Part shown: in pieces, positions 1 through 64,000 of the stretch
Position numbering within the stretch: the first letter of the stretch is position 1
Layout of the letters: each line of letters opens with the position of its first letter
Origin: a virus
DNA length: 64,000 nucleotides
Virus record (IMG/VR): IMGVR_UViG_3300010276_000001
Direction: 5' to 3' (one strand)
Notes under the pieces: model-generated
Told to the model about the DNA's origin: nothing
Seen by the model: the letters and a program-made list of their open reading frames with translations, nothing else
Database searches by the model: none
Made by a program: the position numbers and the translations under genes

Positions 1-14
1 CATCAACTTAATTT

Positions 15-236
15 TTATATAGAAACCTTTAGAATGGATTGTAGGATATGAGCAGGTGTATTGTGTAATATAACATTAAACGCTCTTTGTTTCATTAACA
101 AAGAGTTTTTTTCTTTGCCATTAATATCATTGATACATAAAGACGCAATGTATTGTTTTTCATAGCTTCTATATATAGCATCATTACTAATAATATCAAA
201 CACTAACTTTTCTAATCTAAAGGTTTCTTTACACAT
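15..236 (-). CDS. hypothetical protein downstream of c-di-GMP-I riboswitch
   Basis: ORF track; AGGAGGGG RBS just upstream; no family recognised. Confidence 0.45.
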   Translation of the reverse strand: MCKETFRLEKLVFDIISNDAIYRSYEKQYIASLCINDINGKEKNSLLMKQRAFNVILHNTPAHILQSILKVSI

Positions 237-425
237 TATTTTCCCCTCCTGTAAATTAAAAATTTTGTCGCTCTATGGTGCAAACTAATGTTCGTATAAA
301 AGATTATACTATTTTATAATTTAAATTTCAACCCGAACAAAGGAAAATTTTTTAAATATTTGTAAGAATTTATGAGACTATAAAAGGGAAAATCAATTAA
401 GAAGTATCATAGAAAGGCTGAAAAT

Positions 426-500
426 GTTGCAGCTTGGCAATCATAGGCATTCCTCCCTTAGACCCATAGCTTTGCGTCCTTACCTTTCGATAAGTTTGCC
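426..500 (-). promoter_or_regulatory. cyclic di-GMP-I (GEMM) riboswitch aptamer
   Basis: Minus strand reads GGCAAAC-TTATC-GAAA-GGTAA-GGACGCAAAGC-TATGGGTCTAA...ATGATTGCCAAGCTGCAAC, matching the hallmark GGCAAAC / GNRA tetraloop / GGACGCAAAGC / GGTCTAA elements. Confidence 0.9.
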
Positions 501-636
501 AAAATTAATTTTTTGCATTATCACACTGTAAACAACGTACTTAGTTCAATATATTTACTACGTTTAACAAAGTATTCCCACGTGATAGATTGTTTTTTAA
601 ATCAGATGTTTTAGAAAGAGTTGAAGACAAAAAATA

Positions 637-664
637 AACCCGGAGCAGGCCGGGTGGTTTTTTG
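637..664. terminator. intrinsic terminator-like hairpin
   Basis: ACCCGG-AGCAGG-CCGGGT hairpin flanked by A and T tracts. Confidence 0.55.
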
Positions 665-828
665 TTGTTTTTAGATTAATGAATAAAAATCATACTATAG
701 GAACATAATTATACCACAAATAACAATATTAACAAAAATTCTTTTTACTGACAATTGACAAAAAAGTCTTATTAGTAGTATTATATTATTAGAGGTATAT
801 GTTAATAATTTTGGTTAGGAGGGTTATT

Positions 829-1047
829 ATGACACTACTAACTGTATTTGATTGGTTAAGCAGAATCGGTACATTTATGTTGATATTTTCAACTATTTTT
901 TTTATCTCCAAATATACAATTTGCAAATTGTTGCAACTTCATAAGTACTTGATATACAATAAAATATATATGGATGATGCAATAAGTATCATTATTAGCT
1001 TAATAATAATACTAAACTTTGTAACTATATCTTCTCCATATGCATAG
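829..1047 (+). CDS. small membrane protein (2 hydrophobic segments)
   Basis: ORF 799..1047; GGAGGG RBS favours ATG at 829; hydrophobic stretches. Confidence 0.55.
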   Translation: MTLLTVFDWLSRIGTFMLIFSTIFFISKYTICKLLQLHKYLIYNKIYMDDAISIIISLIIILNFVTISSPYA

Positions 1048-1052
1048 ACGAT

Positions 1053-1081
1053 GAAGAGACACTATTAGTAGTGTCTCTTTT
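1053..1081. terminator. bidirectional terminator between convergent genes
   Basis: AAGAGACACTA-TTAG-TAGTGTCTCTT palindrome followed by T tract. Confidence 0.75.
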
Positions 1082-1084
1082 GTA

Positions 1085-2188
1085 TTATTCTGATTCATCA
1101 TTAGTCAATATTGAATCAACATTTTGACTGTCAGATGCGTCAATAAGTATTTCATTATGATTTCTTTCTGGCAATTGAATCTGAAGATTCTTTATGTCTT
1201 TTTCAAGTTTATCTTGTAACTCAGCTATATCCTTTTCTTTCTCAGGGGTATCCTTAAATATTTCTGAAATTGTTCTAAGTAGTCCTGGTATTCCTTCCGT
1301 TTTGTATTCAACTTCACAGCACTTTAAAAAATTTATTTTAAATTCAGCTCCAACCAATAAAGCGATCGCCAATCCAATTACAAGTACTGATTTCATTTTA
1401 CCAGTAAATTGAATTGGTCCCTTTGACTGCACATTCATTTTTAATATTATATCATTTATGTCAATATTAATAGAACTATCATATTTATTTATAAAGTCTA
1501 TTATTTTCAAATTATTATTTAAAAAACTTAGCACATCAGAATATGGTATATTTGTTTTTCTGTTGACTTTATAAGTTAAATATGCTGTATCACCTTTTAT
1601 GTAGAACTGTGACAATGTCCTGTCAATAAAAGTTTCAAAAACCGTAATATCAATTATTGTATTGTGAGAATATATTATTCTATATAAATATGGGTCTAAT
1701 TCACTTTTTTTTGCAATATGTAACCACCTTACAGGTCTTCTTTTCTTTATAATTTGTCTACATTCTTGCTCATCATCAAAAGCATTTAAAAATTGTTCAA
1801 ACTCATCTTCTTCATAAATATACACATCACCTAATATTTCACCAAATGCAATCAACCCAGATTTTTCACTTGGAATCAAAACTATATCACCAGGTTGTAT
1901 ACCTAATACAAATCTTCTAATTTGTCCTGATATATAACCAGAATTTGTTATTTTAGGATACTGCTTTTGAATTTCTTTTTTTAAATCATCGTGACTACTG
2001 CTTTTAATAAAATTAATATCACTGACTTCATCCCATTCAATACCAACAAAATTCTCGTGTAAAAAATCGTTAAAATATGTTCCAGATTGCGTACGCAAAA
2101 ACCAATATCTACGATTAGGATTAATAACATCAATACCAATAGATTTTAATAATGAAATATCTTCTCGTCTTAAAACTAATTCTGACAT
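1085..2188 (-). CDS. 367-aa hypothetical protein; N-terminus resembles the YW-x-R...IGW domain seen on restriction-associated (Mrr/McrB-type) proteins
   Basis: YWFLRTQSG...FVGIEWDEV...FVLGIQPGDIVLIPS...GEI...RRPVRWL pattern; low GC; own terminator. Confidence 0.5.
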   Translation of the reverse strand: MSELVLRREDISLLKSIGIDVINPNRRYWFLRTQSGTYFNDFLHENFVGIEWDEVSDINFIKSSSHDDLKKEIQKQYPKITNSGYISGQIRRFVLGIQPGDIVLIPSEKSGLIAFGEILGDVYIYEEDEFEQFLNAFDDEQECRQIIKKRRPVRWLHIAKKSELDPYLYRIIYSHNTIIDITVFETFIDRTLSQFYIKGDTAYLTYKVNRKTNIPYSDVLSFLNNNLKIIDFINKYDSSINIDINDIILKMNVQSKGPIQFTGKMKSVLVIGLAIALLVGAEFKINFLKCCEVEYKTEGIPGLLRTISEIFKDTPEKEKDIAELQDKLEKDIKNLQIQLPERNHNEILIDASDSQNVDSILTNDESE

Positions 2189-2307
2189 TTTATTCCCCCC
2201 ATTTACAAAGATTACGTAAATTATACCATTAACTATTTGTAATAATTTGTCGAATTAGGTCGGTATTCAAAAATTTTGTACAAACTATATTTAGGCACAA
2301 AAAAACA

Positions 2308-2326
2308 GGGCAGCCGAAGCCGCCCT
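2308..2326. terminator. terminator ending the leftward accessory operon
   Basis: AGGGCAGC-CGAA-GCCGCCCT hairpin next to an A tract (T tract on minus strand). Confidence 0.65.
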
Positions 2327-2560
2327 TAAATAAACTGTAATATATTAACACTCATTTTTATTCCTGCACGTTTTCCTGCATTTTTGACAGCATCTTGAAT
2401 AGCTTTTTTACATAACCGATTACCTTGTATGCTTAAAAACAAGGCTGGGTTATCATCTGTTCTTGTATCTAAATATCTTTTAATACGTTATTAGTTGTTT
2501 GCTGAACCCTGTTAATTTCGATGCTTCATACGCAGTATACCATTCTTTGATTAAATTCAT
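2326..2560 (-). pseudogene. remnant: 26-aa HTH/excisionase-like start joined out of frame to a tyrosine-recombinase fragment
   Basis: 2480..2560 encodes MNLIKEWYTAYEASKLTGFSKQLITY* with an AGGAGG RBS; another frame reads RYLDTRTDDNPALFLSIQGNRLCKKAIQDAVKNAGKRAGI, typical of Xer-family catalytic domains. Confidence 0.6.
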
Positions 2561-2573
2561 ATTTAACCCTCCT

Positions 2574-3161
2574 TTAATCACTGCGTTGTCTATATTTTTC
2601 CGCTAACTCTTTTGGTTGGACATGTGTATAAATCATGGTTGTTGACAAACTCGAATGTCCTAGCATTGTTTGTACTTCCCTAATATTCATACCGACATCA
2701 TTTAAACTTCTTGTTGCAAAAGAGTGGCGCAATGTATGCGGATGCACAAGCTTTCTCTTATCGCCATCTTGTATATAAACCCCAGCTTTCTTTGAAAGAC
2801 GGTAACATACTTCTCGTATATATCGTTGGTCAAGCTGCCCCCCTTTTAAAGTTGAGAAAAAATATAAGCTGTCAGGTCTTATCATATCCCATTTTCTAAA
2901 AGCTTCAATCGTGGTATTATCAAGTACAGTATATCGGTCCTTATTTCCTTTTGATTGCTGAATATATAGAAGACCATTTTCAAAATCAACGTCACATGCT
3001 TTTAAATCGCACACTTCTTGAACCCTTAATCCACTACGATACATTGACAACATGATTGCATAATTCCGGATTCCGGTAGGACATGATAAATTAATACAAC
3101 TCAACATTTTATTGATGTCTTTCTTATTAATGACTTTTGGCAGTTTTAAAGCCATTATCAT
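2574..3161 (-). CDS. tyrosine recombinase (Xer/integrase catalytic domain, 195 aa)
   Basis: YRSGLRVQEV, KG, HTLRHSFAT, LGHS, TTMIYTH: full R-K-H-R-H-Y set. Confidence 0.92.
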   Translation of the reverse strand: MIMALKLPKVINKKDINKMLSCINLSCPTGIRNYAIMLSMYRSGLRVQEVCDLKACDVDFENGLLYIQQSKGNKDRYTVLDNTTIEAFRKWDMIRPDSLYFFSTLKGGQLDQRYIREVCYRLSKKAGVYIQDGDKRKLVHPHTLRHSFATRSLNDVGMNIREVQTMLGHSSLSTTMIYTHVQPKELAEKYRQRSD

Positions 3162-3460
3162 TCGCCTCCTTCCTTAATTAATTCTTGTTCCGATATTTCG
3201 CCAGCCATGAGTTTGGTTAAATCATTAATTGCATCTTGCTCATTCTCATATTCCCGAAGAATCTTAACAATTCTATGTCGATTCTTACCAACCTTCATCA
3301 GTCCGTATTTATCCGGACTTTTTCTGATTATATTCATATAACCGCCTCCTAAATTATTTTTGATTTCGATAAACCCTTTGGCTGATATATTTTCATAGTC
3401 AAATATGAAGGCAAGTAGTTCAGCAAATTTATTGTTTTCGTACTTTATTTTTTTAATCAA
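3158..3460 (-). CDS. hypothetical phage protein
   Basis: ORF track; overlaps neighbours as in an operon. Confidence 0.65.
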   Translation of the reverse strand: MIKKIKYENNKFAELLAFIFDYENISAKGFIEIKNNLGGGYMNIIRKSPDKYGLMKVGKNRHRIVKILREYENEQDAINDLTKLMAGEISEQELIKEGGE

Positions 3461-4127
3461 TTAATTCATATCTACCTATTTCATGAATAACAGTTTCAAT
3501 ATTACCATTCCAATCTTCAACACAATCTTCAAATTCATCTTCAATATATTTCGCCCAACCTTCTTTTACAATTACATTATAATCATAAGGCTCTGTACCT
3601 GTTCCTAAATCCTCGTTAAGTTCGTCTAATGTTGCAATACGAGCAATTTGAGATTCATCATCTGTCAGTTCATTGCCAAATCTGAAATATTTTCCTTCAT
3701 CATCTTCAACAATATAAACTGTAAATGCCTTTATTAAGTATTCTTCATAATATTCCAAAAACTTACATTCAAAGTAGTCATACAAATCTTCTGCAATATC
3801 ATTTATTTCTTCTTCTGTAAAATGCTTTGTGCTGTTTTCTTCTCCTGCACTAAATACAACTATAAGACCAGATTCTTCTTTTATTATATCAATAATTTCA
3901 ACATTTTTGAGTTCTTCGATAAGTCCGAGCTTTGTGGCATCTCTAATAATATCTTCACTTGTTGCATCGCCTGCACTGTAGCCATCTTCCCATAAATGAT
4001 ATGCGCCTCGATACTGTACAGTTTCCCATACCTTATCTTCTGCATAATTGCCAGCGTCATTTTCTAAATAAGCATCAACGCTGTACTTTCTGTTTAAATC
4101 TTGCCATGCATCTCTAAACCATGACAT
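3453..4127 (-). CDS. acidic hypothetical phage protein
   Basis: 224-aa ORF, AAGGAG RBS, D/E-rich. Confidence 0.75.
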   Translation of the reverse strand: MSWFRDAWQDLNRKYSVDAYLENDAGNYAEDKVWETVQYRGAYHLWEDGYSAGDATSEDIIRDATKLGLIEELKNVEIIDIIKEESGLIVVFSAGEENSTKHFTEEEINDIAEDLYDYFECKFLEYYEEYLIKAFTVYIVEDDEGKYFRFGNELTDDESQIARIATLDELNEDLGTGTEPYDYNVIVKEGWAKYIEDEFEDCVEDWNGNIETVIHEIGRYELID

Positions 4128-4261
4128 TCATACCAACTCCTTTTTAATTTTTTATTTCATCTTAATATGGTTAAATCCATGACTTGTGACTGGTTCCATT
4201 TTCAAAGAAATGTATTACCGCCGAAAACTCGGTGTAACTCTGCATTAGATATTTTTTTATA

Positions 4262-4290
4262 TTGACATTTAGATTTTATTATTGTATAAT
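4262..4290 (+). promoter_or_regulatory. perfect sigma-A promoter, antisense to the leftward operon
   Basis: TTGACA (4262-4267), 17 bp, TATAAT (4285-4290). Confidence 0.75.
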
Positions 4291-4483
4291 TTTATCAGTG
4301 TAACAAACACATTAGATGTATTGAAATTTGTATGATTTTATACAAGTTTCAAGTGTAACCGATACACGTTGGTGTAGCAAGATTTTCAAACATAATAAAA
4401 CACTCTCCTTTTCTGCCGTCATTACGGCATATTATTTATTGTACCAGCTCACCAGCTGGGAAAATAGCTCATCAGCTACATTT

Positions 4484-4512
4484 ATTTTACAAGACTTTAC
4501 AAAAGTTGTCAA
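4484..4512 (-). promoter_or_regulatory. sigma-A promoter (leftward, internal)
   Basis: Minus strand TTGACA, 17 bp, TAAAAT. Confidence 0.65.
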
Positions 4513-4548
4513 CTTTTTATTGATAAAGCCTATAAGCGTTGGCGGCTT

Positions 4549-5811
4549 TTACACCGCCTGTACGGTTTCTTTGAATTCATATTTATGTAATTGCCAGTCG
4601 TCCATATAAACCCCAACAAAATCACTCCATTTGCTTTTAGTGACTTTTCGCTGTACCGGTTCTCCGATAAATTGCCCCGGAACGGGTACACCGTTTTCAA
4701 CTGCTATCTGTTGAAGCTTAACACCTGTTGCGGTTGTTTTTACAACCTGATATGCTCTATATACTGCGTTTTTTGTATCCATGCCGTAATTTATAGTTAA
4801 AATGTCACCAACTTTGTACGGATTATCAATCTTTTTTGTTGCTGGGTCCTTTGCTTCGATAATTTCTGTAATTGCCGCATAAGGTTCAGTTAATACGCCG
4901 CCTGACGCACCGCCGTCAAGGATCTTAAAAGTCACATTCACCGGACCGGCTGAAAGAATTTCGCACCTTCCCCAACGTCTCATTTTGACAATATAACCAA
5001 CTTTGATATTATCCTTGTTAAACCTATTCCCTCCGATTTCGTCCAGTTTATTTTCAAGGAATGCTTGTTTGTCTATCTCCCACTCCATTTTCTCAAGCGT
5101 TTCCTTAATATATTCATTGTATCTTTCGGCCGGAATGATTTCGCCGTTATAATCTTTAATTTCTTCGCCCTGTTCAATTCTGTGCAGTATTTCCTCATAA
5201 TAGACAATATTCTTTTCGAGTTTTGCAATTGTTGTTTTACATTCTTTAATTCTGTTATGTAAATAAACCGGGTCTTTTAGCTGCGCCATGCTTGCGGTTT
5301 GCCTTGCAGTTTCTGCCCTGCTACTGAAATATTCGCTTTTCCGGTATTCGTCAAAACCTTTGCGGTACCGTTCAAAAATGCGTTCTCTTTGCCTAGCAAA
5401 TGCCTGACTTCCAGCATGGCCGGCGATAATCGGCTGCGTAAAAAATGCTGTATCGCCACTAAAACGATTTAATTCAGATTGAAGGCTTTCCGCTCTTTTC
5501 TCTGCATTTGCTGCATGTTGTTCCATTCGTTCCGCTCTTGACTCGGCTCTTTCTGCTTTTCTCTCTAGCTCTTCAGCATATGAAAGCTTTTCGCCAACTT
5601 TGCCGCCATCTTCTAATCCAAGCTTTTGAGCAACTTGTAAAGCCCAGTAATGATTCTTTGTGCTTCTGCTTACCCATGCGCCAGCTGCTCGGCTCCATAA
5701 AAAATTGCTTTTAATTTCTTTTTTTAAATCATCTGATAAAGCCATATATTCCTCTTTATCAAAATGCAACTCAACCTTGCTTGTTTCTTTATTGATAATG
5801 TATTTTCCCAT
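4549..5811 (-). CDS. DUF3560-like domain protein
   Basis: Coiled coil ERKAERAESRAERM followed by FFTQPIIAGHAGSQAFARQRERI, resembling the DUF3560 QPILVGHHSE motif. Confidence 0.7.
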   Translation of the reverse strand: MGKYIINKETSKVELHFDKEEYMALSDDLKKEIKSNFLWSRAAGAWVSRSTKNHYWALQVAQKLGLEDGGKVGEKLSYAEELERKAERAESRAERMEQHAANAEKRAESLQSELNRFSGDTAFFTQPIIAGHAGSQAFARQRERIFERYRKGFDEYRKSEYFSSRAETARQTASMAQLKDPVYLHNRIKECKTTIAKLEKNIVYYEEILHRIEQGEEIKDYNGEIIPAERYNEYIKETLEKMEWEIDKQAFLENKLDEIGGNRFNKDNIKVGYIVKMRRWGRCEILSAGPVNVTFKILDGGASGGVLTEPYAAITEIIEAKDPATKKIDNPYKVGDILTINYGMDTKNAVYRAYQVVKTTATGVKLQQIAVENGVPVPGQFIGEPVQRKVTKSKWSDFVGVYMDDWQLHKYEFKETVQAV

Positions 5812-5953
5812 CTGATAAACCTCCTAATATTTTAATATGATTCCGGGATTGCTCCTGGATATTTTCAACGCCAAACACCGGAACGCACTAGCAAAATGCT
5901 AAAATGCGTCCCGGTGACGGTGAGCTATGCTCGTGTCGTAGGGTTCTATTCAA

Positions 5954-6487
5954 CTATTCAACTATGAAGTGTGGCCCCCTGCAGTGGTAGCAGGTCGCCT
6001 TTTCCTGGACTGCCTCAATGGCAGCTCGCAGGAATTCAGGCGGTTCAATGTTCCATTCGTTTTCGCTAAACTCACATACGAGTTCAGCATTGGTATAATA
6101 TTTAGGTATATGTTTCTCCCATACGTAAGGCTGACAGTATGGGAAAAATTCCGGGTTGTCCCCGTTTTTTTCTGCTTCCTTTCTGGCGATATCTCGCCAG
6201 TCTACGTATTTGACCTCCGGTATATGTGTAATTCTCCAAATTTGAATAATGAAATCTTCTCTGTGATGTTCTGCTTCCACTATATAATCCCCAGTTTGAA
6301 CAGGGATAAGTGCATGTAAAGAGCACGCAAGTTCACCACGACGGCGAATATAGATAGCTTTCTTTCGTTCACCGTGATTTCCAGTTATAATAGTGGCTTC
6401 ACCTGTATGAGTGTAGCCACCACCGCACTCCCACAGGCATGGCAGTCCTTTCTTTGAAATTTCCAACTTAAATTCTTTCATTGACAT
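5954..6487 (-). CDS. hypothetical phage protein (LWECGGG...CYHC motifs)
   Basis: 177-aa ORF with GGGAGAGG RBS. Confidence 0.75.
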   Translation of the reverse strand: MSMKEFKLEISKKGLPCLWECGGGYTHTGEATIITGNHGERKKAIYIRRRGELACSLHALIPVQTGDYIVEAEHHREDFIIQIWRITHIPEVKYVDWRDIARKEAEKNGDNPEFFPYCQPYVWEKHIPKYYTNAELVCEFSENEWNIEPPEFLRAAIEAVQEKATCYHCRGPHFIVE

Positions 6488-6536
6488 TAGTCACCTCTCC
6501 CTTCAATATATTCTTTTAATATTTTTTTGATAAATC

Positions 6537-6923
6537 TTATATCTTTATTTGGAATAACAATTCGGACACATCTTTTATTATTGCACTGTTAAGGTCATGC
6601 GTGGTTAAAACACTCACGATATAATTGCCATCATCGTCTTTGTAACGCTCTGCTAATCCTCTCAAATTGTTCTGCATTGTAAAAGGTATTTCAGAAATCA
6701 CTATTGAGCGTTTTCCATTATGATTATCATAATAGATTGCACGATTGTTTGGGTCATCTGCTTCATTTACAATGATGTGCAAAGTGTGTAAACAATGCCA
6801 ACGAGTGGAAGCACCGTTCTTATCAAATTCAACATCCATTTTATCTTTAATGATTTGGGCTAACCAACTTGTATCTTCAAGTTTTCTAACGGTATTTGAT
6901 ATTCTTGATTTTCTCATAATCAA
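6537..6923 (-). CDS. hypothetical protein
   Basis: 128-aa ORF with AAGGGAGAG RBS. Confidence 0.7.
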   Translation of the reverse strand: MIMRKSRISNTVRKLEDTSWLAQIIKDKMDVEFDKNGASTRWHCLHTLHIIVNEADDPNNRAIYYDNHNGKRSIVISEIPFTMQNNLRGLAERYKDDDGNYIVSVLTTHDLNSAIIKDVSELLFQIKI

Positions 6924-7024
6924 TCTCTCCCTTTCAACCTGTACGGATTATTTCCGTATTTCTTAATTATATTGTACGTCAATTTTCCGTACATGACAGG
7001 AGCCGGAGCTCCTGCCATCTGCAA

Positions 7025-7369
7025 TTATTCGAAGATTGCCTGTATCTTTCTAACTGTGCCCCCGTAAGGTATTTTCGGGGCATTGGTACGGTATACTTCA
7101 ATTTTGATTCTGCCGTACTTGGTAATATAGCCCTCTATGCAGGTTGTTTCTGCTCTCCAATCATAACTATTAGGTACTGCATATTTCTTAACACCTTCAA
7201 TTCTTTTCAAATACTTTCTTTCTACCTTGTCAGACAGTGCTTTTTCTCTGACCTCTTGCAATGCTGCTACAAAATTTTTCACATCTTCAAGATCCATTGT
7301 GCGGGCGCTGCATCTTGCCTGCACTTGATTCAATCTTTCTTCTACCTTCTTCATGTTCAATCTTGCCAT
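7025..7369 (-). CDS. hypothetical phage protein
   Basis: ORF 7025..7417; AAGGAGAG RBS favours ATG at 7369 (MARLNMKKVEE). Confidence 0.75.
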   Translation of the reverse strand: MARLNMKKVEERLNQVQARCSARTMDLEDVKNFVAALQEVREKALSDKVERKYLKRIEGVKKYAVPNSYDWRAETTCIEGYITKYGRIKIEVYRTNAPKIPYGGTVRKIQAIFE

Positions 7370-7451
7370 TTTGCTCTCCTTTCCGGTCCAATTCAATTTT
7401 GGACCCTTCCCGGACATTTCCGGGGCTGGCGTCGGTCGCCACCCTTTTTTA

Positions 7452-7512
7452 TTTTGGCTGTCTCATCAGTGCTGGTTGCCAACCCAACAGACCGCCGAAG
7501 CGGTTTCGACAA
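7452..7512 (-). ncRNA. type II hammerhead ribozyme with pseudoknot
   Basis: Minus strand: UUGUC-GAAA-CCGC(UUCG)GCGG-UC^-UGUUGG(GUUGGCAA)CCAGCA-CUGAUGA-GACA-GCCAA. All core nucleotides and stems I-III present, GUC cleavage triplet at 7492-7490, loop I UUGGC pairs with downstream GCCAA. Confidence 0.93.
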
Positions 7513-7513
7513 T

Positions 7514-7702
7514 TTAAAACACTGAATAAATAACTATTTCATAGTCACATGTACAGCGTCTTTTGTATTCGATACCTAACCTGTTTAGGTGTCGTTCAAT
7601 TCTTTTGTGCTCTTGATAGGGGACATTGATGTTTATGCCTCCGCCAAAATTCGAGACATATTCTATATTGTTGCGCTTCAGATATTTTTTTAAAATACTC
7701 AT
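7514..7702 (-). CDS. small hypothetical phage protein (62 aa)
   Basis: AAGGGAGGG RBS favours ATG at 7702; flanked by two hammerheads. Confidence 0.7.
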   Translation of the reverse strand: MSILKKYLKRNNIEYVSNFGGGININVPYQEHKRIERHLNRLGIEYKRRCTCDYEIVIYSVF

Positions 7703-7722
7703 GAATAAACCCTCCCTTAAAT

Positions 7723-7776
7723 TTCCCGTTTCGCCGGAGCTTCCCCGGCTCATCAGCAGGCTATGCCTGGACGGAA
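7723..7776 (-). ncRNA. type III hammerhead ribozyme
   Basis: Minus strand: UUCCG-UC^-CAGGC(AUA)GCCUG-CUGAUGA-GCCGG(GGAAGCU)CCGGC-GAAA-CGGGAA. Complete core; GUC triplet ends at 7770. Confidence 0.92.
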
Positions 7777-7786
7777 TGGCACCGGC

Positions 7787-8296
7787 TTATATTAAAGCCA
7801 GCGCCTCATTGATTGTAATACTGACAGCTTCTTGTCTCATTTCTTTCTTGATAAACCTTGCTAGTTTTATGAAGAACTTTATATCATCTTCGCTGACGTC
7901 CTCTAAGTGAACGCTTGCTATGATTAGATTATCATATACTACCTGTTGCAGTTCTTCACTGTACCAACTACCAAGGCCTTTTTCCAAAGTGGGAACCATT
8001 TCATATTTTTTATAAATTTTTTGAATTACTGTGGATATTACTTTTTTTAACTTCTCTTTGCCTGCTACTTCATTGATGTTATATGTATCAGGAATAAACA
8101 AAGATAAAGTATTAAGTTCTCTGTCCTTTTTTAGTTCGATAAACTCATTGCCGGAAACATTGCTATAAAGTTCACCTGTATCAAAGTTCAACGTTGCGCC
8201 ACCATGTTGTTTTGCAGCTTCTTCAAGATTGTTAACTTTAACTTTGTTTGAAAGGAAAAAGCTGAAATTGAACTTTTTTGAATCAATTTTCTTCAT
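7787..8296 (-). CDS. hypothetical phage protein
   Basis: 169-aa ORF with AAAGGAG RBS, directly after the twister. Confidence 0.75.
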   Translation of the reverse strand: MKKIDSKKFNFSFFLSNKVKVNNLEEAAKQHGGATLNFDTGELYSNVSGNEFIELKKDRELNTLSLFIPDTYNINEVAGKEKLKKVISTVIQKIYKKYEMVPTLEKGLGSWYSEELQQVVYDNLIIASVHLEDVSEDDIKFFIKLARFIKKEMRQEAVSITINEALALI

Positions 8297-8329
8297 TTTG
8301 ATTGATAACTCCTTTCGTTTTAGCTTATA

Positions 8330-8385
8330 CCCTCTGCATTTTTCCAGGCTTGGGACTGGCTGCTACTATGTGACAGGCTGCATTA
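8330..8385 (-). ncRNA. twister ribozyme (type P1-like core)
   Basis: Minus strand: U^AA-UGC-A-GC-CUGU..GCAG-CCAG-UCCCAAGC-CUGG-AAAAAU-GCA-GAGGG. P2 UGC/GCA, P4 CCAG/CUGG, invariant L4 UCCCAAGC and 3' GAGGG match the twister consensus; P1 is weak. Confidence 0.85.
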
Positions 8386-8479
8386 CTTTCCACGCTCTTC
8401 CCTTCCGCTCCCCCTAACCAGCGCCACCGCCTTTGGGGTATGACCCGCATTATGCAGGCTCATCAGGAATTGCGCTTAC

Positions 8480-8497
8480 ATTCAGTTTTCAAGGTTC
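8480..8497 (-). promoter_or_regulatory. boxA-like antitermination element
   Basis: GAACCTTGAAAACTGAAT resembles Firmicute rRNA-operon boxA-region sequences; about 25 nt after the promoter. Confidence 0.45.
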
Positions 8498-8525
8498 ATT
8501 CTTATCTTGCCCTTTTCTTACTTAT

Positions 8526-8554
8526 ATTATACATCCAATGTATGTACATTTCAA
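8526..8554 (-). promoter_or_regulatory. strong sigma-A promoter of the ribozyme-containing operon
   Basis: Minus strand TTGAAA, 17 bp, TATAAT. Confidence 0.8.
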
Positions 8555-8657
8555 GTCTTTTTTATTTGAATTTTGCACAAAAAATAGCACCGATTTTGTT
8601 CAATATATACAAATATTCGGTACTATTTTATATTGTTACGGTATTATATTTTATTAT

Positions 8658-8840
8658 CTATTTTTCTTCTTGTGTTTGCCCTTGTTCCTGCTCTATCTCA
8701 TGCCTTCTCCTTCTGTACTCTGCTAGTATCAGCTTGTTTATTACTGCCGTGCTGGTTAGTCCGTCAAGCTCTGCCAGCTGTGCCAGCTTTTTTTTAGTTT
8801 CTTCTGGTATTCTGTAGCTAGTATGCTTTATCTGTGCCAT
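8658..8840 (-). CDS. ribbon-helix-helix (CopG/Arc-like) regulator
   Basis: TSYRIPEETKKKLAQLAELDGLTSTAVINKLI strand-helix-helix pattern; GGAGGCG RBS. Confidence 0.7.
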   Translation of the reverse strand: MAQIKHTSYRIPEETKKKLAQLAELDGLTSTAVINKLILAEYRRRRHEIEQEQGQTQEEK

Positions 8841-8878
8841 GTTATCGCCTCCGTTACTTTATATTTTATTGTACATAC

Positions 8879-8907
8879 ATTGTATATCTATTTCATTATA
8901 TTTGCAA
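8879..8907 (-). promoter_or_regulatory. sigma-A promoter of the RHH gene
   Basis: Minus strand TTGCAA, 17 bp, TACAAT; overlaps a 13-bp repeat shared with the 8526 promoter. Confidence 0.65.
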
Positions 8908-9488
8908 CCCTTTACTTTTATTTTTTATTTGTAGCTTATTTATTCACTTTTTAGATATATACTTATATTTATATACTTGTTATTTATCATTGTATTGTTA
9001 ACCTATCTTATTTTTTAGTTAACAATTGTTAATTATATCGTCATCATCATCCAATATTATGCTTACGACTTCGGGTCTAACTTAATTATATCGCTCATAC
9101 TTAATATATAGTTTACGATAATATTATACTTATAATTATATATTATGCTTAATATATTGATATTACTATGTTTTGCATTGGTTCACTTTTTACTATATAT
9201 GCCTTATTCGATTGTTAACAATATATGTGATTTGGTTTACAATCAGATTGACAGCGCCAGAATAAACCCTTGCCATGTATATGATTAGTGGACACGTGTA
9301 TTTCTATTACGGACACATCCAGCATTGTCACATTTTGACCCTTTGCAGCATTGTTTTATGCTTCAATACCGATTATATACATAATCGGTACTATATTTGT
9401 GTGTTCCTTTCCCTTTCAACGCCTTATTTATAGCCAAACACAATATATTGTATGTCATGCTATACCGATACCGCCTTTTTAATCATAT

Positions 9489-9560
9489 TTTGCCGCCGCC
9501 GACCCCTGGGGGGGATGCCGCCCTGCCGCCGGAAGAGTTCCCCCTCACAAAAATATTCCG
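9489..9560. other. GC-rich island in a long AT-rich divergent intergenic region; candidate packaging-initiation (cos/pac) region
   Basis: TGCCGCCGCCGACCCCTGGGGGGGATGCCGCCCTGCCGCCGGAAGAGTTCCCCC upstream of the packaging operon. Confidence 0.35.
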
Positions 9561-10020
9561 TCCTATAAGCGCCACAAAATGCCCCTTCAAAAGTGAAAAA
9601 TCACTTCAAAACTCACCGAAATAAATTGAAATGTTGTCAAAGTATAGTAATGAGTAGCGATAGACAACATAAATAATCAATCTTTGATAATACAAAATAG
9701 GCTTAAATATACTTACGCAAATTTCCCACTTTTTTCTCGCAAAACCCACGCACTTTTTACGCTATTTTGACGCTATTTTTAAGTTGTTTATCAATATGAA
9801 CTATGTTATAATTTAAAATGAGAAAAATGTATAGAGATTGATGAGCACCGGTTGAAGACAACTAGGTGCTTTTTGTTTTGATAAAAACGTATATATATAA
9901 ACGAATTACATCACGAAAATCCGAAACACGTTGATACTGTAAGGTTTGAGTATATTTTTGTTACTCCACGTTTGTGGAGTAAACTTTGATACGAAGTAGC
10001 CCATAGAAAAGGGTGATAGA

Positions 10021-10578
10021 ATGGATAAACAACTGTTAAAATTTATCAACAAAGAAGTAAATGCCGCAGAAGCTGACACATTGATTACAAGGGAAACTAC
10101 AAGCAATGGTATGGAATATATAACAATATCGTTAAAAATTAATAATGAATACAAACAATTATATTCTTTTTGGCACAATCCAAAGAAAAAAAATAGGGAA
10201 CCACCTGTTGTTAATGATAATAATACAGTAGAAGAAAAGAAACCCAAAACCACAGGAGGTAAAAAACCTTATTTAATGCTAATGATAAAAGAGATAAAAG
10301 CATTACATGATAAAGGTGTAAAAAATGTGGCTGAATTAATCGGTACAGTAGCTTGTTTAGGAGAAAATATCGAATGGAATACTGGAAGATTAATCAAGAA
10401 AAGAACCAAGCAAGCTTTAAAATATAAAGACCTTCAAGAAATATTAGGCTATAGCAATGGGAAACTTTCTAAAATTTTAAATGAACTTAAAGAGCATGAC
10501 CTTCTTTTTAAAACAGAAGAAGGTTATTTTATTTCATCCAAATACATCAAAAAAGGAAAAATGGAACGAAAGGGGTAA
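10021..10578 (+). CDS. winged-HTH protein, RepL-like C-terminus
   Basis: LKYKDLQEILGYSNGKLSKILNELKEHDLL...YFISSKYIKKG. Confidence 0.6.
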   Translation: MDKQLLKFINKEVNAAEADTLITRETTSNGMEYITISLKINNEYKQLYSFWHNPKKKNREPPVVNDNNTVEEKKPKTTGGKKPYLMLMIKEIKALHDKGVKNVAELIGTVACLGENIEWNTGRLIKKRTKQALKYKDLQEILGYSNGKLSKILNELKEHDLLFKTEEGYFISSKYIKKGKMERKG

Positions 10579-10584
10579 TAGATT

Positions 10585-11229
10585 ATGCCTTATAGAGTAA
10601 CGACGTATGAAGATGCTTTTGTAGGTGTTTTAGGGATAAAGATTGATGATAGGATTAAAAAATTGATAAAAGAACTTGAAGTAGAAGGGCATACCGAGAA
10701 AAGCATAGCATTTTCGATATGGAAGTCACAAGAAAAATTGCTTACGTTTAAAGGCGATTCAAGGTTCTTGTCCGTTCTAAGAAATGAAGTTAATAAATGG
10801 TCATGGAAGAAAGACGACCCACGCTGGCAGGAATACTGGCGTCGTAAAAAAGAAGAAGAAAAAGCAAAAAAGATACGTCAACAATTAGAATATATTCGTG
10901 AAGATGAGAGAGAGTTTAAGTCAATCGAAGAAAGAGCAAATGGCAAGAAAAGAATCAAAAAGGCGACAGGTTATGTATATTTCATTCAAGGCTTATGTGG
11001 TGGTGCAATAAAGATAGGCTTTTCAAAAAATCCTGAAGTAAGATTAAAGGAATTGCAGACAGGATATCCTGATACATTAACAATCTTATTAATGATACCA
11101 GGGACTGAAGCCACAGAACGTGCAATACATAGAAAATTTGAAGCATCAAGACTTAAAGGCGAATGGTTTAGACCTGATGATTACTTGATTGAAGAAATGA
11201 AAAAACTCAAAAAAATGTATAGTCAATAA
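10585..11229 (+). CDS. GIY-YIG nuclease, T5orf172/Mug113 type
   Basis: GYVYFIQ...IKIGFSKNPEVRLKELQTG...ERAIHRKF...GEWF. Confidence 0.85.
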   Translation: MPYRVTTYEDAFVGVLGIKIDDRIKKLIKELEVEGHTEKSIAFSIWKSQEKLLTFKGDSRFLSVLRNEVNKWSWKKDDPRWQEYWRRKKEEEKAKKIRQQLEYIREDEREFKSIEERANGKKRIKKATGYVYFIQGLCGGAIKIGFSKNPEVRLKELQTGYPDTLTILLMIPGTEATERAIHRKFEASRLKGEWFRPDDYLIEEMKKLKKMYSQ

Positions 11230-11242
11230 ATTAGATAAATTA

Positions 11243-11779
11243 ATGCCAAAAGGCGGTGACTTTAAAAACATGTTGCCGGTGAAAAAAGTATTTGACATTA
11301 ACGATTATAAAGACAACGACAAAGCCTTTGCAGCATTGCAAGGATGTTTTAAATTCTTATATCCTGTGTTGCGAAAAGAGGACTACGGCATAGACGTAGA
11401 TGTATTCAACGGAGAACAGGCATACATGAAGAATGCGTCTCCGGTATGCAAGATAGAACTTGAAATCAAGCATAACTGGCAAGGCAGAGAATTTAATTTT
11501 CCTGATGTTCAATTTTTAGCAAAGAAAATGAAACATCTTAAGCAAGATGTTGTTCCATTTTTCGTATTGTTTAATGATGATTGCAGCAATGCAGGGATAA
11601 TATCATTCAGCAAAATCGCATCATGCGAAATGGATATAGTTAAATGCAAAGGAATCGGTGATGATTTGTTTTACCGGATACCGAGGAAACAATTCATTTG
11701 GGGAATTGAAAATATCGAACGGTACTTGATACACATGGCTTTCCAAGCTATGAATAATCAGTACCGTTTTGTTATGTAA
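11243..11779 (+). CDS. putative PD-(D/E)xK nuclease-like protein
   Basis: YGIDVDV...IELEIK motif spacing. Confidence 0.5.
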   Translation: MPKGGDFKNMLPVKKVFDINDYKDNDKAFAALQGCFKFLYPVLRKEDYGIDVDVFNGEQAYMKNASPVCKIELEIKHNWQGREFNFPDVQFLAKKMKHLKQDVVPFFVLFNDDCSNAGIISFSKIASCEMDIVKCKGIGDDLFYRIPRKQFIWGIENIERYLIHMAFQAMNNQYRFVM

Positions 11780-11793
11780 AAGGTGTTGATGAC

Positions 11794-11943
11794 ATGAAGT
11801 ATATAATTAAATTCGTTACTACACCAAAATGTAAAGACTGCCAACCAACTGAAAATATGTTAACGAGACGTGGTTGCGCAGGTTGTTTAAAATATCATTC
11901 TATAAAAGCCAAGGAGATTTATAAAAAGAACAATAAAAGCTGA
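11794..11943 (+). CDS. 49-aa protein with two CxxC motifs (not in ORF track)
   Basis: MKYIIKFVTTPKCKDCQPTENMLTRRGCAGCLKYHS...; AAGGTG RBS. Confidence 0.5.
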   Translation: MKYIIKFVTTPKCKDCQPTENMLTRRGCAGCLKYHSIKAKEIYKKNNKS

Positions 11944-11952
11944 TAGTGCTAT

Positions 11953-12435
11953 ATGATTGGAGGCGATTTTATGGCACTACCAAAAAATTATTATAACTAT
12001 TTTGATATTTGCAAAATGGAAGGAATACCGACCGGAACAGCAAAAGGTGCTTTAGACCGTGGGCTTAATGGTATAGCAGCTATGGAAAAATTAAAACCTA
12101 TCGGTCACTTGTTTAGAGAGTTTCCAAAAGGAATGCGAAAACAATACGGTATTCTTAAAAGGCACTATGATTATTGGAAGCAAACAGGAGAAGCGCCAAA
12201 AGTAAGTCCAGGCAGACCAAGAAAATGGGACAGTAAAACCGTAAATATCCGGATTTATGCTCCCCCATTTTATGACCGGTTTAAGGCAGGTGTGATGAGA
12301 GCCAATAAAAACTCTGTTCAACAGGTTACAATACAGCAATGTATCCACCTTGCAATGAAAGAATATATGGATAGACATATAGACATTTTCTATCCAGAAC
12401 TAACTTCAGGAGTTGATAATGATGTCGAAGAATAA
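11953..12435 (+). CDS. hypothetical, possible DNA-binding protein
   Basis: ORF; GGAGGCG RBS favours start MALPKNY. Confidence 0.65.
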   Translation: MIGGDFMALPKNYYNYFDICKMEGIPTGTAKGALDRGLNGIAAMEKLKPIGHLFREFPKGMRKQYGILKRHYDYWKQTGEAPKVSPGRPRKWDSKTVNIRIYAPPFYDRFKAGVMRANKNSVQQVTIQQCIHLAMKEYMDRHIDIFYPELTSGVDNDVEE

Positions 12436-12922
12436 TAAGCAAAATCAAAAGCCTATAGTTGACATATTAGATAATCCTTTAGTTACAGAACAATCAAAGA
12501 CTTTGATTATCACTCCGGAAGAAGAAAACGAACAAAAAGCTGAATTAATAGAACAAACCGAAAGCCTTGCTGTATTGAACAAACAAATTTTAGAGGCAAA
12601 ACGCAGGCAAGTTGAACTTATAGTTGATAATAAGAAGCTTGATGCAGCAAATAAACTAATTGATGGTATAAATATTGTTGCTGATAAAGCACTTAATGAA
12701 GAAACTATCAAAAAAATTATAAATAAAGAAGATTTAACGCCAATGGACTTAAAATTTATGGCAGAAGCTATGGATAAAATGGCGAATACGCTTAAATCAC
12801 TCATGAATCCTTCTGTGCAAGATGAATTTGGAAGGAGAAAGCGCACAAAGATACTTGCCCAATTCCAGACTCCTTCAGGCGAAAAGGCTACAATGGCTGT
12901 GGAAGTCCAGGGAAACGATTGA
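12413..12922 (+). CDS. coiled-coil protein, candidate terminase small subunit
   Basis: Helical protein upstream of terL; no other terS candidate seen. Confidence 0.4.
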   Translation: MIMMSKNNKQNQKPIVDILDNPLVTEQSKTLIITPEEENEQKAELIEQTESLAVLNKQILEAKRRQVELIVDNKKLDAANKLIDGINIVADKALNEETIKKIINKEDLTPMDLKFMAEAMDKMANTLKSLMNPSVQDEFGRRKRTKILAQFQTPSGEKATMAVEVQGND

Positions 12923-12932
12923 GGTGTGACAA

Positions 12933-13418
12933 ATGATACTTGCTATAGATCCGGGATGTACTGAAAGTGCATATGTAATACTCGATAGAAACTTGAAGCC
13001 TGTTGAGTTCGATAAGATAGAAAACACATGGTTGCTTCCAAAGCTGCTAGATGATGAATTTACAAGGAAATTTCAACACTTTGCTATTGAAATGGTTGCT
13101 TCCTACGGAATGCCTGTAGGTAAAGAAGTATTTGAAACGTGTGTATGGATAGGGAAATTCGACCAGGCGCTATTCGGGAAAAACATATGGAGACGTTTCA
13201 TCTACCGTAAAACCGATGTATGTATGAATCTTTGTCATACGACGAAAGCCAAAGATGCGAATATTCGGCAGGCATTAATAGACAGATTTGCAAGACACGA
13301 CTTCAAAAGTGGGAAAGGTACAAAAAAGAATCCGGATTGGTTCTACGGTTTTAAAGAGGACATTTGGAGCGCTTACGCTATAGGCGTCACTTATGCGGAT
13401 TTGTATTTATCGAAATAA
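12933..13418 (+). CDS. RuvC-like Holliday junction resolvase
   Basis: MILAIDPG, FAIEMV, KAKDANIRQALIDRF, DIWSAYAIG. Confidence 0.8.
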   Translation: MILAIDPGCTESAYVILDRNLKPVEFDKIENTWLLPKLLDDEFTRKFQHFAIEMVASYGMPVGKEVFETCVWIGKFDQALFGKNIWRRFIYRKTDVCMNLCHTTKAKDANIRQALIDRFARHDFKSGKGTKKNPDWFYGFKEDIWSAYAIGVTYADLYLSK

Positions 13419-13521
13419 TGTCGGAGCATGGGAGCCGTTAACCGGGCAGGTGAATCGTTATCAGCGGCATCAGTATCCTGCCTGCTCCGCTTTATAAATA
13501 AATAATTTTGGAGGCGAGTTT

Positions 13522-13770
13522 ATGAACAATCTCAGAAAAGTTAAAGTGCTTAAAGGTGATGCATTTGAAGAAATACCGTTTGAGAAGTTGAAACCAGGCG
13601 ACATATTTCAAATGACCGAATCAACAGGCGAACCTGTGCTTAATGAAGCAGGGACAGTATTCAATAAAGCAATTTCAGAACCGGTTTTCAAAGATGGTGT
13701 ATGGATGATAGAGTCCGTATCACTAAAACTGGTTGCAAGAAAAGCAGATAATTTGGAGGCGATTTTATGA
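13522..13770 (+). CDS. hypothetical phage protein
   Basis: ORF with GGAGGCG RBS. Confidence 0.7.
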   Translation: MNNLRKVKVLKGDAFEEIPFEKLKPGDIFQMTESTGEPVLNEAGTVFNKAISEPVFKDGVWMIESVSLKLVARKADNLEAIL

Positions 13771-14267
13771 GAGAAGTATTTAATAATCTATTCTGTGGAG
13801 ACGAACATGATTGTAAAAATGTGTGCTTGCAAAATGGGAACCATCCTGAACATTTAGCGATATTACACGCTTGCAAAGAACCATTCCACAGACAATTTGT
13901 TGGATATACTGGTCGTGGATGTCCAAAGGATTCACCTGAATACTTGTGGGCTGAACGTGGCAATAGACTTGCATTAAACATGGTTGACGCACCAAAACCT
14001 GAATTTTTTGCAAAAGAAATGATTGATAAAGCATTGGATTTTATTGAACGGAAATTAAACGAAGGTTTAAAAGTTTTGGTACATTGCAATCAAGGCGAAA
14101 GTCGTTCCCCTTCCCTATGCCTACTCTACTTAATTAAAAAAGGAATTATTAAAGGTGAAACTTTAGAGGATTGCGAAGCTGAATTTTTAAAGATTTATCC
14201 CGAATATAATCCTGGAACAGGCATGATGGGATTTGTTAAGGAACATTGGAGGGAGTATCGTGGATAA
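13767..14267 (+). CDS. dual-specificity/tyrosine phosphatase-like protein
   Basis: VLVHCNQGESRS = CX5R P-loop; upstream NMVD acid loop. Confidence 0.85.
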   Translation: MREVFNNLFCGDEHDCKNVCLQNGNHPEHLAILHACKEPFHRQFVGYTGRGCPKDSPEYLWAERGNRLALNMVDAPKPEFFAKEMIDKALDFIERKLNEGLKVLVHCNQGESRSPSLCLLYLIKKGIIKGETLEDCEAEFLKIYPEYNPGTGMMGFVKEHWREYRG

Positions 14268-14457
14268 TTTTGATTTATGGATGCATACTTATATGCCAAC
14301 TATTGAGGTTAGCAGTATAAACGGTGAAGATTTATTTTCATATAAATCCATTTGTTGGCAAACGCTGTAGCCGGATATATATAAGCGTTGATAATATTCA
14401 AGAAATGTAAGCACTCTTAATAGGGTGCTTTTTTCATACGAAATTGGTGGTGGTAAT

Positions 14458-16035
14458 ATGCCTCGTAAAGACGGCTCAATAGGGCGTATTGCCCGACAGA
14501 ACGAAAGATACATACAGCATTCTTCGTCGGAAAGAATTGGAATATGTGAAGAATGTGGAAAACCTTTTGAAAGAGTTTGGGTGCCTTCTCAAAATAGATA
14601 CAATAACCAAAAAACATGTGGTGCTTGCCGCATGGCAAAAGCACATGGTTACAGAAAAGTCACTATTCCATATACGCCGCATCCTGCACAACAAAAAATA
14701 CACGACAGTAAAGCAAGATTTAAACTTATTTCAGCAGGCAATCGTTTTGGAAAGGATTTATGTGCAATTGGTGAAGGTGTAATGAAGTTTATTGAAATGC
14801 TTAACGAGGAACGTTCAATTGACGTTAATCCCCCTGTTCTATGGTGGATTGTAGCACCTTCAATGCGGTATGCAAGACAAAACTGGCGTGATTTAAAAAA
14901 ACTATTACCGGCAGATTTGGTTACAAACATATCATTAGCAGATTTGACGATTGAAACGGTTAACGGTGGAATAATTGAAGTACATTCTGCAGATGACCCT
15001 GAAAGTTTGGTCGGTGTTGGTCTTGATATTGTAACGGTTACAGAGGCAGCTAGAATTAAGGAACTTGATATTGTTTGGGCGAATCTTAGACAAAGACTTG
15101 ATTCCCCTGGACGTGGTCCTAATGGTACTGGTGGCATTGCAATAATGAACGGTTCACCAAAAGGAATAACTCATTTTAGCAAACTTCTTAAAATGGGCGA
15201 AAAAGGTAGCTCGACATATTCTCCTGAATATGAAACATTTAGATTTACGACATGGGATAATCCTTATATGGCTGTCAAACGTTATAAAGTAATCGGTAAG
15301 GATTGGCTTGGTAATGATATTACTTTTGAAGATTCAATTAGAATGTCCATGACTGATGAACGATACCGACAAGACTATCTTGCTGAAGAAATTGCTTCTG
15401 TAAATGCGGTATTTCCAAACTATCAAAAGGTTTTAGTAAGCCCACCAACTAGGAATAAAGAAGAAGTCGATAAGTTTTGGGAAGAATGGGAAAAAGTCGA
15501 GCCGTTTGAAATTTACACAATTGGTTATGACCCTGCTTCAAAAGGTGATGGTAAACCATGCGTTATTAGAAATTCAAAAGGAAAAGTTGTAAAAATAGAT
15601 TTAATGACAAGATTAGGTTGGGATGCTCAATGGGATAAGTTGGCTATGTATTCAAGGCTATATAATGGTGCAACGGTTAATTTTGGTCAAACAGGATTAG
15701 GTGAAACAATAGGCTCACAACTTACCAAGAGAGGAATCCCAAATGTTCCAATAAACGAGCAAGGAAGTAATAAAGCAAAGCTTGTTGAAGATTTTGCAGT
15801 TATAGTTGAACAAGGTTGGTGCCAAATACCATATAGTCGAGAAGTTGAAAACCAACTTAAAGATTATATCTCAATTAACAGAGAAGGACGTTCAACACAG
15901 TATCGTAACGCAACTGATAGTGGACATGATGATATTGTATCTGCTTTATATTTTTGTTTTGCAGACTTTCAAGCACCAGCTTTAGTATTGCCGGGTATGT
16001 TTCGCATGACTGGCGTAGTAAGGAAAATTTCATAG
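14458..16035 (+). CDS. terminase large subunit with N-terminal Zn ribbon
   Basis: Walker A-like AGNRFGKD, Walker B VTVTEAA, GYDPA nuclease motif, HDDIVSA; CEECG...CGAC N-terminus. Confidence 0.92.
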   Translation: MPRKDGSIGRIARQNERYIQHSSSERIGICEECGKPFERVWVPSQNRYNNQKTCGACRMAKAHGYRKVTIPYTPHPAQQKIHDSKARFKLISAGNRFGKDLCAIGEGVMKFIEMLNEERSIDVNPPVLWWIVAPSMRYARQNWRDLKKLLPADLVTNISLADLTIETVNGGIIEVHSADDPESLVGVGLDIVTVTEAARIKELDIVWANLRQRLDSPGRGPNGTGGIAIMNGSPKGITHFSKLLKMGEKGSSTYSPEYETFRFTTWDNPYMAVKRYKVIGKDWLGNDITFEDSIRMSMTDERYRQDYLAEEIASVNAVFPNYQKVLVSPPTRNKEEVDKFWEEWEKVEPFEIYTIGYDPASKGDGKPCVIRNSKGKVVKIDLMTRLGWDAQWDKLAMYSRLYNGATVNFGQTGLGETIGSQLTKRGIPNVPINEQGSNKAKLVEDFAVIVEQGWCQIPYSREVENQLKDYISINREGRSTQYRNATDSGHDDIVSALYFCFADFQAPALVLPGMFRMTGVVRKIS

Positions 16036-16189
16036 ATATATCAAGCAATGCTTTTTAGTATTGCTTTTTATATACCAAAGTGCCTCGTTAATAACGACAG
16101 AAAGTATATGCGGAATCGCCTCCGTTTCGCTCTGTTGTGCGGGGCACTTCTAATTAAATTGGAGGCAAAATAAGAATGGAGGCGATTAT

Positions 16190-16495
16190 ATGAGTGATGA
16201 TGTTAAAAGAATGGATATCAAAGAGTTTAGAGAAATGGGGCTTTTGGCAGAGGTAAACAGAGTTTTCTTTCACCCATTGGGATTAGCTTTAGAGATATGT
16301 GTTGATGATGACGGTACAGAAAATCTCGGTGGGATATGGGATTATAGGGATGATCCAGAAGGTGTGCTTTATGGCAAAGACTACTTCCCTGCTGAAAAAA
16401 TTAAGAAAGCTCAAGAATTTATTAAGCAAAAACATGAGCAAAGGCAAAAAGCATTAGGTTTTATATACCAAGAAGCAAGCGAAGGAGGCGAATAA
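16190..16495 (+). CDS. hypothetical phage protein
   Basis: EVNRVFFHPLGLALE motif; GGAGGCG RBS. Confidence 0.75.
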   Translation: MSDDVKRMDIKEFREMGLLAEVNRVFFHPLGLALEICVDDDGTENLGGIWDYRDDPEGVLYGKDYFPAEKIKKAQEFIKQKHEQRQKALGFIYQEASEGGE

Positions 16496-16498
16496 AAT

Positions 16499-16675
16499 AT
16501 GCTAAATAAAAACGCTAAAAAATTATTAGAACAACATATTGAGTATGCAGAAAATGAATTATCTCATAAATTTGAGCATAAAGAACAACTTGAAAAGCAA
16601 TTAAAGCGCACAACAGAAAGAATTGCAGAATTAGAAGAACGTATTAATGATTATAGAGCTGCATTACAAGAATAA
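16499..16675 (+). CDS. 58-aa coiled-coil protein (not in ORF track)
   Basis: MLNKNAKKLLEQHIEYAENELSHK...; AGGAGGCG RBS. Confidence 0.6.
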   Translation: MLNKNAKKLLEQHIEYAENELSHKFEHKEQLEKQLKRTTERIAELEERINDYRAALQE

Positions 16676-16826
16676 TCAATGATTGATGCATTGGCAACCC
16701 AAAATAAAGAAAAATTTTAGCAAACAATCCGCTTAAGATAGCTTGGTACAGCGAAAGGAGTTCTCCCTCTCCCCTCTTAAGCGGATTTTATTTTGGGAGA
16801 ATTTTAACACTTGGGAGGGTGTTGAG

Positions 16827-17492
16827 ATGAGGAATGAATATGAAATACGTGGAGATGTAACTGCGATATTTCTAAAAAGGAAAGACGGCAGTAGACTTGA
16901 AACTCTTATCGATACAGCAGATTTGCCGAGAGCAATGGAATTTCAATGGACATGGAGTCCACACTGGGATAGACATACCAATAGTTTTTATGCAGAAGGT
17001 AAAACTTATAAAAAAGGTGAAAAACGTCAATATTTTTCTCTTCATAGGTGGATTATGAACCCAAAAGAAGGCTTTGAAGTTGACCATATTTTCCATGATA
17101 CACTGGATAATAGGAGGTCTAATTTGAGAGTGCTCCCAAAAGGGGCTAATCAACAAAATTATGATAGAGCAAGAAAACATAATAAATCAAGTGGTATCAG
17201 AGGTGTTTCATGGTCTAAAAGACATAACAAATGGCGAGCAGCATTTAGATTAAATAAAAGAACTTATCATGTTGGTCTGTTTGAAAATTTACATGATGCA
17301 GAAATCGCAATAAAAGCAGCAAGGGCAAAATATATGAAATATTCCCTCGAAGCATTAGATAAAAGTATTCCTAACCTAGAAGATATAATTACACCTAAAT
17401 TTGAAAGAAAACAACATGATGTTGTACCAGTTGATTTTAATAAAAAAATCAGAGATATATGTGAAAAATTAAGATTTACGGAGGCGATTTAA
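16827..17492 (+). mobile_element. free-standing HNH homing endonuclease with AP2 DNA-binding domain
   Basis: SLHRWIM...VDHIFHDTLDNRRSNLR...NQQN, then KSSGIRGVSWSKRHNKWRAAF...HVGLF...AEIAIKAAR. Confidence 0.9.
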
Positions 17493-17493
17493 T

Positions 17494-18651
17494 ATGAAGA
17501 TAGCAATACTAACATCTCCTTTTTTTCATGACGCTAAGGAAATTACTAGAAATGTAAATGGCGAAAAGGTTCGTGGTGAAGATAGGATAATTTATGGCGG
17601 CGGCGAAAGATATCTCATAGACTTGTGCCACTTGTTACAGTCCATGAATCATACTGTCACGGTATACCAGCCTTTTCCCGGCATTAACTCACCTTTCACA
17701 AAAGTATATAAAGGCATAACGTTTATTATGATACCTAACGATGTAAGAAGTTGGAGCTATCATACTTGCACAGATTTAAACTGGCAATTTAATGAATTGT
17801 CTGCAATGGATGACTTGCGTATATTTTTCGCAACATATTTGTGTTGGCCGTATTGTCCACCTAATTCAATAGCAATATCTCACGGAATTTATTGGGATAA
17901 CATTCAAGGCAATGCTATTATAAACAATTTTACTGATGAACAGCGAAAAGAATTCTTTAAGCGACAATTATACGGATTCACTGCTCCTGATGTTGTTGTA
18001 TCGGTTGACAGCAATGTTAGGAAGGTTATTCAGGCTACACAACCTGGTGCAGAGAAACGAATTCAGATTATTTACAACTATGTTGATACTAAAAAGTTTA
18101 CACCAGTAAAAAAGACATGGGAAGGAATTAATGTACTATTCCCCCGCCGTTTAACTGCATTAAGAGGAAGTACAGAAGTTACAAGAGCGTTTATCAACTA
18201 CCCACAATATAATTTCACTCTCGTTGGCCAATCACATGATGAAAATGCTGCAAAAGCATTTGCAAACGGACATAAGAATCGTAAAAATGTTACATTCACC
18301 CATAAAGCAACTGATGATATGGTAGAAGTCTATCAGAAAGCAGATATATCATTAGTTCCAACCATTAGTACAGAAGGATTATCATTGTCATTGTTGGAAT
18401 CTATGTCATGTGGACTACCTGTCATAACAACTCCTGTAGGTGGACTTGGTGATGCGGTTATACACGGATATAATGGAATAATTTATGACCCAAATCATGA
18501 TGATTTAGGGCTATGCATTGATTATCTTGCTAAGGACAAAGACTTACGAGAAAAATTTGGCAAGAGAAATCGTGAAATTGCCGTTGAATGCTTTGATGTT
18601 GAAATATGGAAACATCATTGGAAAATGTTAATTAATAGTTTTGGAGGTTGA
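17494..18651 (+). CDS. GT-B glycosyltransferase (GT4-like)
   Basis: GGGERY N-terminal motif; DISLVPTISTEGLSLSLLESMSCGLPVITTPVGG (E-X7-E). Confidence 0.9.
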   Translation: MKIAILTSPFFHDAKEITRNVNGEKVRGEDRIIYGGGERYLIDLCHLLQSMNHTVTVYQPFPGINSPFTKVYKGITFIMIPNDVRSWSYHTCTDLNWQFNELSAMDDLRIFFATYLCWPYCPPNSIAISHGIYWDNIQGNAIINNFTDEQRKEFFKRQLYGFTAPDVVVSVDSNVRKVIQATQPGAEKRIQIIYNYVDTKKFTPVKKTWEGINVLFPRRLTALRGSTEVTRAFINYPQYNFTLVGQSHDENAAKAFANGHKNRKNVTFTHKATDDMVEVYQKADISLVPTISTEGLSLSLLESMSCGLPVITTPVGGLGDAVIHGYNGIIYDPNHDDLGLCIDYLAKDKDLREKFGKRNREIAVECFDVEIWKHHWKMLINSFGG

Positions 18652-18656
18652 TGTAA

Positions 18657-19355
18657 ATGGCTAAACAGACCACAAAAACAACAAAATCTATCGTAAAACA
18701 AGAAACGGTAAAAAACAAAAAGTCCAAAAATGTTGATATTGAAAGCTTATCTAAAATATATGACCGTGATTACTTTGAAAATGGTATTGCAACAAAGAAA
18801 AGTAACTATGTAGATTATTCTTGGAATAGATTAGGCAGTTACTTTCAAAAGACAGCTAAACATATTGTCAATAAGTTCTCCCCTTCTTCTGTTCTCGATG
18901 TTGGTTGTGCAAAAGGTTTCCTTGTAAAAGCATTGGTAGAGTTAGGTGTTGATGCTTATGGTGTTGACCCTTCTGAATATGCTTTTAATGAAGTACCTGC
19001 AGACATCAAAGGTAGAACTGTTATAGGCGCAGCACAACAATTACATGATGAGGATAATTCTTTTGATTTAGTTACCTGTTTTGATGTTCTTGAGCATATA
19101 CCTGAAAAAGATGTTCCTCAGGTACTTTCAGAAATGCTAAGGGTATCTAAACAATGGCTCATAATCCGTGTTGCGACAAAGGAACTGCCTAACGATGTGG
19201 ATGCTAACCATGCTACTATCAGAGAAAAAGATTGGTGGATAGAAAAAATCAAGGAAGCTGGTGGCATTGTTGAACCTACAGAGAATTATGTCAATAATTC
19301 GGTATGGTGGTTCAATGTTCCAGAGTTCTTGATTGTGGCAAGGAAGGCGGTATAA
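18657..19355 (+). CDS. class I SAM-dependent methyltransferase (small-molecule/glycan type)
   Basis: VLDVGCAKGF, YGVDPSEYA, FDLVTCFDVLEHI; no DNA-MTase motif IV seen. Confidence 0.88.
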   Translation: MAKQTTKTTKSIVKQETVKNKKSKNVDIESLSKIYDRDYFENGIATKKSNYVDYSWNRLGSYFQKTAKHIVNKFSPSSVLDVGCAKGFLVKALVELGVDAYGVDPSEYAFNEVPADIKGRTVIGAAQQLHDEDNSFDLVTCFDVLEHIPEKDVPQVLSEMLRVSKQWLIIRVATKELPNDVDANHATIREKDWWIEKIKEAGGIVEPTENYVNNSVWWFNVPEFLIVARKAV

Positions 19356-19547
19356 GTGAAAATATTAGCTGTAATTGCCGATTCTAAGCCTTTAATGTGC
19401 ATAAACTGCATATTGGTAAATAGTTGCAACAAAGGTGTGTTTAAGTCAAAGGTTAGAACACACACGGATTGTATGGGAACTTGGGAAACCAGTGGCATGG
19501 TTCCTGGTCCTGAGTGTCCTATTGTTGTAAAGGAGGCGATTATATGA
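19356..19547 (+). CDS. small Cys-rich protein
   Basis: CINCILVNSC...C...ECP; coupled to the MTase stop. Confidence 0.55.
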   Translation: MKILAVIADSKPLMCINCILVNSCNKGVFKSKVRTHTDCMGTWETSGMVPGPECPIVVKEAII

Positions 19548-19816
19548 AACTTAACCTTGATAAAAACCTTTTGGATTTAAAAGGTAACCCTGTTAATGAA
19601 AAGTTAAGTGATATTCTGGCAAATGTCCTTGCTATGTCAACGGTCGGTAAGCCAGCAAAAATGATTACATGGGCTGTTAACCTTACTAATGACGGAGAAA
19701 TTGAGATAGATAAATCTGATAAAAAATTTCTTATAGAACTAATAGAAAAAAGTCCGCAAATCGTCAATCTTGCAAAAGCACAATTGATTGAAGAAATAGA
19801 AAAACTTGAAGATTGA
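19544..19816 (+). CDS. hypothetical phage protein
   Basis: GGAGGCG RBS favours start 19544. Confidence 0.65.
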   Translation: MKLNLDKNLLDLKGNPVNEKLSDILANVLAMSTVGKPAKMITWAVNLTNDGEIEIDKSDKKFLIELIEKSPQIVNLAKAQLIEEIEKLED

Positions 19817-19826
19817 AGGTGATGCA

Positions 19827-21254
19827 ATGGGTGTTTTTAAAAATATATTTGCAAAATCAAGAGATAAGCCAACCAGTAACAGAAGTATTCCTACAGGCAG
19901 GAAAACATTTATAGGAAATGGATATTTTACTATCCTATCACCTCGTAGATCACGAACTGTTGATGTGCTGAAAACACTAAGAAGTATACCGGAAGAAACA
20001 GAAGCTATTGAATATTTAAAAAAGGTTAATCCTGATGTATCCATGGCTGTTTGGAACTTTGTAAGAATGGCTAATCAAGGTAATGAAATGAGCTTTTATG
20101 CTTTAGATAAAAAAACGAGGCTCACAAATCTTGAAAATGAATGGCGTGACTTTGCAGCAAGGATAAATGAAATAAGTAATTCCGGACTTGATGGGTTAAT
20201 TGACCAACTACACTATAGTGCCTATTTATTAGGTGCTATGGGTGTTGAAGTTGAAGTAACACCGGATAGAAAAGATATTTATGATGTTTATCTTGTAAAG
20301 CCACAAACTATTGAGTGGGAACTAAAAGATATAAACGACCGAAAGATATGGGTTCCGTATCAATATAACATTCATGAAAAAGTTTATCTTGATAAAACTA
20401 ATGCAAACTTCATATGGGTTCCTACTGACCCTGATATTGGAGACCCAAGAGGTACATTAAACATGTCCCCTGTGTTACAAGCTATTGATTTTCAGATGCA
20501 AATATTACAAGACCTACAAGCAGTATTACATCATCAAGGATACCCAAAAAATGATATTTCAATAGTACTTGAACAAATGATGGCAATATGTCCTCCAAAC
20601 GTTAAGAATAGTTCCGTAGAACTGGAAAAATGGCTTGATGCTCAATACAACAATATTGTTAAAATGCTTGAAAATATGCCACCTGATGCTGATTACGTCC
20701 ATTTTGACGATATAAAAATCAACATGAATCAAGGTGCAAATGCTTCACGAAGCCTTGACGTAAGAGCTATCAGTGAATTAGTTGACACACAAACACTTTC
20801 AGGAACAAAGCAAATGGCTATTTTTATGAATAGAAATCAAGGTGTTACTGAAAGCTGGGGCTCTGTGCAATTCAAGATATTCTGTGCCGGTATAGCATCT
20901 TGTCAAAGAGGCAGTAAAAGAGTTGTTGAAGAAATTGCAAGACTATGGTTAAGAGTAAAAGGCTATCAGGCAATTCCGGTATTTAAGCATAATGTCGTTG
21001 ATTATAACTCTGAAGAACAGCGAATGAATATAGAATTGCTTAAACAACAATTCTATGCGATAGCTGTTTTGATGGGTTGGATTGACAATGATGTTGCAGC
21101 TCAAGAAGTCATGAAAGCTAAAAAAGCAGTAAGCAAGGGACCAATCACTGACATTAAAGCAACCTTTAGTGCAGGGGGTGATAATAGTGTTAATAATGAC
21201 AAACATTCGAGGACAAAATTACAACCCAATATACCACAAACCAACAGCGAATAA
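19827..21254 (+). CDS. portal protein
   Basis: ~475 aa, between terL and protease/capsid. Confidence 0.8.
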   Translation: MGVFKNIFAKSRDKPTSNRSIPTGRKTFIGNGYFTILSPRRSRTVDVLKTLRSIPEETEAIEYLKKVNPDVSMAVWNFVRMANQGNEMSFYALDKKTRLTNLENEWRDFAARINEISNSGLDGLIDQLHYSAYLLGAMGVEVEVTPDRKDIYDVYLVKPQTIEWELKDINDRKIWVPYQYNIHEKVYLDKTNANFIWVPTDPDIGDPRGTLNMSPVLQAIDFQMQILQDLQAVLHHQGYPKNDISIVLEQMMAICPPNVKNSSVELEKWLDAQYNNIVKMLENMPPDADYVHFDDIKINMNQGANASRSLDVRAISELVDTQTLSGTKQMAIFMNRNQGVTESWGSVQFKIFCAGIASCQRGSKRVVEEIARLWLRVKGYQAIPVFKHNVVDYNSEEQRMNIELLKQQFYAIAVLMGWIDNDVAAQEVMKAKKAVSKGPITDIKATFSAGGDNSVNNDKHSRTKLQPNIPQTNSE

Positions 21255-21387
21255 ATGTCCAAGATGCAACGGATTTTTACATGAGCATACTGGAGGTTAT
21301 AGCTGTTGTACATGTGGATATAGCAAACCTCCATCATATGTTAAAACAACAGATTCTACTATGAAAGAAGGTGAAAATGATGCCTAA
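21187..21387 (+). CDS. small Zn-ribbon protein overlapping portal 3' end
   Basis: CPRCNGFL...YSCCTCGY; GGGGGTGA RBS before GTG 21187. Confidence 0.5.
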   Translation: MLIMTNIRGQNYNPIYHKPTANKCPRCNGFLHEHTGGYSCCTCGYSKPPSYVKTTDSTMKEGENDA

Positions 21388-22828
21388 ATTTGGAGTGCCT
21401 ACAGAAGAACAGTTATCAAAAATAAATAAGCTTGCAAAAAGAACCTTATCTGCTGATGAGGTTTTTGTATTTCCGGATAAATTGGCCGGCGATATGATTA
21501 TTCCTGACCGACATGTGCGACTAATGCCAGAACTTTTGCAGACATTTTTAGTGAATGCACAAAACGGTGTTTCTGTCCTGCTTGACCACTCATGGCATGC
21601 TGACGGATTATTTGGATTAGGTGGTAGACCTAGAGCAGCAATTCCATATGGTAGAACATTTGATGCAAGCCTTGATACAAGTAATATTGAAGGTGAAACT
21701 GTCGAATTAAACGCTGACCATTATATGGTTAGGGGCATGACAATCGACGGAATTTCAACAGATGACCTTATTACTGGTATTGAAGCAGGTACATTATTTG
21801 ATAGTTCTATTGGCTTTAATTATAATAAGGCTATTTGTTCTGTATGCGGCAATAACTATCATGATAGTAGTAAGTGTGAACACTACGCAGGTAGAACATA
21901 TGAAGTTGAGGTTGATGGAGTTACAAAAAATGTTCTTTGCTACATTCAAGCATACCCTCCGGGAGCTTTGTGGGAAAACAGTTTAGTATTTGATGGCGCA
22001 TACCCAACTGCCGGTGTTCTATCAAAAGAAGGCGACATCTTCGAAAACGAAAATGGTGTTTATCAAGTTATAACAGAACTCAAAGATATTGACCCTGCTA
22101 AACCTATAATAGCAACATACGGACAGCGCACAGGACTATTAACCATGATAAAAAAATGTGAGCATAAAAAGCTTTTTGCTGTTGGTGGAACAGTAGCAAA
22201 TGACAATATGAACAGTATAATTCAAAAAGCTAAAAATTGTTCTTATGCCGATAGAGATAAAATATTTGCTCTCGGTAACAATCTTGGCATATCAAAAGAA
22301 CAGGTTATTAATATTGCAAACATTGTATTGAAAGGAGATGGAAACAAAATGAATGAAAAAGTTTTGAAGATGTTTGAAGCCTTCGGTATTGAGTATAAAG
22401 AAGGTGAAACAAAAACAGAGGAATTGCTTAATCAAATGGCTGAAAAGTATGAAGCAACAATAGCATCAATGCAGAAAAATGCAGAACCTTTAAATGTTTT
22501 CATGACACAAGAACAAGTTAAAGAAAAATTTGGAGCAGAATTGTCCGCAGATGATGTACTTAAGTTCGCCAAAGAAGGACAAGAATATCACAAACAGGTA
22601 ATTGAAGATGCTATTGCAATGGGCGTTCGTGCACAAGGTAATGACTTCCCTGCTGAAACTTGGAAAAATACCTTTGCTACAATGAACACACAGGCAATTA
22701 AGGACATTATGAAAACATTTGAGGCACAAGCAGAGGCTGCAATCCCAGCAGGAAGGCAGACAAATCCAGCTGCCGGATTAGGCAAGAATGAAGATGTTTC
22801 ATTCCCTGATGAAGCATTCAAAGTTTGA
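21377..22828 (+). CDS. prohead protease / scaffold fusion
   Basis: LLDHSW, DSSIGF, CSVCGNNYHDSSKCEHYAG insert, ENSLVFDGA; coiled-coil C-half. Confidence 0.75.
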   Translation: MMPKFGVPTEEQLSKINKLAKRTLSADEVFVFPDKLAGDMIIPDRHVRLMPELLQTFLVNAQNGVSVLLDHSWHADGLFGLGGRPRAAIPYGRTFDASLDTSNIEGETVELNADHYMVRGMTIDGISTDDLITGIEAGTLFDSSIGFNYNKAICSVCGNNYHDSSKCEHYAGRTYEVEVDGVTKNVLCYIQAYPPGALWENSLVFDGAYPTAGVLSKEGDIFENENGVYQVITELKDIDPAKPIIATYGQRTGLLTMIKKCEHKKLFAVGGTVANDNMNSIIQKAKNCSYADRDKIFALGNNLGISKEQVINIANIVLKGDGNKMNEKVLKMFEAFGIEYKEGETKTEELLNQMAEKYEATIASMQKNAEPLNVFMTQEQVKEKFGAELSADDVLKFAKEGQEYHKQVIEDAIAMGVRAQGNDFPAETWKNTFATMNTQAIKDIMKTFEAQAEAAIPAGRQTNPAAGLGKNEDVSFPDEAFKV

Positions 22829-22909
22829 AAGTAAAATAGTGAAACAAAGCAACAACCGCTAAAATGCGGTTATTTTTATGCCAAATTTTAAGAAAGGAAG
22901 TGTTTTTAA

Positions 22910-23311
22910 ATGGCTAGAGGCGGATTAAGTTTTGATGGTATCGGTGCTAAATTTGTTACCGTAAAAGCAGCTGGTTCAGTAAGCGCAGTAGCTCTTGCTT
23001 CAGGTGCTGCTTATGTAGAAGGTAAAGCTGTTACAGTGGAAGATGATGGTCAATATGGATTTGGTAGTGCTGGTAATGCATTAAGAGGAGTCATTGACAA
23101 ATACGAATCAGACCATTACATGACAGTACAATATGCAGGATTTAGAGAAGGTGTTCCCGGTGTTTCCGGTGCTTTACCGAAAGCAAATGAACCTCTTGCT
23201 GTTGATGGCCATGGTGCAGTAAGTGAAGTTGCTTCACCTGTTAGCCCCGCATATGCAGTAGAAGTTGATAATACTGCTGATGTGAACACAGTAACTATTT
23301 TCATAGGTTAA
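22910..23311 (+). CDS. head decoration protein
   Basis: Small A/G/V-rich protein directly before the major capsid gene. Confidence 0.6.
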   Translation: MARGGLSFDGIGAKFVTVKAAGSVSAVALASGAAYVEGKAVTVEDDGQYGFGSAGNALRGVIDKYESDHYMTVQYAGFREGVPGVSGALPKANEPLAVDGHGAVSEVASPVSPAYAVEVDNTADVNTVTIFIG

Positions 23312-23343
23312 TTGGTTAAAATTTGAAAGGAGATGACTATACA

Positions 23344-24435
23344 ATGCCTAAAATTACATTAGCCTCATTAAGCAGTGACCTGTATCAACAGGCACATTCA
23401 AAAGAAATGACTCTTTCCATGTATTTGGAAAGTCTTGATCCAACCCCGGAAAATTGTAAATTAGATGCATTTGAAAGACTTATGAAGGAAGCAGGTATTA
23501 TTACTAAAAATATACCTGAAAAAAATGTATTTTCTTCAAAAGTTGAAGCATTTTATCGCACAAGCGAAAACAAAATATTGTTCCCTGAATATATTGCAAG
23601 AACTCTTGTTCAGTCAATGGTTCAATATCCAGTATTTCAGTACTTGGTAGCAGCAAGAACAATGATTGACAGCAATGTATACAAGGCAGCTTATCTTGAC
23701 CTTGACGATGCAAATAATAAGAAAGCCACCCAAATGAAAAGGGTAACTGAAGCTAGTGAATTACCAGTTGCAAGATTAAAACTTGGTGAATCTGCAATCA
23801 ATATCTACAAATATGGCCGTGCCATTGAAGCTTCTTATGAAGCATTAAGAAGAATGACACTTGACATTTTCAATATTCATCTTCAAGAGATTGGTATTCA
23901 AGCTGCTGACAATAAGATTGCGGAGATTCTATCTGTAATCAAAGATGGTGACGGAAATAAAAACGCAGCAACGCAGTATAAAACCAGTGAACTTGATTCC
24001 ACTGCTACAAGCAAATTGACTAGAGAATCATTCATAAGATTCTTGCTTAAGTTTTATCCTCGTAACTGCAACACTATCGTATCTGATGAAGATGGACTTA
24101 TTCAGTTGCTCGAAGTATTGTATCCGGCATCTAACTCTGCAGCTTTAATGGATGAATTGATTGCAAAAGGACTTAATATTTCAGTTGTGCTTCCGCAGGG
24201 TCTTGTTTCCAATGTTACTTTACTTTATAGTCCTTACGTTGAAAGAATTGATAATAAAGTAGCATTCTATGGCTTGAACAGAGAATCAGCAATCGAAGAG
24301 ATTGTTGAGATTGGTTCAACTATAAACGAAGCAGACAAATTTATTAAGAACCAAACCGAAATCCTTACTGTCTCTGAAAATAGCGGATTCAGAAAAATCC
24401 TTAAGAAATCGTCGGCGATACTTAAGGTACAATAA
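23344..24435 (+). CDS. major capsid protein (HK97-like fold presumed)
   Basis: ~363 aa; VTEASELPV..KYGRAIEASYEALRR; position in head module. Confidence 0.85.
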   Translation: MPKITLASLSSDLYQQAHSKEMTLSMYLESLDPTPENCKLDAFERLMKEAGIITKNIPEKNVFSSKVEAFYRTSENKILFPEYIARTLVQSMVQYPVFQYLVAARTMIDSNVYKAAYLDLDDANNKKATQMKRVTEASELPVARLKLGESAINIYKYGRAIEASYEALRRMTLDIFNIHLQEIGIQAADNKIAEILSVIKDGDGNKNAATQYKTSELDSTATSKLTRESFIRFLLKFYPRNCNTIVSDEDGLIQLLEVLYPASNSAALMDELIAKGLNISVVLPQGLVSNVTLLYSPYVERIDNKVAFYGLNRESAIEEIVEIGSTINEADKFIKNQTEILTVSENSGFRKILKKSSAILKVQ

Positions 24436-24453
24436 AAAGGGGGTGTCTACCCC

Positions 24454-24864
24454 ATGGATAACAGGATTCTCAAAGAATCTGGATATGAGGAACGGATACG
24501 TTCTAAATTGGGCGTATCCGAACCTTATTTGCCAAATGAAGATATTAACCAGCCTGAATGTATTATAGTAGCAGAGACAAATATCATTAAACAGATACCT
24601 AATTATGAAAGTCTTACAGGTGACGATAGAGTTTATCTTGAGGCAGCTGTCGTTTGTGAATGTTGTGTTTTGCTATGTCCTTCATTATCTGCAAGACTTC
24701 CAAAAAAGGAAACCGGTCCACATGAGGCACACGAACTTAGTATTGACTGGTCAAAGAAAAAAGTTGAATTTGAGTCAGAACGAGATGAATACATAGGGAA
24801 AATACTTGACAATACCTTCCCTTCCATACCTCATTTTATAGTTACAAGACCTGTGAGGTGGTAA
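24454..24864 (+). CDS. head-tail adaptor
   Basis: Position after the major capsid gene; size. Confidence 0.6.
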   Translation: MDNRILKESGYEERIRSKLGVSEPYLPNEDINQPECIIVAETNIIKQIPNYESLTGDDRVYLEAAVVCECCVLLCPSLSARLPKKETGPHEAHELSIDWSKKKVEFESERDEYIGKILDNTFPSIPHFIVTRPVRW

Positions 24865-24865
24865 C

Positions 24866-25438
24866 ATGTCATATGCAGCAAAATTCTTAAAATCCAAAGG
24901 ACAGGATTGTATTATTAACCGTGCAACACCAGTCAATACGAAAGTATCAATAAAGCGTTCTACAAATGCAAGCCGAGACCTCGGCGCACGTGAAGGATAC
25001 TGGCAAGGTTTAATTCTTGCAGATGTGAACTTGCAAAGTGGTGAAGTTATTACTATAGGTGATGATAAATACCTCGTTCAAACAGTCACTTTTGACTATG
25101 CTTCCGGTGAATGTGCTTTCTTTGCCGCTAAGTGCAATGCCGTATTGCAGCATAAACGATATGAAGAAGATACTAAAAATGGAAACATTATTCGTGAGTG
25201 GGATACTCTTAATTCTGACGTATATTCATACGGTGAAATCGTAACATATCGATTACGTCAAGAAGATCCTGGGTTACTTGATAGTACAAAATACGTTTTT
25301 CAAGTACCAAAGTCTTTAGGCGTTAAATTACTTGATAGGTTTGTTTTTAATGATGAGAATTATCAGGTAGTGTCTATTGATGATATAGGACTTAGTGGTG
25401 TAGCAAGAGTTCAGGCGACTGCAGATACAAGACCATAA
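24866..25438 (+). CDS. head closure protein
   Basis: Position; beta-rich with C-terminal YQVVSIDD motif. Confidence 0.55.
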   Translation: MSYAAKFLKSKGQDCIINRATPVNTKVSIKRSTNASRDLGAREGYWQGLILADVNLQSGEVITIGDDKYLVQTVTFDYASGECAFFAAKCNAVLQHKRYEEDTKNGNIIREWDTLNSDVYSYGEIVTYRLRQEDPGLLDSTKYVFQVPKSLGVKLLDRFVFNDENYQVVSIDDIGLSGVARVQATADTRP

Positions 25439-25459
25439 ATAAATTGGGAGGCGATTTTT

Positions 25460-25843
25460 ATGGCAAATAAAGAATTATATGCTGAATACCTTGGCGAAGG
25501 ATATCATGATAAAGTGAGGAAAATGCTCACATGTGACGAGAATTTATTGCCAGATAGAATTATTGATGCTGACTTAAATATTAATACCATGAAACAGTTA
25601 ATTACTCCTGCACTTGAAAAAATGCAAATGTGTGGGAAACAAATTAATTCAAAAGAAAAATTTAAGCAACTTTCTAATGCTGCATTATATTACTTATGCG
25701 GCGTTCTATGTATGGTATTAAAAAGTCGTACATCTGTCCCACCTTTTAATATTCCAAAATATAAAAAGAAATGGGACAAAAAACGTGACAAATATATGCA
25801 AAAAGGCAATCAACTTATGATTGGATTGATGCAAATGGGATAA
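25460..25843 (+). CDS. second adaptor-like protein, apparent paralog of 24454..24864
   Basis: Shared GY..R..L..E..LP..I, A....C..LC..L..R, W.KK pattern. Confidence 0.55.
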   Translation: MANKELYAEYLGEGYHDKVRKMLTCDENLLPDRIIDADLNINTMKQLITPALEKMQMCGKQINSKEKFKQLSNAALYYLCGVLCMVLKSRTSVPPFNIPKYKKKWDKKRDKYMQKGNQLMIGLMQMG

Positions 25844-26376
25844 TGTTCGATTCAGCAGCCTGTATTCGTGATTTACGAAGTGAGTTGATTCTTGCAATGA
25901 AACAACTGCAACAAGAATTACTTGCTGAAGCACAGCAAGGCATGTTAACACCTGAAGGCAGAGATAGTTTACATGATGACGAAATAAAAGATATTGCAAA
26001 TGTAATTATTGCCAGTATAGTTGGCGGTGCTTGGGCTGCTATGGACGAATGGGGTACTGGTAGTTTAATGGATACTTCAAACCCTGCACTTGATGATTAC
26101 AAGAGAAGTAATATGTGGAATCCTGCAAGACACGACAATAAAATAAGAACAAGACCAAATGCACCTGGGCAAATAAATATCTTTGGAAAGCCTGTAAATG
26201 GCAAAGGTGCTGGTGGTATTGATTTGGAGGGATTAGGCATATATGAAGCACAGCCACCCTCTCATGCTATTCAAACTGCTGCAAGATGGATGGATAACGG
26301 GCGTATGCAATCAGTTATACGCAACGTTATAAGCACGTTTCCATTTAGCAGGTTTATTATTACTGATAAGAAATAG
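25843..26376 (+). CDS. neck/tail-completion protein (HK97 gp10-like)
   Basis: AAMDEWGTGS (EFGTG-like motif); position. Confidence 0.6.
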   Translation: MFDSAACIRDLRSELILAMKQLQQELLAEAQQGMLTPEGRDSLHDDEIKDIANVIIASIVGGAWAAMDEWGTGSLMDTSNPALDDYKRSNMWNPARHDNKIRTRPNAPGQINIFGKPVNGKGAGGIDLEGLGIYEAQPPSHAIQTAARWMDNGRMQSVIRNVISTFPFSRFIITDKK

Positions 26377-26384
26377 ATAAGGCG

Positions 26385-26873
26385 GTGATGCCTTTGTACA
26401 ATCCTTCTGCTGATTTAAATGCTATTCAAAGTATATTAATATCCGATACTGTGCTGTTAGAGCTGATGGGTTTAACAGGGCAACAACTTATTAACAAAGC
26501 CAACAACTATATCAAGAAAAATCCTTCAACACCATTGGAAAAAGCAAAGAATCTTGTTATAGCACATAGCATCATTAAACGTAAACAATGGACTGACCTT
26601 GCAGATTCAAATGAACGTTTATGTGTTTATTTTATTCCTGCAAGACGAATAAGAAATGAAAGCTTTTTTGAAGAAGTTCTTGAAATTGACTGCCATGTTC
26701 CTGCTACATATGATTACAAAGCATGGCAGATACAAGAACGGATTTTTAAGCTTCTTCATAAGAAAAAAGTAAATAACAGATACCTTTATGCAGACCCCCC
26801 ACTTGGTGAACTCCCAACCATGTCGGGTTTTTTTTGTTGTGGGAGCAGATATAAATTTTATCGAAATATTTGA
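26385..26873 (+). CDS. tail terminator protein
   Basis: Position before the major tail gene. Confidence 0.55.
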   Translation: MMPLYNPSADLNAIQSILISDTVLLELMGLTGQQLINKANNYIKKNPSTPLEKAKNLVIAHSIIKRKQWTDLADSNERLCVYFIPARRIRNESFFEEVLEIDCHVPATYDYKAWQIQERIFKLLHKKKVNNRYLYADPPLGELPTMSGFFCCGSRYKFYRNI

Positions 26874-26887
26874 AAGGAGATGTTGTT

Positions 26888-27670
26888 ATGCAACCAATTG
26901 TATTCTCTAAAGCCGGTAAGATAAGATTAAACAAATACGTTAATGGTGTTCCGGTTATGAGCCCTGAAACAACTTTTACACGTGCAGGCATTGTCCAATC
27001 TATACAGCCGAATATTACTATTAACGGTACCCCTATCACTGACGGAAATAGTCTTTGGAATGCTGCTAACCCTGATACCAATATCGAAGGTAACCTTGTT
27101 GTTACTTTAGGAAGTATGCCGCCAGACTTGTATGCTTTTATTATGGAAGATACAATCAAAGACCATGCGAGCATTTCATTCCCTGTCAATGATGAGGAAC
27201 TTGTCGTACCTTCTACTTCCCCATTTGAAGTTACATTAAAACATACGCCTGACGATTCAAGACCGATTATCCTAGTTGATGCAGATGCTTCAGCATGGGC
27301 TAAAGTAAGTGCTACTCCTGCTGCTGGTCAATATCAGATAAGTGCAAGCGCTGTCATATTCAATAGTGCTGATGCCGGTAAGAGCGTATTTATTACTTAT
27401 GATTATACTGCTACTAATGCAAAATCTTTCGGTTTGCCGAAAGAACCAAAGAGAAAATCTTATGAAATGGTTATCTCCACAGAGGCAGTAGGTGAAGATG
27501 AATCTACAGATTATAATGTTGCGCTTGTTGTAGATAGGTGTAAAGTTAACGGTTCCATCAATCCACCACAAATAGGAAAAGAACCGCAGCCTGTATCAAT
27601 TACATTTAATATCCAAAGACCACGTGGTGGAAAACGTGCTCTTGATATTATTATGGCTAAGGGGGAATAA
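26888..27670 (+). CDS. major tail (tube) protein
   Basis: ~260 aa, beta-rich, upstream of chaperones and tape measure. Confidence 0.75.
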   Translation: MQPIVFSKAGKIRLNKYVNGVPVMSPETTFTRAGIVQSIQPNITINGTPITDGNSLWNAANPDTNIEGNLVVTLGSMPPDLYAFIMEDTIKDHASISFPVNDEELVVPSTSPFEVTLKHTPDDSRPIILVDADASAWAKVSATPAAGQYQISASAVIFNSADAGKSVFITYDYTATNAKSFGLPKEPKRKSYEMVISTEAVGEDESTDYNVALVVDRCKVNGSINPPQIGKEPQPVSITFNIQRPRGGKRALDIIMAKGE

Positions 27671-27673
27671 CCT

Positions 27674-28000
27674 ATGACTAATATGGAGGCAAAGACTCCC
27701 GTTCCGTTCTCTGTGATGAATGGCGACGGTGAGTCTTTTATTGTTGGCGATAAAAAATATACTGTGAGACCTATGTTAGTTGGTGATGCATTAAAATTTG
27801 CAGAAGATGGACTTTCTATAAGTTCTCAATTGTTTAATCTTGCTAACAAAGAAGCAAAAGAAAAACTAGACTTCTATTTGTCACAATATTGCTTTGATGA
27901 AAACAAAGACCCAATGACAATTGAAAAAGTTATTGCTGACAAATGGAGCATTATTGATTTGAAAAACTTTTTACGAAAGTTGTGTGATTTATCGGGCTGA
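27674..28000 (+). CDS. tail assembly chaperone
   Basis: Position between tube and tape measure genes. Confidence 0.65.
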   Translation: MTNMEAKTPVPFSVMNGDGESFIVGDKKYTVRPMLVGDALKFAEDGLSISSQLFNLANKEAKEKLDFYLSQYCFDENKDPMTIEKVIADKWSIIDLKNFLRKLCDLSG

Positions 28001-28404
28001 TGAAGGCTCCTTCTGAAGAAGAAGGAGCCCACAAATATAATAATTGGACTTTAAATGAACTTATTGCGGAATGCAGAAGAAGAAAACTTGAATTTGATGA
28101 TACTGATGATAAAACGGATTTAATTTCTATTTTGTTAAAAGATGATAAAAAGCCACCTGATTGGGGTGTTATATATACACGTCTTCTTAATGCAGGATTA
28201 AGATATGATGAAATACCTAAAAGAACAATTCCTCAAATTGAGGCCATACTTGGCGAATGGGCATATTTAATAAGCATAAAAATGCCTAATATTTTTGGTT
28301 CTTTACCTACAGAACCATCATCATCTTCCCTGCCAAATGACGGCAAGCCTCCGAAAGTAAGTGAATTTATAGCATTAGCAAACATGTTCAGTGGCATTCA
28401 ATAG
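28000..28404 (+). CDS. second tail chaperone ORF with SAP/HeH-like segment
   Basis: TGATG coupling; YNNWTLNELIAECRRRKL...KTDLISIL. Confidence 0.6.
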   Translation: MKAPSEEEGAHKYNNWTLNELIAECRRRKLEFDDTDDKTDLISILLKDDKKPPDWGVIYTRLLNAGLRYDEIPKRTIPQIEAILGEWAYLISIKMPNIFGSLPTEPSSSSLPNDGKPPKVSEFIALANMFSGIQ

Positions 28405-28410
28405 TAAAGC

Positions 28411-31400
28411 GTGGTGATACAAATGGCAGAACATGATGAATCCATGGTTAAAATAATCCAAACACTTGGTTTAGACTATGGGCCAGCCATTAAATCAACA
28501 AAATTATTTGAAGCACAGATTGAAAGTTTAAATAAACAGCTTCTTGAATTAAAAGCAAATGCCTTACAAGGTGCAAAAGAAATAAATCAAATATTTGCTT
28601 CACAGCTTGGTTCTCTTGGTGGCGGCAAGACTATTCTGGACCAATGGGGACAGCCAATAAAAACTATTCAAACAGAAGCTTCAAAACTTGGTACTGGAAT
28701 AGCAAATAGTTTTGAAACTGCTTCAAGTGCAGCTCAAAAACATGGTCAATCTGTTCAAGACGTTGCTAAAAAGTATAGTACATTTGCGTCGGAATGGCAA
28801 AGAAGAAGTTCATGGTTTTTAAGTGAACAACTCTTCCGTGGTACTATTAATGCAGCGAAAGAAACTGTACAATCTATAGCTGAAGTTGAAACAGCTATAA
28901 TGCAAATCGGAAGAGTAATGGAAGACCCTGCTTTTAATTCTAAAGAATTCAGAGACGAATTACTTAAGACTGCACGTGAATATGGTCAAGAGTTTGATGT
29001 TGCTTCTGATGTTGCGTTAAGATTTGCACAGGCTGGTTATAGCGTAAAAGATACCCTTGATTTAACAAAAACAGCTTTATTAGCCGTTAATTCTGCTGAA
29101 TTAGATGCTAAAAATGCAACTGAATCAATGATTGGTATTATGGCACAGTGGAATTTAACTGCAAATGAACTTCCTCTTGTGCTTGATAAAATCAACAAAG
29201 TTGGTGACGATTTTACTGTCACATCACAAGATTTGGTTGATGGTCTGTTACGTTCTTCTGGTGCCGCAAAAGTTATGGGAATGTCACTGGAAGATACTAT
29301 TGCAACATTAACAGTAATGCGTGAAGCATCTGGAAGAACTGGTCGTGAAGTTGGTAATGCTTTAAACTCAATCTTATCTTACATACAAAGACCTAAATCA
29401 ATAGACGTATTCGAATCTCTCGGCATTAAAATGTTTGTAGATGAAGCAAGGACACAATTCAGACCAGTAATGCAAATATTTCAAGAATTATCACAAAAAT
29501 GGAATACTGCAAGTGCAGAAATCAAAGACGCTTTTGTTGCTGCTGCTGAAGAATCCGGATTATTTAGTGAAGAATTGGCTATTGCCATGGATTCACAAGA
29601 AGAATATGCCGAAATGGTAAGAAATGTTGCAGCAGAAACAGAAAAATTTACAGACGTGCAAAAACGTGACGCTGCACAAGCCGCAGCTGGTGTATATCGT
29701 AGGAATTATCTTATAGGATTATTAGAAAGATTCGCACGTACACAAGATGTTCTTATATCAATGCAGGAAGCAGAAGGCTATTCCATGCGTGAGAATGCAA
29801 GATATATGGAAACACTTGAAGCCAAGTACAATCAATTAAAAGTATCAGCCATGGAACTTGCCGTTGCCATTGGTGATGCTGGTCTATTAGATGCATTAAA
29901 AGGTATCGTTGACGGTACCTCAAATGCAATCCAAGCATTTAATAATCTTGACCAGTCATTACAGACTTTAATTATTACCGCTGGAGAATTATTGGCTCTT
30001 GCAAGTGCAATAAAAAACATCGGTTCACTTTTTGGAATAAATGCGACTTTAGGCAGTGCAGTAAAAGCTATGTCAACATTAATTCCTGGGTGGGGTAAGT
30101 TAATACCACTGATATTAGCTGCTGCAAGTGCTATAGGACTTTATGCATACAATCAACATAGTGCTACTAAACAAGAAACAGAAGATACCATTAGCAGAAT
30201 CAATGCTAGGCAAAATGAAATATCACAGATAGAATCATTAAAAAGTCAATATGAGCAACTTGCAAAGTCAGGTAACATCACTGAAGAAGCAAAAAAATCT
30301 TTATTTAATATCCAAAAACAATTAATAGATTCTTATGGGATTGAAACCGGTGCTATTGATTTGGTCAATGGTAAATATGGTGACCAAATTAAAATTATTG
30401 ATAACTTAATTCAAAGCAAAAAAGACTTAAATGCCGTAGAGCTTGAAGCCCAAAGAATTAAAGCAATAGACTTCTTAGGAACTGAAGATATTACTAAAAT
30501 TTCACTAAAAGGCATAATCGATCCATTTAGTGATACTGAAACCAATAGAATAATAGAAAGAGTAAGAAACTTAGCAAAAGAAGTTGGTGCCATTGCAGGC
30601 TTTAATTGGGCAGGCGTAGGTAATGTTATAGAATTTAAAGGTAATCCGGAAGAAAAGCTTAAAGTACTTACAGAATATTATAAAAAACTTAAAGAAATTG
30701 AACGTGAAATAGATGATGACGAATATGGAACATTTAAAAATCTATTAAGTGATGTAAGCACAGAAATTGCAAATCTTAATAGAGAAGTTACCAACCATAA
30801 AAGTATATTAGAACAATACAATAGATTAAACTTCAATGAAACCTTGAGCGGAACAATTAATAAAGTTAAAGAGTTACAATCCTCAATGAAAGATAGTAAA
30901 GACATCGATTCTGTTAATCAACAATTAGAACAGTACAAACAAGAATTAATAAATTCTGCCGAAGCACAAGGAAAGCTGTCTGAATGGATGCCTTATATTA
31001 ATGAATTATTTAACCAAACTGCAAATTCAGCAAACAACGCCGCAAATGGTATTGATAATCAAACAAACTCTGTAATTCAGTCTATTAAAAGGATAAGTGA
31101 CCTCGCTGAAACAATAGGACTGGTCAATGATGCTTTATATAAAATGCAAAAAGGGGAAAATTTAAGCACAAAGGAAACATTAGAGCTGCTTGAAGCACAT
31201 AGTGAACTTCTCCCCTATCTTGAACAAACTGAAAATGGATATAAAATTAATGCTACTGCACTTGAAAATTTAAAGCAAAAGTTAATTGATAATGAGATTA
31301 CTACTTTAAATTCGCAGGCTAACAGTACAAGAGCTACAATAGAACAGACTGCTCAAAGAATAGGTGCTTATAATCTTGAAATTGAAGCTATTAGTAATCT

Positions 31401-33516
31401 TCAAACTGCACAAAGAGAAGCTGCAAAGCTTAGGTTAGGACAATCTGATGTAGGTATAGGTAGCCTTACTTATGAACAGTATAAAGCAACAATGGCTGCA
31501 TCTGGATTAGAACTTGATTATAAATCAGCAGATGAATTTGAAAAAGCAAAAGCCGAACAGCAAAATCTTTATAAACAAATTATTGATTATGGAGAATTAC
31601 TTGAACGTAACGAGAAATTAATAGAAATACTTAATAGTAGAACCTTCGGAGTTGGCAAGTCTACTTTTAATGACATTAATAAAAATAAAGACAAAGAAGC
31701 AAACAAAGCTCTTGACAATTATATTAAAAGACTTAATTTTAAAAAGAATATGGATGAGCTTTCTATTGAAGATGAAATTGCTGGTTATCAATATGCTTAT
31801 GATTATCTTGCAAAAACAGAAGATGAAAAAATGGATTTAATGGTCAAAATCCATAATGCACAGAAAAAATTGCAGGAAGATTTATTTAACAATCAGTTAA
31901 AGTTAATTAATCGCAAAGTTAAACTTGGAGAATGGTCCACTGAGCAAGAGATTAACGAATTAAGATGGACATTACAAGCATTCGCATTTACCGCTGAACA
32001 GAAAGAACAAATTATCGAAAGAATATATGACAAAGAGAAGCAACTGCAAAAAGAACGCTTAGCAGACTCTAAAAAATGGATTGCAGAACAAAAAGAGTTT
32101 GACTTACTCACTATTGAAGAAGAAATTGCGGCGTGGGAAAGAGTTAAAGTAAATCAAATTGATAATATAGAAGCAGTTAAAGAAGCTGAAAAGAATCTTC
32201 ATCAATTACGGAAAAAGCAAAATGAAGAATTTATAAATCTTACGGAAAAAACCTATGAACATTGGGCTAAAGTTGGAGTATATACCATAGAGCAGCAAAT
32301 TGAAAAGCTTAAAGAGTTGCATAAGCATAAACAGTATGATGCTTACGAAGAAATGAAACATATTGAAACTCTTCAAGATTTATATAAGGAATTAATCGAA
32401 GAAAGATTAGACGGAATTAAAGAAGCTGCTGAAGCAAGCATTCAAGCTATAGAAGATGAATATGAGACAAGGATTAAGGCTGAAAATGACTTAATTGATA
32501 AACTTGATAAAAAGCAGAAAGCTCTTAAAAGGCTCCGTGAAGATGAAGATTACGAGAAAAAGCGTAAGGAACTTCTTGAAAAACGTCGCTATCACGAGAT
32601 TAGAACAGGTGAAGAACATACCAAAGCCATTATTGATATTGACAAAGAATTAGCTGAACTTGAAGAAGAAATTAACCGCACTAAAGAAGACAGAAAAATT
32701 GAAGATGAAAAAGATGCTGCACAGGATAGGATTAATAATTTAGAAAATGAACGAGACGAAAAAATAAAGATAATCAATCAAGAACTAAAAAAAATTGAAG
32801 AGTTATTCGATGATAACAAAATTGACCTTATCTCTCTTGCTATGGCTACTTCTAATGGTATGTTTGAAGAATATGACAAGAACTTCTTCCAAAAAATGAA
32901 ACAAGCTATGCAAGACCTTAACTTTGAATCAACCAAAATAGGTAAAAATAAAACAATATCTCTTCCGGATGTAGCAGATATTATTTCAGACACAGAAAGT
33001 GCGATTGATAATTCAAAACCAGATATGAAAGCTATCCGTAGTCTTTTTAATGAAATAACATGGCTTAAAGGTGAATGGGCAAAAGCCAGTTCAGAAGAAG
33101 AAAGAAATCGAATAGCTTCTGATGCTCAAGTTTATTATCGACAACTTGAAGCATTGCCTGGCGGTAGTGCATATGCAGCTATGTTACGGAAAATGTCTTA
33201 TGAAGATGCCTTTAAGTACTTGAAAAATCAAAATAACTGGAACTATCCTATTGCACATACTGGCGGTTTATCAGCAGATTATGGATATTACTACTTGAAA
33301 CCAGGTGAACTAATAGTACGTTCAGATTTAACATCAGGACTTGAAAAACTTCTGTCTGCATTTAACAGAAAATCAACATCTTCAACTATGATGGATAATA
33401 GTAAACATACTTCTATAGGCACGTTATTGAATGTTGAACATATGCACATGGAAGATGATATTGATGGCGATATTCTTTCAAGGCAACTGCAAAGGACAAT
33501 TTTAGCGATACGTTAA
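28411..33516 (+). CDS. tail tape measure protein (TP901-like core)
   Basis: 1701 aa helical; ALRFAQAGY, REASGRTGREVGNALNSI; C-terminal AHTGG...PGELIV. Confidence 0.92.
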   Translation: MVIQMAEHDESMVKIIQTLGLDYGPAIKSTKLFEAQIESLNKQLLELKANALQGAKEINQIFASQLGSLGGGKTILDQWGQPIKTIQTEASKLGTGIANSFETASSAAQKHGQSVQDVAKKYSTFASEWQRRSSWFLSEQLFRGTINAAKETVQSIAEVETAIMQIGRVMEDPAFNSKEFRDELLKTAREYGQEFDVASDVALRFAQAGYSVKDTLDLTKTALLAVNSAELDAKNATESMIGIMAQWNLTANELPLVLDKINKVGDDFTVTSQDLVDGLLRSSGAAKVMGMSLEDTIATLTVMREASGRTGREVGNALNSILSYIQRPKSIDVFESLGIKMFVDEARTQFRPVMQIFQELSQKWNTASAEIKDAFVAAAEESGLFSEELAIAMDSQEEYAEMVRNVAAETEKFTDVQKRDAAQAAAGVYRRNYLIGLLERFARTQDVLISMQEAEGYSMRENARYMETLEAKYNQLKVSAMELAVAIGDAGLLDALKGIVDGTSNAIQAFNNLDQSLQTLIITAGELLALASAIKNIGSLFGINATLGSAVKAMSTLIPGWGKLIPLILAAASAIGLYAYNQHSATKQETEDTISRINARQNEISQIESLKSQYEQLAKSGNITEEAKKSLFNIQKQLIDSYGIETGAIDLVNGKYGDQIKIIDNLIQSKKDLNAVELEAQRIKAIDFLGTEDITKISLKGIIDPFSDTETNRIIERVRNLAKEVGAIAGFNWAGVGNVIEFKGNPEEKLKVLTEYYKKLKEIEREIDDDEYGTFKNLLSDVSTEIANLNREVTNHKSILEQYNRLNFNETLSGTINKVKELQSSMKDSKDIDSVNQQLEQYKQELINSAEAQGKLSEWMPYINELFNQTANSANNAANGIDNQTNSVIQSIKRISDLAETIGLVNDALYKMQKGENLSTKETLELLEAHSELLPYLEQTENGYKINATALENLKQKLIDNEITTLNSQANSTRATIEQTAQRIGAYNLEIEAISNLQTAQREAAKLRLGQSDVGIGSLTYEQYKATMAASGLELDYKSADEFEKAKAEQQNLYKQIIDYGELLERNEKLIEILNSRTFGVGKSTFNDINKNKDKEANKALDNYIKRLNFKKNMDELSIEDEIAGYQYAYDYLAKTEDEKMDLMVKIHNAQKKLQEDLFNNQLKLINRKVKLGEWSTEQEINELRWTLQAFAFTAEQKEQIIERIYDKEKQLQKERLADSKKWIAEQKEFDLLTIEEEIAAWERVKVNQIDNIEAVKEAEKNLHQLRKKQNEEFINLTEKTYEHWAKVGVYTIEQQIEKLKELHKHKQYDAYEEMKHIETLQDLYKELIEERLDGIKEAAEASIQAIEDEYETRIKAENDLIDKLDKKQKALKRLREDEDYEKKRKELLEKRRYHEIRTGEEHTKAIIDIDKELAELEEEINRTKEDRKIEDEKDAAQDRINNLENERDEKIKIINQELKKIEELFDDNKIDLISLAMATSNGMFEEYDKNFFQKMKQAMQDLNFESTKIGKNKTISLPDVADIISDTESAIDNSKPDMKAIRSLFNEITWLKGEWAKASSEEERNRIASDAQVYYRQLEALPGGSAYAAMLRKMSYEDAFKYLKNQNNWNYPIAHTGGLSADYGYYYLKPGELIVRSDLTSGLEKLLSAFNRKSTSSTMMDNSKHTSIGTLLNVEHMHMEDDIDGDILSRQLQRTILAIR

Positions 33517-33574
33517 TCTCAAATAACAGAAGAAGCGAAATAAATCGCTTCTTCTTAATCTTTATACGAAAGGA

Positions 33575-34063
33575 ATGGTAAATATGACCGAAAGAACTTT
33601 AGAAGCTACAGGAGGATTATTTGGCTTTATTATAGCGGCTTTTTGGGGTAGCTGGCAAATAGTAATTGTATTATTGGTTCTTTATGGAATATTTTTATTA
33701 TGCAACTTAATAACTGGTCTATTATATGCTTTTCAAACCAACACATATGACCGACAAATTGCATTTAAAGCTACATTAAGGAAAGCAGGTGTACTAATTG
33801 GTATATTTGCTTTTATGGTGCTGGATTGGGTGTTAATAGGACTATGTTCAAGCTTTAATATTGCTTATAAATTACCTTTTTTGTATGCTTTTTTTACGAG
33901 TTATCAAGCTATGCACGAATTCACAAGTATGCTTACGAATCTCAAAAAACTCGGCAACAAAATCCCTACAGCTATTGAAAAAGCAGCAAAAAAAGCAGCA
34001 GATGATTTAGATAGGGGTAAAATACCAGGATTACCTAATTTCAAAGGAGATGAAGAAGAATGA
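33575..34063 (+). CDS. holin (phage holin family 4-like)
   Basis: Three hydrophobic segments, EFTSMLTNLKKLG..IP motif. Confidence 0.8.
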   Translation: MVNMTERTLEATGGLFGFIIAAFWGSWQIVIVLLVLYGIFLLCNLITGLLYAFQTNTYDRQIAFKATLRKAGVLIGIFAFMVLDWVLIGLCSSFNIAYKLPFLYAFFTSYQAMHEFTSMLTNLKKLGNKIPTAIEKAAKKAADDLDRGKIPGLPNFKGDEEE

Positions 34064-34800
34064 AAATATTCATTGACCCTGGTCATAACGGCCGAGGAGT
34101 AGACCCTGGGGCAGTTGGTCTAAGTGGATTGTTAGAATGTGATGTTGCTCTTGCAGTAGCAAGGTTAGTTAATAAAAAACTACAATATAACGGCATTGAA
34201 ACAAAAATGTATCGTGACGGTGATGTTCCGTATTATGGCGGCAGTAGCAATTCAGATTTAAAACGCAGATGTATTCTCGCTAATAATTGGGGTGCTGATT
34301 ATTTTATTTCTATCCATTGCAATAGTGCAAGTCCGGCTGCACATGGAACAGAAACATATTGCTATAAGTTTGGCGGCAATGGTGAAAAGTTGGCCAGAAT
34401 CATTCAAGATAAATTAATCCATACGACCGGATTGACGAATCGTGGTGTTAAGGAAGGTAACTTTGCCGTCATTAGAGATACTAATATGCCTGCTGTATTA
34501 ACCGAATTAGCTTTTATTAGCAACTTGCAAGAAGAAAAAATTCTTGCAAGTCCACAATGGCATGACATAATGGCTACTGCTATTGCAAGTGGAATATGTG
34601 AATTTGTTGGAATTCAATATAAAAAGGAGGTAATTAATTTGAAAGACTATGAGAACCATTGGGCTAAAAACGATATTGAGTATTGTATGAATGAAGGTAT
34701 CTTTGCTCAATCTGATACTTTCAGACCTGATGAGCAGTTAACACGTGCTGAAGCTGCTGTTATTATGGCAAGACTTCTTAAAAAAGTAAAGGGGGCATAA
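34060..34800 (+). CDS. endolysin: N-acetylmuramoyl-L-alanine amidase (Amidase_3) + SLH-like tail
   Basis: IDPGHNG, E, ISIHCNS, PAVLTELAF; HWAK...FRPDEQLTRAEAAVIMAR. Confidence 0.93.
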   Translation: MKIFIDPGHNGRGVDPGAVGLSGLLECDVALAVARLVNKKLQYNGIETKMYRDGDVPYYGGSSNSDLKRRCILANNWGADYFISIHCNSASPAAHGTETYCYKFGGNGEKLARIIQDKLIHTTGLTNRGVKEGNFAVIRDTNMPAVLTELAFISNLQEEKILASPQWHDIMATAIASGICEFVGIQYKKEVINLKDYENHWAKNDIEYCMNEGIFAQSDTFRPDEQLTRAEAAVIMARLLKKVKGA

Positions 34801-34806
34801 TTTATT

Positions 34807-35106
34807 ATGACATTGATACAATCAATAATTACTGTTTCATTGGCTATTACTTCCCTCGCATGCGTGTTTTACCTGTTTAAAACAAAACAATATGACAGGC
34901 TTAGAAAAATTGCTTATCAGTTAATCCTTCAAGCAGAAAGAGCATATACCAATGGTAACTTTAAAATGAATTTTGTTGTTGATACAATCTATAATACATA
35001 TTTCCCTCCTTGGCTTAAAATATTTGTTACTAAAGATGATTTAAAAGCACAACTGCAAATATGGTATAACGAAATAAGAGAATACTTACAGGACAAGCAA
35101 ATATAA
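34807..35106 (+). CDS. second holin-like protein (single N-terminal TM)
   Basis: N-terminal TM then AYQLILQAERAY..G..K pattern. Confidence 0.65.
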   Translation: MTLIQSIITVSLAITSLACVFYLFKTKQYDRLRKIAYQLILQAERAYTNGNFKMNFVVDTIYNTYFPPWLKIFVTKDDLKAQLQIWYNEIREYLQDKQI

Positions 35107-35161
35107 CTTAAAATACGAACCGTTCTAAAAAACGGTTTTTTTATTGTATTAAGATAAGGAG

Positions 35162-35689
35162 TTGATAATAATGTTTGAAAAAGCTAAAGGTATAGATAAT
35201 GTTGCTATTAATACTGGTGTTGGGGTTTGTGAGAAAATAAGTTGGAAACCAAAATGGAAAATTGAGAAATTTAACAAACATGGTGAATTATATGCTACAG
35301 AAGAATTTGACGGCAACTTATTACTGAATGAAGGAATAAATGAATTACTTAAACTATTAATCGGTGGTTCTGCTACTGCATATAGTAGTGCTAATGCATA
35401 TATTGGTGTTGGTGATGGTACCACTGCTGCAAATGCAACACAAACAGGATTAGTAGGTACGAATAAGGCCTATGCACCAATGGATGCCACATATCCGCAA
35501 GTAAATAATCAAACCGTTACTTTTATGGCTACATTCGGTGCCGGTCAAGCTGCTTTTGCGTGGAAAGAATTTACTGTATGTAATTCTAATAGCGATTCTG
35601 GAAAAAACCTTAACCGTAAAGTAGAAGACCATGGTACAAAATCAACGCTTGATACATGGAGAATTTCATGCTCAATAACAATATCATAA
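35162..35689 (+). CDS. virion tail/baseplate protein
   Basis: LLNEGINELL...YIGVGDGTTAA...ANFAWKE-like pattern typical of phage tail proteins. Confidence 0.6.
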   Translation: MIIMFEKAKGIDNVAINTGVGVCEKISWKPKWKIEKFNKHGELYATEEFDGNLLLNEGINELLKLLIGGSATAYSSANAYIGVGDGTTAANATQTGLVGTNKAYAPMDATYPQVNNQTVTFMATFGAGQAAFAWKEFTVCNSNSDSGKNLNRKVEDHGTKSTLDTWRISCSITIS

Positions 35690-35754
35690 ACATCTTAATT
35701 TAGAAAGCAGAGTTTCAGGGCTCTGCTTTATTTTTATATAAAGGATGTGATAAT

Positions 35755-38499
35755 ATGGCAAAAACAAATTGGCAAGACCCACAAAGTACAGAAATACGGT
35801 CCACTCATATATCAGGTTTACAAGATGCAATAAAAAAGCTTGAAGAAGCTGTTGACTTAAGTACAGTATCGGAAACTAACATTCCCCTTAATTATGTTTT
35901 ATCCTATAATCCGGAAACCGGATTGCAAGAATATAGGATATATCAAGCACCGGAAGGCAAAAGAAATTGGCTTGTCTCCCCTGCCCCAGTTATAAAGAAA
36001 AACGGAGTAGTAATTACTGATGGTTTTACAATTGATTACGGTGGCGGTGCTATAATTTTAAGTCCTGCTGCAACGGCTAATGATGTTTTTACAGCCGATG
36101 TGACATATACCACTAATAAAACTGAACCTGCTTATTTTGAAGATGAATTTACATCTTCTATCTATAGCTTATCAGACACAGTTGAGAAAGGACAACTTAG
36201 CGTAGAAAGTATACAGGGGAATACTGCGACAAATATTATTAAAAATGGGAACTTTGCAGTAGATTCAAATAGCGATGGCATTGCAGATGGTTGGTATAGA
36301 AGTAGCACGAATTCTGAGGGGTTTAGAATAGAAAACAATGCACAATATTGGACACCTTTAAATGCCGCATGGTCTGGTAGTATACACACAAAATCCGTAG
36401 AAAAAGTGGCGGGGCATAAATATTATATTAGATTTGAAGGTAAAAATATTAATAAAAATATTTTTTTTTCAATCGAACAGACTATTAACACAGCAACTGA
36501 TGCTGATGGTATAAGGTCATTAGTATTTACGGCAACTACTAATAGTGGAAAACAAGATTTATTATTTTATGGCAAAAAAGGCAATGTTGAGTCCTATTTA
36601 AAAGATGTAATCCTCATTAATCTGACACAAACCTTCGGAACAGGAAGTGAACCAACAAAAGAAGAGTGTGACAAAAGATTCCCACATTATATAGACTCCA
36701 CTAAATCTACAATTAGCGCATTGAGATTAACCTCACAAGACGAGAACGAAGAAAATCAAAGTTATATGTACACCAAAGCCGTTGATGATGAAGGGCATAT
36801 ACTTCCTATGCGTTCTCTACCAAACAACGTTCAAGATGAATTATACGTAGATAACGGACAATATAAATTTAAGCAGAACATAGGAGTAAAAAATGACGTA
36901 CCGCAAGATACAGTAATTGACTATGCAGATATGGCAACAGGCGGTCAATTTGTAGCTTATGCGGCAGACGGAACAACTCAGGTGGGCGTAAAAGGCGATA
37001 TCCTTACTATAGATGCAGTTTCGCTAAATTATCAATTAGCTACACCTGTTGTTACCCCTGCGGAGGTAATAGGACACCTTGACAGCCATCCGAATGGCAC
37101 AATAATCGTTGAGCCGATTGTAGCAGACTTTGACTTTTATGACGAAGAAGAAGGAATCATAATCAAGGATATAAATGTACCAATCAAAAGGCTTGATAAA
37201 GTAATTTGGACTGATAAAGAGACAGGCTACGAAGTTGACATTACCGACACTTGTACAGTAGCAGGCAATAAATTAGGTTTTACAAGCACTTATGCGGTGG
37301 AAGGCGATTTGATATGGTATGAATACGAGTATGATAGCAGTATGACTACGTTGCCTACGGTTAGTTTTAAAGCGCCGTTGAACAGTAAGGCTGTAATTGA
37401 AGATTTAGTAAAAGCTAAAGGTGAGTTGCAGAAGAAAACGGATAATTTAGATTTGAGAGTGCAGGGGGTTAGTAAGAGGGTTGACAGTATTCCTGTTGCT
37501 TCTAACTTCATAATAGCACCATCAGATGCAATAAATAAAGAGCGTGCTGATTTGGTGTTAACTGGTGTTCCTGCTGATGATTTAGCAGCGATAAATAATG
37601 CAATTACAATGTTGCATACCATGAGAGCAAGTGTGGATGTAGCAATTAGGATTGACTTCTTAGGTGGAACAATAGATGTTGGCACAAAAACAGACGGAAA
37701 CGCAATAGTAATTCCTGTTGGATATGACAATATTTATTTATATGGCAATGGGGTTAAGCTGACTGGTTACGTTTATGATCCTGACGATGTCGAAATGTAT
37801 TCGGTATTTACAAATAATGCAGATAATGTGATTATTGATGGGTTTAATATAGTTAATAACACAAGTGATTATTATGGGTATGGTTTATCTAACACTGGCA
37901 CTAACTGCACTATCACAGGTAATACTTGTAGTAGTGATTATGGTAATGGTTTATACAACACTGGCGCTAACTGCACTATAACAGGTAACACTTGTAGTGG
38001 TATGTATAATGATGGTTTATACAACACTGGCGCTAACTGCACTATCTCAGGTAATACTTGTAGTGGTAGTGATTATGGTGATGGTTTATATAACACTGGC
38101 GCTAACTGCACTATAACATCTAACACTTGTAATTCTAATGCTAATGGTCTATTTAACACTGGCACTAACTGCACTATAACAGGTAATACTTGTAGTGGTA
38201 GTGATGGTGATGGTTTATTCAACTCTGGCACAAACTGCACTATAACATCTAACACTTGTAATGCTAGTGGTGGTGGTTTATCTAACTCTGGCACTAACTG
38301 CACTATAACAGGTAACACTTGTAGTAGTGATTATGGTTATGGTTTATATAACAGCTCGACCAGCACAACTGATAAATGTATAATCACAGGAAACATTTGT
38401 CTTAATGGTGGTATATCTGTTAAGTCAGGCACTTGTCTGCCCGCTACGCAAGAAGCAATGGCAGATGTTAATTCTGGAACAATAGAAATTAGACCATAG
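35755..38499 (+). CDS. tail fibre / receptor-binding protein with CBM-like domain and C-terminal parallel beta-helix
   Basis: NIIKNGNF..DSNSDGIADGW, LINLTQTFGTGSEPT; Asn/Cys ladder repeats. Confidence 0.8.
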   Translation: MAKTNWQDPQSTEIRSTHISGLQDAIKKLEEAVDLSTVSETNIPLNYVLSYNPETGLQEYRIYQAPEGKRNWLVSPAPVIKKNGVVITDGFTIDYGGGAIILSPAATANDVFTADVTYTTNKTEPAYFEDEFTSSIYSLSDTVEKGQLSVESIQGNTATNIIKNGNFAVDSNSDGIADGWYRSSTNSEGFRIENNAQYWTPLNAAWSGSIHTKSVEKVAGHKYYIRFEGKNINKNIFFSIEQTINTATDADGIRSLVFTATTNSGKQDLLFYGKKGNVESYLKDVILINLTQTFGTGSEPTKEECDKRFPHYIDSTKSTISALRLTSQDENEENQSYMYTKAVDDEGHILPMRSLPNNVQDELYVDNGQYKFKQNIGVKNDVPQDTVIDYADMATGGQFVAYAADGTTQVGVKGDILTIDAVSLNYQLATPVVTPAEVIGHLDSHPNGTIIVEPIVADFDFYDEEEGIIIKDINVPIKRLDKVIWTDKETGYEVDITDTCTVAGNKLGFTSTYAVEGDLIWYEYEYDSSMTTLPTVSFKAPLNSKAVIEDLVKAKGELQKKTDNLDLRVQGVSKRVDSIPVASNFIIAPSDAINKERADLVLTGVPADDLAAINNAITMLHTMRASVDVAIRIDFLGGTIDVGTKTDGNAIVIPVGYDNIYLYGNGVKLTGYVYDPDDVEMYSVFTNNADNVIIDGFNIVNNTSDYYGYGLSNTGTNCTITGNTCSSDYGNGLYNTGANCTITGNTCSGMYNDGLYNTGANCTISGNTCSGSDYGDGLYNTGANCTITSNTCNSNANGLFNTGTNCTITGNTCSGSDGDGLFNSGTNCTITSNTCNASGGGLSNSGTNCTITGNTCSSDYGYGLYNSSTSTTDKCIITGNICLNGGISVKSGTCLPATQEAMADVNSGTIEIRP
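37882..38352 (+). repeat. 7 tandem 63-69 bp coding repeats (GLxNTGxNCTITGNTCSxxxxx) plus start of an 8th
   Basis: Unit starts at 37882, 37948, 38014, 38083, 38146, 38212, 38275, 38341. Confidence 0.92.
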
Positions 38500-38510
38500 G
38501 AGGTGCTGTC

Positions 38511-38888
38511 ATGAATAATTTTTATTTAATTAACGGAGATGTGCGTTTCCTTACACATAAAGTTGAGTGGCAAGAAACAAGAAGGCAAAGAAACGAAGAA
38601 GGTCAATTAATAGATGTTGCAGAAAATAGAGAGCGTGAATTTTACGATACTGAAAAGAAAGACGCATTTATTGCAAAACTTCGAGAACGAGGAATAGAAC
38701 CTACTGTAACCGAGTATGAGCAGCCTACACAGGAGATTATAGACAAGGTTTCAGGCAAGAAATTTAATACAGTATCAGAAGCACAAGCCTTCATTGATGG
38801 CACAGCAGAACCGAATCCAATTGATATACTAGGTCAGAGAATATTTGAATTAGAAACTCAGGTATTAATGTTAGGAGGTAACTTATAA
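38511..38888 (+). CDS. tail-fibre-associated (XkdW-like) protein
   Basis: Follows the RBP; C-terminal IDILGQRIFELETQVLML. Confidence 0.55.
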   Translation: MNNFYLINGDVRFLTHKVEWQETRRQRNEEGQLIDVAENREREFYDTEKKDAFIAKLRERGIEPTVTEYEQPTQEIIDKVSGKKFNTVSEAQAFIDGTAEPNPIDILGQRIFELETQVLMLGGNL

Positions 38889-39013
38889 TGACTGACTTTG
38901 AATATTGTAAGTACGCTTTTGAACATGGATGGGCTAGTGTTGAACAGTTACAGATATGGGTTGAGAAGGGGAAGATTACACAGGAAGAATTGGATGAGAT
39001 TGTAGGTAATTGA
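38888..39013 (+). CDS. XkdX-family protein (41 aa, not in ORF track)
   Basis: MTDFEYCKYAFEHGWASVEQLQIWVEKGKITQEELDEIVGN; TAATG coupling. Confidence 0.8.
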   Translation: MTDFEYCKYAFEHGWASVEQLQIWVEKGKITQEELDEIVGN

Positions 39014-39088
39014 AGGTACATTAAATAGTTAATAGATGCAGGAGTGATTCATTTCGCTTCTGTTTAATTTTGAAAGTCAGGTGGTTAT

Positions 39089-40156
39089 ATGGCAAAGTAT
39101 AATTCAGGCGTTTTATATAATAGTAAAAAAAACAGTTACAATTCTGCCAACTTCTATATCATTGAAGTAACTGATTACGGCAACTTTCAAGATATAATAT
39201 CAAACATAATTGATACAATAGTAGTTACGGATAATTCATTTGGTAACGATTCAATATCAGCTATTGCAGAATACAACATAAATGATAGCGGCAATTCCAA
39301 TGACAGTGTTAATATGTCAATATCGCCTTTAATTAATGATTCTGGCATAAGCAACGATACTATTGCCATTGTTGCTACTGTAGAACTTACAAAAGATTTT
39401 GGAGGTGGTATTGATTCAATTATTGAATGTAAAAAGTATTCAGCAGATATGTATTTTGTGGTAGATACAGAAGGAATTTTACAACCACTTGGTGTAATGG
39501 TGCTTGGTGATAGTAGAAAAGACTTACTCCCTCCGACAAGAGATATGACCGAAGAAATTCCGGGACGGCATGGAGAAATTGACTTTGGTACAGAATTCAA
39601 AGCAAGACCTTTAGAGCTTCATGTTGCTACTATAGAAGGGTTAAGTCCATTAGAAAAAGAGGAATTACGTCGCAAATGTGCAATGTATCTAAATCCTACG
39701 ACCGGAACAAAAAAACTTGTATTTCTTGATGACCCTGACAAAGAATACAATGTTAAATATTCAGGGAAAATTACACCTACCAATCAACCGACTTGGTTTG
39801 ACTTTACTATACCATTTAAGATGTGCGACCCATTAATTTATGATGGAAATGAAACTGTATTAGTTGGTAGTGGTACTCTCAATAATACTGGAACTTGTGA
39901 GACAGGAATAATTATCGAAGTTGCAGGACCTTCCACTAATCCTTTTATAACTATTGGTAGTGATACATTAGCTTATACCGGAACTATTCCAGAAGGACAA
40001 AAATTAATTATTGATACAGAATTGATGACTGCTAAATTAAACGGTGTTAATGTGCTTGCTGATTATAACGGTGTATTCCCTAAAATTAAACCAGGCCAAA
40101 CTTCTGTTACTTCTGGAAGCAATGTAACAATAAAATTAAAAAGCAAATGGTTATAA
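39089..40156 (+). CDS. distal tail (Dit-like) protein with N-terminal low-complexity extension
   Basis: EEIPGRHGEIDFG..F..R, F.IPFKMCDPL; N/S/D-rich N-terminus. Confidence 0.8.
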   Translation: MAKYNSGVLYNSKKNSYNSANFYIIEVTDYGNFQDIISNIIDTIVVTDNSFGNDSISAIAEYNINDSGNSNDSVNMSISPLINDSGISNDTIAIVATVELTKDFGGGIDSIIECKKYSADMYFVVDTEGILQPLGVMVLGDSRKDLLPPTRDMTEEIPGRHGEIDFGTEFKARPLELHVATIEGLSPLEKEELRRKCAMYLNPTTGTKKLVFLDDPDKEYNVKYSGKITPTNQPTWFDFTIPFKMCDPLIYDGNETVLVGSGTLNNTGTCETGIIIEVAGPSTNPFITIGSDTLAYTGTIPEGQKLIIDTELMTAKLNGVNVLADYNGVFPKIKPGQTSVTSGSNVTIKLKSKWL

Positions 40157-40172
40157 TGGGTGGTGATTTGAT

Positions 40173-42890
40173 ATGACAATACCTGAATATATAATTATAA
40201 AGGATAAAGACGGTAAAATAACTGCTTACCTGTCACCTAAAGCTGATAATTTAAAAGATTGTTATCCGGATGCAAGATTAAACGGTGAATCTACTCTTGA
40301 ATTTCAACTCCCTGCTACTTCTGAAAAAATAGAAGAATTAACTCCTGAATGTCAAATATGGGCTGGTGGACGTGTTTATTCACTTTTGAATGATGAATCT
40401 GTGGATACAATCATGGACGAATCCGGTAAATTGTGGACTAAATTTATGGCTATCGAAAGATGGAATGACTTAGACAATCAATTTGCGGAGCCATATTTAA
40501 CAAATGACCCTACTACCCCACCAACTGATTTGTCAGTTAAAATACTTTCAGGAGGAGATAATTTATCCGGTGGATTATATTTTACTGGAAGTGCTGCCCA
40601 TGCAATGTACGCAATTTTGCAATATTCAGATTGGAATATGGGTGTTGTAGATGTCCCTGGGATACATGATTTAGAAGTAGAAAAAGTCAGCATACTTCAA
40701 GTTATAAAACAAATTCAAGAAATTTGGGGCGGCTATCTTGTATGGGATAGCGAAAATAAAGTAGTACATTTGCGTTCAGGTGATACGTGGCAAAGTTATA
40801 CCGGTTTTCAAATACGATATGCAAAGAATATGAAGCATATCACAAGAACACAGAGTAATAGGATTGTTACAAAGCTGTATGCTTTCGGTGCTGATGATTT
40901 GGATATTGCTTCTGTAAATGATGGTAAAAAATATGTTGAAAATCATAGCTTTACATCAAGAAATTACGTTGATATTTATAGCAATCCTGATATTTACGAC
41001 CCACAAGAATTAAAAGAAAAAGCCGAAGCTGAATTAGCACTTAGATGCAAACCACGATATAATTATAAAACAAAAATGGTTGATTTAAGAACTTTACCGG
41101 AATATTCACATGAAGATTTTTCTCTTGGTGATATGGCAGATATATTGAATGAGAAACTTGATATTACAGATAAAGCAAGAATCATAAGACACAAATATAA
41201 TCTATTCCAACCTTGGCAATGTGAATTAGAACTTGGAGATCCTGAAGAAAGATTGGTTGAAAAGCTTAAGGCCTCTTTTGATACCAGTAACTTTATAGAT
41301 AATACTTTTAAATCAACTGGTAATATATCCGGTAAAAAACTGGTAGACGGTACGGTTATCGGTAACAAAATAGCCAAAGCTGCTTTAGATGCTTCAAAGT
41401 TTAATACTAAGCAAATTATACTTACGAATGATGTTTGGACTGATAACTCACCGTCAAGCGGTTATGTTTCATGGAATTCTCACAAATTATTCTATGCCGG
41501 CGTTGAATATACAATATCAGCAGGCAACACAAATAAAAAATATATCGTTTGGCGTAAAGATATTAGTTCTACACAATATCAGACATATACAGAGCAGGAA
41601 TTCGCAAACGTAACACTTGCTGACTATGATTTTGTCATTGCAGTAAATAATGGTGGTATTCATGATATAGCTTGGTATAACAGGCTTGCAAGGCAATTCA
41701 TAGGCAGTGCTTTTATAGCTGAAGCTGCTATTAAAACCGCACATATTGCAGAAGCACAAATTGTTGATGCACATATTTCAAATCTTTCAGTAAGTAAGCT
41801 TACAAGTGGTATTATTACAGCAGATAATATTTATGTTGGCTCTGACCAAAAGTTTTGGTTATCCGGTGCTAATCAAAATTTAGTTGTTAATGATGGAACA
41901 AGAGATAGAGTGATTGTCGGAAAAAATGGTTCAGATTATGGTATTTGGGTAAAGGATTCTTCAGGGGGCACTATTTTAAGCGCTTCTGGACTTGGTGTTA
42001 ATGTAGTTGGAAATGAACAAATATTGGATAACTCAATTGAAAGTGTAAAAATCAAAAGCCTTTCCGCTGATCTGATTAATGCTGTTGAAGGTATTGTACT
42101 TGGTGCAAATGCAACTATAACATGGGAGGAATTACCTTCATTACCTAATGCCGAACAGGTTGGTGCAAAACCTTATGATTGGGTACCGGGGATTTCTGAT
42201 GTAACAGGTTTAGAAGGTAGACTTACTTATATTGATGGTCAAGGTATATATACAGGCACACTTACCGCACAACAAATTAACGCTATACAAGGCATACAAT
42301 TAGGCTCTAATGCTATTATTAATTGGAATGAAATAAACAGAGACCCTAAAACAGATGATGCATATGATTTGGCTGACGATGCTTATAGCTACGCTGGCAG
42401 TGCATATAGCAGAGCAGGAACAGCAATAGGATACACTCAACAACTTGCAAGTGGTACATATACCGGTCCGTATAGTTCCACTACTTTTATTAACGGTACT
42501 ACTGTATATTCGCCTGTTGTACGTGGTGGATATGTTGTTGGTACTAAACTATTTGCAGTAAATAACCCTAATGCTACAATTTCAGGTGGGGATATTTCAG
42601 GGTATAAACGATTAATTATTGATAACAATGGAATAGTCAGTTATAATGACGATGATGAATTGGATGGAATTAGAATTAATGCCAATGATGGATTTGGTAC
42701 TATACGGTTTTATTATAATGATGAACCTAGAGGACATTTGCAACAATCTGGTGGCTCCATATTTTTAAAAGGCGAAACTAACTTATATATTCGTTCAGGA
42801 ACTAAAACGTATATAGAAAACAATGTAAGTTTTGCTAATGCGACAAGCATTGATTGGGGAAATCATGCACCTGTTGCACGGTTTAAGTAA
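40173..42890 (+). CDS. tail spike/Tal-like baseplate hub protein
   Basis: LNGESTLEF, IRYAKNMK.ITR, VTKLYAFG, AKIVDAHISNLS-type repeats. Confidence 0.8.
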   Translation: MTIPEYIIIKDKDGKITAYLSPKADNLKDCYPDARLNGESTLEFQLPATSEKIEELTPECQIWAGGRVYSLLNDESVDTIMDESGKLWTKFMAIERWNDLDNQFAEPYLTNDPTTPPTDLSVKILSGGDNLSGGLYFTGSAAHAMYAILQYSDWNMGVVDVPGIHDLEVEKVSILQVIKQIQEIWGGYLVWDSENKVVHLRSGDTWQSYTGFQIRYAKNMKHITRTQSNRIVTKLYAFGADDLDIASVNDGKKYVENHSFTSRNYVDIYSNPDIYDPQELKEKAEAELALRCKPRYNYKTKMVDLRTLPEYSHEDFSLGDMADILNEKLDITDKARIIRHKYNLFQPWQCELELGDPEERLVEKLKASFDTSNFIDNTFKSTGNISGKKLVDGTVIGNKIAKAALDASKFNTKQIILTNDVWTDNSPSSGYVSWNSHKLFYAGVEYTISAGNTNKKYIVWRKDISSTQYQTYTEQEFANVTLADYDFVIAVNNGGIHDIAWYNRLARQFIGSAFIAEAAIKTAHIAEAQIVDAHISNLSVSKLTSGIITADNIYVGSDQKFWLSGANQNLVVNDGTRDRVIVGKNGSDYGIWVKDSSGGTILSASGLGVNVVGNEQILDNSIESVKIKSLSADLINAVEGIVLGANATITWEELPSLPNAEQVGAKPYDWVPGISDVTGLEGRLTYIDGQGIYTGTLTAQQINAIQGIQLGSNAIINWNEINRDPKTDDAYDLADDAYSYAGSAYSRAGTAIGYTQQLASGTYTGPYSSTTFINGTTVYSPVVRGGYVVGTKLFAVNNPNATISGGDISGYKRLIIDNNGIVSYNDDDELDGIRINANDGFGTIRFYYNDEPRGHLQQSGGSIFLKGETNLYIRSGTKTYIENNVSFANATSIDWGNHAPVARFK

Positions 42891-42893
42891 TAT

Positions 42894-42922
42894 TTGAAGT
42901 TTTTTGACAATTTGGTTATAAT
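42894..42922 (+). promoter_or_regulatory. promoter of moron gene
   Basis: TTGAAG, 17 bp, TATAAT. Confidence 0.55.
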
Positions 42923-42955
42923 GATAATACAAATATTATTTTGGAGGCGATATAA

Positions 42956-43615
42956 ATGTTTAAAAGATTAAAAGACTTAACTATTGGTGTGTTAATTGGG
43001 TCATTGTTATTTTGTATTGTTCCTACTATTGCAAATACGGTTAAAACTTTTGTTGCAGAAGAAGCAACCTTCCCTATTTTAGTAGATGGACAGGAAGTTA
43101 AATTAGATATGCCTGCTGTAACTATCGAAGGTAGGACATATTTACCATTAAGAACGCTAGGGAATATTCTTGGTGTAAAGGTAGATTGGAATGCTGAAAA
43201 AGGACAAGCCGAGATTATCAAGGAGGTTAAAAAAATGCAAAGTACGCAGGTACATGCAAGTGATACAGAATATTCTTTTGTTACTATCAATGAAAAGGAA
43301 TACATTAATGTCGTCGATGTTAATAATATATGTAATGAAAAAGGTTATATTTTTTCTTGGTCAATAAATATCAAGAAAAAACAATGGTATACTTTAATGA
43401 GGTCGGATGTCGGTGGAATAACTAGAGAAAAGTTATTGCAAATAATAGGAATATCAGAAGAAGAATCGGATGGATTAGGGAACGAAGATTTAAAAATAAA
43501 ATATGGATTAATGATATATTCAGAAAATTCAGAATTTTTCACTGAACAAAATGGATATCTATACATGACAAAAGAAGAGTTTGAAACTGTTGTACTGCCG
43601 TTTATAAATAAATAG
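42956..43615 (+). CDS. secreted protein with copper-amine-oxidase N-terminal/stalk-like domain (moron)
   Basis: Signal peptide; ILVDGQEV...IEGRTYLPLRTLGNILGVKVDWN; own promoter and terminator (43629-43658). Confidence 0.8.
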   Translation: MFKRLKDLTIGVLIGSLLFCIVPTIANTVKTFVAEEATFPILVDGQEVKLDMPAVTIEGRTYLPLRTLGNILGVKVDWNAEKGQAEIIKEVKKMQSTQVHASDTEYSFVTINEKEYINVVDVNNICNEKGYIFSWSINIKKKQWYTLMRSDVGGITREKLLQIIGISEEESDGLGNEDLKIKYGLMIYSENSEFFTEQNGYLYMTKEEFETVVLPFINK

Positions 43616-43796
43616 AATACCTAAAACAAAGCACTTTATCTTTGATAGGGTGCTTTTGTTATGCAAATTTTAGAGGTTATGGCTTGTCGAGATGATAACC
43701 CATCTAACCTTTCAAATTTATAATAGGCTGGATACTTTATCCGGTCTTTTTCTTTTTACAAAATTCAAATAAATTTGAAGAAATGGAGGTATTCAA

Positions 43797-44057
43797 ATGA
43801 TGGAAACAATATCATATTTAGGTATAGCAGGCGGCAGAGTTCATAGACGAGAAAAATCAAAGAAAATAGAGAAAAAAGAAGATGGTCAATATGTTGTAAA
43901 ACGTGAGTTAATTGTTGAAGAATATGTTTCTCCTGACGCATTAGAATTTCAAATACAAGCCATTGAAACTGAAATTAAAAATTATCAAGAGAAGATTAGA
44001 ACATGTGAAATAAAAAAAGCAGATATATTAAAAATGTTAAATGAAATAAAGGGTTGA
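43797..44057 (+). CDS. hypothetical coiled-coil protein
   Basis: ORF with GGAGG RBS. Confidence 0.65.
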   Translation: MMETISYLGIAGGRVHRREKSKKIEKKEDGQYVVKRELIVEEYVSPDALEFQIQAIETEIKNYQEKIRTCEIKKADILKMLNEIKG

Positions 44058-45223
44058 TTATTATGGCTTATGATATAAGAGATGCTTTGGGATTTGAACC
44101 ATATATTACTTCGCAATATACATATGTTCCAGTTAGTGTTGAAGACGATTATTATTCATGGTTTGAAGCTGATTCATGTGTTGCAAATGCTATAGCTACA
44201 ATAATTGAAATTTATGATTATGTAAAGACTGGAAAACAAAGAAGATTTTCATTTTTATGGATATATGGTAATAGACGCTCTACTGATTATCAAGGCGAAG
44301 GTTTGTTGTATTACGAAACATTAGATAATTTAAAATCAGATGGTGTACCCTTTTATGAATTAGTTAGAAACGAAAATAGAAGGTATTGGGATTCACAATA
44401 TGTAGCACCATATAATTCTTCAACATATCCTACATATCTTCGTCACAATAAAAATGCTAAACAAATAGTTTCAGAAATTCGAAGCAGCTTACTATCACAA
44501 GCACAAACACGAAGAATATTCGATTGGTTTGAAATAAATAGCTATAATGTTGATTTAATGAAAAATTGGTTGGAAGCTAACAAAGCATTGTTACTTCCAA
44601 TTGATTTGACAGACGCTTTTTATGATTTAGGGTATGACGGCATTTTACCGACAGGAAGTTCTTCGGATTATGTATATCCGATAGGACATACTTTAGTTAT
44701 TATAGGTTGGAAAGAGATAAATGGCAAACATCATTGGATTTGTCAAAATAGTTGGGGTGTTGATTGGGGGAATAATGGTATATGTTATGTACCTTGGGAT
44801 TGTTATCATATTTATAACAGTTACGTTTTAATCCCTGGAAGTTATGGAAATCCTCCTGCCCCTTCAAATTGGACTAAATGGAGTAGTACAATTGTTAAAG
44901 GGCAATCTTTTAATATTAAAGCTCAAGATTGGAATGATTTTATAAATCATATAGCGGTAGTATATAACTATAAAGGATATGACCTTGACTTTGAATATGA
45001 AGAACATGAACCTCCTTGGTGGTATAGAGAAGGTAGTGGATATGATGGTGAAAAAGATTGTTATGTAAAAAGTGGCGATGAACCTTATGCGTGGAATTTC
45101 AACAGAGTTCGGTATGCAATCGGTCGGAAATCATCTACAGGAATTGGTAATAAATATCCGGATGATGAAATATATGCAAGTTATTTTCATACGCTAGAAG
45201 ATGCCATTAACGATCTAGTATAA
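44054..45223 (+). CDS. papain-like (C1A) cysteine peptidase fused to a tail-type C-terminal domain
   Basis: DSCVANA (Cys), GHTLVIIGW (His), CQNSWGVDWGNNG (Asn); C-terminal QDWNDFINHI...FNRVRYAI...DEIYASYFHTL. Confidence 0.8.
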   Translation: MIIMAYDIRDALGFEPYITSQYTYVPVSVEDDYYSWFEADSCVANAIATIIEIYDYVKTGKQRRFSFLWIYGNRRSTDYQGEGLLYYETLDNLKSDGVPFYELVRNENRRYWDSQYVAPYNSSTYPTYLRHNKNAKQIVSEIRSSLLSQAQTRRIFDWFEINSYNVDLMKNWLEANKALLLPIDLTDAFYDLGYDGILPTGSSSDYVYPIGHTLVIIGWKEINGKHHWICQNSWGVDWGNNGICYVPWDCYHIYNSYVLIPGSYGNPPAPSNWTKWSSTIVKGQSFNIKAQDWNDFINHIAVVYNYKGYDLDFEYEEHEPPWWYREGSGYDGEKDCYVKSGDEPYAWNFNRVRYAIGRKSSTGIGNKYPDDEIYASYFHTLEDAINDLV

Positions 45224-45273
45224 TGAAATCATATACACTTAATTATTTACATTCCCTTACATTCTAAAAATAT

Positions 45274-45298
45274 ATAGAGGGGTATCTACCCCTCTATT
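45274..45298. terminator. bidirectional terminator between late and early blocks
   Basis: ATAGAGGGG-TATCTA-CCCCTCTAT palindrome. Confidence 0.7.
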
Positions 45299-45834
45299 TC
45301 TTTACCATTAACCAACTCCATAACCCAATTGAATGCATCCATATCTATCTTTGCTATACTAGCAATCTTGTTAATTGCCTTTGACCTTTCAGTCATGGCT
45401 TGGTCTTTATTTTTATAAAAATTGTGTTCTTTTAAAATTTCAATAACTTGCTTCCACGTCATAGATTCTTTCCAATAATACGTTTCAAGTATCAATTTTT
45501 GTAATTCTGTTAAACTCTTTATCCCTAAATCAAGTTTTTCAATTACAGACGATAACTTGATAATATCACTCTTTAATTGTTTTCCTATAATTGTAGCTTC
45601 ATATTTGTATCTTATAGCAACATTTCCGGTAGTATCGCTTATATGTCCAATAGGTGGTATTATTCCTTCGCCATGCTTTCCAATACATTCAGAATAAATG
45701 TCATCATCTAATGTTTGTTGTTCTTCAATGGAATTTAAGTCTATTTGCAAACTTTCAAGAATTGCTTTTAACGTTGGGTACATTTTAAATAATTGTTCTG
45801 TTTCATGGTATCTTATGTAGGTCAAAATTTGCAC
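45286..45834 (-). CDS. ArpU/RinA-like late transcriptional activator
   Basis: SLTELQKLILETYYW...TWKQV...AINKIA; last gene of the early block. Confidence 0.65.
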   Translation of the reverse strand: MQILTYIRYHETEQLFKMYPTLKAILESLQIDLNSIEEQQTLDDDIYSECIGKHGEGIIPPIGHISDTTGNVAIRYKYEATIIGKQLKSDIIKLSSVIEKLDLGIKSLTELQKLILETYYWKESMTWKQVIEILKEHNFYKNKDQAMTERSKAINKIASIAKIDMDAFNWVMELVNGKEIEG

Positions 45835-45837
45835 CCC

Positions 45838-46479
45838 CTAACCGTTCACAATTTCTATATGTTCTTCCGATTTATCGTTACACATGTTTATTACATATTT
45901 GCCTATCTTTAGTTCTATAAAACTTATAAATTCTCTAACACCTTTATCATTTTTTATCAAAACACCATGTTTATATATTCCTTCAATAATACCATGCTGT
46001 ATATGATATTCTTTCCATGTTTCATTATCTGCACAACATTTTCTAATTTGACTTTTAGTTTTGATGTTTACTATATCACCGATTTTTAAAGCTGGAATTC
46101 TATGATACACAGGCATTTCATCTTCTTTAATATTATTAGTATCTTGATTTATTAAGCTTTTTTCGCATTTCTCTGTAGTCTGTTTCTTTTTACGGTTAAT
46201 ATTGTTATTCTTACGCCAATATTCAATTTCTGAACCTTCAGCACAAGCAGGACAATACTTTTGTGTCCCATGCCGAACGAACTTCTTGCCACATTTTTTA
46301 CATGGTATTTCTATTGCTATCTGTTTTCTTAGCTTATCAAAATGATAGTAACCTAATCCCAATTCCTTCCGGCACTGTTCATTTGTTTTTTTTTCGACTT
46401 CAATCATGAATTTTATAATATTTATTAATTGCTGATCTGTCATTAATCCTGGCATAATATCACGCTCCTTTGCTGCCAT
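45838..46479 (-). CDS. HTH + Zn-ribbon hypothetical protein
   Basis: CKKCGKKF...KYCPAC. Confidence 0.6.
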   Translation of the reverse strand: MAAKERDIMPGLMTDQQLINIIKFMIEVEKKTNEQCRKELGLGYYHFDKLRKQIAIEIPCKKCGKKFVRHGTQKYCPACAEGSEIEYWRKNNNINRKKKQTTEKCEKSLINQDTNNIKEDEMPVYHRIPALKIGDIVNIKTKSQIRKCCADNETWKEYHIQHGIIEGIYKHGVLIKNDKGVREFISFIELKIGKYVINMCNDKSEEHIEIVNG

Positions 46480-49400
46480 ATTTCCCTCTTAATTCAAAAC
46501 TGATATATAAATCATTAACTTGTGTAATTTTACAACCTTCTACATCTAATTTAGTAGGTATGTCAAATACTTCTTTATAACCATATATCTTTAACCATTT
46601 TTTATTGATTCTTTTCTTTTTATGTTTCCTTGCTTGAACAAGTCTTGAAGCATAACCTTCTATTGTTAAATTGCATAGTTCATCTTGATTGTTAGATTTT
46701 CCATATATTGAATTTAAAACATCTTCCGAAAGTTCAACTTTAGACATATCTATATTTAATTCGCCTGACGTTGTTAAATCTTTTGTGTCCACTTAAAACA
46801 ATCCCCCTTTCGCTAAAATGATGATTCACGAATAGATGTCAAGTATTTTTGGGTATTTCACTTTCGTAGTGGTTTGTTCATTAATTTCAATCATCTCATT
46901 TTTTGTAGGGTTGTGGTAGTCTGTGCCTGAGTCGGGTCTGAGTGCTTTCATAATCTTTCTTGCTAACTTTTCATCAATGCACAAACCTTCGCTCCCGTAC
47001 CATGAACATAATTCCAACGCTTCCTTCATCCTCGCCACCTGCGCCCGGAGTTGCTCATTTTCCTTGTCCCTCGCCGTTACCTCGTCCATGTGGCATTGTA
47101 CCTCATATTTCCAATCGCCAAGTTTTGCCCGGAGCTGCTCATTCTCCTGCTGCAAGGATTCGATGGTGTCAAATAGTATAGACATACAGGTATTTCTATC
47201 TCCGTCACAATATCTTTTTCTGAAACCATTACACTTCTCACAAAATCCGCTTATTGCACTCACGTTATTCATCCTCCTTATCCTACAAACAAAAAGTAAC
47301 GCCGCTTTTTATGTGCTTTGAATACTTATGATTTTTACAGTAGTATCTACTCCAATACCCATCAGTAGCAGTTCTGGTTAACTTCCTAATTTGCCTTTTG
47401 TCTAAGTGTCTCCAATCACATGTAGTGATATCATATCTGCAATTAAAACAATCTTTAGGTGGTCTTTTCATGGCTCAACCCTCATTCCCCTCCACCAGCT
47501 TCAGCGGGCAGTCTGGCCGTCTGCCTTTATTAGGTATCTTTGCATACCTTCCTTGCTCTCGCAAATATCTATATGACAGTGGTACACAATCACAAGTTAT
47601 AGTGCTTAGCGCACATTTTTTACAATTCTCCGGCATCTCCAACTCCAATATCGCTTTAGGCATCGTGTTTGACCTCGCTTTCCTTCTTTATTACCCTCAA
47701 TTTCTTTATTACTTTTTGAGACGATAAGGGTTGATTTTAGTGGGTTTCAAATGAAATTTTCTTTTGTTATCTATAGTCAATCATCAACCATTAACAGGAC
47801 AGGGATAACGTCACAACGTTTTCCATTTTCATTTAACTTGTTGGCTTTATAACAAGCATCTTCAAACAATAGAAAAGTGGCTGAACTTAAATTAAGTGTG
47901 GACATAATCCCATCTCTATTCCCGCTAAATCCTCCAGACACCCAAAAAGAACCATCTTCTAACAAAATTACATGAACGATATCTCTATCTTTTATTGGTT
48001 GCATCTAATTCACTCCTTCTAGCAATTCTGGGTTTTGCCATACATTACCTAATCTAAGCATATTGCCCCTTCACTGTGAACAACCCACAAGCAACCATTT
48101 CGCACTTCAATATTCGTGCAAAAATCAAAGTAATGCATTTCCTTCCAGAAGTCATCCCATACTCGGAACCTATACTGGCTTTCTTTCATTATCCTTCCCC
48201 TCACTCACCAGTTTGGTTTGAACTTCGCAGTTCTTGATACAATACCCGTTTAAAGGCACTTTGTATTTCAGGCAAAAATCTGGTTGTTTTCCTGAAGTTT
48301 TGCTTCCTTCCCACGCAGGAACATAATATTCACAATTAATCATCCTCACTCACCGCCTTTAAACACAGCAATGCAAATGTTGCTAATAATTCGTTTGAAC
48401 AGTCCTGACATACATCTAGCATTTCGTCAGGTGCCTGATATTTAGATATTCTTATCTGGGGTATTGCTGCACCGTCTTTCTCTGGTATTGCAAAATGCGG
48501 TACTTCTTTTTTGCAAATGTCGCATATTTTAATGGTTTTTTCTATTTTCTTAATCATTCTTCAACCTCCTAACCACCACGAAAGTTGTTTGAAATGCTGT
48601 ATAATTTTTTACGCTTATTTCTGTAAACCACCATCAAAGTTGTTTACCCGTATATTCAAAGTAGAAACTGGAAACCTGACTTAAAAAAAGGTCTAGTCAA
48701 ACTAACGCCATTTGGCAATCAATTTATTAAAGCTTGTGTTTTAAATGAAAAGCATTCTTAGCTTTTCATTTTTTTATTATTTCTAAACTTTCAAAAAACT
48801 TTGGATTAATTATCATTGTCTTTTTATCTGTTGAATATTCAAATATTTTTTGTTTAGAAAATGCTCTTTTAATTATTAAAGCATTAAAACCTGTTGCATC
48901 AAACTTTATTTCCTGTATACTACTCTTTAAAATAATCTCATACATTTCCAATGTTCTACCCTCCATTCATTTAAAATAGATTTCATTCTGCTCCCTCACT
49001 TTCTTTCATCTTTTTCTTAATCATAACAGCATGCCAATCGAATAACATGTTTGCAGCAGTAGCCTTTGAAACGGAATATTCTTCTGCAATTTCATCTACT
49101 AATTTTTCAATGCTTTCATGCATTTTGAATATAGTATCAAGCCACTCTATTTTAACTTTACCATGTACATTACTCACCGTTCACACCTCCGCAAAATTTA
49201 TGCTTTGTTAATGTTAATCTCATACCCTCTTGATAACATGCAATTCCACAATGTTTCTAATATCTCTTTGAATTGATCTGCATGATATTCACATGGATGA
49301 TTATTCTTAGTGTATTCATACTCCTTTATGCAAGTCGTAATTAATTCCACCAATTCAACCTTTTCATGCCGCAACTGATTATTTTTTCTCTGCAATTCTA

Positions 49401-52400
49401 CAGCCTTATTCATCCATGATTCCCACGCATGATTGGTTTGTTCATTCTCCAATTGCAACTTTGCTAAATCAGCCTTTAATTGTGCGTTTTCTTTTATTAA
49501 TTCATCATTCAAATGTCCACATATAGGACAGTTTGATTTTATTGCTTTATGTAATTCTTCTCTATTATCCACTGTTTACCCCTCCTTTGTGAGACCGGCT
49601 CACCTTAAACATCTTGAATATCTTCTTCTCCATTCGGAGCCCATTCAATTTCATTATCACCATCTAACCCAGCGTTTTCGCCATACACACCGCATAGTTT
49701 GTCTATGCCGCCATTTCCGCAATACATTGTTAACGAACCTAGTTCATCATATGCTGCTTGTATAATATCATCAGTACCAGCGTTTCCTTCGACATCAACC
49801 TCAACCCATACAGATACTTTTGCTATTCCATAAACTCTCTTTTCATAAACCTATCTCCTTTCAAAAAATCTAGCTTTAGCGTAGTTACTTATCCTCATTA
49901 ACCTTCTTCACAGTTAAAAGTTTTTAATATTTCAGGTATTTCCATTAATAATTCACAATATGTAGTATTATCTTTTTCTGTTTTATCAAGATATTCTCTT
50001 AATTCCTTAATCAACATTTGTTTTAAAGCATCCATTTCATTCATAATAATAACCTCCGTTAAAACCTTATTTTGTTATCAACATATAGATATCAATGTAA
50101 ACTTTAATTATAAATAGCAATACACATAATATTAAAAATATCCACATCAACAAATTAAAAATCCAATTTAAAAATTTTTTTAAAATCATATACCAACGTT
50201 TTCCGTAAAATTTACTATCAGCCCAATGTGGAAACTCAAACAAAAATCTTAATATACCGACTGACACTGTGATTACACCTATTATTACCAATACTGTTAA
50301 TATATGATTCATCCACTCATCCCCTTTCGCTAAACTACTAAACATTGTATTTAACTTGCCTGTAACTTGCCTACAACTTGCTAAAAAGAACAGGCTACCG
50401 AATACATAATGTGGTAATTGGGGCTTTTAACCACACTCCTTTTTATTTATTTTTTATTTTTGTGGTAGCCTGTTGTAAACTTTGTTGGGCGGACGGGTCC
50501 TGCCCCCGCTGGTCGTTGGATTATAACGGTTACGACCTACCCGTCATAAACAGTATGCATGTCATCTCGCCACGCTGCCGCCCAAAGCTTTAATTTAACA
50601 CATCATCATCTTCCTCACGTTCCCATCCTGCACAATCTTTAATCACATGTCCTTTACGGAATATTTCCTGCTCCGTTTTAAAACACCAACCTTTAGCATC
50701 TATATATAGTCCTGTATTATCGTAGATTGCCTTTGTATCTTTATGCTTACATGTAACACATGACTTTACAACAGGATTGAAGAAACATTTGCTTTCATGC
50801 TCTCTTGCTTTATATTTGCTTATATATGACCGTTTGCAAAAGTCACATTTGTATTTAACGATTTGTTTCACTTTTTACACTTCCTTCGCTAACCGTACAT
50901 TTCTTGACTAATCTTCTATGTACCATTTTCCTGATAATATTTGGAATGATGTAATTGGATAGCCATATTCATTCCTTAAGCTACATGAACCTTCTTCGCA
51001 TAAATCTCATTTATTCACTTGCAGACAATTCCTTATGCTTAACAACCTTGCACCACATTTTTTCATTAATTCTTCACGTATTTCATCTAATTGCTTAAAC
51101 GTCCTTATAGGCTTTTGTAAAGTAACATTTGCATCTCCTATCACAAGAGAATTATCTCTTTCTATATATTCATAACTAATCAAATACTTAAATCTTTTCC
51201 GCACATTCTCACCCCTCATTTTGGATAATATCCTGAACAAGCTTTCATTGTCCTTTCCCCTCGACACTCATCACAGATAGCACATGCTGAAAGGTTACCG
51301 CCAATAGTTCTACAGTTATTACAAATACATTGCTCATTATCATACTCACAAGGAAATTTTGGGTATGTGGATTTACCTGTGGTTTTTTCATTCATCCAAC
51401 CACTCCTTTCATTACTTTGCATGTGGATTTAGTTGTGGTATAATCCCACCTATAGACATAGGGTTTACCATTAATGCCGCTTAAAGAGTTTCGTTCAAAA
51501 TGATATCATTATCTTTAGCAACCAAAATTCCATGACCGTAATAACCATTATGTGCGTTGTAAACGGCTAATTGGAATACCCCATTGTCAGTAACAAAATC
51601 AACAAACTGAATGCCTCCGCTGTCGCCATCATAGTAACCTGATTTTTCAACCTTTTCTTTGTTTAAAGCAGTATCAGTTAAGTTAATTTCCCTTAATTCT
51701 GCTCCGATGAATTGATTTAAGTCATCTTCGCTTGCGAAGTATCCCCATGATTCACAGCAAGATTGTCCGTTATCAATTAACACATAGATTACATGTTTAT
51801 CTGTCTCTACTTTATAACCATCCATATCTGCATAACCGCCAAGAATGTTTAGCATTTGAACCATTCCCAGCCTACCACCTTTACCCTCCATTTTAGCCAC
51901 AGGCTGTATTTTGTAGTTGAATCCTTCAGTGATTTCCTTGATTTTTCCTAACATAAAATACTCTCCTTTCTTCAAATACCACAATTTTCTTAAAAATCTA
52001 TTGATTTGCTTAATTTATGCCAATACCACATCTAATTCCTCATGGCCGTTTTCTTTTCCGTTTGTCGCTTTAAAATTAAGTTCTTCTAAGTCATAAACAA
52101 CAACATATACATTCATATTTCCATCATATACACATTCAACGATATCTCCTTCATAAATTTCTTGTCCTTCTGGATATTCTTTCGTTCTTTTTGAGTCCTT
52201 TAATCCGGTGTATTGCAACAATTCTACGTTTTCAAATGGCTGGCAATAACTACCGTATCCAGTTCTATGGCAACCTATTTGCTTTGCTTTAAAATCTAAG
52301 AAAACTACATTGTCAACCATGTGCTTTTTCTCTTTATCCCATGCCTTGAATTTAATTTCTCTCATGTTATCCCTCCTTCGTTATTGTTTTGTTTCTTGTA

Positions 52401-53654
52401 ATGCAATAATACCTATCAAAAGACTTATTATTGTACCTGTCGTAAAAACTATTGCACCAAAAATACTTTTTTCAATCCAAAGTTTTAAAGTCGCACATAA
52501 ACAAGCTCCTACAGCAATAAAAGCTATTGCTATTCTAATTTTTAAAAACATTATCAAATCACCTCACTTACGCTAATCCCATATTTCTTAACTCTCACAT
52601 TCCATTTCAATCATGTTCACCTTTTCCAACATTATTAAGTATTGTTTACCGTTGTAATCTTCGTATACAACCATATTCCCATTTTGTTCTTGCGTCTTGA
52701 TATGTTCCAACACCTTTTGCTTACCGTTATCGAAAAATATTCTCACTTGTGTTGCATATTTAAAAACTATCATACAAACCACCTAAAATTGATTTTTTAT
52801 TTGCGGTAGACTTATTATATTACCCACACCGTAAAATTTAAAAATTACCCTTTAAACCTTAACAAAAGTCCATGTTTTTAATTAAAAGCTAAATTCTTTT
52901 TTGAGCGTGGGCTTATTTTTTTACCTCTGACACGTACCTTTAAAATTTTAGCTGCCTGTTCAATGTCCAATTCGTTGAATTCTAATATTGTTTCAGTATC
53001 GCCTTGTACCACTACTGTAAATATGTGAGGATAATTATTGATAAGTCTTTTACAAACTGATGTGTTTCCGCTCTTTGTATTACTTTCAATCCAAACTCGC
53101 AACTTTGCATCATTGTATCTGTATATCTGTGACCTTTTTCCAATCTTGCATGGTATAAATGAACCTTCGCATATATGTCCTTTACTGTCAATTTCTGATG
53201 ATACTCTGTATATTCCCCTATACTTAATCACTTGCTACCCTCCTTTATGTTTGTGCATATCTTCCGTGTTTCCGGTTCCTTTTCCCATCTGCTACAAATA
53301 CGAACGGTTTCTTACCTGTTCCTTTGATGTGTCCGTATCGCTCTTGTATTTCTTCCGGACTAAGCTTGTATGTTGTTACCGGACTCGCAACAGGTATTCC
53401 TTCGCATACTTCAGTTATAAATCGCTTACCTATCTCGATTTTCATTCTTGCTAACATCAATCTCACCCCTATCAAGCCATAATGCACAAATTAACATCAG
53501 TATAACGATTACTAAAAACCCAACACATAATGCACCGTATTTATTCATGTTCAACACTCTCCAATCTTTTAAGGAATGTTTCAATATCGTATTTGTACCG
53601 GACTTTTTTAATCTGCTGTGGTATATGTATTCCGTTTTCTCTAATCCAATCTAA
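46460..53654 (-). CDS. cluster of ~20 small leftward hypothetical phage genes (e.g. 46460-46792, 46826-47272, 47283-47471, 47475-47663, 47777-48004, 48336-48557, 48766-48966, 48983-49177, 49198-49572, 50067-50345, 50590-50871, 51007-51267, 51216-51422, 51481-51984, 52588-52782, 52878-53231, 53245-53487)
   Basis: Tightly packed co-oriented ORFs with RBSs, several Cys-rich; typical mosaic middle region. Confidence 0.65.
48005..48189 (-). pseudogene. YopX-family remnant with internal deletion
   Basis: MKESQYRFRVWD... start; out-of-frame ...LGNVWQNPELLEG end. Confidence 0.65.
48681..48761 (+). pseudogene. C-terminal remnant resembling Abi-alpha/DUF4393 proteins
   Basis: LKKGLVKLTPFGNQFIKACVL; orphan + strand TATAAT at ~48600. 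Confidence 0.4.
49605..49846 (-). pseudogene. ~79-aa gene frameshifted by an extra AG dinucleotide
   Basis: ATGAAAAGAGAGTTTATGGAATAG; removing one AG opens MKRVYGIAKVSVWVEV...; span 242 nt = 240+2. Confidence 0.6.
52015..52365 (-). CDS. YopX-family protein (lacks the usual GNIYENPELL end)
   Basis: MREIKFKAWDK...LLQYTGLKD...EIYEGDIV. Confidence 0.8.
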   Translation of the reverse strand: MREIKFKAWDKEKKHMVDNVVFLDFKAKQIGCHRTGYGSYCQPFENVELLQYTGLKDSKRTKEYPEGQEIYEGDIVECVYDGNMNVYVVVYDLEELNFKATNGKENGHEELDVVLA

Positions 53655-54056
53655 AGGAATTGACTTCCGTTCTGTTGTTGCTATGTATTGTTCAACTCTA
53701 TCAATCATTACAAAATATGTTTCTGCTACGTCACGGAAGTTGAACACTATACCAGGATATACACCTTTGAACATATTTGCTTTGCATAATTCTATAAGCT
53801 GATTCTGCCGGATACAGTTAAACGGTATTGACTTTCCTTTATGACTTTTAAGTTCTAACAAAAGCAATTTCCTGTCTGATGTTCTGTTATCAAAGAGAAT
53901 GCAATCACACATATTGCTTTGCTGGAATCTTACATTTTCGTTTCTTCCACCGCTAAAATTTGCTGTTCCGTCACGTAACCGATAGAAGAATATTCCTTTC
54001 GGTGTACTCCTTTTAAAATCTTCTTCAAAACTTTTTCCGGCATTCATTAACATCAC
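53541..54056 (-). CDS. recU: Holliday junction resolvase RecU
   Basis: GKSFEEDF, FYRLRD, CDCILF, LLELKS, IRQNQ. Confidence 0.8.
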   Translation of the reverse strand: MMLMNAGKSFEEDFKRSTPKGIFFYRLRDGTANFSGGRNENVRFQQSNMCDCILFDNRTSDRKLLLLELKSHKGKSIPFNCIRQNQLIELCKANMFKGVYPGIVFNFRDVAETYFVMIDRVEQYIATTERKSIPLDWIRENGIHIPQQIKKVRYKYDIETFLKRLESVEHE

Positions 54057-54062
54057 CGTCCT

Positions 54063-54398
54063 TTAACAATCTTCAAACCAACCCTTATACACTAATAAAC
54101 AGTTGTTAACTTCTTCCGGCGTATGCTTCCCTTGTTTAAATTCAACAAATAACTCTGCTATATCGTTCAAGAGTATTGCTTCTTTTTCATTCAATCCAGC
54201 ACCAAATGGGTTGAAATATTTTTGCCGCCATTCTTCCGGGTCCATAGGTGCAATGACATATACACCGTTCTTTTTATGGCCGTATAATCCGTAAACAATT
54301 TCCTTTGCTTTTTCCTTAATTTCATTGAATGTCATATCATATAGCAACTCTTTTCCTATGCCATTTTCTGTTGATTGACAACTTTTTATTGTTTTCAT
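54063..54398 (-). CDS. hypothetical protein
   Basis: ORF track. Confidence 0.55.
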   Translation of the reverse strand: MKTIKSCQSTENGIGKELLYDMTFNEIKEKAKEIVYGLYGHKKNGVYVIAPMDPEEWRQKYFNPFGAGLNEKEAILLNDIAELFVEFKQGKHTPEEVNNCLLVYKGWFEDC

Positions 54399-55074
54399 AC
54401 AGATAACTAATTTCGTTATATAGTTCTTTAATTCTCTTTAACTTCCGACCAACGTAAACCTGTGTAGATCCTACTAAATCACCAATTTGTTTTTGCGTTT
54501 TGCCTTGACTACGTAATTTTAATATCTTCCGTTCTTGTACTGTCAATATTTTGTTTAATGCTTTGAGTTTTTCAGAAATTTCACTTTTACTCGTAAAGTC
54601 TGTCTCTATATCTTTGTCACTAAGAATGTCGCCTAGTTCAATTTCACTTCCATCTTTACCTGAATAAGTTGTTGTATTGAATGATATATAGCCACTTAAT
54701 ACATTAACAACCTCTGTAAGATGATCCTGATCTACTTTTAATTTTTCACATATTTCATCAAACGTGTAACCATGTTTAATTAATGCTCTATAACTTGAAT
54801 ACAATTCTTTATCGGTACGAGGTACATATATCAGATTATTTGAATAATCACGTATATAACGCTTTATTTCGCCTATTATCGTAGTTGTCGCATAAGTTGA
54901 AAATTTAGTCCCATAATTATGGTCAAATTTTCTTTCAGCTTTTACAAGTCCTATACATCCACTTTGGTAATAATCATCAAATTCAGGAGTATTCAACACA
55001 TAGCCGAAATATCTTTTAATTACGTTTCCTACTAAGCCATAATTGTTAGATATTAACTCATTTACATCTTTCAA
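54337..55074 (-). CDS. phage-encoded sigma factor, SigF/SigG/SigB-like
   Basis: DYYQSGCIGLVKAERKFDHNYGTKFSTYATTTIIGEIKRYIRD (region 2); TQKQIGDLVGSTQVYVGR (region 4). Confidence 0.9.
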   Translation of the reverse strand: MKDVNELISNNYGLVGNVIKRYFGYVLNTPEFDDYYQSGCIGLVKAERKFDHNYGTKFSTYATTTIIGEIKRYIRDYSNNLIYVPRTDKELYSSYRALIKHGYTFDEICEKLKVDQDHLTEVVNVLSGYISFNTTTYSGKDGSEIELGDILSDKDIETDFTSKSEISEKLKALNKILTVQERKILKLRSQGKTQKQIGDLVGSTQVYVGRKLKRIKELYNEISYLYENNKKLSINRKWHRKRVAI

Positions 55075-55253
55075 AATTTCACCCCCTATATTTTAAAATT
55101 GGTCTAAATCATCTTGGAATGGATGCGGTTCATTAACTTGTTGCAGCTCTATTGTTTCTTTCCATACTGCTTTCTTGGTAGCAATCATCGTTAAAAGATT
55201 CTTTTTCTCTTCTATAGTTTTAGCTTTCTTAAAATCTGCTTCTGTTATCACTC

Positions 55254-55838
55254 TCAATACTCATCACCACTTTCAAGCATCTGTTGGTACATACCTTCTC
55301 TTAATCTCTGTACGTCACGTTTAAAAGATTCCGGTAACATTGCTTGTGTCTTTAATACCTCTCTATTTTCCGCATACATTCTTTCAAATTCCGGTCTAAT
55401 AAACGATACGTTTCCGATTAATAACTCTTTGCTGCCAAGTTGTTTAACTAGGTTATATATGTCAGGATAATCATTCTTAAGCCTCTGATAATCTTCTGCT
55501 GTACTATAGAGATTGATATACCTTGTAAATATGTCCCATGCTTCTGCACCTGTAATCTGTTCGCCTTGAATAATAGTAAGAGCATTTTCCCTTATATCTG
55601 CTATTGTTGGAGGATATTTTGAAATCAGTATGTGCTTTTGAAGCGCTTTCCCTGCTAGTTTGTAATCAATATCTTCAAGAGCTTTGGCCCACATTTCAAC
55701 TTTCATATTTACACCGTTTTCATCCGTTTCACCAACTGTAAATGATTCGTATGCCATTTTAATAGCTGCAAAGAGTTTAACTATTTCAGAAGATGTCAAA
55801 TTCATTGCCCCCTTTCTCATCTTGTATTGCTTTGTCAT
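55254..55838 (-). CDS. helicase loader/inhibitor (SPP1 G39P-like)
   Basis: VEMWAKALEDIDY...KYPPTIADI, AEAW. Confidence 0.75.
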   Translation of the reverse strand: MTKQYKMRKGAMNLTSSEIVKLFAAIKMAYESFTVGETDENGVNMKVEMWAKALEDIDYKLAGKALQKHILISKYPPTIADIRENALTIIQGEQITGAEAWDIFTRYINLYSTAEDYQRLKNDYPDIYNLVKQLGSKELLIGNVSFIRPEFERMYAENREVLKTQAMLPESFKRDVQRLREGMYQQMLESGDEY

Positions 55839-56706
55839 ATGCTCTTTTTAATGAATCCATATCACGTTCGTATTTTGATTTATATTGTTTCTTAGGTTGA
55901 TGTTGCTGTTGTTGTTTTCTTTTCTCTGCTATCTGTATTTCACGTTCTTTAACAAGCATTTCAGCTTGTTCTTTTGTTCGCACTCCTTTTTCATACCAAG
56001 TCCATAAAATCTTTTCTGTATAAGCTACATTTGATCCATTCCATACCGCAGTACGTTCAAGCGCATAAATTACAGTATCAATATCAAGTGGTTCTGGAAT
56101 TTGGTCTGACTTTTTTAAGAAAAATGTCAATATATCGAGTTGTGTAATAGATGGTAAAACTTTGAATGTATTAAAATATGCTTGCTGTAATTTTATGTTG
56201 ACTTCCCTATATATATCATCATCATATATATTATTATCATTATTATCATTATTATCATTATTGTTTGTATCCGTTGACTGTTTCTTTTCTGTTACCTGGC
56301 TGTTACTTTTATCATCATTACAATCTTGATAAACACTGTAATTTACTATGCTGTAATGTGTTTCCTTTCTGTTACCTAAATCGTATATTTCCAACATATT
56401 GTTTTCAACAAGCCAATTTAAAATACTTGATATAGTTTTGGGGTTCGGCACTTTAAATTTTCCTCTTTCATACCATCCAACCCATTCGGCTATATCTCTT
56501 ATAGATGTAAGTCTTTCGCCACGTTTTATAAGCTTTTTACCTACTGTTTTTGTTCCTGGATACCTATATGGTATATACGTGTCTTTGTGGTTCGCTTCAA
56601 GTAATAGTCTTTCAAATACCCTAAGATATAACGGTGGCATTTGGTAAATATCACTTTTTATGATTGCTCTATGAAGTTTTATATAGCCTTGCACATTCAA
56701 CCTCAC
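55786..56706 (-). CDS. replication initiator / replisome organiser with DnaD-like domain
   Basis: GYIKLHRAI, RGERLTSIR, YTEKILWTWYEKGVRT. Confidence 0.85.
   Translation of the reverse strand: MRLNVQGYIKLHRAIIKSDIYQMPPLYLRVFERLLLEANHKDTYIPYRYPGTKTVGKKLIKRGERLTSIRDIAEWVGWYERGKFKVPNPKTISSILNWLVENNMLEIYDLGNRKETHYSIVNYSVYQDCNDDKSNSQVTEKKQSTDTNNNDNNDNNDNNIYDDDIYREVNIKLQQAYFNTFKVLPSITQLDILTFFLKKSDQIPEPLDIDTVIYALERTAVWNGSNVAYTEKILWTWYEKGVRTKEQAEMLVKEREIQIAEKRKQQQQHQPKKQYKSKYERDMDSLKRAYDKAIQDEKGGNEFDIF
56215..56255. repeat. AT-rich (TCATTATTA)n repeats inside the initiator gene; candidate phage ori
   Basis: ATTATTATCATTATTATCATTATTATCATTATT; lambdoid origins often lie in the initiator linker. Confidence 0.45.
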
Positions 56707-56799
56707 CCCTTTGCGAATTTGTGCAATTATGTATACACAATTGTTAACGCTGCATGATTCACGATATTTGGGGCAAATTGCCCCAAAATATCGTGGTCA

Positions 56800-57198
56800 T
56801 TAAAATGGTAATTCAGAGTCATCTACTGGAATAAATCCTTCTGGAATATCAGATTGCTCTGTACTCTGCTCATTCTTTTTACTACTTCCTGCAAAATACA
56901 CATTATCTACAACAACCTCTGTAGCATAGTGCTTTTTACCTTCTTGGTCTTCCCATGTTCTTGTTTGAATTTTACCGACAACTACAATTGGCTGACCTTT
57001 TGTAAAATATTTGCATACAAATTCTGCTGTGTTTCTCCATGCTTGACAATTTATAAAATCCGCTTGTCTGTTTCCTTCTGAATCTTTGTAATCTCTTTCA
57101 ACTGCTAATGTAAAACTGCACACAGGCGTATTACTTGTCGTATATCGTAATTCAGGCTCGGCAGTCATGCGTCCCATTAGGATTACTTTGTTTAACAT
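56800..57198 (-). CDS. ssb: single-stranded DNA-binding protein
   Basis: MLNKVILMGR...ADFINCQAWR...acidic DDSELPF tail. Confidence 0.95.
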   Translation of the reverse strand: MLNKVILMGRMTAEPELRYTTSNTPVCSFTLAVERDYKDSEGNRQADFINCQAWRNTAEFVCKYFTKGQPIVVVGKIQTRTWEDQEGKKHYATEVVVDNVYFAGSSKKNEQSTEQSDIPEGFIPVDDSELPF

Positions 57199-57217
57199 TT
57201 AATCAACCTCCAATCAT

Positions 57218-57958
57218 TTAAAACGGACACCAGTCCAATTCAATTTCCATGCCGACATCTGCAATAACCGTATCAATTCCGGTCATACTTTGTATTTCAT
57301 TTGCTATCTTCATTGCATCTGAATTGCTATCTGATAAATGAATTAATATAATCTTCCTGACGGTAGATAAATCATTTGCATTTAAGAATTCTTTAACATG
57401 TTTAAGACTAAAATGTGATTCTATCAACCTATTTTTCATAGCACTATGTACTAATCCACTATCAACATTATGTCGTACGGTATCATCATCAAAGTTGCAT
57501 TCAATCATGATATAGTTAAGTCCTTTGAACCGGTATTTAAGATAATAAGTATCAGTTGCAAATAAAAGTTTTTCGCCTGTAGGCTTATACTGTATTAAAA
57601 ATCCCAAACTACCTTCACAATCATGTTGAGTATCAAATGGTAATATAATAAAATCGCCTACTGTAAACTGTTTTTTTGGTTCTATAACGTTGTATCTATA
57701 GTGGTTAATACCTAATGCCTCTTTTGTTCCTTTACTAGCGTATACGTCAATTCCGGCGCTCATAACGTCATGTATCGCTTTGCAGTGGTCTTGGTGAGCA
57801 TGAGTGACTAAGCACCCACACACACCACTAAAATCAAAATTCATCGCTTGCTTTAATCGCCTAAACTGTATACCGCATTCAATCAACAATTTACAGTTAT
57901 CCGATTCAAGAAGATAGCAATTTCCGGCGCTACCACTTGCAAATACTTTCAACTTCAT
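57218..57958 (-). CDS. metallo-beta-lactamase-fold nuclease
   Basis: ASGSAGNCY, THAHQDH, HD, TDT, HLS. Confidence 0.88.
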   Translation of the reverse strand: MKLKVFASGSAGNCYLLESDNCKLLIECGIQFRRLKQAMNFDFSGVCGCLVTHAHQDHCKAIHDVMSAGIDVYASKGTKEALGINHYRYNVIEPKKQFTVGDFIILPFDTQHDCEGSLGFLIQYKPTGEKLLFATDTYYLKYRFKGLNYIMIECNFDDDTVRHNVDSGLVHSAMKNRLIESHFSLKHVKEFLNANDLSTVRKIILIHLSDSNSDAMKIANEIQSMTGIDTVIADVGMEIELDWCPF

Positions 57959-58935
57959 TGCTCATTCTCCCACGGCGGTTTAGCATCCGTCATGTTAATC
58001 TGTCCGTCATCATCATTTTCCGGAGTATTCTCTGATTGTTGATATTTTTGAGTTTTAACTATCTTTTGTGGTTCATCTTTTTGTTCCTGTTGTGGTTCCT
58101 CATGAACTTCCTCATATTCCACATCAGCAGCATTTTCAATGTCTATCAGTTCTTTGTTTGCATTTTCCTCAATTTCAGCTTCAACTTCTGCTTCTTTCAA
58201 TTCCTCGTCCATTTGTTTAGCAAATTTAGCAACAATACTCTTATCATCAGAGGAATTAATAACGTACTTGCAAACCTTATTAATTGCCGTCTTTTCACAC
58301 ATATCAGCAGTGAATTTATCATGTGTACTACCAGCTTTGATATTGCCTTTATCATCAACTGGTCTCATTTGCGACTGCTTCCATGCCTGTTTAATTTGGT
58401 CTAAAGTCAAGATAGTAGATAACTCTTTACCATCCTTGTAAAGAATAGTTGCATAGGCACCGATAATTTTATCTTTATTGATATTTCCTAACTTTTGCTT
58501 ATGTAACGTTACAACCTCTTTTCCGTGCCTAATTTCATATTCAAACTCGTCATCTTCATACACCGTTTTTGCATATATATCAACAATATTAGGATCAACC
58601 ATTTTTGCTACATGCATGGATCCGAAATAAGACCTCATGCAAACAAGTTTCTTGCCGTATGCTATGAAATAGCACTGTTTCTTATCTGGATTCAAACCTT
58701 GAATTACCATGCTCAAAAGTGCATTTGCTATGCTTGCTTGCGTACATACTTCAAGCACAGGTTTCTTGTTCATATCAGTTGTTTCCTGAATCATAAGCCA
58801 TGCAGATTTTAAAGCGTTTTCAGGAACGTAATTTTCAGGGAAGAAAAGTTCCCCATTATTTTGGAATTGTTTGATTTTTTGTTCGACTATATCAATAGTC
58901 TCTTTTTTTACAACTGCTAAATTATTATTTGCCAT
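57955..58935 (-). CDS. recT: RecT-family single-strand annealing protein
   Basis: QGLNPDKKQCYFIAYG, RSYFG, IIGAYA, MCEKTAI. Confidence 0.9.
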   Translation of the reverse strand: MANNNLAVVKKETIDIVEQKIKQFQNNGELFFPENYVPENALKSAWLMIQETTDMNKKPVLEVCTQASIANALLSMVIQGLNPDKKQCYFIAYGKKLVCMRSYFGSMHVAKMVDPNIVDIYAKTVYEDDEFEYEIRHGKEVVTLHKQKLGNINKDKIIGAYATILYKDGKELSTILTLDQIKQAWKQSQMRPVDDKGNIKAGSTHDKFTADMCEKTAINKVCKYVINSSDDKSIVAKFAKQMDEELKEAEVEAEIEENANKELIDIENAADVEYEEVHEEPQQEQKDEPQKIVKTQKYQQSENTPENDDDGQINMTDAKPPWENEQ

Positions 58936-60890
58936 TATTCCTCAACCTCCACTCTTAATGTTTTATCTTTGCTAACTATTAAGCCAATAACTTGGCTATC
59001 GGTATCAATTAACTCGTTAATGCTTTCTTTGTTGTCGATAAATATCGGAGCAAATATGTCATAATGCTTTGTCAATGTATTAATAATATCCAACCCTGCA
59101 TTAATCTTTGCAGCATTATTAGCATCACTGAACGGTACACCGTTGATTAATGCTTCACAGCAATCAACTATGGAACCGTTGACTTGTGTATCAAACATCT
59201 TAAACCGTACAAACTTAAACTTTTGATTAATTCTATCTTCAAGCATATTAACCTTTGCTTTGGTGAATTTGTCACATAAGAATTGCTGCTTTTCAATATT
59301 TAAAATCTGTTGCGACAAGTTCTTTTCTTCCTGCTTCAATTCTTCAATTCTGGCCTTTGATTTTTCAATAACTTCACGATTATTAAGAGTAGCATTAATA
59401 TCATTTATTCTGCTGTTTATGCGTTGCTTTTCAAGTATGAGTGATTCCGTATCAATACTACTTGCATTAGATAATTCGTTTTTCATTGCCGCAATTTCAT
59501 TCTTTAAAGCTGTGTACTGTTCGTTATCATCAAAGTTAACTTCCTGTACCGGAATATTAAGCTTTTCTTCAACTTCTTTGAGTTTGTCGTTTATTGTTGA
59601 AAGAATATCACTTAATTCAGCGTTTTTGGTTTCTCTGGATTTTATATCTTCTTTGGCATCATCAATCGATTTTTTAAGAGATTTGCCATTAACTGATATA
59701 GTACTAAGTATTACAGTTTTATTGTCTTCAAAATTCTTTTTCAGTTTTTCAATTTGACTTTCTTTTTGGTCTTCTGGAAGGTTCTGTTTACAAACCGGGC
59801 AAATGAAATTGCTATCATCAGGGGCAACAAATTGCTTTGCTTTTTCAGTATTCCATTGTTCTACCAACTTTTTAATTTCCTGCTCCCAGTTAATGATATT
59901 ATCTTTGTTCCTTGCAATAACCTCATTATTTCGCTTTATCATTGATTCTGTATCTTCTTTTTCGTATAACAACTCACGCTTTCTTGCTTTCAGCTTTTCA
60001 ACTTCACTATAAGCAGCTTTCTCAATTTCTCTTTTGAGTGATTCAATCTGATTCTTCTTTGCAAATACTTCACTTTGTTTTTTTCTGAACTCATTGGCCG
60101 CATTTGTCGCCTGTGTCATCTTTATTTCAATGTCATTCAACTGTGAATCCAATGTTGATTTCTCTGCTTCAAGTGCTGCATAATCTATGCTGCCATCCAA
60201 TTCCGGCATATTCCTATAAACTTCATCAATCCTAGCCGGTATTTCTTTTATCTCTTTGTTCAATCTCGCATGTTGCGCAGCTATCATTTTCTTAAAATCA
60301 TCAATTGACTTGTCACCAACAATAGCCTGTAATTTTTGTAATTCTTCATCCGAATTAAATACTTCACTGTCCGGTATATCTCCTAATACCTCAAGCAGTA
60401 ATGTCCTTCTGTCTTGCCACTTCATAACTGTATTGAAGTATAGAACATTGGTAATAAGTTTGAATATATCCTCGCTGATAATACTTCCAATTTTCTCCGT
60501 ATATTCACTTTTTGACTTTGGAACTTCGTCAATAAAAAATACAGTTTCGTGGCCTGTCATGGTCCTTTCAGCTTCACCCTTACGTTTTGTCCATTTCTCT
60601 TTATAAACCTTTCTTAATGTTATAGGCTTATTATCAATCGACAGAACAGCCTCGACTTCATGCTCTAACCCATGAATTACGTTACCATTGTTGTTATAAG
60701 TCTTAATACCAAAATCCTTACGATTTTGACTGTCCTTATCAAATAACAGCCACATGAAAGCATCAAATATTGTTGTTTTTCCGGCTCCATTATCTCCGTA
60801 AACATTGGCATTCTTTCCGTCAACTTTTAATGTAAAATCTCTTATCCCTTTAAAATTCTTAAGCTTTAAGCTTACTAATCTAATTTGCAT
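58935..60890 (-). CDS. SMC/SbcC-like coiled-coil ATPase
   Basis: LKLKNFKG, GDNGAGKTT Walker A, CPVC Zn hook, PIFIDNKES. Confidence 0.88.
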   Translation of the reverse strand: MQIRLVSLKLKNFKGIRDFTLKVDGKNANVYGDNGAGKTTIFDAFMWLLFDKDSQNRKDFGIKTYNNNGNVIHGLEHEVEAVLSIDNKPITLRKVYKEKWTKRKGEAERTMTGHETVFFIDEVPKSKSEYTEKIGSIISEDIFKLITNVLYFNTVMKWQDRRTLLLEVLGDIPDSEVFNSDEELQKLQAIVGDKSIDDFKKMIAAQHARLNKEIKEIPARIDEVYRNMPELDGSIDYAALEAEKSTLDSQLNDIEIKMTQATNAANEFRKKQSEVFAKKNQIESLKREIEKAAYSEVEKLKARKRELLYEKEDTESMIKRNNEVIARNKDNIINWEQEIKKLVEQWNTEKAKQFVAPDDSNFICPVCKQNLPEDQKESQIEKLKKNFEDNKTVILSTISVNGKSLKKSIDDAKEDIKSRETKNAELSDILSTINDKLKEVEEKLNIPVQEVNFDDNEQYTALKNEIAAMKNELSNASSIDTESLILEKQRINSRINDINATLNNREVIEKSKARIEELKQEEKNLSQQILNIEKQQFLCDKFTKAKVNMLEDRINQKFKFVRFKMFDTQVNGSIVDCCEALINGVPFSDANNAAKINAGLDIINTLTKHYDIFAPIFIDNKESINELIDTDSQVIGLIVSKDKTLRVEVEE

Positions 60891-61208
60891 TTACACATAC
60901 CCCCTTAATTCTTTAAGTTGTTCATAAAGATTCAAATACTGTTCCCTGTACTGGTCACGTTCAGCTTCCGCTTTTACCACATCAGATAAAAGCCTACTTT
61001 CCATCTGTTTAGCTGTTTCATCATGCAGTTGTTCATCTAATGCGTTGTAAAGCTTTTCTGCTTGTTCTCCGTTTATATCAACTGAAATTTTAGAATAAAA
61101 TTTGTCTATGATTGTGATAGTGCCAGTCTGTTTGAGTGGATTGTATTTGAATTCAATACTGTCTGTATCATATAAAGATACATCTGCATTATTTAATTGC
61201 ATTGACAA
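60891..61208 (-). CDS. hypothetical protein
   Basis: ORF coupled to the ATPase gene. Confidence 0.65.
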   Translation of the reverse strand: MSMQLNNADVSLYDTDSIEFKYNPLKQTGTITIIDKFYSKISVDINGEQAEKLYNALDEQLHDETAKQMESRLLSDVVKAEAERDQYREQYLNLYEQLKELRGYV

Positions 61209-61432
61209 TTTCGCCCCTTTGTTTTATACTGTACTTGAAAATATGTTTTTTATATTTGCACTTTTAAAAGTGCTTTTTTTATGCCTTTTTATCGAATTTA
61301 AAAGTGTCTATGTATTTACCATTGTCTTTAGTTGGCTTTTTGTACATTATGTACATGATTGTTATTCCGGTAATCAATCCGGAACAGAAAAATATAAACC
61401 AAATTAATAAGTCACCCAAAAACTTTAAAAAT

Positions 61433-61648
61433 TCACCCATGTACTGCCTCCCCTCTAAACCATTTGTGGCAATCTTCTAAACAATAGTAATATGCGTTCC
61501 CGATTTTCTTCCTTGGCATTCCTTCCTGTACAAAGTTTGTTAGCATTCCTTTACTGCATAGTAATACTTTACATGCTATTTTATAGCTGACATATTCCTT
61601 GCCTTCGTGTATAATTCTATCTTCAACAGGCGGTTTACCTATCGCCAC
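61433..61648 (-). CDS. small HTH DNA-binding protein (excisionase/RDF candidate)
   Basis: YVSYKIACKVLLCSKGMLTNFVQEGMP...YYY...CHKW. Confidence 0.55.
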   Translation of the reverse strand: MAIGKPPVEDRIIHEGKEYVSYKIACKVLLCSKGMLTNFVQEGMPRKKIGNAYYYCLEDCHKWFRGEAVHG

Positions 61649-61663
61649 TTTGTTTCACCCCAC

Positions 61664-61960
61664 TTACTTTGTATATTCCTTAATTCCGAATATTCCATGA
61701 TACGGTGCATATTGATTGTTGTAATAATCAATAATGTTTTTTACTTCTTCGTTTTCTGCAATCAATTTCATGTTCTCTTGCTCTAATGCTTCATTCTGTG
61801 CTGATAAACTTTGCACTCTTGAATGTAATGCATCATAAGCCTCTCGCAACGTCATTTCCCTGCTTTTTAAATCTGGAATTGTGAAACATACTAGAACAAG
61901 TACCGTACATGTTGATAGAATTGCTATGGAATTTATAATACTTCTTAATATTCGCTTCAC
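61664..61960 (-). CDS. membrane-anchored coiled-coil protein
   Basis: N-terminal TM then coiled coil. Confidence 0.6.
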   Translation of the reverse strand: MKRILRSIINSIAILSTCTVLVLVCFTIPDLKSREMTLREAYDALHSRVQSLSAQNEALEQENMKLIAENEEVKNIIDYYNNQYAPYHGIFGIKEYTK

Positions 61961-62190
61961 GCTGTCACCCCCTCATTCTTAAAACAAAGCTATGATAATC
62001 ATTAACCCTATGCCAATTGCTGTTACTCCCCATGCAAACGCATTACTTTCTCTGCACCTATCCTCTAGCCACTTAATCATCAATATCACCACCTTCTTGA
62101 CATCTAATTCATTTTTTATTTGACTATTTGTCGGGCTGTCTTTTGTGTTTTATGCTGAAATGCTTTCAATTTCTTTCTTTAGTCTCTCAA

Positions 62191-62403
62191 TTATGCCCCT
62201 TCTTTAACTTGATTACTTTCTGTACTATCAAGCAAACTTGAAAAAACGTCTAAATCAATGACAGCAAACTTCTTTTTTAAAGATTCGTAAAATTCGTCCC
62301 ATGTGCCATTTTTTACTCTACATATAATTTTAAGTCCTGTATGCTTGCCATAAAAAACTTTAGGTTCACTCATTTTAGTATCATCTATTTTGGCACCACT
62401 CAT
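62191..62403 (-). CDS. hypothetical protein
   Basis: ORF coupled to cro. Confidence 0.5.
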   Translation of the reverse strand: MSGAKIDDTKMSEPKVFYGKHTGLKIICRVKNGTWDEFYESLKKKFAVIDLDVFSSLLDSTESNQVKEGA

Positions 62404-62636
62404 GTTTTATTCCTCCGCTTTTTTGACATTTTAAATTCAATATCTATTCCAAGCACTTCAAAAACTTTTAGCATAACATCTTCATTCCATCGTTTGTTGC
62501 CATTTATTAGATTCGTTATATATTGTGGTGTATAGCCTGTAGCTTGTGCCAGTTGAGTTTTGTTCATATTAAGTTCTTGCATGCGTTGAATTACAACTGA
62601 ATTGATATTTGATATGTTTTTGTCTTCATTTACCAC
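62400..62636 (-). CDS. Cro-like XRE HTH regulator
   Basis: MNKTQLAQATGYTPQYITNLINGNKRW. Confidence 0.85.
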   Translation of the reverse strand: MVNEDKNISNINSVVIQRMQELNMNKTQLAQATGYTPQYITNLINGNKRWNEDVMLKVFEVLGIDIEFKMSKKRRNKT

Positions 62637-62717
62637 GTTGTTTCACCTCCATTGTAAAATAACAAAAGCCGACCAACACATGTGACTAATTACTAATTAG
62701 ATAGTCACCGGTTGCTC

Positions 62718-62755
62718 GGCTCTGGCTCTGGCTCTCTGGCTCTGGCTCTGGCTCT
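62718..62755 (-). repeat. (AGAGCC)3-AG-(AGAGCC)3 hexamer array
   Basis: GGCTCT on + strand at 62718, 62724, 62730, 62738, 62744, 62750. Confidence 0.95.
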
Positions 62756-62756
62756 T

Positions 62757-62939
62757 TTATGCGATATTATGTTTACGTTTTGTTCTATTGATTATCTCCT
62801 GCTGTTCTAAATCAGTCTGATGTTTTATATCTACCTCCCCTCTGTGGTATCTGCACCATATTTTAACACCAGCTGCGTTTTCCGTCGTTTTTGCTAATTT
62901 TAAACCGCATATTGGGCATAAAAACCACTTTTCATTCAT
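62757..62939 (-). CDS. Mu Com-like / Cys-rich zinc-finger protein
   Basis: WFLCPICGLKL...IWCRYHRGEV. Confidence 0.6.
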   Translation of the reverse strand: MNEKWFLCPICGLKLAKTTENAAGVKIWCRYHRGEVDIKHQTDLEQQEIINRTKRKHNIA

Positions 62940-63066
62940 AATAAACGCCTCACTTTTAAAATTTATTTAACTTGGACTCGCTCTTGCCTTCTTTTCATAA
63001 CCGATTATGACCGATATTAACTCTTTCAGTTTTTCAACCCCCCTTGGTTTTTCTTACACTGTAATA

Positions 63067-63247
63067 TTAAACTAATAGTTGAATAATATCAAGTACCAAA
63101 ATAAACCATTTGATTCAAATAAGACAGATTATCTTTATCTTACTTTAAATTCCTTTTTAATTCTATTAGTTTAATAATTTTTAAAATTTATAATTCTATT
63201 GGAATATTGTATAATTTAAAAACTAATGGTAAAATTTAAACTAATAG
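63067..63247. promoter_or_regulatory. lysis/lysogeny switch with three 12-bp TTAAACTAATAG operator candidates
   Basis: 63067-63078 (+), 63163-63174 (inverted), 63236-63247 (+); degenerate copy ~63218. Confidence 0.65.
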
Positions 63248-63273
63248 AATAAAACAGAAAGGAGTGATTACCT

Positions 63274-63657
63274 ATAAACAACTTATTAAAGCTTAGAAAA
63301 CAAAGAAACATGACTGGAATTGAAGTAGCAGAATATTTAAATATATCACCACAATTTTATTATTTATTAGAAAAGGGTAAGAAGACATTAACACAAGAGT
63401 ATTTAGAAAAACTATCAGACTTATATGGTGTTACTATTGATTATATATTAAATAGGACTAATGAAGAAACACTTAGCCCATCTACCACTAAAATAGTTAA
63501 CGAAGTTATAAAAACAGATCCAGAATTATTAGAAAAAATGATACTTGCCAAAGACTTATCAGAAAAAGATAGAGAAAAAATCAAAGAATATACTGATATG
63601 CTAATAGAAAGAAGACAAAAAGAATTAGAACAGCAATATAAAACTAATAAAGAATAG
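63274..63657 (+). CDS. CI-like XRE repressor
   Basis: LLKLRKQRNMTGIEVAEYLNISPQFYYLLEKGKK...LSDLYGVTIDYIL; divergent from cro. Confidence 0.88.
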   Translation: MNNLLKLRKQRNMTGIEVAEYLNISPQFYYLLEKGKKTLTQEYLEKLSDLYGVTIDYILNRTNEETLSPSTTKIVNEVIKTDPELLEKMILAKDLSEKDREKIKEYTDMLIERRQKELEQQYKTNKE

Positions 63658-63668
63658 AAGGTGTTTAA

Positions 63669-64000
63669 ATGATTTTTGCTGCTATCTATGCAAGAGTATC
63701 AACTGAAGAACAAGCAAATAGAGAAAATTCTATTCCTGCTCAAATAAGATTGATTAAAGAGTATTGCCAAAAAAACAATATACAAATATATAATGAGTAT
63801 GTAGATGAAGGAATATCTGGACAAAAAGAAGACCGCCCCGCATTTCAAAAAATGATTAAAGATGCAAAAGGTGGTCATTTTTCTGTTATTCTTGTACATA
63901 AATTCGATAGATTCGCAAGGAAAATTGAATTAAGCCGAAAAATAAAAACAGAGCTAAAAAAAGCCGGTGTAAATGTAATTAGTATTACCGAGCCTGTAGA
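63669..64000 (+). CDS. large serine recombinase (prophage integrase), truncated by window end
   Basis: IYARVSTEEQ, YVDEGISG, RPAFQKMI, VHKFDRFAR; missed by the ORF track because it has no stop. Confidence 0.92.
   Translation, partial: MIFAAIYARVSTEEQANRENSIPAQIRLIKEYCQKNNIQIYNEYVDEGISGQKEDRPAFQKMIKDAKGGHFSVILVHKFDRFARKIELSRKIKTELKKAGVNVISITEPV

What the first reader, a model, noticed from the sequence alone, without database searches (positions are those of the whole stretch)
7369..8554. Ribozyme-punctuated phage operon: a twister and two hammerheads cut one transcript between consecutive genes
Seen: from the consensus promoter at 8554-8526 the minus-strand transcript runs twister (8385-8330), RBS+ORF 8296-7787, type III hammerhead (7776-7723), RBS+ORF 7702-7514, type II hammerhead (7512-7452), hairpins, RBS+ORF 7369. 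Each ribozyme sits just upstream of a ribosome-binding site. Known: twister and hammerhead ribozymes occur near small phage-like genes in Clostridia, and their function is largely unknown. Inference: the operon self-processes into monocistronic mRNAs with 5'-OH ends, which may change RNase J/Y stability and gene stoichiometry. Three ribozymes of two classes within 1 kb of an intact prophage make a testable programmed RNA-processing system.
Basis: partly seen in the sequence, partly recalled or inferred. Interest (0 to 1): 0.92.

Follow-up and report, generated by a model that had tools for sequence, protein, structure and literature searches.

The report
Ribozyme-punctuated phage accessory operon
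Three self-cutting RNA motifs (one twister, two hammerheads) really do sit between the first genes of a leftward phage operon, but this layout has been known in prophages since 2011, and the more unusual part is a conserved leader RNA with an rRNA-type boxA signal in front of them.

Summary
Observation confirmed. Rfam covariance models place a twister-P1 (8326-8389), a type III hammerhead (7723-7777) and a type II hammerhead (7452-7511) on the minus strand.

Each ribozyme lies between a stop codon and the next ribosome-binding site, downstream of an 11/12 promoter. No minus-strand terminator is predicted before 2326.

Relatives of the flanking genes carry different ribozyme classes at the same positions: twister, pistol, hammerhead and twister-sister. 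One relative (L177) is the window minus a block of about 900 nt whose left edge is the twister's 3' end. After the third gene the window keeps only the 5' half of a twister-P5, a dead fourth ribozyme.

The interpretation (self-processing into single-gene mRNAs) is the published but untested hypothesis of Perreault et al. 2011. This scan has also met such arrays in other genomes. I rate it a new member of a known kind.

New here: the 135-nt leader that the twister should cut off carries an rRNA-type boxA. It is followed by a conserved, covarying three-helix RNA that matches no Rfam family. This suggests Nus-factor antitermination coupled to ribozyme processing, as in the T7 early operon, which combines boxA with RNase III sites.

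The parts
8526..8554 (-). Sigma-70-type promoter TTGAAA-17-TATAAT. The inferred transcription start is near 8519.
   Evidence: 11 of 12 consensus positions. The promoter is about 95% identical in L177.
8484..8499 (-). boxA-like element AUGAACCUUGAAAACU.
   Evidence: Its 11-nt core CCUUGAAAACU occurs exactly once in the window. The same core sits in the rRNA leader and the 16S-23S spacer of the bacterial genome that carries a sister prophage. It matches 11 of 13 positions of the B. subtilis boxA consensus given in PMC13753749. It is kept in 6 related leaders.
8392..8475 (-). Conserved three-helix junction RNA. It has a hammerhead-like CUGAUGAG strand, but AUACC and GGGAGCGGAAG where a hammerhead has GAAA and the cleavage site. 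It matches no Rfam family.
   Evidence: Alignment A3 and RNAalifold give 22 pairs, 12 with compensatory changes. 92.5% of cells are paired against 40-54% when partners are slid, and 0 of 500 shuffles reach this. No Rfam hit at E<=10.
8326..8389 (-). Twister ribozyme, type P1 topology, with almost no P1 stem. Predicted cleavage between U8385 and A8384.
   Evidence: 58 bits, E 1.9e-10. P2, P4, loop GUCCCAAGCC and GAGGG match the model. The same ribozyme is in L001, L026 and L177/L178. P1 is dispensable for cleavage (PMC11662667).
7787..8296 (-). Gene 1, 169 aa, function unknown, preceded by the RBS AAAGGAG.
   Evidence: 87 homologues. Only weak family matches: phrog_3543 at E 3.8e-6 and Pfam YceG far below its cut-off.
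7723..7777 (-). Type III hammerhead ribozyme. Predicted cleavage between C7770 and C7769, 17 nt after the stop codon of gene 1.
   Evidence: 46.4 bits. The minimum-free-energy fold is the canonical three-way junction. In 10 related copies, 10 of 16 pairs show compensatory changes while the core is invariant.
7514..7702 (-). Gene 2, 62 aa, an orphan, preceded by the RBS AAGGGAGGG plus the spacer UUUAUUC.
   Evidence: The only database match is itself, so coding is supported only by the RBS and its position.
7452..7511 (-). Type II hammerhead ribozyme. Stem III is capped by UUCG, and UUGGC in loop I can pair with GCCAA downstream (pseudoknot). Predicted cleavage between C7490 and U7489.
   Evidence: 41 bits, above the gathering score of 37. 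Pseudoknots of this kind in type II hammerheads are described in PMC3088659.
7385..7444 (-). Three hairpins in the 5' UTR of gene 3. The last one (7385-7405, GGUCCAA...UUGGACC) travels with the gene.
   Evidence: Fold z-score -3.2. The last hairpin and the RBS are conserved upstream of the homologous gene in L177.
7025..7369 (-). Gene 3, 114 aa, function unknown.
   Evidence: 4 homologues; P0089 is 114 aa long. In L177 it is the first gene after the twister.
6990..7023 (-). Remnant of a twister-P5 ribozyme. Only the 5' half is left, as an 11-bp hairpin.
   Evidence: Alignment A4. The window is identical to the 5' half of L177's twister-P5 (3347-3402, 57.8 bits). The 3' half, which holds the conserved loop, is replaced. 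No Rfam hit in the window here.
5812..5953 (-). Structured spacer before the DUF3560 gene. It contains a long hairpin of about 17 bp and matches no known family.
   Evidence: Fold z-score -4.8. No Rfam hit. No nucleotide similarity to the related loci. Relatives have different elements at this position.
2574..5811 (-). Rest of the leftward gene block. It comprises a DUF3560 protein (5811-4549), an internal promoter (4512-4484), small genes, and a 195-aa protein consisting of a tyrosine-recombinase catalytic domain only (3161-2574). A terminator follows at 2326-2307.
   Evidence: The same end-of-operon genes are found in L004, L015 and L017.

Best explanation
The leftward accessory operon of a temperate tailed phage is transcribed by host RNA polymerase from the promoter at 8554-8526. 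The nascent RNA first presents an rRNA-type boxA and a conserved three-helix RNA. These most likely load Nus factors and make the polymerase resistant to termination (inferred).

Three constitutive self-cleaving ribozymes then cut the transcript at 8385/8384, 7770/7769 and 7490/7489. The predicted products are:
- a leader RNA of about 135 nt;
- a 615-nt mRNA for the 169-aa protein;
- a 280-nt mRNA for the 62-aa protein, ending in the UUCG-capped stem III hairpin with a 2',3'-cyclic phosphate;
- a downstream RNA that starts at gene 3.

Each product begins with a 5'-OH and the folded body of its ribozyme, just ahead of its ribosome-binding site.

The likely purpose is to give every gene cassette a defined 5' UTR and 3' end that do not depend on its neighbours. 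Stability and translation would then be set per cassette in an operon whose cassettes are frequently exchanged.

Shown: the motifs, their cores, their positions, and their interchangeability with other ribozyme classes. Inferred: cleavage in vivo, antitermination, and the effect on expression.
For: - CM hits with full-length models and canonical cores.
- The hammerhead III minimum-free-energy fold is canonical, and its three stems covary across ten related copies.
- All three ribozymes lie between a stop codon and the next RBS.
- No terminator is predicted inside the operon.
- Class swapping upstream of the 169-aa gene family: twister-P1 in the window, L001 and L026; pistol in L003 and L014; a 24-bp hairpin in L010, L016, L019, L023 and L024.
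- Class swapping downstream of the same gene family: hammerhead III in the window plus six loci, or twister-sister in L023 and L032.
- Class swapping around the 114-aa gene: hammerhead II in the window, but twister-P1 upstream and twister-P5 downstream in L177.
- The window equals L177 plus an insertion of about 900 nt that starts at the 3' end of the twister.
- boxA. Leader structure.
- Literature: clustered hammerheads flank single genes in prophages and cleave in vitro in about 2-kb transcripts (PMC3088659). The processing hypothesis is restated in PMC6765202. The T7 early operon has a boxA behind host promoters (PMC3709561).
Against: - No experiment exists for this locus.
- The twister and the hammerhead III score below Rfam's gathering thresholds, and the twister has almost no P1.
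- Gene 2 is an orphan with no independent support for coding.
- Later junctions of the same operon lack intact ribozymes, so processing is not needed at every junction.
- 5'-OH ends can destabilise rather than protect mRNAs in Firmicutes (glmS and RNase J1, from my own knowledge), so the direction of any effect is unknown.
- boxA is a short motif. Binding of NusB, and any need for antitermination here, are untested.
Confidence: 0.7

Rival explanations
1. The ribozymes matter mainly at the DNA level. They would act as conserved module boundaries that supply short homology for exchanging gene cassettes between phages, and RNA cleavage would be incidental.
For: An indel breakpoint lies exactly at the twister's 3' end. 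A twister-P5 is cut in half by a replacement. The same RBS and spacer (GGAGGGUUUAUCA) recur before many unrelated genes. Cassette content differs in every related locus.
Against: The same gene is flanked by unrelated ribozyme classes, which gives no homology for recombination. Catalytic cores stay invariant while stems covary, which indicates selection on the RNA.
Confidence: 0.12
2. Cleavage is conditional. It would be controlled by a ligand, a protein, or folding competition with flanking RNA, and the array would work as a switch between lysogeny and induction rather than as constitutive processing.
For: Related loci carry natural core variants: CCGAUGA, and an extra A after A6. PMC3088659 found variants of this kind to be slow and suggested they could be regulated. 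The twister has no P1. Strong hairpins adjoin the hammerhead II.
Against: The window's three cores are fully canonical. No aptamer-like extension or alternative pairing with the flanks was seen in the folds.
Confidence: 0.1
3. The special ends (5'-OH and 2',3'-cyclic phosphate) are the point. They would serve as substrates for RtcB-type ligation, giving circular or rejoined RNAs, or as a way to escape host nucleases or defence sensors.
For: Every cut gives such ends by the chemistry of these ribozyme classes. The leader RNA would be released with a cyclic phosphate. In L015, L055 and L060 the leader is flanked by ribozymes on both sides.
Against: Perreault et al. looked for spliced or circular products from such arrays and found none (PMC3088659). 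No ligase gene was seen in the operon.
Confidence: 0.05
4. The motifs are inactive relics of once-functional ribozymes.
For: A dead twister-P5 remnant lies in the same operon. Two of the three scores are below the gathering thresholds.
Against: All conserved core nucleotides are present. The twister is about 95% conserved with L177. The hammerhead III family covaries.
Confidence: 0.03

Closest known systems
Clustered hammerhead ribozymes flanking single genes in prophages (Perreault et al. 2011, PMC3088659). Examples are the arrays of Clostridium scindens, Azorhizobium caulinodans and Agrobacterium tumefaciens.
   Same: Several self-cleaving ribozymes lie between consecutive small, variable genes of one strand, in a prophage, close to an integrase-family gene. 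The proposed role is processing of a long transcript into gene-length mRNAs.
   Different: Two classes are mixed here (twister plus hammerhead types II and III). Relatives use pistol and twister-sister at the same positions. A boxA-bearing leader heads the array. No cleavage data exist for this locus.
Ribozyme-rich gene neighbourhoods used to discover twister-sister, pistol and hatchet (Weinberg et al. 2015, as summarised in PMC4604425 and PMC5737381).
   Same: Twister and hammerhead ribozymes lie within a few kb of each other and of phage genes, in Firmicutes-type DNA.
   Different: Those surveys were statistical. Here the exchange of classes is seen position by position around the same gene families, and the indel edges are mapped.
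Phage T7 early operon: host promoters, boxA, and RNase III sites between genes. The boxA is cited from PMC3709561. The RNase III processing is from my own knowledge (Dunn and Studier).
   Same: A host-polymerase operon of small accessory genes carries a boxA just downstream of the promoter and has a processing site in each intercistronic gap.
   Different: Cutting is done by the RNA itself rather than by host RNase III, so the ends are 5'-OH and cyclic phosphate. Some relatives do have a long hairpin, possibly an RNase III substrate, at the twister's position.
Synthetic ribozyme insulators such as RiboJ (from my own knowledge).
   Same: A self-cleaving ribozyme directly upstream of an RBS removes the variable upstream RNA and so standardises the 5' UTR.
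   Different: This is a natural arrangement, and no insulating effect has been measured.
rRNA-operon leader and lambda nut sites (boxA with Nus factors).
   Same: A boxA core identical to that of a related host's rrn leader lies right after the promoter and is followed by structured RNA.
   Different: The accompanying structure is a three-helix junction, not boxB or boxC. No N-like protein was identified. The leader should be severed from the transcript by the twister.

Membership tests
Twister ribozyme (Rfam RF03160, type P1) | Helices P2 and P4, the loop GUCCCAAGCC, the 3' GAGGG that forms the pseudoknots, and a UAA cleavage-site loop. | tested here: met
   The CM alignment shows all of these. 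P2 is UGCA/UGCA and P4 is CCA/UGG. The cleavage-site U-A is at 8385/8384.
Twister ribozyme (Rfam RF03160, type P1) | Score at or above Rfam's gathering threshold, and a closing P1 stem. | tested here: not met
   58 bits against 67.2. Only 2 of 4 P1 pairs are standard. P1 is reported to be dispensable for cleavage (PMC11662667), so this lowers formal membership but not the likelihood of activity.
Hammerhead ribozyme type III (RF00008) | Core CUGAUGA ... GAAA ... GUC, with three stems, stem III open. | tested here: met
   The stems covary in ten related copies. The score of 46.4 is just below the gathering score of 48.5, with E 5e-7.
Hammerhead ribozyme type II (RF02276) | The same core with stem II open, and a pseudoknot between loop I and the 3' tail. 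| tested here: met
   41 bits against a gathering score of 37. UUGGC can pair with GCCAA, read directly from the sequence.
All three ribozymes | Mg2+-dependent site-specific self-cleavage. | not testable with these tools
Clustered-ribozyme prophage operon (Perreault 2011) | Several ribozymes flank individual genes on one strand, in phage DNA near an integrase-family gene, and the gene content varies. | tested here: met
   Related loci.
boxA / Nus-factor antitermination site | Sequence match to the host-type rrn boxA, and a position just downstream of the promoter. | tested here: met
   The window's own host genome is not held, so the comparison is with the host of a sister prophage and with B. 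subtilis.
boxA / Nus-factor antitermination site | Binding of NusB-S10 and read-through of terminators. | not testable with these tools
Hammerhead ribozyme (for the leader RNA at 8392-8475) | A GAAA strand after stem II, and a UH cleavage site before the closing stem. | tested here: not met
   The leader has AUACC and GGGAGCGGAAG instead, and these are conserved in 8 sequences. No hammerhead CM hit at E<=10.

The most novel reading that the evidence does not exclude
The head of the operon is a new composite RNA module. An rRNA-type boxA and a conserved hammerhead-shaped three-helix RNA, absent from Rfam, together form a phage nut-like antitermination signal. Flanking ribozymes then excise this module as a discrete RNA of about 135 nt. 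If so, ribozyme-punctuated phage operons depend on Nus-factor antitermination to transcribe long stretches of untranslated, self-cutting RNA.
Probability: 0.3. Interest if true: 0.7.

Novelty: new member of a known kind. Interest (0 to 1): 0.45.

Why it matters
The biological role of bacterial and phage self-cleaving ribozymes is still unsolved. This locus adds three useful things to a known picture.
- It offers natural swap experiments: the same genes are flanked by twister, pistol, hammerhead, twister-sister or a long hairpin. This argues that the cut itself, rather than any particular ribozyme class, is what is selected.
- It has mapped cassette edges that coincide with ribozyme ends.
- A boxA leader heads the array, linking ribozyme processing to antitermination as in the T7 early operon.

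It is a compact 1.2-kb test bed, but not a new kind of system.

Tried and rejected
- The window's own genome is not held, so no genome-wide ribozyme count or host rRNA comparison was possible.
- blastn of the region against 50,697 phage records gave no match.
- A single-protein scan of IMG/VR gave none. A profile scan gave two loci, neither with an Rfam ribozyme hit at E<=0.05. L017 has a twister-sister-like element by eye.
- A protein-pattern scan of GTDB genomes gave none.
- A leader-motif pattern scan of genomes gave 22 chance hits in GC-rich DNA and one true hit, L055. In IMG/VR it gave two chance hits.
- A looser boxA-plus-AAUGAG pattern in IMG/VR returned only noise.
- blastn of the window's other gaps against the related loci gave nothing meaningful.
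- The twister-sister-like elements of L015 are not recognised by Rfam even at E<=5. I call them twister-sister-like only by shared end sequences.
- Weinberg 2015 and Roth 2014 are not in the held library and are cited through later papers.
- I rejected the reading of the leader RNA as a decayed hammerhead, because its non-hammerhead junction strands are conserved while its stems covary.
Full report
1. WHAT IS THERE

All three claimed ribozymes are found on the minus strand of the window by the Rfam covariance models.
- Twister-P1 lies at 8326-8389 (58 bits, E 1.9e-10 in the whole-window search).
- Hammerhead type III lies at 7723-7777 (46.4 bits, E 5.1e-7).
- Hammerhead type II lies at 7452-7511 (41 bits, above its gathering score).

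The twister and the type III hammerhead fall short of Rfam's curated cut-offs of 67.2 and 48.5 bits. Both still match the full model and keep every conserved core nucleotide. The twister loses score mainly because it has almost no P1 stem and a short P3. A large assay of natural twisters found P1 imperfections to have no effect on cleavage (PMC11662667).

The type III hammerhead folds on its own into the canonical three-way junction. The type II hammerhead has a UUCG-capped stem III and the loop-I/3'-tail pseudoknot typical of this type (PMC3088659).

2. OPERON ANATOMY

- A promoter matching 11 of 12 consensus positions lies at 8554-8526. No minus-strand terminator is predicted before 2326-2307.
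- The twister ends 30 nt before the start codon of a 169-aa gene (8296-7787).
- The type III hammerhead starts 9 nt after that gene's stop and ends just before the RBS of a 62-aa ORF (7702-7514).
- The type II hammerhead starts 2 nt after that ORF's stop. Three hairpins and the RBS of a 114-aa gene (7369-7025) follow it.
- The 169-aa protein has 87 database relatives and the 114-aa protein has four. The 62-aa ORF has none but itself.
- None of the three has a recognisable function.
- Downstream the operon continues with two more unknown genes, a DUF3560 protein, an internal promoter, small genes, and a 195-aa protein made of the tyrosine-recombinase catalytic domain alone.
- The plus strand to the right encodes terminase, portal, major head and tape-measure proteins. 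This is therefore the divergently transcribed accessory block of a tailed temperate phage.

Predicted products, inferred from the coordinates:
- a leader RNA of about 135 nt;
- a 615-nt mRNA for gene 1;
- a 280-nt mRNA for gene 2 with a 3' hairpin;
- a downstream RNA that begins at U7489.

3. COMPARATIVE EVIDENCE

I fetched loci that encode relatives of the 169-aa and 114-aa proteins and scanned them with Rfam.

Gap after the 169-aa gene:
- a type III hammerhead in the window and six loci;
- variant hammerheads in four more loci, seen by eye;
- a twister-sister in L023 and L032;
- twister-sister-like elements in five more loci, where the gene's own UAG stop codon lies inside the element in four of them.

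Gap before the 169-aa gene:
- twister-P1 in the window, L001 and L026;
- pistol in L003 and L014;
- a conserved 24-bp hairpin in five loci;
- no known element in the most distant, AT-rich loci.

Around the 114-aa gene: it follows a type II hammerhead in the window. In L177 it follows a twister-P1 and is followed by a twister-P5.

Across ten related type III hammerheads, 10 of 16 stem pairs show compensatory changes while the core stays invariant.

This position-by-position exchange of unrelated ribozyme classes, and possibly of a double-stranded RNA hairpin, is the best available argument that a cut at that place is what selection keeps.

4. CASSETTE EDGES

L177 has the same promoter, leader and twister at about 95% identity and then runs straight into the 114-aa gene's 5' UTR. 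The window differs by an extra block of about 900 nt (RBS, gene 1, hammerhead III, RBS, gene 2, hammerhead II, two hairpins). Its left edge is the last nucleotide of the twister.

After the 114-aa gene, the window matches the 5' half of L177's twister-P5 base for base and then diverges, losing the conserved loop. A fourth ribozyme position therefore exists in the window but is dead.

A recurrent RBS plus spacer (GGAGGGUUUAUCA, then the start codon) precedes many unrelated genes in these operons, on the operon strand only.

5. THE LEADER

A separate note called it a decayed hammerhead. It is a conserved module found in eight sequences.

boxA. The module begins with AUGAACCUUGAAAACU.
- The core CCUUGAAAACU occurs exactly once in the window.
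- The same core is found in both the rRNA leader and the 16S-23S spacer of the bacterial chromosome that carries a sister prophage (L055/G001).
- It matches 11 of 13 positions of the B. subtilis boxA consensus, which was shown to bind NusB (PMC13753749).

Three-helix junction. It follows the boxA.
- 92.5% of cells are paired, against 40-54% in slid controls.
- 12 of 22 pairs show compensatory changes.
- Its junction strands (AAUGAG, AUACC, GGGAGCGGAAG) are conserved and are not those of a hammerhead.
- No Rfam family matches at E<=10.
- Only about four independent lineages are sampled, so the covariation support is moderate.

I infer a nut-like antitermination leader that the twister severs from the mRNA. 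In L015, L055 and L060 a hammerhead also cuts just upstream of it.

6. WHAT IS KNOWN

Perreault et al. 2011 described multiple hammerheads flanking single genes in prophages near integrase genes. They proposed processing into single-gene mRNAs and showed cleavage of three such arrays in vitro (PMC3088659).

The tendency of twister and hammerhead ribozymes to lie near each other and near phage genes was the basis for discovering twister-sister, pistol and hatchet (PMC4604425; PMC5737381). A 2019 review repeats the processing hypothesis and says it remains to be defined (PMC6765202).

This scan has already reported several such arrays in other genomes, one of them with a boxA leader. Those are unchecked notes, not independent evidence.

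The closest functional analogue is the T7 early operon. Its boxA is cited from PMC3709561. Its RNase III sites are from my own knowledge.

7. VERDICT

The added value lies in three things: the class-swap evidence, the cassette edges at ribozyme ends, and the boxA plus three-helix leader. The leader is the one element that may be new.

Noticed in passing
window 425-510 (-): A c-di-GMP-I riboswitch aptamer (76.7 bits, E 2.5e-13) lies upstream of a 73-aa ORF at 236-15, at the left end of the window beyond the accessory block.
   Followed up: no
L010 ~4590-4650, L012 ~4505-4566, L015 ~1620-1680 and ~3000-3072, L017, L001 ~4860-4945, L004 ~4825-4890, L018 ~7110-7197, L020 ~1565-1633, L021, L031 ~895-965: These elements share the ends UAGGGC(A/U)AGG ... 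CCGCUCAACCUAU with Rfam-validated twister-sisters (L023, L032). Rfam does not detect them, even at E<=5 in L015. They may be a twister-sister variant that the model misses. In four loci the upstream gene's UAG stop codon lies inside the element.
   Followed up: partly
L023 95-155, L010 ~4003-4063, L016 ~3921-3981, L019, L024 ~4915-4975: A conserved 24-bp hairpin (5 pairs with compensatory changes) sits just before the RBS of the 169-aa gene, exactly where the window has its twister. It may be an RNase III-type processing site standing in for a ribozyme.
   Followed up: partly
window 7715 and 5824 (-); many sites in L004, L010, L015 and others: The same RBS plus spacer (GGAGGGUUUAUCA, then the start codon) recurs before unrelated genes, on the operon strand only, with eight copies in L004. 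It looks like a standardised translation-initiation cassette or a junction sequence.
   Followed up: partly
L003 1019-1072, L024 ~5509-5562, L004 4522-4578, L015 860-916, L027, L031: Natural hammerhead core variants occur at the syntenic position: CCGAUGA (U4 to C), an extra A after A6, and UUGAAUAAG. Perreault 2011 found variants of this kind to be slow cleavers.
   Followed up: no
window 4393-4512 (-): An internal promoter (TTGACA-17-TAAAAT) is followed by another CUGAUGAG (4468-4475) and a 14-codon micro-ORF. No GAAA partner and no Rfam hit were found.
   Followed up: no
window 2574-3161 (-); L004 7314-7901, L015 4796-5383, L017 8528-9103: A 195-aa protein consisting only of the tyrosine-recombinase catalytic domain is conserved at the end of these ribozyme-rich operons, preceded by a conserved small gene of about 60-100 aa.
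   Followed up: partly
window 8658-8840 (-): A 60-aa gene lies on the operon strand just upstream of the promoter. It is conserved at that place in L001, L004, L022, L024 and L026. In L015 the gene at that place is annotated RHH_5. It is a likely regulator of the operon.
   Followed up: partly
L060 6219-7348 (G001 chromosome, OW818645.1): A sister prophage in a 4.19-Mb bacterial chromosome carries hammerhead III, the boxA leader, pistol and twister-P5 within 1.1 kb. A tRNA gene lies about 6 kb away.
   Followed up: partly
L015 2126-2180: A weak match to RAGATH-36 (19 bits, E 1.5) in another gap of a related operon. It is probably chance.
   Followed up: no

Follow-up and report, generated by a model that had tools for sequence, protein, structure and literature searches.

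The minus strand of a 64,000-nucleotide viral sequence (IMG/VR record IMGVR_UViG_3300010276_000001, the whole of which is referred to here as the window) carries at 7511-7452 a canonical type II hammerhead, predicted from its sequence to cleave itself. Downstream of it, three GC-rich hairpins fill the spacer up to the RBS of a small gene, ORF114. Such ribozymes, their pseudoknot and this operon layout have been known since 2011 (Perreault et al., PMC3088659), and the ribozyme described here is an ordinary new example. The hairpin block is the only unusual feature of the locus, a genuine outlier and a single-locus curiosity. On balance, we favour an explanation in which the hammerhead cuts the operon message and the hairpins form a self-contained leader with a stabilising or insulating role.

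Identity and structure of the hammerhead

The ribozyme and the linker that follows it were located on the same strand:

7452-7511, minus strand: type II hammerhead ribozyme (RF02276 match and direct sequence reading)
7445-7453, minus strand: A-rich single-stranded linker AAUAAAAAA after the pseudoknot (sequence reading)

A scan of the whole window with the Rfam model RF02276 gave 41.0 bits (E = 6e-5) at minus-strand 7511..7452, against a gathering score of 37 bits, and the match ran over the full length of the model (positions 1-66). It persisted when the hammerhead region was scanned by itself. Because the score lies above the gathering score, and because the core and helices are legible in the sequence, the element can be identified as a type II hammerhead.

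Direct reading of the minus strand showed a complete catalytic core (G7507, A7506 and A7505, with CUGAUGA at 7469-7463), as an earlier note on this DNA had described when it placed a hammerhead with a perfect core at this position. Stem II is open and has 4 bp (C7508-G7462, U7509-A7461, G7510-C7460 and U7511-A7459). Stem III, which the same note had given as C(UUCG)G, consists of 5 bp (A7504..C7500 / G7495..U7491) closed by a UUCG loop (cUUCGg) to form the hairpin 7504-7491, and the A15.1-U16.1 core pair is present as A7504-U7491. The NUH triplet is GUC ending at C7490, which places the predicted cut after C7490 in the context GUC/U, where the slash marks the cut. Stem I has 6 bp (U7489..G7484 / C7475..A7470; hairpin 7489-7470) and an 8-nt loop, G-UUGGC-AA. 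Five nucleotides of this loop, UUGGC (7482-7478), are complementary to GCCAA (7458-7454), which follows stem II on its 3′ side, and the UUGGC/GCCAA pseudoknot that had been reported is borne out at its full 5 bp.

The MFE structure of the isolated element was the nested hammerhead fold. A topology pattern, CGAAAC..GTC..CTGATGAG, matched once in the window and in 0 of 100 shuffled sequences. The element thus presents the core, the three helices (II open, I and III looped), a score at or above the threshold of the family and a pseudoknot of at least 4 bp. Natural type II hammerheads with a loop-I pseudoknot were described, together with disruptive and compensatory mutants, by Perreault et al. 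(PMC3088659), and most of the ribozymes in that study had a pseudoknot of at least 4 bp linking loop I to the nucleotides immediately 3′ of stem II. The present element resembles those ribozymes, and RF02276 as a whole, in its core, open stem II, looped stems I and III and 5-bp pseudoknot. The hammerhead starts 2 nt past the stop codon of ORF62, TAA (7516-7514).

Comparison with other type II hammerheads

When viral and metagenomic contigs were scanned with the 3′ half of the ribozyme, type II hammerheads turned up at 21 loci (13 of 14 viral and 8 of 8 metagenomic matches), alike in layout and with compensatory differences in stems I and III. A broader, topology-only scan raised the number of structurally validated comparators to 136, or 137 with the copy in the window; the comparator loci are L001-L014, L135-L142 and L143 onwards. 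The comparators found by the 3′-half scan were chosen by their tail sequence and so say nothing on covariation in the pseudoknot. Fourteen comparators share the architecture of the ribozyme in the window, and the changes in their stems I and III are compensatory.

The hammerhead in the window was typical of this sample in every respect. Stem II is mostly 3-4 bp long among comparators, and nearly all of them likewise carry an A/C-rich linker 3′ of the pseudoknot. UUCG is the commonest stem III loop (14/137), UNCG and GNRA together account for 51 of 87 tetraloops, and in most of the sample a stop codon lies 0-3 nt from the start of the ribozyme. The UUCG, UNCG and GNRA loops and the adjacent stop codon fit a role for stem III as a protective 3′-terminal hairpin of the upstream message.

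Some uncultured phages hold dense arrays of type II hammerheads, with eight matches within about 4 kb at locus L222 and four each at L152 and L215.

A block of three hairpins between the ribozyme and the RBS

The spacer between the ribozyme and ORF114 was resolved into three hairpins and the start of the gene:

7424-7444, minus strand: hairpin 1, GGGUGGCG-ACCGA-CGCCAGCC; 7 bp with one G.G mismatch, about -12.6 kcal/mol
7410-7423, minus strand: hairpin 2, CCGGA-AAUG-UCCGG; 5-6 bp, loop AAUG, about -9.4 kcal/mol
7385-7405, minus strand: hairpin 3, GGUCCAA-AAUUGAA-UUGGACC; 7 bp, 7-nt loop, -8.5 kcal/mol
7025-7384, minus strand: SD and ORF114, the gene downstream of the ribozyme (SD AAGGAG 7381-7376, ATG 7369, stop 7025)

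The segment 7444-7385 folded at -28.4 kcal/mol (z = -3.62), a value that 0 of 200 shuffled sequences matched. The block is 61% GC in a window of 35% (34.6%). The series of three hairpins running up to the RBS, as first proposed, is therefore real and beyond chance. The SD, AAGGAG (7381-7376), and the ATG at 7369 come directly after hairpin 3, and the block spans the gap between ribozyme and RBS exactly, touching neither. The loop of hairpin 2 contains an in-frame ATG (7417) without an SD.

Relative to other members of RF02276, the ribozyme itself is no different; it is the spacer to the start codon that differs, being 82 nt long and structured here, against a typical 10-50 nt that are unstructured. 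Measured from CUGAUGAG to the start codon, the distance was 92 nt here against a median of 27 nt in the comparators. The 75 nt downstream of the ribozyme folded at -30.0 kcal/mol, and only one of 135 comparators gave a lower value; this was L230, in a phage of 66% GC, where the downstream region holds the second of two tandem hammerheads. For the 25 hammerheads at loci with a GC content below 42%, downstream energies reached -16.6 kcal/mol at the lowest. Nearly all of the 136 comparators, those from low-GC phages included, were without such hairpins, which argues that the hairpins are unnecessary for ribozyme function or for survival of the product in general.

Structured leaders occur occasionally among the comparators. 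At L009, the type II hammerhead at 6894-6953 (minus strand) has a 9-bp AU-rich hairpin between the pseudoknot and the RBS, and at L180 a long imperfect hairpin occupies an 86-nt spacer after the type II hammerhead. Neither is a triple GC-rich block. The two hammerhead copies of L230 (minus strand) stand in direct tandem, 16 nt apart.

To our reading, the block is self-contained and does not open the RBS. The mean unpaired probability from SD to AUG was 0.867 with the hairpins and 0.865 with the hairpins deleted, and fell to 0.72 ± 0.09 when the block was shuffled. The hairpins thus make no difference to predicted RBS accessibility, which speaks against translation control.

A pattern search for hairpin 1 in viral contigs returned chance GC-rich matches only, and a search for tRNA-like elements found none. 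A decoy or core-pairing tail was also considered and rejected: the spacer is without a complement of CUGAUGAG, and the stem II strand UGUC recurs in it once (7416-7413), which is near chance.

Organisation of the operon

The hammerhead belongs to a leftward operon whose upstream part contains the following features:

8526-8554, minus strand: promoter-like site TTGAAA-17-TATAAT (11/12 consensus positions; consensus match only)
8326-8389, minus strand: twister (type P1) candidate before ORF169 (RF03160, 58 bits against a gathering score of 67.2, E = 1.9e-10, full-length match)
7787-8296, minus strand: ORF169 (weak match to phrog_3543; RBS AAAGGAG upstream)
7723-7777, minus strand: type III hammerhead candidate before ORF62 (RF00008, 46.4 bits against a gathering score of 48.5, E = 5e-7)
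7514-7702, minus strand: ORF62 (RBS AAGGGAGGG, ATG 7702, in frame with the listed ORF 7753..7514; stop TAA 7516-7514)

The order is thus promoter-like site, twister, ORF169, type III hammerhead, ORF62, type II hammerhead, three hairpins and ORF114. Beyond ORF114 come more small ORFs, a DUF3560 protein and an integrase-family gene. The twister and type III hammerhead candidates come from a permissive Rfam scan and both score below gathering; in the latter, CUGAUGAG, CGAAAC and a GUC cleavage site are legible. The three ribozymes or candidates share one operon, and each stands directly before an RBS and a small ORF.

Several hammerheads are known to flank single prophage genes, in polycistronic RNAs that are cleaved (PMC3088659), and the placement found here, between a stop codon and an RBS in a multi-ribozyme phage operon, is like theirs. 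The locus also resembles known prophage ribozyme clusters (PMC3088659, PMC6765202) in having three ribozymes on one transcript, each before a small gene, near a region that contains an integrase. It differs from them in that the classes are mixed (twister, type III and type II in three consecutive spacers) and in that plain hairpins occupy spacers further downstream. What biological role the numerous self-cleaving ribozymes of phage operons play is a standing question (PMC6765202).

Behind the twister and the type III hammerhead, the spacers are plain and unstructured. Two ribozyme-free spacers further along the minus strand were even more structured than the hairpin block: 7024-6924 folded at -35 kcal/mol (z = -5.5), with hairpins right up to the RBS, and 5953-5812 at -46.6 kcal/mol (z = -4.8), with an 18-bp hairpin. 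Stable intercistronic hairpins are therefore a trait of the operon and not of the type II hammerhead. The spacers 6924-7024 and 5812-5953 (minus strand) may themselves be nuclease processing or protection sites that stand in for the upstream ribozymes.

In the gap between the promoter-like site and the twister (8395-8480, minus strand), CUGAUGAG is followed by a short hairpin, without GAAA or a proper cleavage triplet and without an Rfam match. This element could be a decayed hammerhead or a chance occurrence.

Conservation at homologous loci

Homologues of ORF114 were found in four clusters only. The coding sequence of one of them, P0001, is 93% identical to ORF114, and its gene call extends 9 codons into the spacer. 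The P0001 leader retains the SD region (G-K-E-N/S-K-M) and can be aligned equally well in two ways, with a 21-nt deletion of hairpin 3 or at equal length from TTG 7396. In neither alignment does this single homologue retain the 3′ arm of hairpin 3, where compensatory change may have occurred. The view that hairpin 3 had simply been lost there, in a 21-nt deletion, was set aside, as the equal-length alignment from TTG 7396 fits equally.

Homologous spacers were sought in genome, viral and metagenome collections by way of ORF114, its family alignment, ORF62 and ORF169, and none was found. Searches of cultured phages and plasmids with blastn and tblastn returned no homologous spacer. A hammerhead-anchored DNA pattern recovered eight unrelated hammerheads from metagenomes and no homologous spacer, and a spurious antisense ORF, 7261-7533 on the plus strand, searched as a translated readout of the spacer, had no homologues.

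Matches to ORF114 were absent from Pfam, PHROG and the Atlas, and its AF2 model was poor (pLDDT 59.7).

A proposed role for the hairpin block, and alternatives

In the explanation we favour, the polycistronic transcript would be cut after C7490 by the type II hammerhead, the third of three ribozymes in the leftward operon. We infer that the cut takes place in vivo; activity in vivo is on record for type II hammerheads in the vicinity of phage-like genes (PMC8782182). After the cut, the ORF62 message would have the very stable cUUCGg hairpin of stem III as its 3′ end, with a 2′,3′-cyclic phosphate. The ORF114 message would start with a 5′-OH at U7489, a nucleotide that immediately becomes part of stem I and is held in place by the pseudoknot of loop I with the tail. 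The earlier note held that the two products stay paired through stem II. Physically this is untenable: the helix is only 4-5 bp long and, as the sole helix between them, contributes only about -3.3 kcal/mol as a duplex, so that the products should part, and we expect them to separate through this short stem.

The three hairpins would then be a local addition, most likely a self-contained folded leader between the ribozyme and the RBS. Such a leader would shield the ribozyme tail and the RBS against mispairing with adjacent sequence, and would add barriers to 5′-to-3′ or endonucleolytic decay of the released ORF114 mRNA. By analogy with known systems, it could both insulate and stabilise that message. 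It does not act as a 5′-terminal cap, because the first hairpin of the block lies 45 nt from the predicted new 5′ end and the 5′-terminal hairpin is stem I. The proposal that ribozyme and hairpins make up a composite module for 5′-end protection or translation control therefore stands in part. The block is an outlier, and 5′-end protection by hairpins is plausible in a Bacillota-type phage, again by analogy; translation control is disfavoured by the unchanged access to the RBS, and nothing was found that links the hairpins to the ribozyme.

The last point bears on a rival explanation, in which these are ordinary intercistronic hairpins (sites of nuclease processing or protection, of pausing or of protein binding) unrelated to the ribozyme, and there is no composite module. 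The more strongly structured ribozyme-free spacers of the same operon argue for it, as do the unaltered RBS access and the want of such a block at the 136 other type II hammerheads. It overlaps with the favoured explanation, however, because a leader can stabilise the message without any link to the ribozyme. Furthermore, the block fits the gap between ribozyme and RBS exactly, and neither a nuclease site nor a binding protein was identified. We regard complete independence of the hairpins from the ribozyme as somewhat unlikely.

A second possibility is that hairpin 1 and the adjacent A-run act on the other strand, as an intrinsic terminator that ends a cis-antisense RNA over the start of ORF114 or blocks rightward read-through. 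Read on the plus strand, 7422-7456 is a GC-rich stem followed by UUUUUUAUUUU (-13.8 kcal/mol) and was flagged by a terminator scan. Similar plus-strand hairpins occur in the two other structured spacers (5842-5859 and 6941-6959), and there are strong promoter-like sites on the plus strand at 4262-4290 (12/12) and 4985-5012 (11/12 sigma-70-type positions). The count of terminator-like sites is nevertheless near chance (6 against 3.9 ± 2.1), and the nearest upstream promoter-like site on the plus strand (7188-7215) matches only 9 of 12 positions, with no convincing promoter or gene upstream. Moreover, the A-rich run is accounted for by the A/C-rich linker that nearly all comparators carry 3′ of the pseudoknot, and hairpins 2 and 3 are left unexplained. 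A plus-strand terminator is thus quite improbable.

That the block is a separate functional RNA, whether a self-cleaving ribozyme that is degenerate or unclassified or a sensor controlling the hammerhead, is in our view highly improbable. In its favour, ribozyme-rich phage loci have yielded new ribozyme classes (PMC6765202), the one more stable downstream region, that of L230, is a second hammerhead, and the block is strongly GC-enriched. Against it, each of the three hairpins is simple and folds on its own, and the block lacks a junction, internal loops and anything resembling a conserved core. When 7340-7530 was scanned permissively with Rfam (E up to 10), the only matches beyond the hammerhead were noise of at most 16 bits, with neither a ribozyme nor a riboswitch among them. 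The spacer holds no complement of the catalytic core, and the window has no second copy of hairpin 1 or hairpin 3 and no repeat or mobile element there.

Relation to known leaders and processing sites

The favoured explanation, a stabilising or insulating leader, has parallels in engineered and natural systems. RiboJ, in which a hammerhead and a hairpin precede the RBS, raises mRNA and protein levels (PMC6206723). The present locus shares with RiboJ (the sTRSV hammerhead with a 23-nt hairpin) the order of ribozyme, hairpin or hairpins and RBS, and a folded leader before an exposed RBS; stable hairpins lie between ribozyme and RBS and would be retained on the cleaved mRNA. The differences are that RiboJ is engineered, uses another hammerhead permutation and has one hairpin, whereas here three natural hairpins give no in-silico gain in RBS exposure (0.867 against 0.865). 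The likeness is one of functional analogy only, and not of membership.

Among natural systems, the locus is comparable to cggR-gapA and glnRA of B. subtilis (PMC11780869), where a cut after the upstream cistron is followed by a structure that could set the level of the processed mRNA. In natural operon-processing sites of Bacillus, stabilising stem-loops come next after the cut (PMC11780869). At cggR-gapA and glnRA the cut is made by RNase Y, the product has a 5′-phosphate and the stem-loop is at the very 5′ end (PMC11780869). Here, in contrast, the predicted cut is made by a ribozyme, the end would be a 5′-OH, stem I is terminal and the additional hairpins start 45 nt downstream of that end.

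In Bacillus, RNase J1 degrades the 5′-OH RNA that glmS ribozyme cleavage leaves behind (PMC10810187, PMC11780869). A bolder version of our explanation would make the hairpins a natural counterpart of RiboJ, in which the hammerhead and hairpin leader together let a 5′-OH mRNA escape RNase J, with ribozymes and plain hairpins serving as interchangeable punctuation of the operon. We hold this version to be unlikely. If it were true, a destabilising cut, of the kind in which the glmS 5′-OH end leads to RNase J decay, would become a stabilising one.

Should the stability of the released mRNA prove to depend on the hairpins, the long-standing view that phage ribozymes divide long messages into pieces, each stable in its own right, would gain support, and ribozyme-hairpin insulators would have a natural precedent. 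With three ribozyme classes, two hairpin-only spacers and one structured ribozyme leader on one transcript, the locus offers a compact natural test bed.

Phage context and other features of the window

The window encodes phage genes, among them a terminase, a 1701-aa tail protein, RecT, a G39P-type loader, a DnaD-like domain and a sigma factor. The terminase is at most 26% identical to that of any cultured phage, which sets this phage well apart from cultured ones. The GC content of 34.6% and the AGGAG-type RBSs point to a phage of Bacillota type.

Terminator-like hairpins on the plus strand at 4414-4429, 5842-5859, 6941-6959 and 7427-7441 lie in spacers downstream of the rightward promoter-like sites, which are antisense to the leftward operon. 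The integrase-family catalytic domain is in a 195-aa ORF (2574-3161, minus strand), the start of which is overlapped by 4 nt by a 100-aa ORF (3158-3460); together, the ORFs of 2574-3460 (minus strand) could represent an integrase that is split or carries a frameshift. A full-length c-di-GMP-I riboswitch aptamer was found at 425-510 on the minus strand (RF01051, 76.7 bits), upstream of the small ORF 15-236 (minus strand) and at the far end of the leftward region.

Follow-up and report, generated by a model that had tools for sequence, protein, structure and literature searches.

The window analysed here is the whole 64,000-nt stretch of the IMG/VR virus record IMGVR_UViG_3300010276_000001. It holds a prophage with terminase, portal, major capsid, tape measure, RecT-like, and helicase-loader genes, and an HTH repressor-like ORF and a serine-recombinase-like ORF were read from the sequence at its right end. 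The neighbouring genes were found on contigs of up to 314 kb, and the holders were bioreactor, manure, and digester metagenomes. We infer a Firmicutes host from the low GC content, the promoter, and a c-di-GMP-I riboswitch (425-510, minus strand, 76.7 bits). The riboswitch lies at the left edge of the window, which is probably host sequence or the prophage boundary. Comparison with GenBank phages gave no match, and a pattern search of a genome collection gave two chance matches, both without the twister 3' half. Viral-contig searches with the 169-aa protein encoded below the twister alone, the 185-aa neighbour, the 3' twister pattern, or the upstream-RNA pattern gave no matches.

The leader under study is on the minus strand. 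It begins with a strong Sigma-A-type promoter (TTGAAA-17-TATAAT, 8526-8554, 11 of 12 consensus matches), which is near-identical in L025, L071, and L072. A boxA-like antitermination sequence follows (8480-8496); it recurs in at least six related leaders, those of L025, L071, L034, L027, L117, and L139, and we take it to resemble the rRNA leader boxA of Firmicutes. Downstream of it are, in order, a structured RNA, a six-base linker, a twister ribozyme (8330-8385), the Shine-Dalgarno (SD) sequence (8309-8315, assigned from sequence), and the AUG (8296) of a 169-aa gene (7787-8296), which has a weak phrog_3543 match and 87 homologs. A type III hammerhead (7723-7777, minus strand; Rfam 46.4 bits, E 8e-8) and a type II hammerhead (7452-7511, minus strand; Rfam 41 bits, above the gathering score) lie between the next genes of the same operon, giving three ribozymes within 1 kb, and no further ones were found in positions 10001-64000 of the window. 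Run X10 has a 74-base deletion in the 169-aa gene (window 8102-8177), and L068-L070 encode the protein in two pieces, with the upstream twister unchanged in both cases.

Rfam searches and alignment with sister alleles confirmed, at the level of sequence, that 8330-8385 on the minus strand is a real twister-class element with an intact core (L1, P2, P3, P4, L4, and the pseudoknots T1 and T2). Read from 8385 to 8330, it has the type-P1 topology of RF03160. The twister-P1 match spans 8326-8389 with 58 bits and an E value of 2.9e-11, far beyond chance, and twister-P1 was also its best match in the clan. L1 carries the N-A-A of the cut site as U8385 (U-1), A8384 (A+1, the general acid position), and A8383 (the conserved A+2), and the predicted cleavage position is between U8385 and A8384. 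P2 (8382-8379 with 8338-8335) and P4 (8359-8356 with 8347-8344) are each formed by four of four Watson-Crick pairs, and P3 is formed by 8376-8373 with 8363-8360. L4 (8355-8348) agrees with the consensus. The GAGGG segment (8334-8330) provides the general base G8334, followed by an A and the strand of T1 (CCC/GGG), and T2 pairs GC 8378-8377 with GC 8349-8348. The five pseudoknot pairs made from L4 are complementary in all three sister sequences, and they are invariant and so lend no covariation support. Both catalytic residues, all three core helices, and both pseudoknots are thus intact in the window twister, and the initial annotation, which had matched P2, P3, P4, L4, and GAGGG to the consensus, was correct on this point. 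The order of cut site, L4, and GAGGG, together with a closed P3 and the lack of a P5, does not fit the permuted type-P3 or type-P5 topology. An identical sequence was recovered from manure and activated-sludge runs assembled independently, which excludes an assembly error. The element and its sisters score 51-58 bits, and the gathering score of RF03160 is 67.2 bits; therefore a default Rfam scan missed the window twister.

The departure from the canonical form is in P1. The 5' flank GGAAAG (8386-8391) is a single-stranded linker, in which G8386 can give the sole P1 pair, a G-U with U8329; the 3' flank (8322-8329) is unpaired with it beyond U8329. The P1 register reads G-U, A.A, A-U, A.A, that is, one contiguous pair, and shifting the flanks by 0-2 nt produced no longer run. 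When the nested core was held fixed and the whole leader was folded by partition function, pairing of the six nucleotides of the 5' flank with the 3' flank had a probability of at most 0.04. These results agree with the initial annotation that the flanks (GAAAG / UAUAA) barely pair. Some alleles could form a helix that recruits U-1 (G-U with A-Y in the 3' flank), but L072 cannot, and this helix was set aside. In the active state of twister U-1 is flipped out, and such a helix would oppose that state. The canonical type-P1 consensus (RF03160) has a paired P1, which the single G-U pair does not provide; the description of T-variant 2A, namely a conserved core, two A at the cut site, and up to four P1 mismatches, does apply, with two mismatches in four P1 positions. 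Judged by its sequence, the element is best classed as a P1-deficient twister and not as a canonical type-P1 twister, because P1 was listed as essential in the original consensus but was later shown to be dispensable (PMC5408937).

Three sister alleles with differing flanks likewise keep one P1 pair and a conserved core. The L025 allele precedes a 90% identical protein and differs from the window twister in P3, P4, L2, and flanks. The L072 allele has a near-identical core and the same 5' flank, with a 3' flank and a gene unrelated to those of the window. The allele of run X17, known from a single low-depth contig, has the same 3' half as the window, no P3, and a different 5' flank that forms one A-U pair. 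The homolog alignment that the initial annotation had proposed as a check was run on the window, L025, and L072: all 17 core pairs were kept in the three sequences, with two compensatory changes in P4, both in L025, whereas P1 was 41.7% paired and only its core-adjacent G-U was constant. Covariation in this three-sequence alignment was not significant, being reached by 59 of 500 shuffles. The pattern is the one expected from selection on the core alone. Moreover, every combination of 5' and 3' flanks from the sisters gives at most one contiguous pair, so that among the sampled alleles there is no sign of recent P1 breakage by flank swap. The one-pair P1 and conserved core in three sisters with different flanks, and the two compensatory changes in P4, suggest that the loss of P1 is lineage-stable and reflects neither decay nor assembly error. 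The suggestion of a natural P1-less twister therefore holds as a sequence type, given the intact core, the Rfam match, and three sisters without P1.

To place this element among its relatives, phage twisters were gathered from viral contigs with patterns that specify the core and leave the flanks free, and P1 pairs were then counted; the sample consists of the matches listed and is biased by the fixed core letters and by related sequences. Among the matches listed, 99 twisters were distinct, 23 of which had at most one contiguous in-register P1 pair, and 11 of the 99 still had at most one when shifts were allowed; by distinct flank type, the proportion in the same matches was 10/64. Mismatched flanks gave at most one pair in 32%. 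A P1 run of at least three pairs was present in 83 of the 99 listed twisters, compared with about 35% for mismatched flanks. The latter comparison and the count of 11/99 suggest that P1 is under selection in most phage twisters and absent in roughly one in nine among the matches listed. The rarity implied by the initial annotation was therefore not supported: natural P1-mismatched twisters are published (PMC8501958, PMC11662667) and common, at 11/99 among the matches listed here. In the L104, L094, and L118 twisters the normal P1 itself overlaps the downstream SD, which is a possible reason for P1 retention there.

Tolerance of P1 loss is already in the literature, and the P1-less state is not new. 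As the initial annotation stated, an engineered P1-less mini-twister still cleaves; it does so at an almost wild-type rate, which makes P1 dispensable in vitro (PMC5408937), and P1 mutants of the Osa-1-4 twister are robust (PMC5113685). With four P1 mismatches permitted, a search turned up 2060 natural twister variants, bacterial ones included; the tested 2A to 7A variants were active, the 2A rate being twister-like and some variants slower, and the same study called P1-less cleavage inefficient (PMC8501958). About 94% of some 1950 natural twisters tested were active, independently of P1 length, energy, and imperfections, and natural twisters were described as 'essentially impervious' to P1 imperfections (PMC11662667).

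The window twister shares with the type-P1 class (RF03160; Roth et al. 2014, as reviewed in PMC5408937) the element order, L1 UAA, P2, the optional P3, P4, L4, T1 and T2, the general acid A, the general base G, and the position before a phage gene; it differs in having one G-U pair in P1 instead of three or more, and in scoring 58 bits against 67.2. T-variant 2A (Liu et al. 2021, PMC8501958) is likewise a natural twister whose core is intact and whose P1 has up to four mismatches, but these variants were studied in Schistosoma Perere-3 retrotransposons, where target-site duplication gives the 5' P1 strand, whereas the window element is in a prophage leader. The mini-twister env22 without P1 (Kosutic et al. 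2015, as reviewed in PMC5408937) is similar in that P1 is absent and the core alone is expected to cleave; however, it is engineered and truncated, and the window twister has long native unpaired flanks that could misfold. The natural twisters tested by CHiTA (PMC11662667) also had P1 mismatches, and mismatches, bulges, and overhangs did not reduce their cleavage, although most elements of that set had fewer than three imperfections and the window element has a one-pair P1.

We consider the window twister probably active. With somewhat less confidence, we favour the reading that it is an active twister of type-P1 topology whose double-pseudoknot core can fold and cleave on its own, and that P1 was lost for this reason. 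In the twister class, A+1 and the G of GAGGG are established as the residues of general acid-base catalysis, and the window twister would most likely cleave in this way without P1. The transcript from the 8554-8526 promoter would be cleaved constitutively at U8385/A8384. The 5' product would be about 135 nt long, end in a 2',3'-cyclic phosphate, and carry boxA and the upstream structured RNA, while the 3' product would be a 5'-OH mRNA that has the compact twister at its 5' end, 88 nt upstream of the start codon of the 169-aa gene. Together with the two downstream hammerheads, the twister would cut the prophage accessory operon into one- or few-gene pieces with set 5' ends, and its biological role is likely RNA processing of the prophage leader transcript. 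Because pairing is not needed, the flanks would be free to vary, which would suit module shuffling between phages. The cost of folding the nested core in the full leader was 5.3 kcal/mol, and the median for P1-bearing phage twisters was 5.9 kcal/mol. RNase J1 degrades the 5'-OH RNA that glmS cleavage leaves in Bacillus subtilis (PMC3328962); for the 5'-OH mRNA here, stabilisation or a similar hand-over to RNase J1 are both conceivable.

The score below the Rfam gathering cut-off, the usual retention of P1 in phage twisters, and the mosaic flanks of the sisters would also fit a decayed or very slow ribozyme that lost P1 by recombination or drift, the remnant serving merely as 5' structure or being unselected. 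We regard this as unlikely, because the catalytic and pseudoknot positions are intact in all four alleles, P3, P4, L2, and flanks vary without breaking core pairs, and loss of P1 is tolerated in the published experiments.

The conserved multi-stem RNA upstream of the twister (8392-8475, minus strand, 84 nt) directly follows the boxA-like signal, and its conservation extends over these anaerobic-digester phages. Between its closing helix (8475-8472 with 8395-8392) and the twister cut site lie 6 nt. In a six-sequence alignment, 6 of the 18 predicted pairs showed compensatory changes, and a model built from the six sequences found a further copy in L034 (E 7e-7). Copies lie at L025 2819-2916, L072 2353-2450, L032 323-418, L060 2316-2413, L035 1-89, and L034 1918-2017, and those in L032, L035, and L060 occur without a twister. 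No Rfam match was found at E<1. A canonical hammerhead was considered from the CUGAUGA-like start and hairpin, and it was rejected because YAUAC stands where GAAAC is needed; the first letters also vary among homologs, the GAAA strand is absent, and Rfam gave no hit. A pistol was rejected for lack of a downstream pseudoknot partner. We propose the RNA as a candidate undescribed phage RNA motif, a lead separate from the finding of the P1-less twister.

This upstream RNA could act as a switch that gates the twister. With the closing helix formed, 8395-8392 would be occupied, and the twister would fold and cut; without it, 8395-8392 would pair with the 5' strand of P2 and loop out the cut site, and the ribozyme would respond to this change because it lacks P1. 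The competing hairpin of four pairs (-2.2 kcal/mol) appeared in unconstrained folds, and truncation of the upstream RNA raised the core cost from 5.3 to 8.0 kcal/mol (from 5.9 to 10.1 in L025); the conservation of the upstream RNA with covariation points the same way. However, the hairpin is weak and the folding energies take no account of pseudoknots, the upstream RNA is also present without any twister in the three phages named above and so has a role of its own, and the X17 allele has a different junction. Gating is therefore doubtful, slightly more so than decay. The freeing of the competing hairpin by truncation matters for construct design, and it leaves a small chance of natural gating. 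Just as improbable, in our estimate, is a bolder version in which the job of the twister would be to release the 84-nt upstream RNA as a discrete non-coding RNA, whose folding licenses cleavage by occupying the P2-blocking stretch; if true, the locus would hold both a naturally occurring allosteric twister and a phage RNA not described before.

The initial annotation had also offered an alternative pairing near the downstream ribosome-binding site (RBS) as a support of activity, so that a substitute helix would help folding or couple cleavage to translation of the 169-aa gene. Weak long-range pairing between the far leader and the SD was predicted, the SD of the full leader opened 2.7- to 4.5-fold on cleavage, and an anti-SD helix is clear in twisters from related phages, but here this idea is very improbable: the 5' flank, like the SD, consists mostly of purines, so that the two cannot pair, partition-function folding of the leader predicted no flank-RBS helix, a shorter leader reversed the effect (0.7-fold), and L072 has the same twister before an unrelated downstream sequence and gene. 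The predicted change of 0.7- to 4.5-fold for the window copy is small and unstable, and the spread in L025 (from <0.1- to 39-fold by choice of window) is noise of the predictions. The anti-SD twisters are a separate observation. In L071 (2464-2524), L117 (1452-1515), and L139 (about 360-422), a CCUCC that lies 4-5 bases 5' of the cut site is predicted to pair with the downstream gene's GGAGG SD, and cleavage is predicted to free the RBS; the predicted SD opening was 68-fold to >10,000-fold in 11 of the 12 settings and 1.5-fold in the remaining setting, without covariation support. The L071 and window twisters share their promoter and the family of the gene upstream.

The slot occupied by the twister is filled differently before homologs of the 169-aa gene. 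It holds a pistol in L027/L028 (L028 402-476), a type I hammerhead in L042 (2385-2445), read from sequence and fold, and a long imperfect hairpin just before the gene in L029, L035, L036, and L060 (z about -3 to -5), which could be an RNase III site; more distant homologs have the promoter only. Twister, pistol, hammerhead, and long hairpin are thus interchangeable candidate processing elements. In equivalent operons, twister-sister and type-P5 twister ribozymes were seen at L035 695-765, L071 3002-3072, and L072 2942-2997. What may be a twister-like RNA in enlarged or degenerate form, unmatched in Rfam, lies upstream of the long hairpin in L029 (about 2760-2900), L058 (about 745-890), and L027 (from about 2485).

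We conclude that the window carries a real, P1-deficient twister in a ribozyme-punctuated prophage operon, which appears to work like a type-P1 twister and is probably active. The P1-less state itself matters little, as it contributes one more natural case, bacterial and lineage-stable, to a tolerance that was already known; in practice, the Rfam gathering cut-off misses such phage twisters. The upstream 84-nt RNA and the anti-SD twisters are more interesting than the loss of P1. The locus lends itself to testing the unsettled role of ribozymes in phage operons, because the element in the slot differs among the sisters (twister, pistol, hammerhead, or long hairpin) and because one sister allele has an anti-SD in the cut-off piece.

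Follow-up and report, generated by a model that had tools for sequence, protein, structure and literature searches.

The window analyzed here, a stretch of 64,000 nucleotides from a virus (IMG/VR record IMGVR_UViG_3300010276_000001), encodes a papain-family cysteine peptidase that ends in a C-terminal helical module (CTD) shared with other phage proteins and whose gene lies beside the tail genes for Dit and Tal. We propose that this peptidase-CTD protein may be an envelope protease carried at the tail tip, a reading to which we give a probability of roughly 45% on the basis of sequence comparisons and structure models. On this proposal, the protein would travel in the virion, docked there through its CTD, and would act on a surface protein of the host despite the loss of a canonical oxyanion-hole residue.

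A papain-family peptidase made without a prodomain

The coding sequence of the peptidase-CTD protein extends from 44063 to 45223 on the plus strand (386 amino acids plus stop codon). An earlier note on this DNA had described an open reading frame (ORF) at 44054 to 45223; the frame is indeed present, but its TTG at 44054 overlaps the stop codon of the preceding ORF. The ATG at 44063, which has AAAGGG 9 nucleotides upstream and is also where the 386-amino-acid database copy P0002 begins, is the likelier start, and all residue numbers given here refer to this form. An identical protein is encoded on 19 contigs. A scan of 185,579 species genomes with this single protein found no close relative, the phage collection held no near-DNA match to the window, and the TerL and Tal proteins of the window matched distant phages only. 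In GC and GC3 content, the gene is similar to the tail genes and no outlier.

Residues 1 to 260 (44063 to 44842) form the peptidase domain. Pfam assigns it to Peptidase_C1 (PF00112; 39.4 bits against a cutoff of 20.7; E value of 9e-10), with a match that spans only positions 109 to 200 of the 220 in the profile, and this is the sole Pfam domain in the protein; in particular, Pfam recognized no peptidoglycan hydrolase domain. A phmmer search against the PDB returned ficin, Der p 1, and cathepsins, and the family profile matched C1A chains of the PDB with an E value of 2e-13. At the level of structure, Foldseek placed the peptidase model with xylellain, cathepsins, and Der p 1 at a probability of 1.0, and VIA aligned 190 to 213 residues of it (model range, ∼12 to 262) with C1A structures at Z scores of 17 to 18.6. 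The AlphaFold check that the earlier note had called for gave an AF2 model with the two-lobe papain fold across the mature domain; the pLDDT is about 75 to 85 in the core and below 50 for residues 1 to 37 and 109 to 128.

The triad that had been read from motifs is borne out by an alignment of 14 homologues (22 to 85% identity), in which Cys39 (codon at 44177 to 44179; SC-VANA), His209 (44687 to 44689; G-H-T-L), and Asn229 (44747 to 44749; Q-N-S-W-G) occupy invariant columns. The three correspond to C25, H159, and N175 of papain. Asn229 also matches N175-S-W-G of papain in alignments with PDB chains, and S230, W231, and G232 are conserved in the 14 homologues, such that the N-S-W-G motif is kept. 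The invariance of the triad down to 22% identity argues for selection on catalysis. By its predicted fold and triad, the product is thus a true papain-family (C1A) peptidase, as had been claimed. Only 38 residues precede Cys39, and the model aligns from about residue 7 of mature enzymes. Pfam, hydropathy, and a count of the cysteines revealed neither a prodomain nor a signal peptide, nor any conserved disulfides: the hydropathy maximum of 0.95 leaves no signal or transmembrane segment, and there are only 5 Cys residues in the whole protein.

A C-terminal module shared with nonenzymatic proteins

The CTD comprises residues ∼267 to 386 (44861 to 45220) and was delimited by phmmer, alignment, a local HMM, PHROG, and AF2. 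Searching 1.8 billion representative sequences with the CTD alone yielded 66 matches with E values of ≤1e-3, of which 62 nonrepetitive protein clusters were aligned. In all 62, the CTD sits at the C terminus; it stops within 4 residues of the C terminus in 58 clusters and 17 to 47 residues before it in the other 4. What lies N terminal of the module varies, being FN3 or Ig-like domains or, in at least 8 clusters, a C1 peptidase, and most family members carry nonenzymatic FN3/Ig payloads. Many are only ∼200 amino acids long, with a single β-sandwich followed by the CTD, which makes the CTD the constant part. A domain scan of 64 CTD proteins found phrog_37329 in 36 and fn3 in 18, and none of the 64 contained an amidase, lysozyme, CHAP, or other endolysin catalytic domain.

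Within phrog_37329, the module corresponds to positions ∼494 to 594, the C-terminal end of that family. The CTD of the window itself matches it weakly (E value of 0.018; positions 496 to 534) and scores 119 bits with the local HMM, whose training set includes it. It contains an insertion of ∼20 amino acids (YDLDFEYEEH...) that is common only to it and its closest relative. An AF2 model of the CTD alone, built from 66 sequences, is helical with a pLDDT of 83; the full-length model left the CTD unfolded. The CTD model had no structural match in the PDB by Foldseek, its best VIA Z score of 5.4 is at noise level for helical proteins (weak TssK rows included), and a comparison with BFVD gave uncharacterized phage proteins and weak rudivirus rows only. 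Neither the CTD of the window protein nor those of the 64 CTD proteins matched a Pfam family, cell wall-binding modules included, although a wall-binding role of the CTD is still conceivable. A word-index search for longer CTD-bearing proteins found none.

The C-terminal end had earlier been likened to the ends of tail proteins in clostridial phages. Its placement in tail-tip modules bears that idea out in substance; among isolated phages, however, its carriers are phages of Bacillus, not of clostridia. Two properties of the CTD count against a tail-borne protein. It lacks a structural match that would point to docking, and the constant module is C terminal here; baseplate proteins usually dock by their N terminus.

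The peptidase gene follows the tail-tip genes

In the window, the gene for the distal tail protein Dit (39089 to 40156, plus strand; PF05709, PF22768, phrog_33) is followed by that for the tail-tip protein Tal (40173 to 42890, plus strand; Prophage_tail, PF06605) and by a gene for a moron-like protein of 219 amino acids (42956 to 43615, plus strand) whose N terminus is a signal or anchor and which also contains a Cu_amine_oxidN1 domain. Then comes a structured spacer of ∼180 nucleotides (43616 to 43796, plus strand; z = −6.75) with two terminator-like hairpins, one at about 43630 to 43660 and one at 43725 to 43747 that runs into a stretch of T's. The spacer leads to an ORF of 86 amino acids (43797 to 44057, plus strand) with a coiled-coil-like C terminus and no Pfam or PHROG match. 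Its stop codon lies 5 nucleotides before the ATG of the peptidase gene, a spacing which suggests that the two are translationally coupled, and it is kept, at 76% identity, ahead of a 77%-identical peptidase in the related locus L086. The peptidase gene is the last one on the plus strand before a convergent block, and a bidirectional hairpin resembling an intrinsic terminator (45274 to 45297) closes both it and a convergent regulator gene. The description of the gene as the end of the structural operon therefore holds for its position, but the ∼180-nucleotide spacer with its two terminator-like hairpins sets the gene and the 86-amino-acid ORF apart from the genes ahead of them. Together with the moron-like gene, these hairpins between Tal and the peptidase also count against a tail-borne protein, since the peptidase gene may not be coexpressed with the tail genes.

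The same order recurs in relatives, which adds to the case for an association with the tail. Downstream of Tal, a gene for a peptidase with a CTD is present in the window and also in seven metagenomic loci (L086, L088, L090, L091, L094, L100, and L101), and this synteny with Tal extends over 29 to 77% identity. Relatives also encode homologues of the 219-amino-acid protein in the interval from Tal to the peptidase, on one strand or the other. Two relatives, L100 and L101, have no spacer at all, and about 16 to 20 nucleotides separate the end of Tal from the start of the peptidase gene. The order in L100 is TMP-Dit-Tal-peptidase-BppU_N protein, the last of these being a BppU-like baseplate protein. 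Proteins with the same CTD but no peptidase, gp52 of Bacillus phage Basilisk and gp211 of Bacillus phage vB_BanS_Nate, are encoded directly after Dit- and Tal-type genes, and the authors of the Basilisk work speculated that gp52 is tail associated (PMC6145125). In a prophage of a Pelotomaculum metagenome-assembled genome, a CTD protein adjoins a tail fiber gene and a DGR cassette. Gel-band proteomics of Tsamsa identified six bands only, and our literature search turned up no publication that describes a C1 peptidase in the tail or virion of a phage.

Taken as a tail-tip-borne envelope protease, the protein would be made in the cytoplasm in mature form, with a remodeled oxyanion loop in which Trp takes the place of Gln. 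The CTD would anchor its payload at the tail tip or baseplate or cause it to multimerize there, the payload being FN3 or Ig-like domains in some proteins and a peptidase in others. Carried on the virion, the peptidase could cut a protein barrier locally on the host surface, giving the noncontractile tail access to the wall and membrane; an S-layer or another SLH-anchored surface protein would be the likeliest barrier. The fullest form of this idea is that the phage uses an enzymatic device for breaching S-layers or surface proteins on a noncontractile tail, in which a prodomain-less papain protease plugs into a widely exchanged and previously unrecognized docking module, the same socket that takes FN3/Ig adhesins. 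As a combined claim, we consider this rather unlikely.

The wall of the Gram-positive host can be judged from the phage endolysin, which has an Amidase_3 domain and one SLH domain (34060 to 34800, plus strand). The SLH domain indicates a host that probably has an SLH-binding wall polymer and thus SLH-type wall anchoring. It reports on the type of wall polymer and is no proof of an S-layer.

A possible role in lysis or in an accessory cassette

The main rival reading, which we regard as possible although unlikely, is that the protein acts at the lysis stage and stays outside the virion, being released through the holin lesion to cut S-layer or wall-associated proteins from inside. The CTD would then be a cell wall-binding domain, giving a layout of catalytic and binding parts like that of endolysins, which likewise have no signal peptide. 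Support for this comes from short phage C1 peptidases without a CTD. The gene for one of them, Tsac_2838 of Thermoanaerobacterium phage THSA-485A (27% identity to the peptidase domain; E value of 8e-10), lies directly after a GH25 endolysin gene. Across 37 IMG/VR loci, the short forms have neighbors without a single dominant context; within two genes of them, 6 of 140 ORFs carry lysin domains (3 Amidase_2, 2 SLT, and 1 Phage_lysozyme). That these CTD-less forms are scattered, some of them beside endolysins, counts against a tail-borne protein. Basilisk gp52 and Nate gp211 are, in addition, encoded just ahead of lysis genes. In the window, however, about 9 to 10 kb that include Dit, Tal, and other genes separate the holin and amidase genes (33575 to 34800) from the peptidase gene downstream, which comes after Dit and Tal. 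The L100 copy is flanked by Tal and the BppU_N protein, 6 kb from holin and amidase. The absence of amidase, lysozyme, and CHAP domains from all 64 CTD proteins also argues against a lysis role, and the enzyme-free FN3-CTD proteins would have no role as free wall binders.

A less probable alternative is that the 86-amino-acid ORF and the peptidase form a moron-like, nonstructural accessory cassette, expressed independently, either in the prophage state or at an early stage of infection, and acting on host or competitor proteins, e.g., in defense, counterdefense, or superinfection exclusion. This would suit the terminator-like hairpins on both flanks, the adjacent gene for a secreted moron-like protein whose orientation varies among relatives, and the rarity of the protein among the 185,579 species genomes. 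Against it, we found no convincing σ70-type promoter after the spacer hairpins and upstream of the 86-amino-acid ORF and peptidase, and the protein has no export signal. The tail-like composition of the gene, its synteny with Tal down to 29% identity, the two relatives without a spacer, and the sharing of the CTD with proteins of tail modules are further arguments against such a cassette.

The missing oxyanion glutamine

Papain-family enzymes have a Gln at position −6 relative to the catalytic Cys (Gln19 of papain) that contributes to the oxyanion hole. As had been noticed from the motif SWFEADSC, this residue is replaced in the window protein, where the −6 position is taken by Trp33 (44159 to 44161, plus strand); a profile alignment sets Trp33 opposite the Gln of xylellain. 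Trp is also found at −6 in most of the closest subfamily. More generally, the Gln at −6 is mostly lost among CTD-bearing members, in which Trp at −6 or −7 and Glu at −4 recur, and it is retained in the short phage forms of ∼278 amino acids and in the CTD-bearing P0005. We considered the Gln of an N-terminal P-x-I/V-T-S-Q motif as a displaced oxyanion residue and rejected it: with the shared YDIRD motif and the P-x-x-V-D-W-R motif of papain as reference points, it falls in the segment equivalent to DWR, and the profile alignment already pairs the −6 position with the Gln of xylellain.

The missing Gln should weaken ordinary peptidase activity, and it counts against a tail-borne protease. It also raises the question of whether the papain fold serves something other than ordinary proteolysis, be it as a binding module, an isopeptidase, a wall-peptide amidase, or a transglutaminase-like enzyme. 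Such altered chemistry would fit the rebuilt oxyanion loop and its recurring Trp and Glu residues. It would also parallel the papain-like superfamily at large, in which loss of the canonical oxyanion residue accompanies acyltransferase, deamidase, and transglutaminase groups (PMC10318531). We nevertheless think it quite improbable, given that Cys, His, Asn, and the NSWG motif, strictly invariant on a C1A fold, match those of true peptidases and that one CTD-bearing member, P0005, still has its Gln. Furthermore, Gln19 mutants of papain have reduced activity that is not abolished.

Finally, a protease that processes tail proteins during assembly or maturation and is then discarded would be consistent only with the position in the tail module and is very improbable, as the same CTD bears nonenzymatic FN3/Ig payloads in most members and most related tail modules have no such protease.

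Significance

How phages pass through proteinaceous S-layers has been described as essentially unknown, and the sole S-layer-penetrating phage seen at high resolution, a myovirus, has no enzymatic domains (PMC11948020). A tail-borne protease, if true, would be a simple answer to how a siphovirus, which is without contractile force, crosses such a layer. Independently of this, the CTD defines a small family of exchangeable "payload plus anchor" proteins (the C-terminal end of PHROG 37329), and its binding partner, once known, would help to annotate many tail module proteins of Bacillota phages, including those of the Bacillus cereus group. Should the lysis reading be true instead, the protein would be one more phage papain-type enzyme acting beside endolysins.

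Comparison with known systems

The best structural match is xylellain of Xylella fastidiosa (PDB 3OIS; VIA Z score of 18.6; 210 residues aligned across model residues 12 to 260), which is also the only PDB entry whose profile alignment spans the Cys region. The two proteins share the Cys-His-Asn triad and an NSWG motif at an overall identity of ∼19%, but xylellain has Gln at −6 and an N-terminal proregion, whereas the phage protein has Trp, begins at the mature domain, has a pre-Cys loop that is ∼6 residues longer, and adds a CTD. Classical C1A zymogens such as cathepsin L and papain differ further in having a prodomain, a signal peptide, and conserved disulfides, all of which the phage protein lacks.

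C1 proteases are known for cutting proteins, not peptidoglycan. One of them, Cwp84 of Clostridioides difficile, processes the S-layer precursor and had been invoked as a parallel. The analogy is functional only and shows that an S-layer protein can be the substrate of a C1A enzyme. Cwp84 is secreted as a zymogen and has a signal peptide, a prodomain, and cell wall-binding repeats, none of which occur in the phage protein (no CWB2), and it is absent among the best 50 or 60 PDB matches listed by phmmer, Foldseek, and VIA.

Closer relatives are found among phages. The short C1 peptidases of ∼270 to 280 amino acids (phrog_16701) have the same catalytic domain, likewise without a prodomain, but keep the oxyanion Gln, have a short tail that is basic and hydrophobic in place of the CTD, and occupy scattered genome positions, some adjoining endolysins. 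Basilisk gp52 and vB_BanS_Nate gp211 (phrog_37329), in turn, share the CTD and the gene position after Dit and Tal but have an N-terminal part of ∼490 amino acids with FN3 and no peptidase. In concept, the proposed protein resembles the virion- or tail-associated lysins, in which CHAP, NlpC/P60, M23, or lysozyme domains on Tal or TMP act as entry enzymes encoded with the tail tip; CHAP and NlpC/P60 are themselves members of the papain-like superfamily (PMC10318531). The tail-associated lysins are domains of Tal or TMP, whereas the phage protein described here, a putative virion enzyme, is a separate small protein with a CTD of its own.

Peptidase domain and gene limits

The earlier note placed the protease ORF at 44054-45223. 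An ORF is indeed present there on the plus strand, but the TTG at 44054, which shares bases with the stop codon (44055-44057) that ends the 86-amino-acid ORF just before it, is a less likely start than the ATG at 44063. The latter, most likely the true start judging from the sequence, has an AAAGGG box 9 nt upstream and agrees with the identical database protein (P0002) of 386 amino acids, the form in which residues are numbered throughout. The protein matches Pfam Peptidase_C1 (PF00112; E value of 9e-10, 39.4 bits, cutoff of 20.7) and phrog_16701 ("peptidase") in PHROGs, and a phmmer search of PDB sequences returned ficins, Der p 1, and cathepsins. A subfamily profile recovered Der p 1 at 2e-13 and aligned xylellain across the catalytic Cys. 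The AlphaFold2 model of the peptidase, with 14 sequences as input, has a core pLDDT of ∼75 to 85 and matches both lobes of mature C1A enzymes with a Foldseek probability of 1.0. In VIA, its alignments to C1A structures cover 190 to 213 residues, with Z scores of 18.6 for xylellain (3OIS) and 17 to 18 for cathepsins B, K, and S, Der p 1, and ficin. Across 14 homologs with identities down to 22%, Cys39, His209, and Asn229 never vary, and an N-S-W-G motif is also conserved. Profile, predicted fold, and triad together place the protein in family C1.

The catalytic Cys comes after just 38 residues, and the alignment of the model starts at about residue 7 of mature enzymes, indicating that the peptidase has no prodomain. 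No hydrophobic signal or anchor was found in the 386-amino-acid protein, which contains only five cysteines. The peptidase is a C1A enzyme made in the cytoplasm and "born mature," without the features that mark classical C1A enzymes as zymogens. Absent, too, is the oxyanion-hole Gln of family C1: as first read from the sequence, Trp stands six residues before the Cys (SWFEADSC). This Gln is kept in short phage forms (C1 peptidases of ∼278 amino acids) and in one member with the C-terminal module (CTD) of the window protein (P0005), but lost in most CTD-bearing members, where Trp at −6 or −7, Glu at −4, and a slightly longer loop recur. The short forms P0008 to P0013 have, in place of the CTD, a short tail of basic, hydrophobic, or amphipathic character, a peptide that may act on membranes or serve as an anchor.

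A modular C-terminal end-piece

A phmmer search of 1.84 billion representatives with residues 262 to 386 alone yielded 66 proteins at E ≤ 1e-3, of which the 62 nonrepetitive matches were aligned. The CTD is C-terminal in all 62, followed by no more than 47 residues, with the approximate consensus RP..F.W....G..F.L.A.EWN.....I.....YKG ... G....A..FN..R.AIGS...TGI..K..GD.I.AS.F..L.D.LN.I.; in the window protein and in a relative with 85% identity to it, an additional ∼20 residues are inserted. The module corresponds to positions ∼494 to 594 of the 594-column phrog_37329 profile, which matched 36 of the 64 CTD proteins scanned. Among these 64, 18 contain fn3 domains, a few contain other Ig-like domains, and four pass Pfam Peptidase_C1. 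Many members are only ∼190 to 310 amino acids long and consist of one β-sandwich domain and the CTD. A CTD-only AlphaFold2 model (66 sequences; pLDDT of 83, pTM of 0.77) is confident and mostly helical; Foldseek found no match for it in the PDB, VIA gave only noise-level scores (best Z of 5.4), and its matches in BFVD were exclusively uncharacterized phage proteins.

Local phmmer and HMM searches showed the peptidase fused to the CTD in P0002 to P0006, P0026, P0029, and P0044, and the metagenomic loci L087, L088, L091, L092, L094, L100, and L101 encode further fusions of 464 to 725 amino acids. Some fusions also contain an FN3-like domain, either N terminal or between both parts. The fusion is therefore a recurrent architecture; the CTD is the constant part of the family and the displayed domain (FN3/Ig or peptidase) the variable one. 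Directly upstream of the peptidase, some relatives encode a β-sandwich-like ORF of 131 to 154 amino acids (L088, 2710-3168; L090, 1489-1953; L092, 951-1346; L094, 7564-7968; L097, 7224-7619). These ORFs are homologous to N-terminal domains of the CTD-bearing P0022, P0037, P0056, and P0076, which indicates module shuffling or gene fission/fusion within the family.

Gene order in the window and in relatives

The gene for the tape-measure protein (TMP; 28411-33516) is followed by those for a holin (Phage_holin_4_1; 33575-34063), an endolysin (Amidase_3 plus SLH; 34060-34800), a 175-amino-acid protein (35162-35689), and a 914-amino-acid β-helix protein (NosD/Beta_helix), a block (33575-38499) whose location between TMP and the distal tail protein (Dit) is unusual. 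After a 125-amino-acid protein come Dit (39089-40156) and the tail-tip protein Tal (40173-42890). Dit matches start only at residue ∼122 of 355, leaving this Dit with an unassigned N-terminal extension of ∼120 amino acids.

Between Tal and the peptidase cassette, 42956-43615 encodes a 219-amino-acid Cu_amine_oxidN1 protein whose N terminus forms a signal or membrane anchor. It resembles a prophage moron, may act at the surface or in exclusion, and has homologs in the same slot, on either strand, in L086, L087, L088, L091, L092, and L099. A structured spacer of ∼180 nt follows (43616-43796; −57.6 kcal/mol, z = −6.75), containing three hairpins, two of them terminator-like and the other central. 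No promoter-like site was found between these hairpins and the peptidase cassette, so its expression may depend on terminator read-through. The 86-amino-acid ORF (43797-44057) stops 5 nt before the peptidase ATG, an apparent translational coupling. Its product has a coiled-coil-like C terminus, a 76% conserved homolog in L086 (2560-2820), and no family match; it could be a chaperone, adaptor, or inhibitor of the prodomain-less protease. A putative bidirectional terminator and a convergent gene block lie 3′ of the peptidase.

The position after Tal recurs in relatives. L100 encodes TMP, Dit, Tal (PF06605), the fusion, a 1,710-amino-acid BppU_N protein, and, farther on, a 134-amino-acid ORF (called holin by position alone) and an amidase; its putative lysis genes thus follow the baseplate genes, unlike those of the window. 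L101 has TMP, Dit, Tal, and the fusion, and in both loci ∼20 nt or less separates Tal from the peptidase. The order is tail protein, Tal, a 134-amino-acid ORF, and the fusion in L094; Tal, a Cu_amine_oxidN1 protein, a 152-amino-acid ORF, the fusion, and a convergent regulator in L088; Dit, Tal, a minus-strand Cu_amine_oxidN1 gene, and the fusion in L091; and Tal, a minus-strand gene, the 86-amino-acid ORF homolog, and the peptidase in L086 (77% identical). CTD proteins without a peptidase in Bacillus phages (Basilisk gp52, Nate gp211) are encoded directly after Dit-/Tal-type genes and before lysis genes; gp52 of Basilisk-like phages has been called hypervariable and, speculatively, a tail-associated structural protein (PMC6145125). 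By position, CTD-family genes can be assigned to the tail-tip module. In a Pelotomaculum sp. MAG (JAHDOA010000016.1; L085, 7086-12339), a 403-amino-acid CTD protein is followed by a 232-amino-acid tail-fiber-like protein, Avd, and reverse transcriptase, a diversity-generating retroelement beside prophage host-recognition genes.

Proposed role and alternatives

The simplest reading, to which we assign a probability of roughly 45%, is a tail-tip-anchored protease directed against a proteinaceous host surface layer. The CTD would anchor or multimerize its payload on the tail tip, and the payload here would be a protease acting on that layer during entry; what is shown is the fold, the triad, the modularity, and the synteny, and all else in this reading is inferred. 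An SLH domain in the endolysin of this phage points to a host with a wall polymer that anchors SLH proteins. Such proteins include many S-layer proteins, and the domain is suggestive, not proof, of an S-layer host. By a published account, it is not known how phages get past S-layers, and a myovirus that penetrates an S-layer showed no enzymatic domains (PMC11948020).

Distinctly less probable is a role as a helper at the lysis stage, with the CTD serving to bind the wall. A short-form homolog in phage THSA-485A lies directly after the endolysin, and 6 of 140 ORFs neighboring short forms in 37 IMG/VR loci have lysin domains, but the CTD subfamily goes with Tal rather than lysis genes, and none of the 64 CTD proteins scanned contains an amidase, lysozyme, or CHAP domain or any other fusion to an endolysin catalytic domain. 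That the gene is a moron or an independently expressed accessory cassette seems unlikely: the flanking hairpins and the secreted, moron-like neighbor fit this idea, whereas synteny with relatives, base composition, and the absence of both an export signal and any promoter-like site argue against it. Loss of the oxyanion Gln might instead signal altered chemistry or a noncatalytic role, as loss of this residue accompanies transferase and deamidase groups in the superfamily (PMC10318531), yet the invariant triad speaks for catalysis, and we regard this as improbable. A tail maturation protease is the least credible role, with very little probability.

Comparison with known systems

Phage C1 peptidases as such are already catalogued (phrog_16701). 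The novelty lies in a defined C1 subfamily that carries a modular end-piece of tail-module type, in its conserved post-Tal position, and in its remodeled oxyanion loop; our literature searches found no paper on any of the three. The window protein is unlike Cwp84 in architecture. If the tail-tip protease reading holds, it would functionally resemble tail-associated lysins, which carry peptidoglycan hydrolase domains, whereas the window protein belongs to a protease family.
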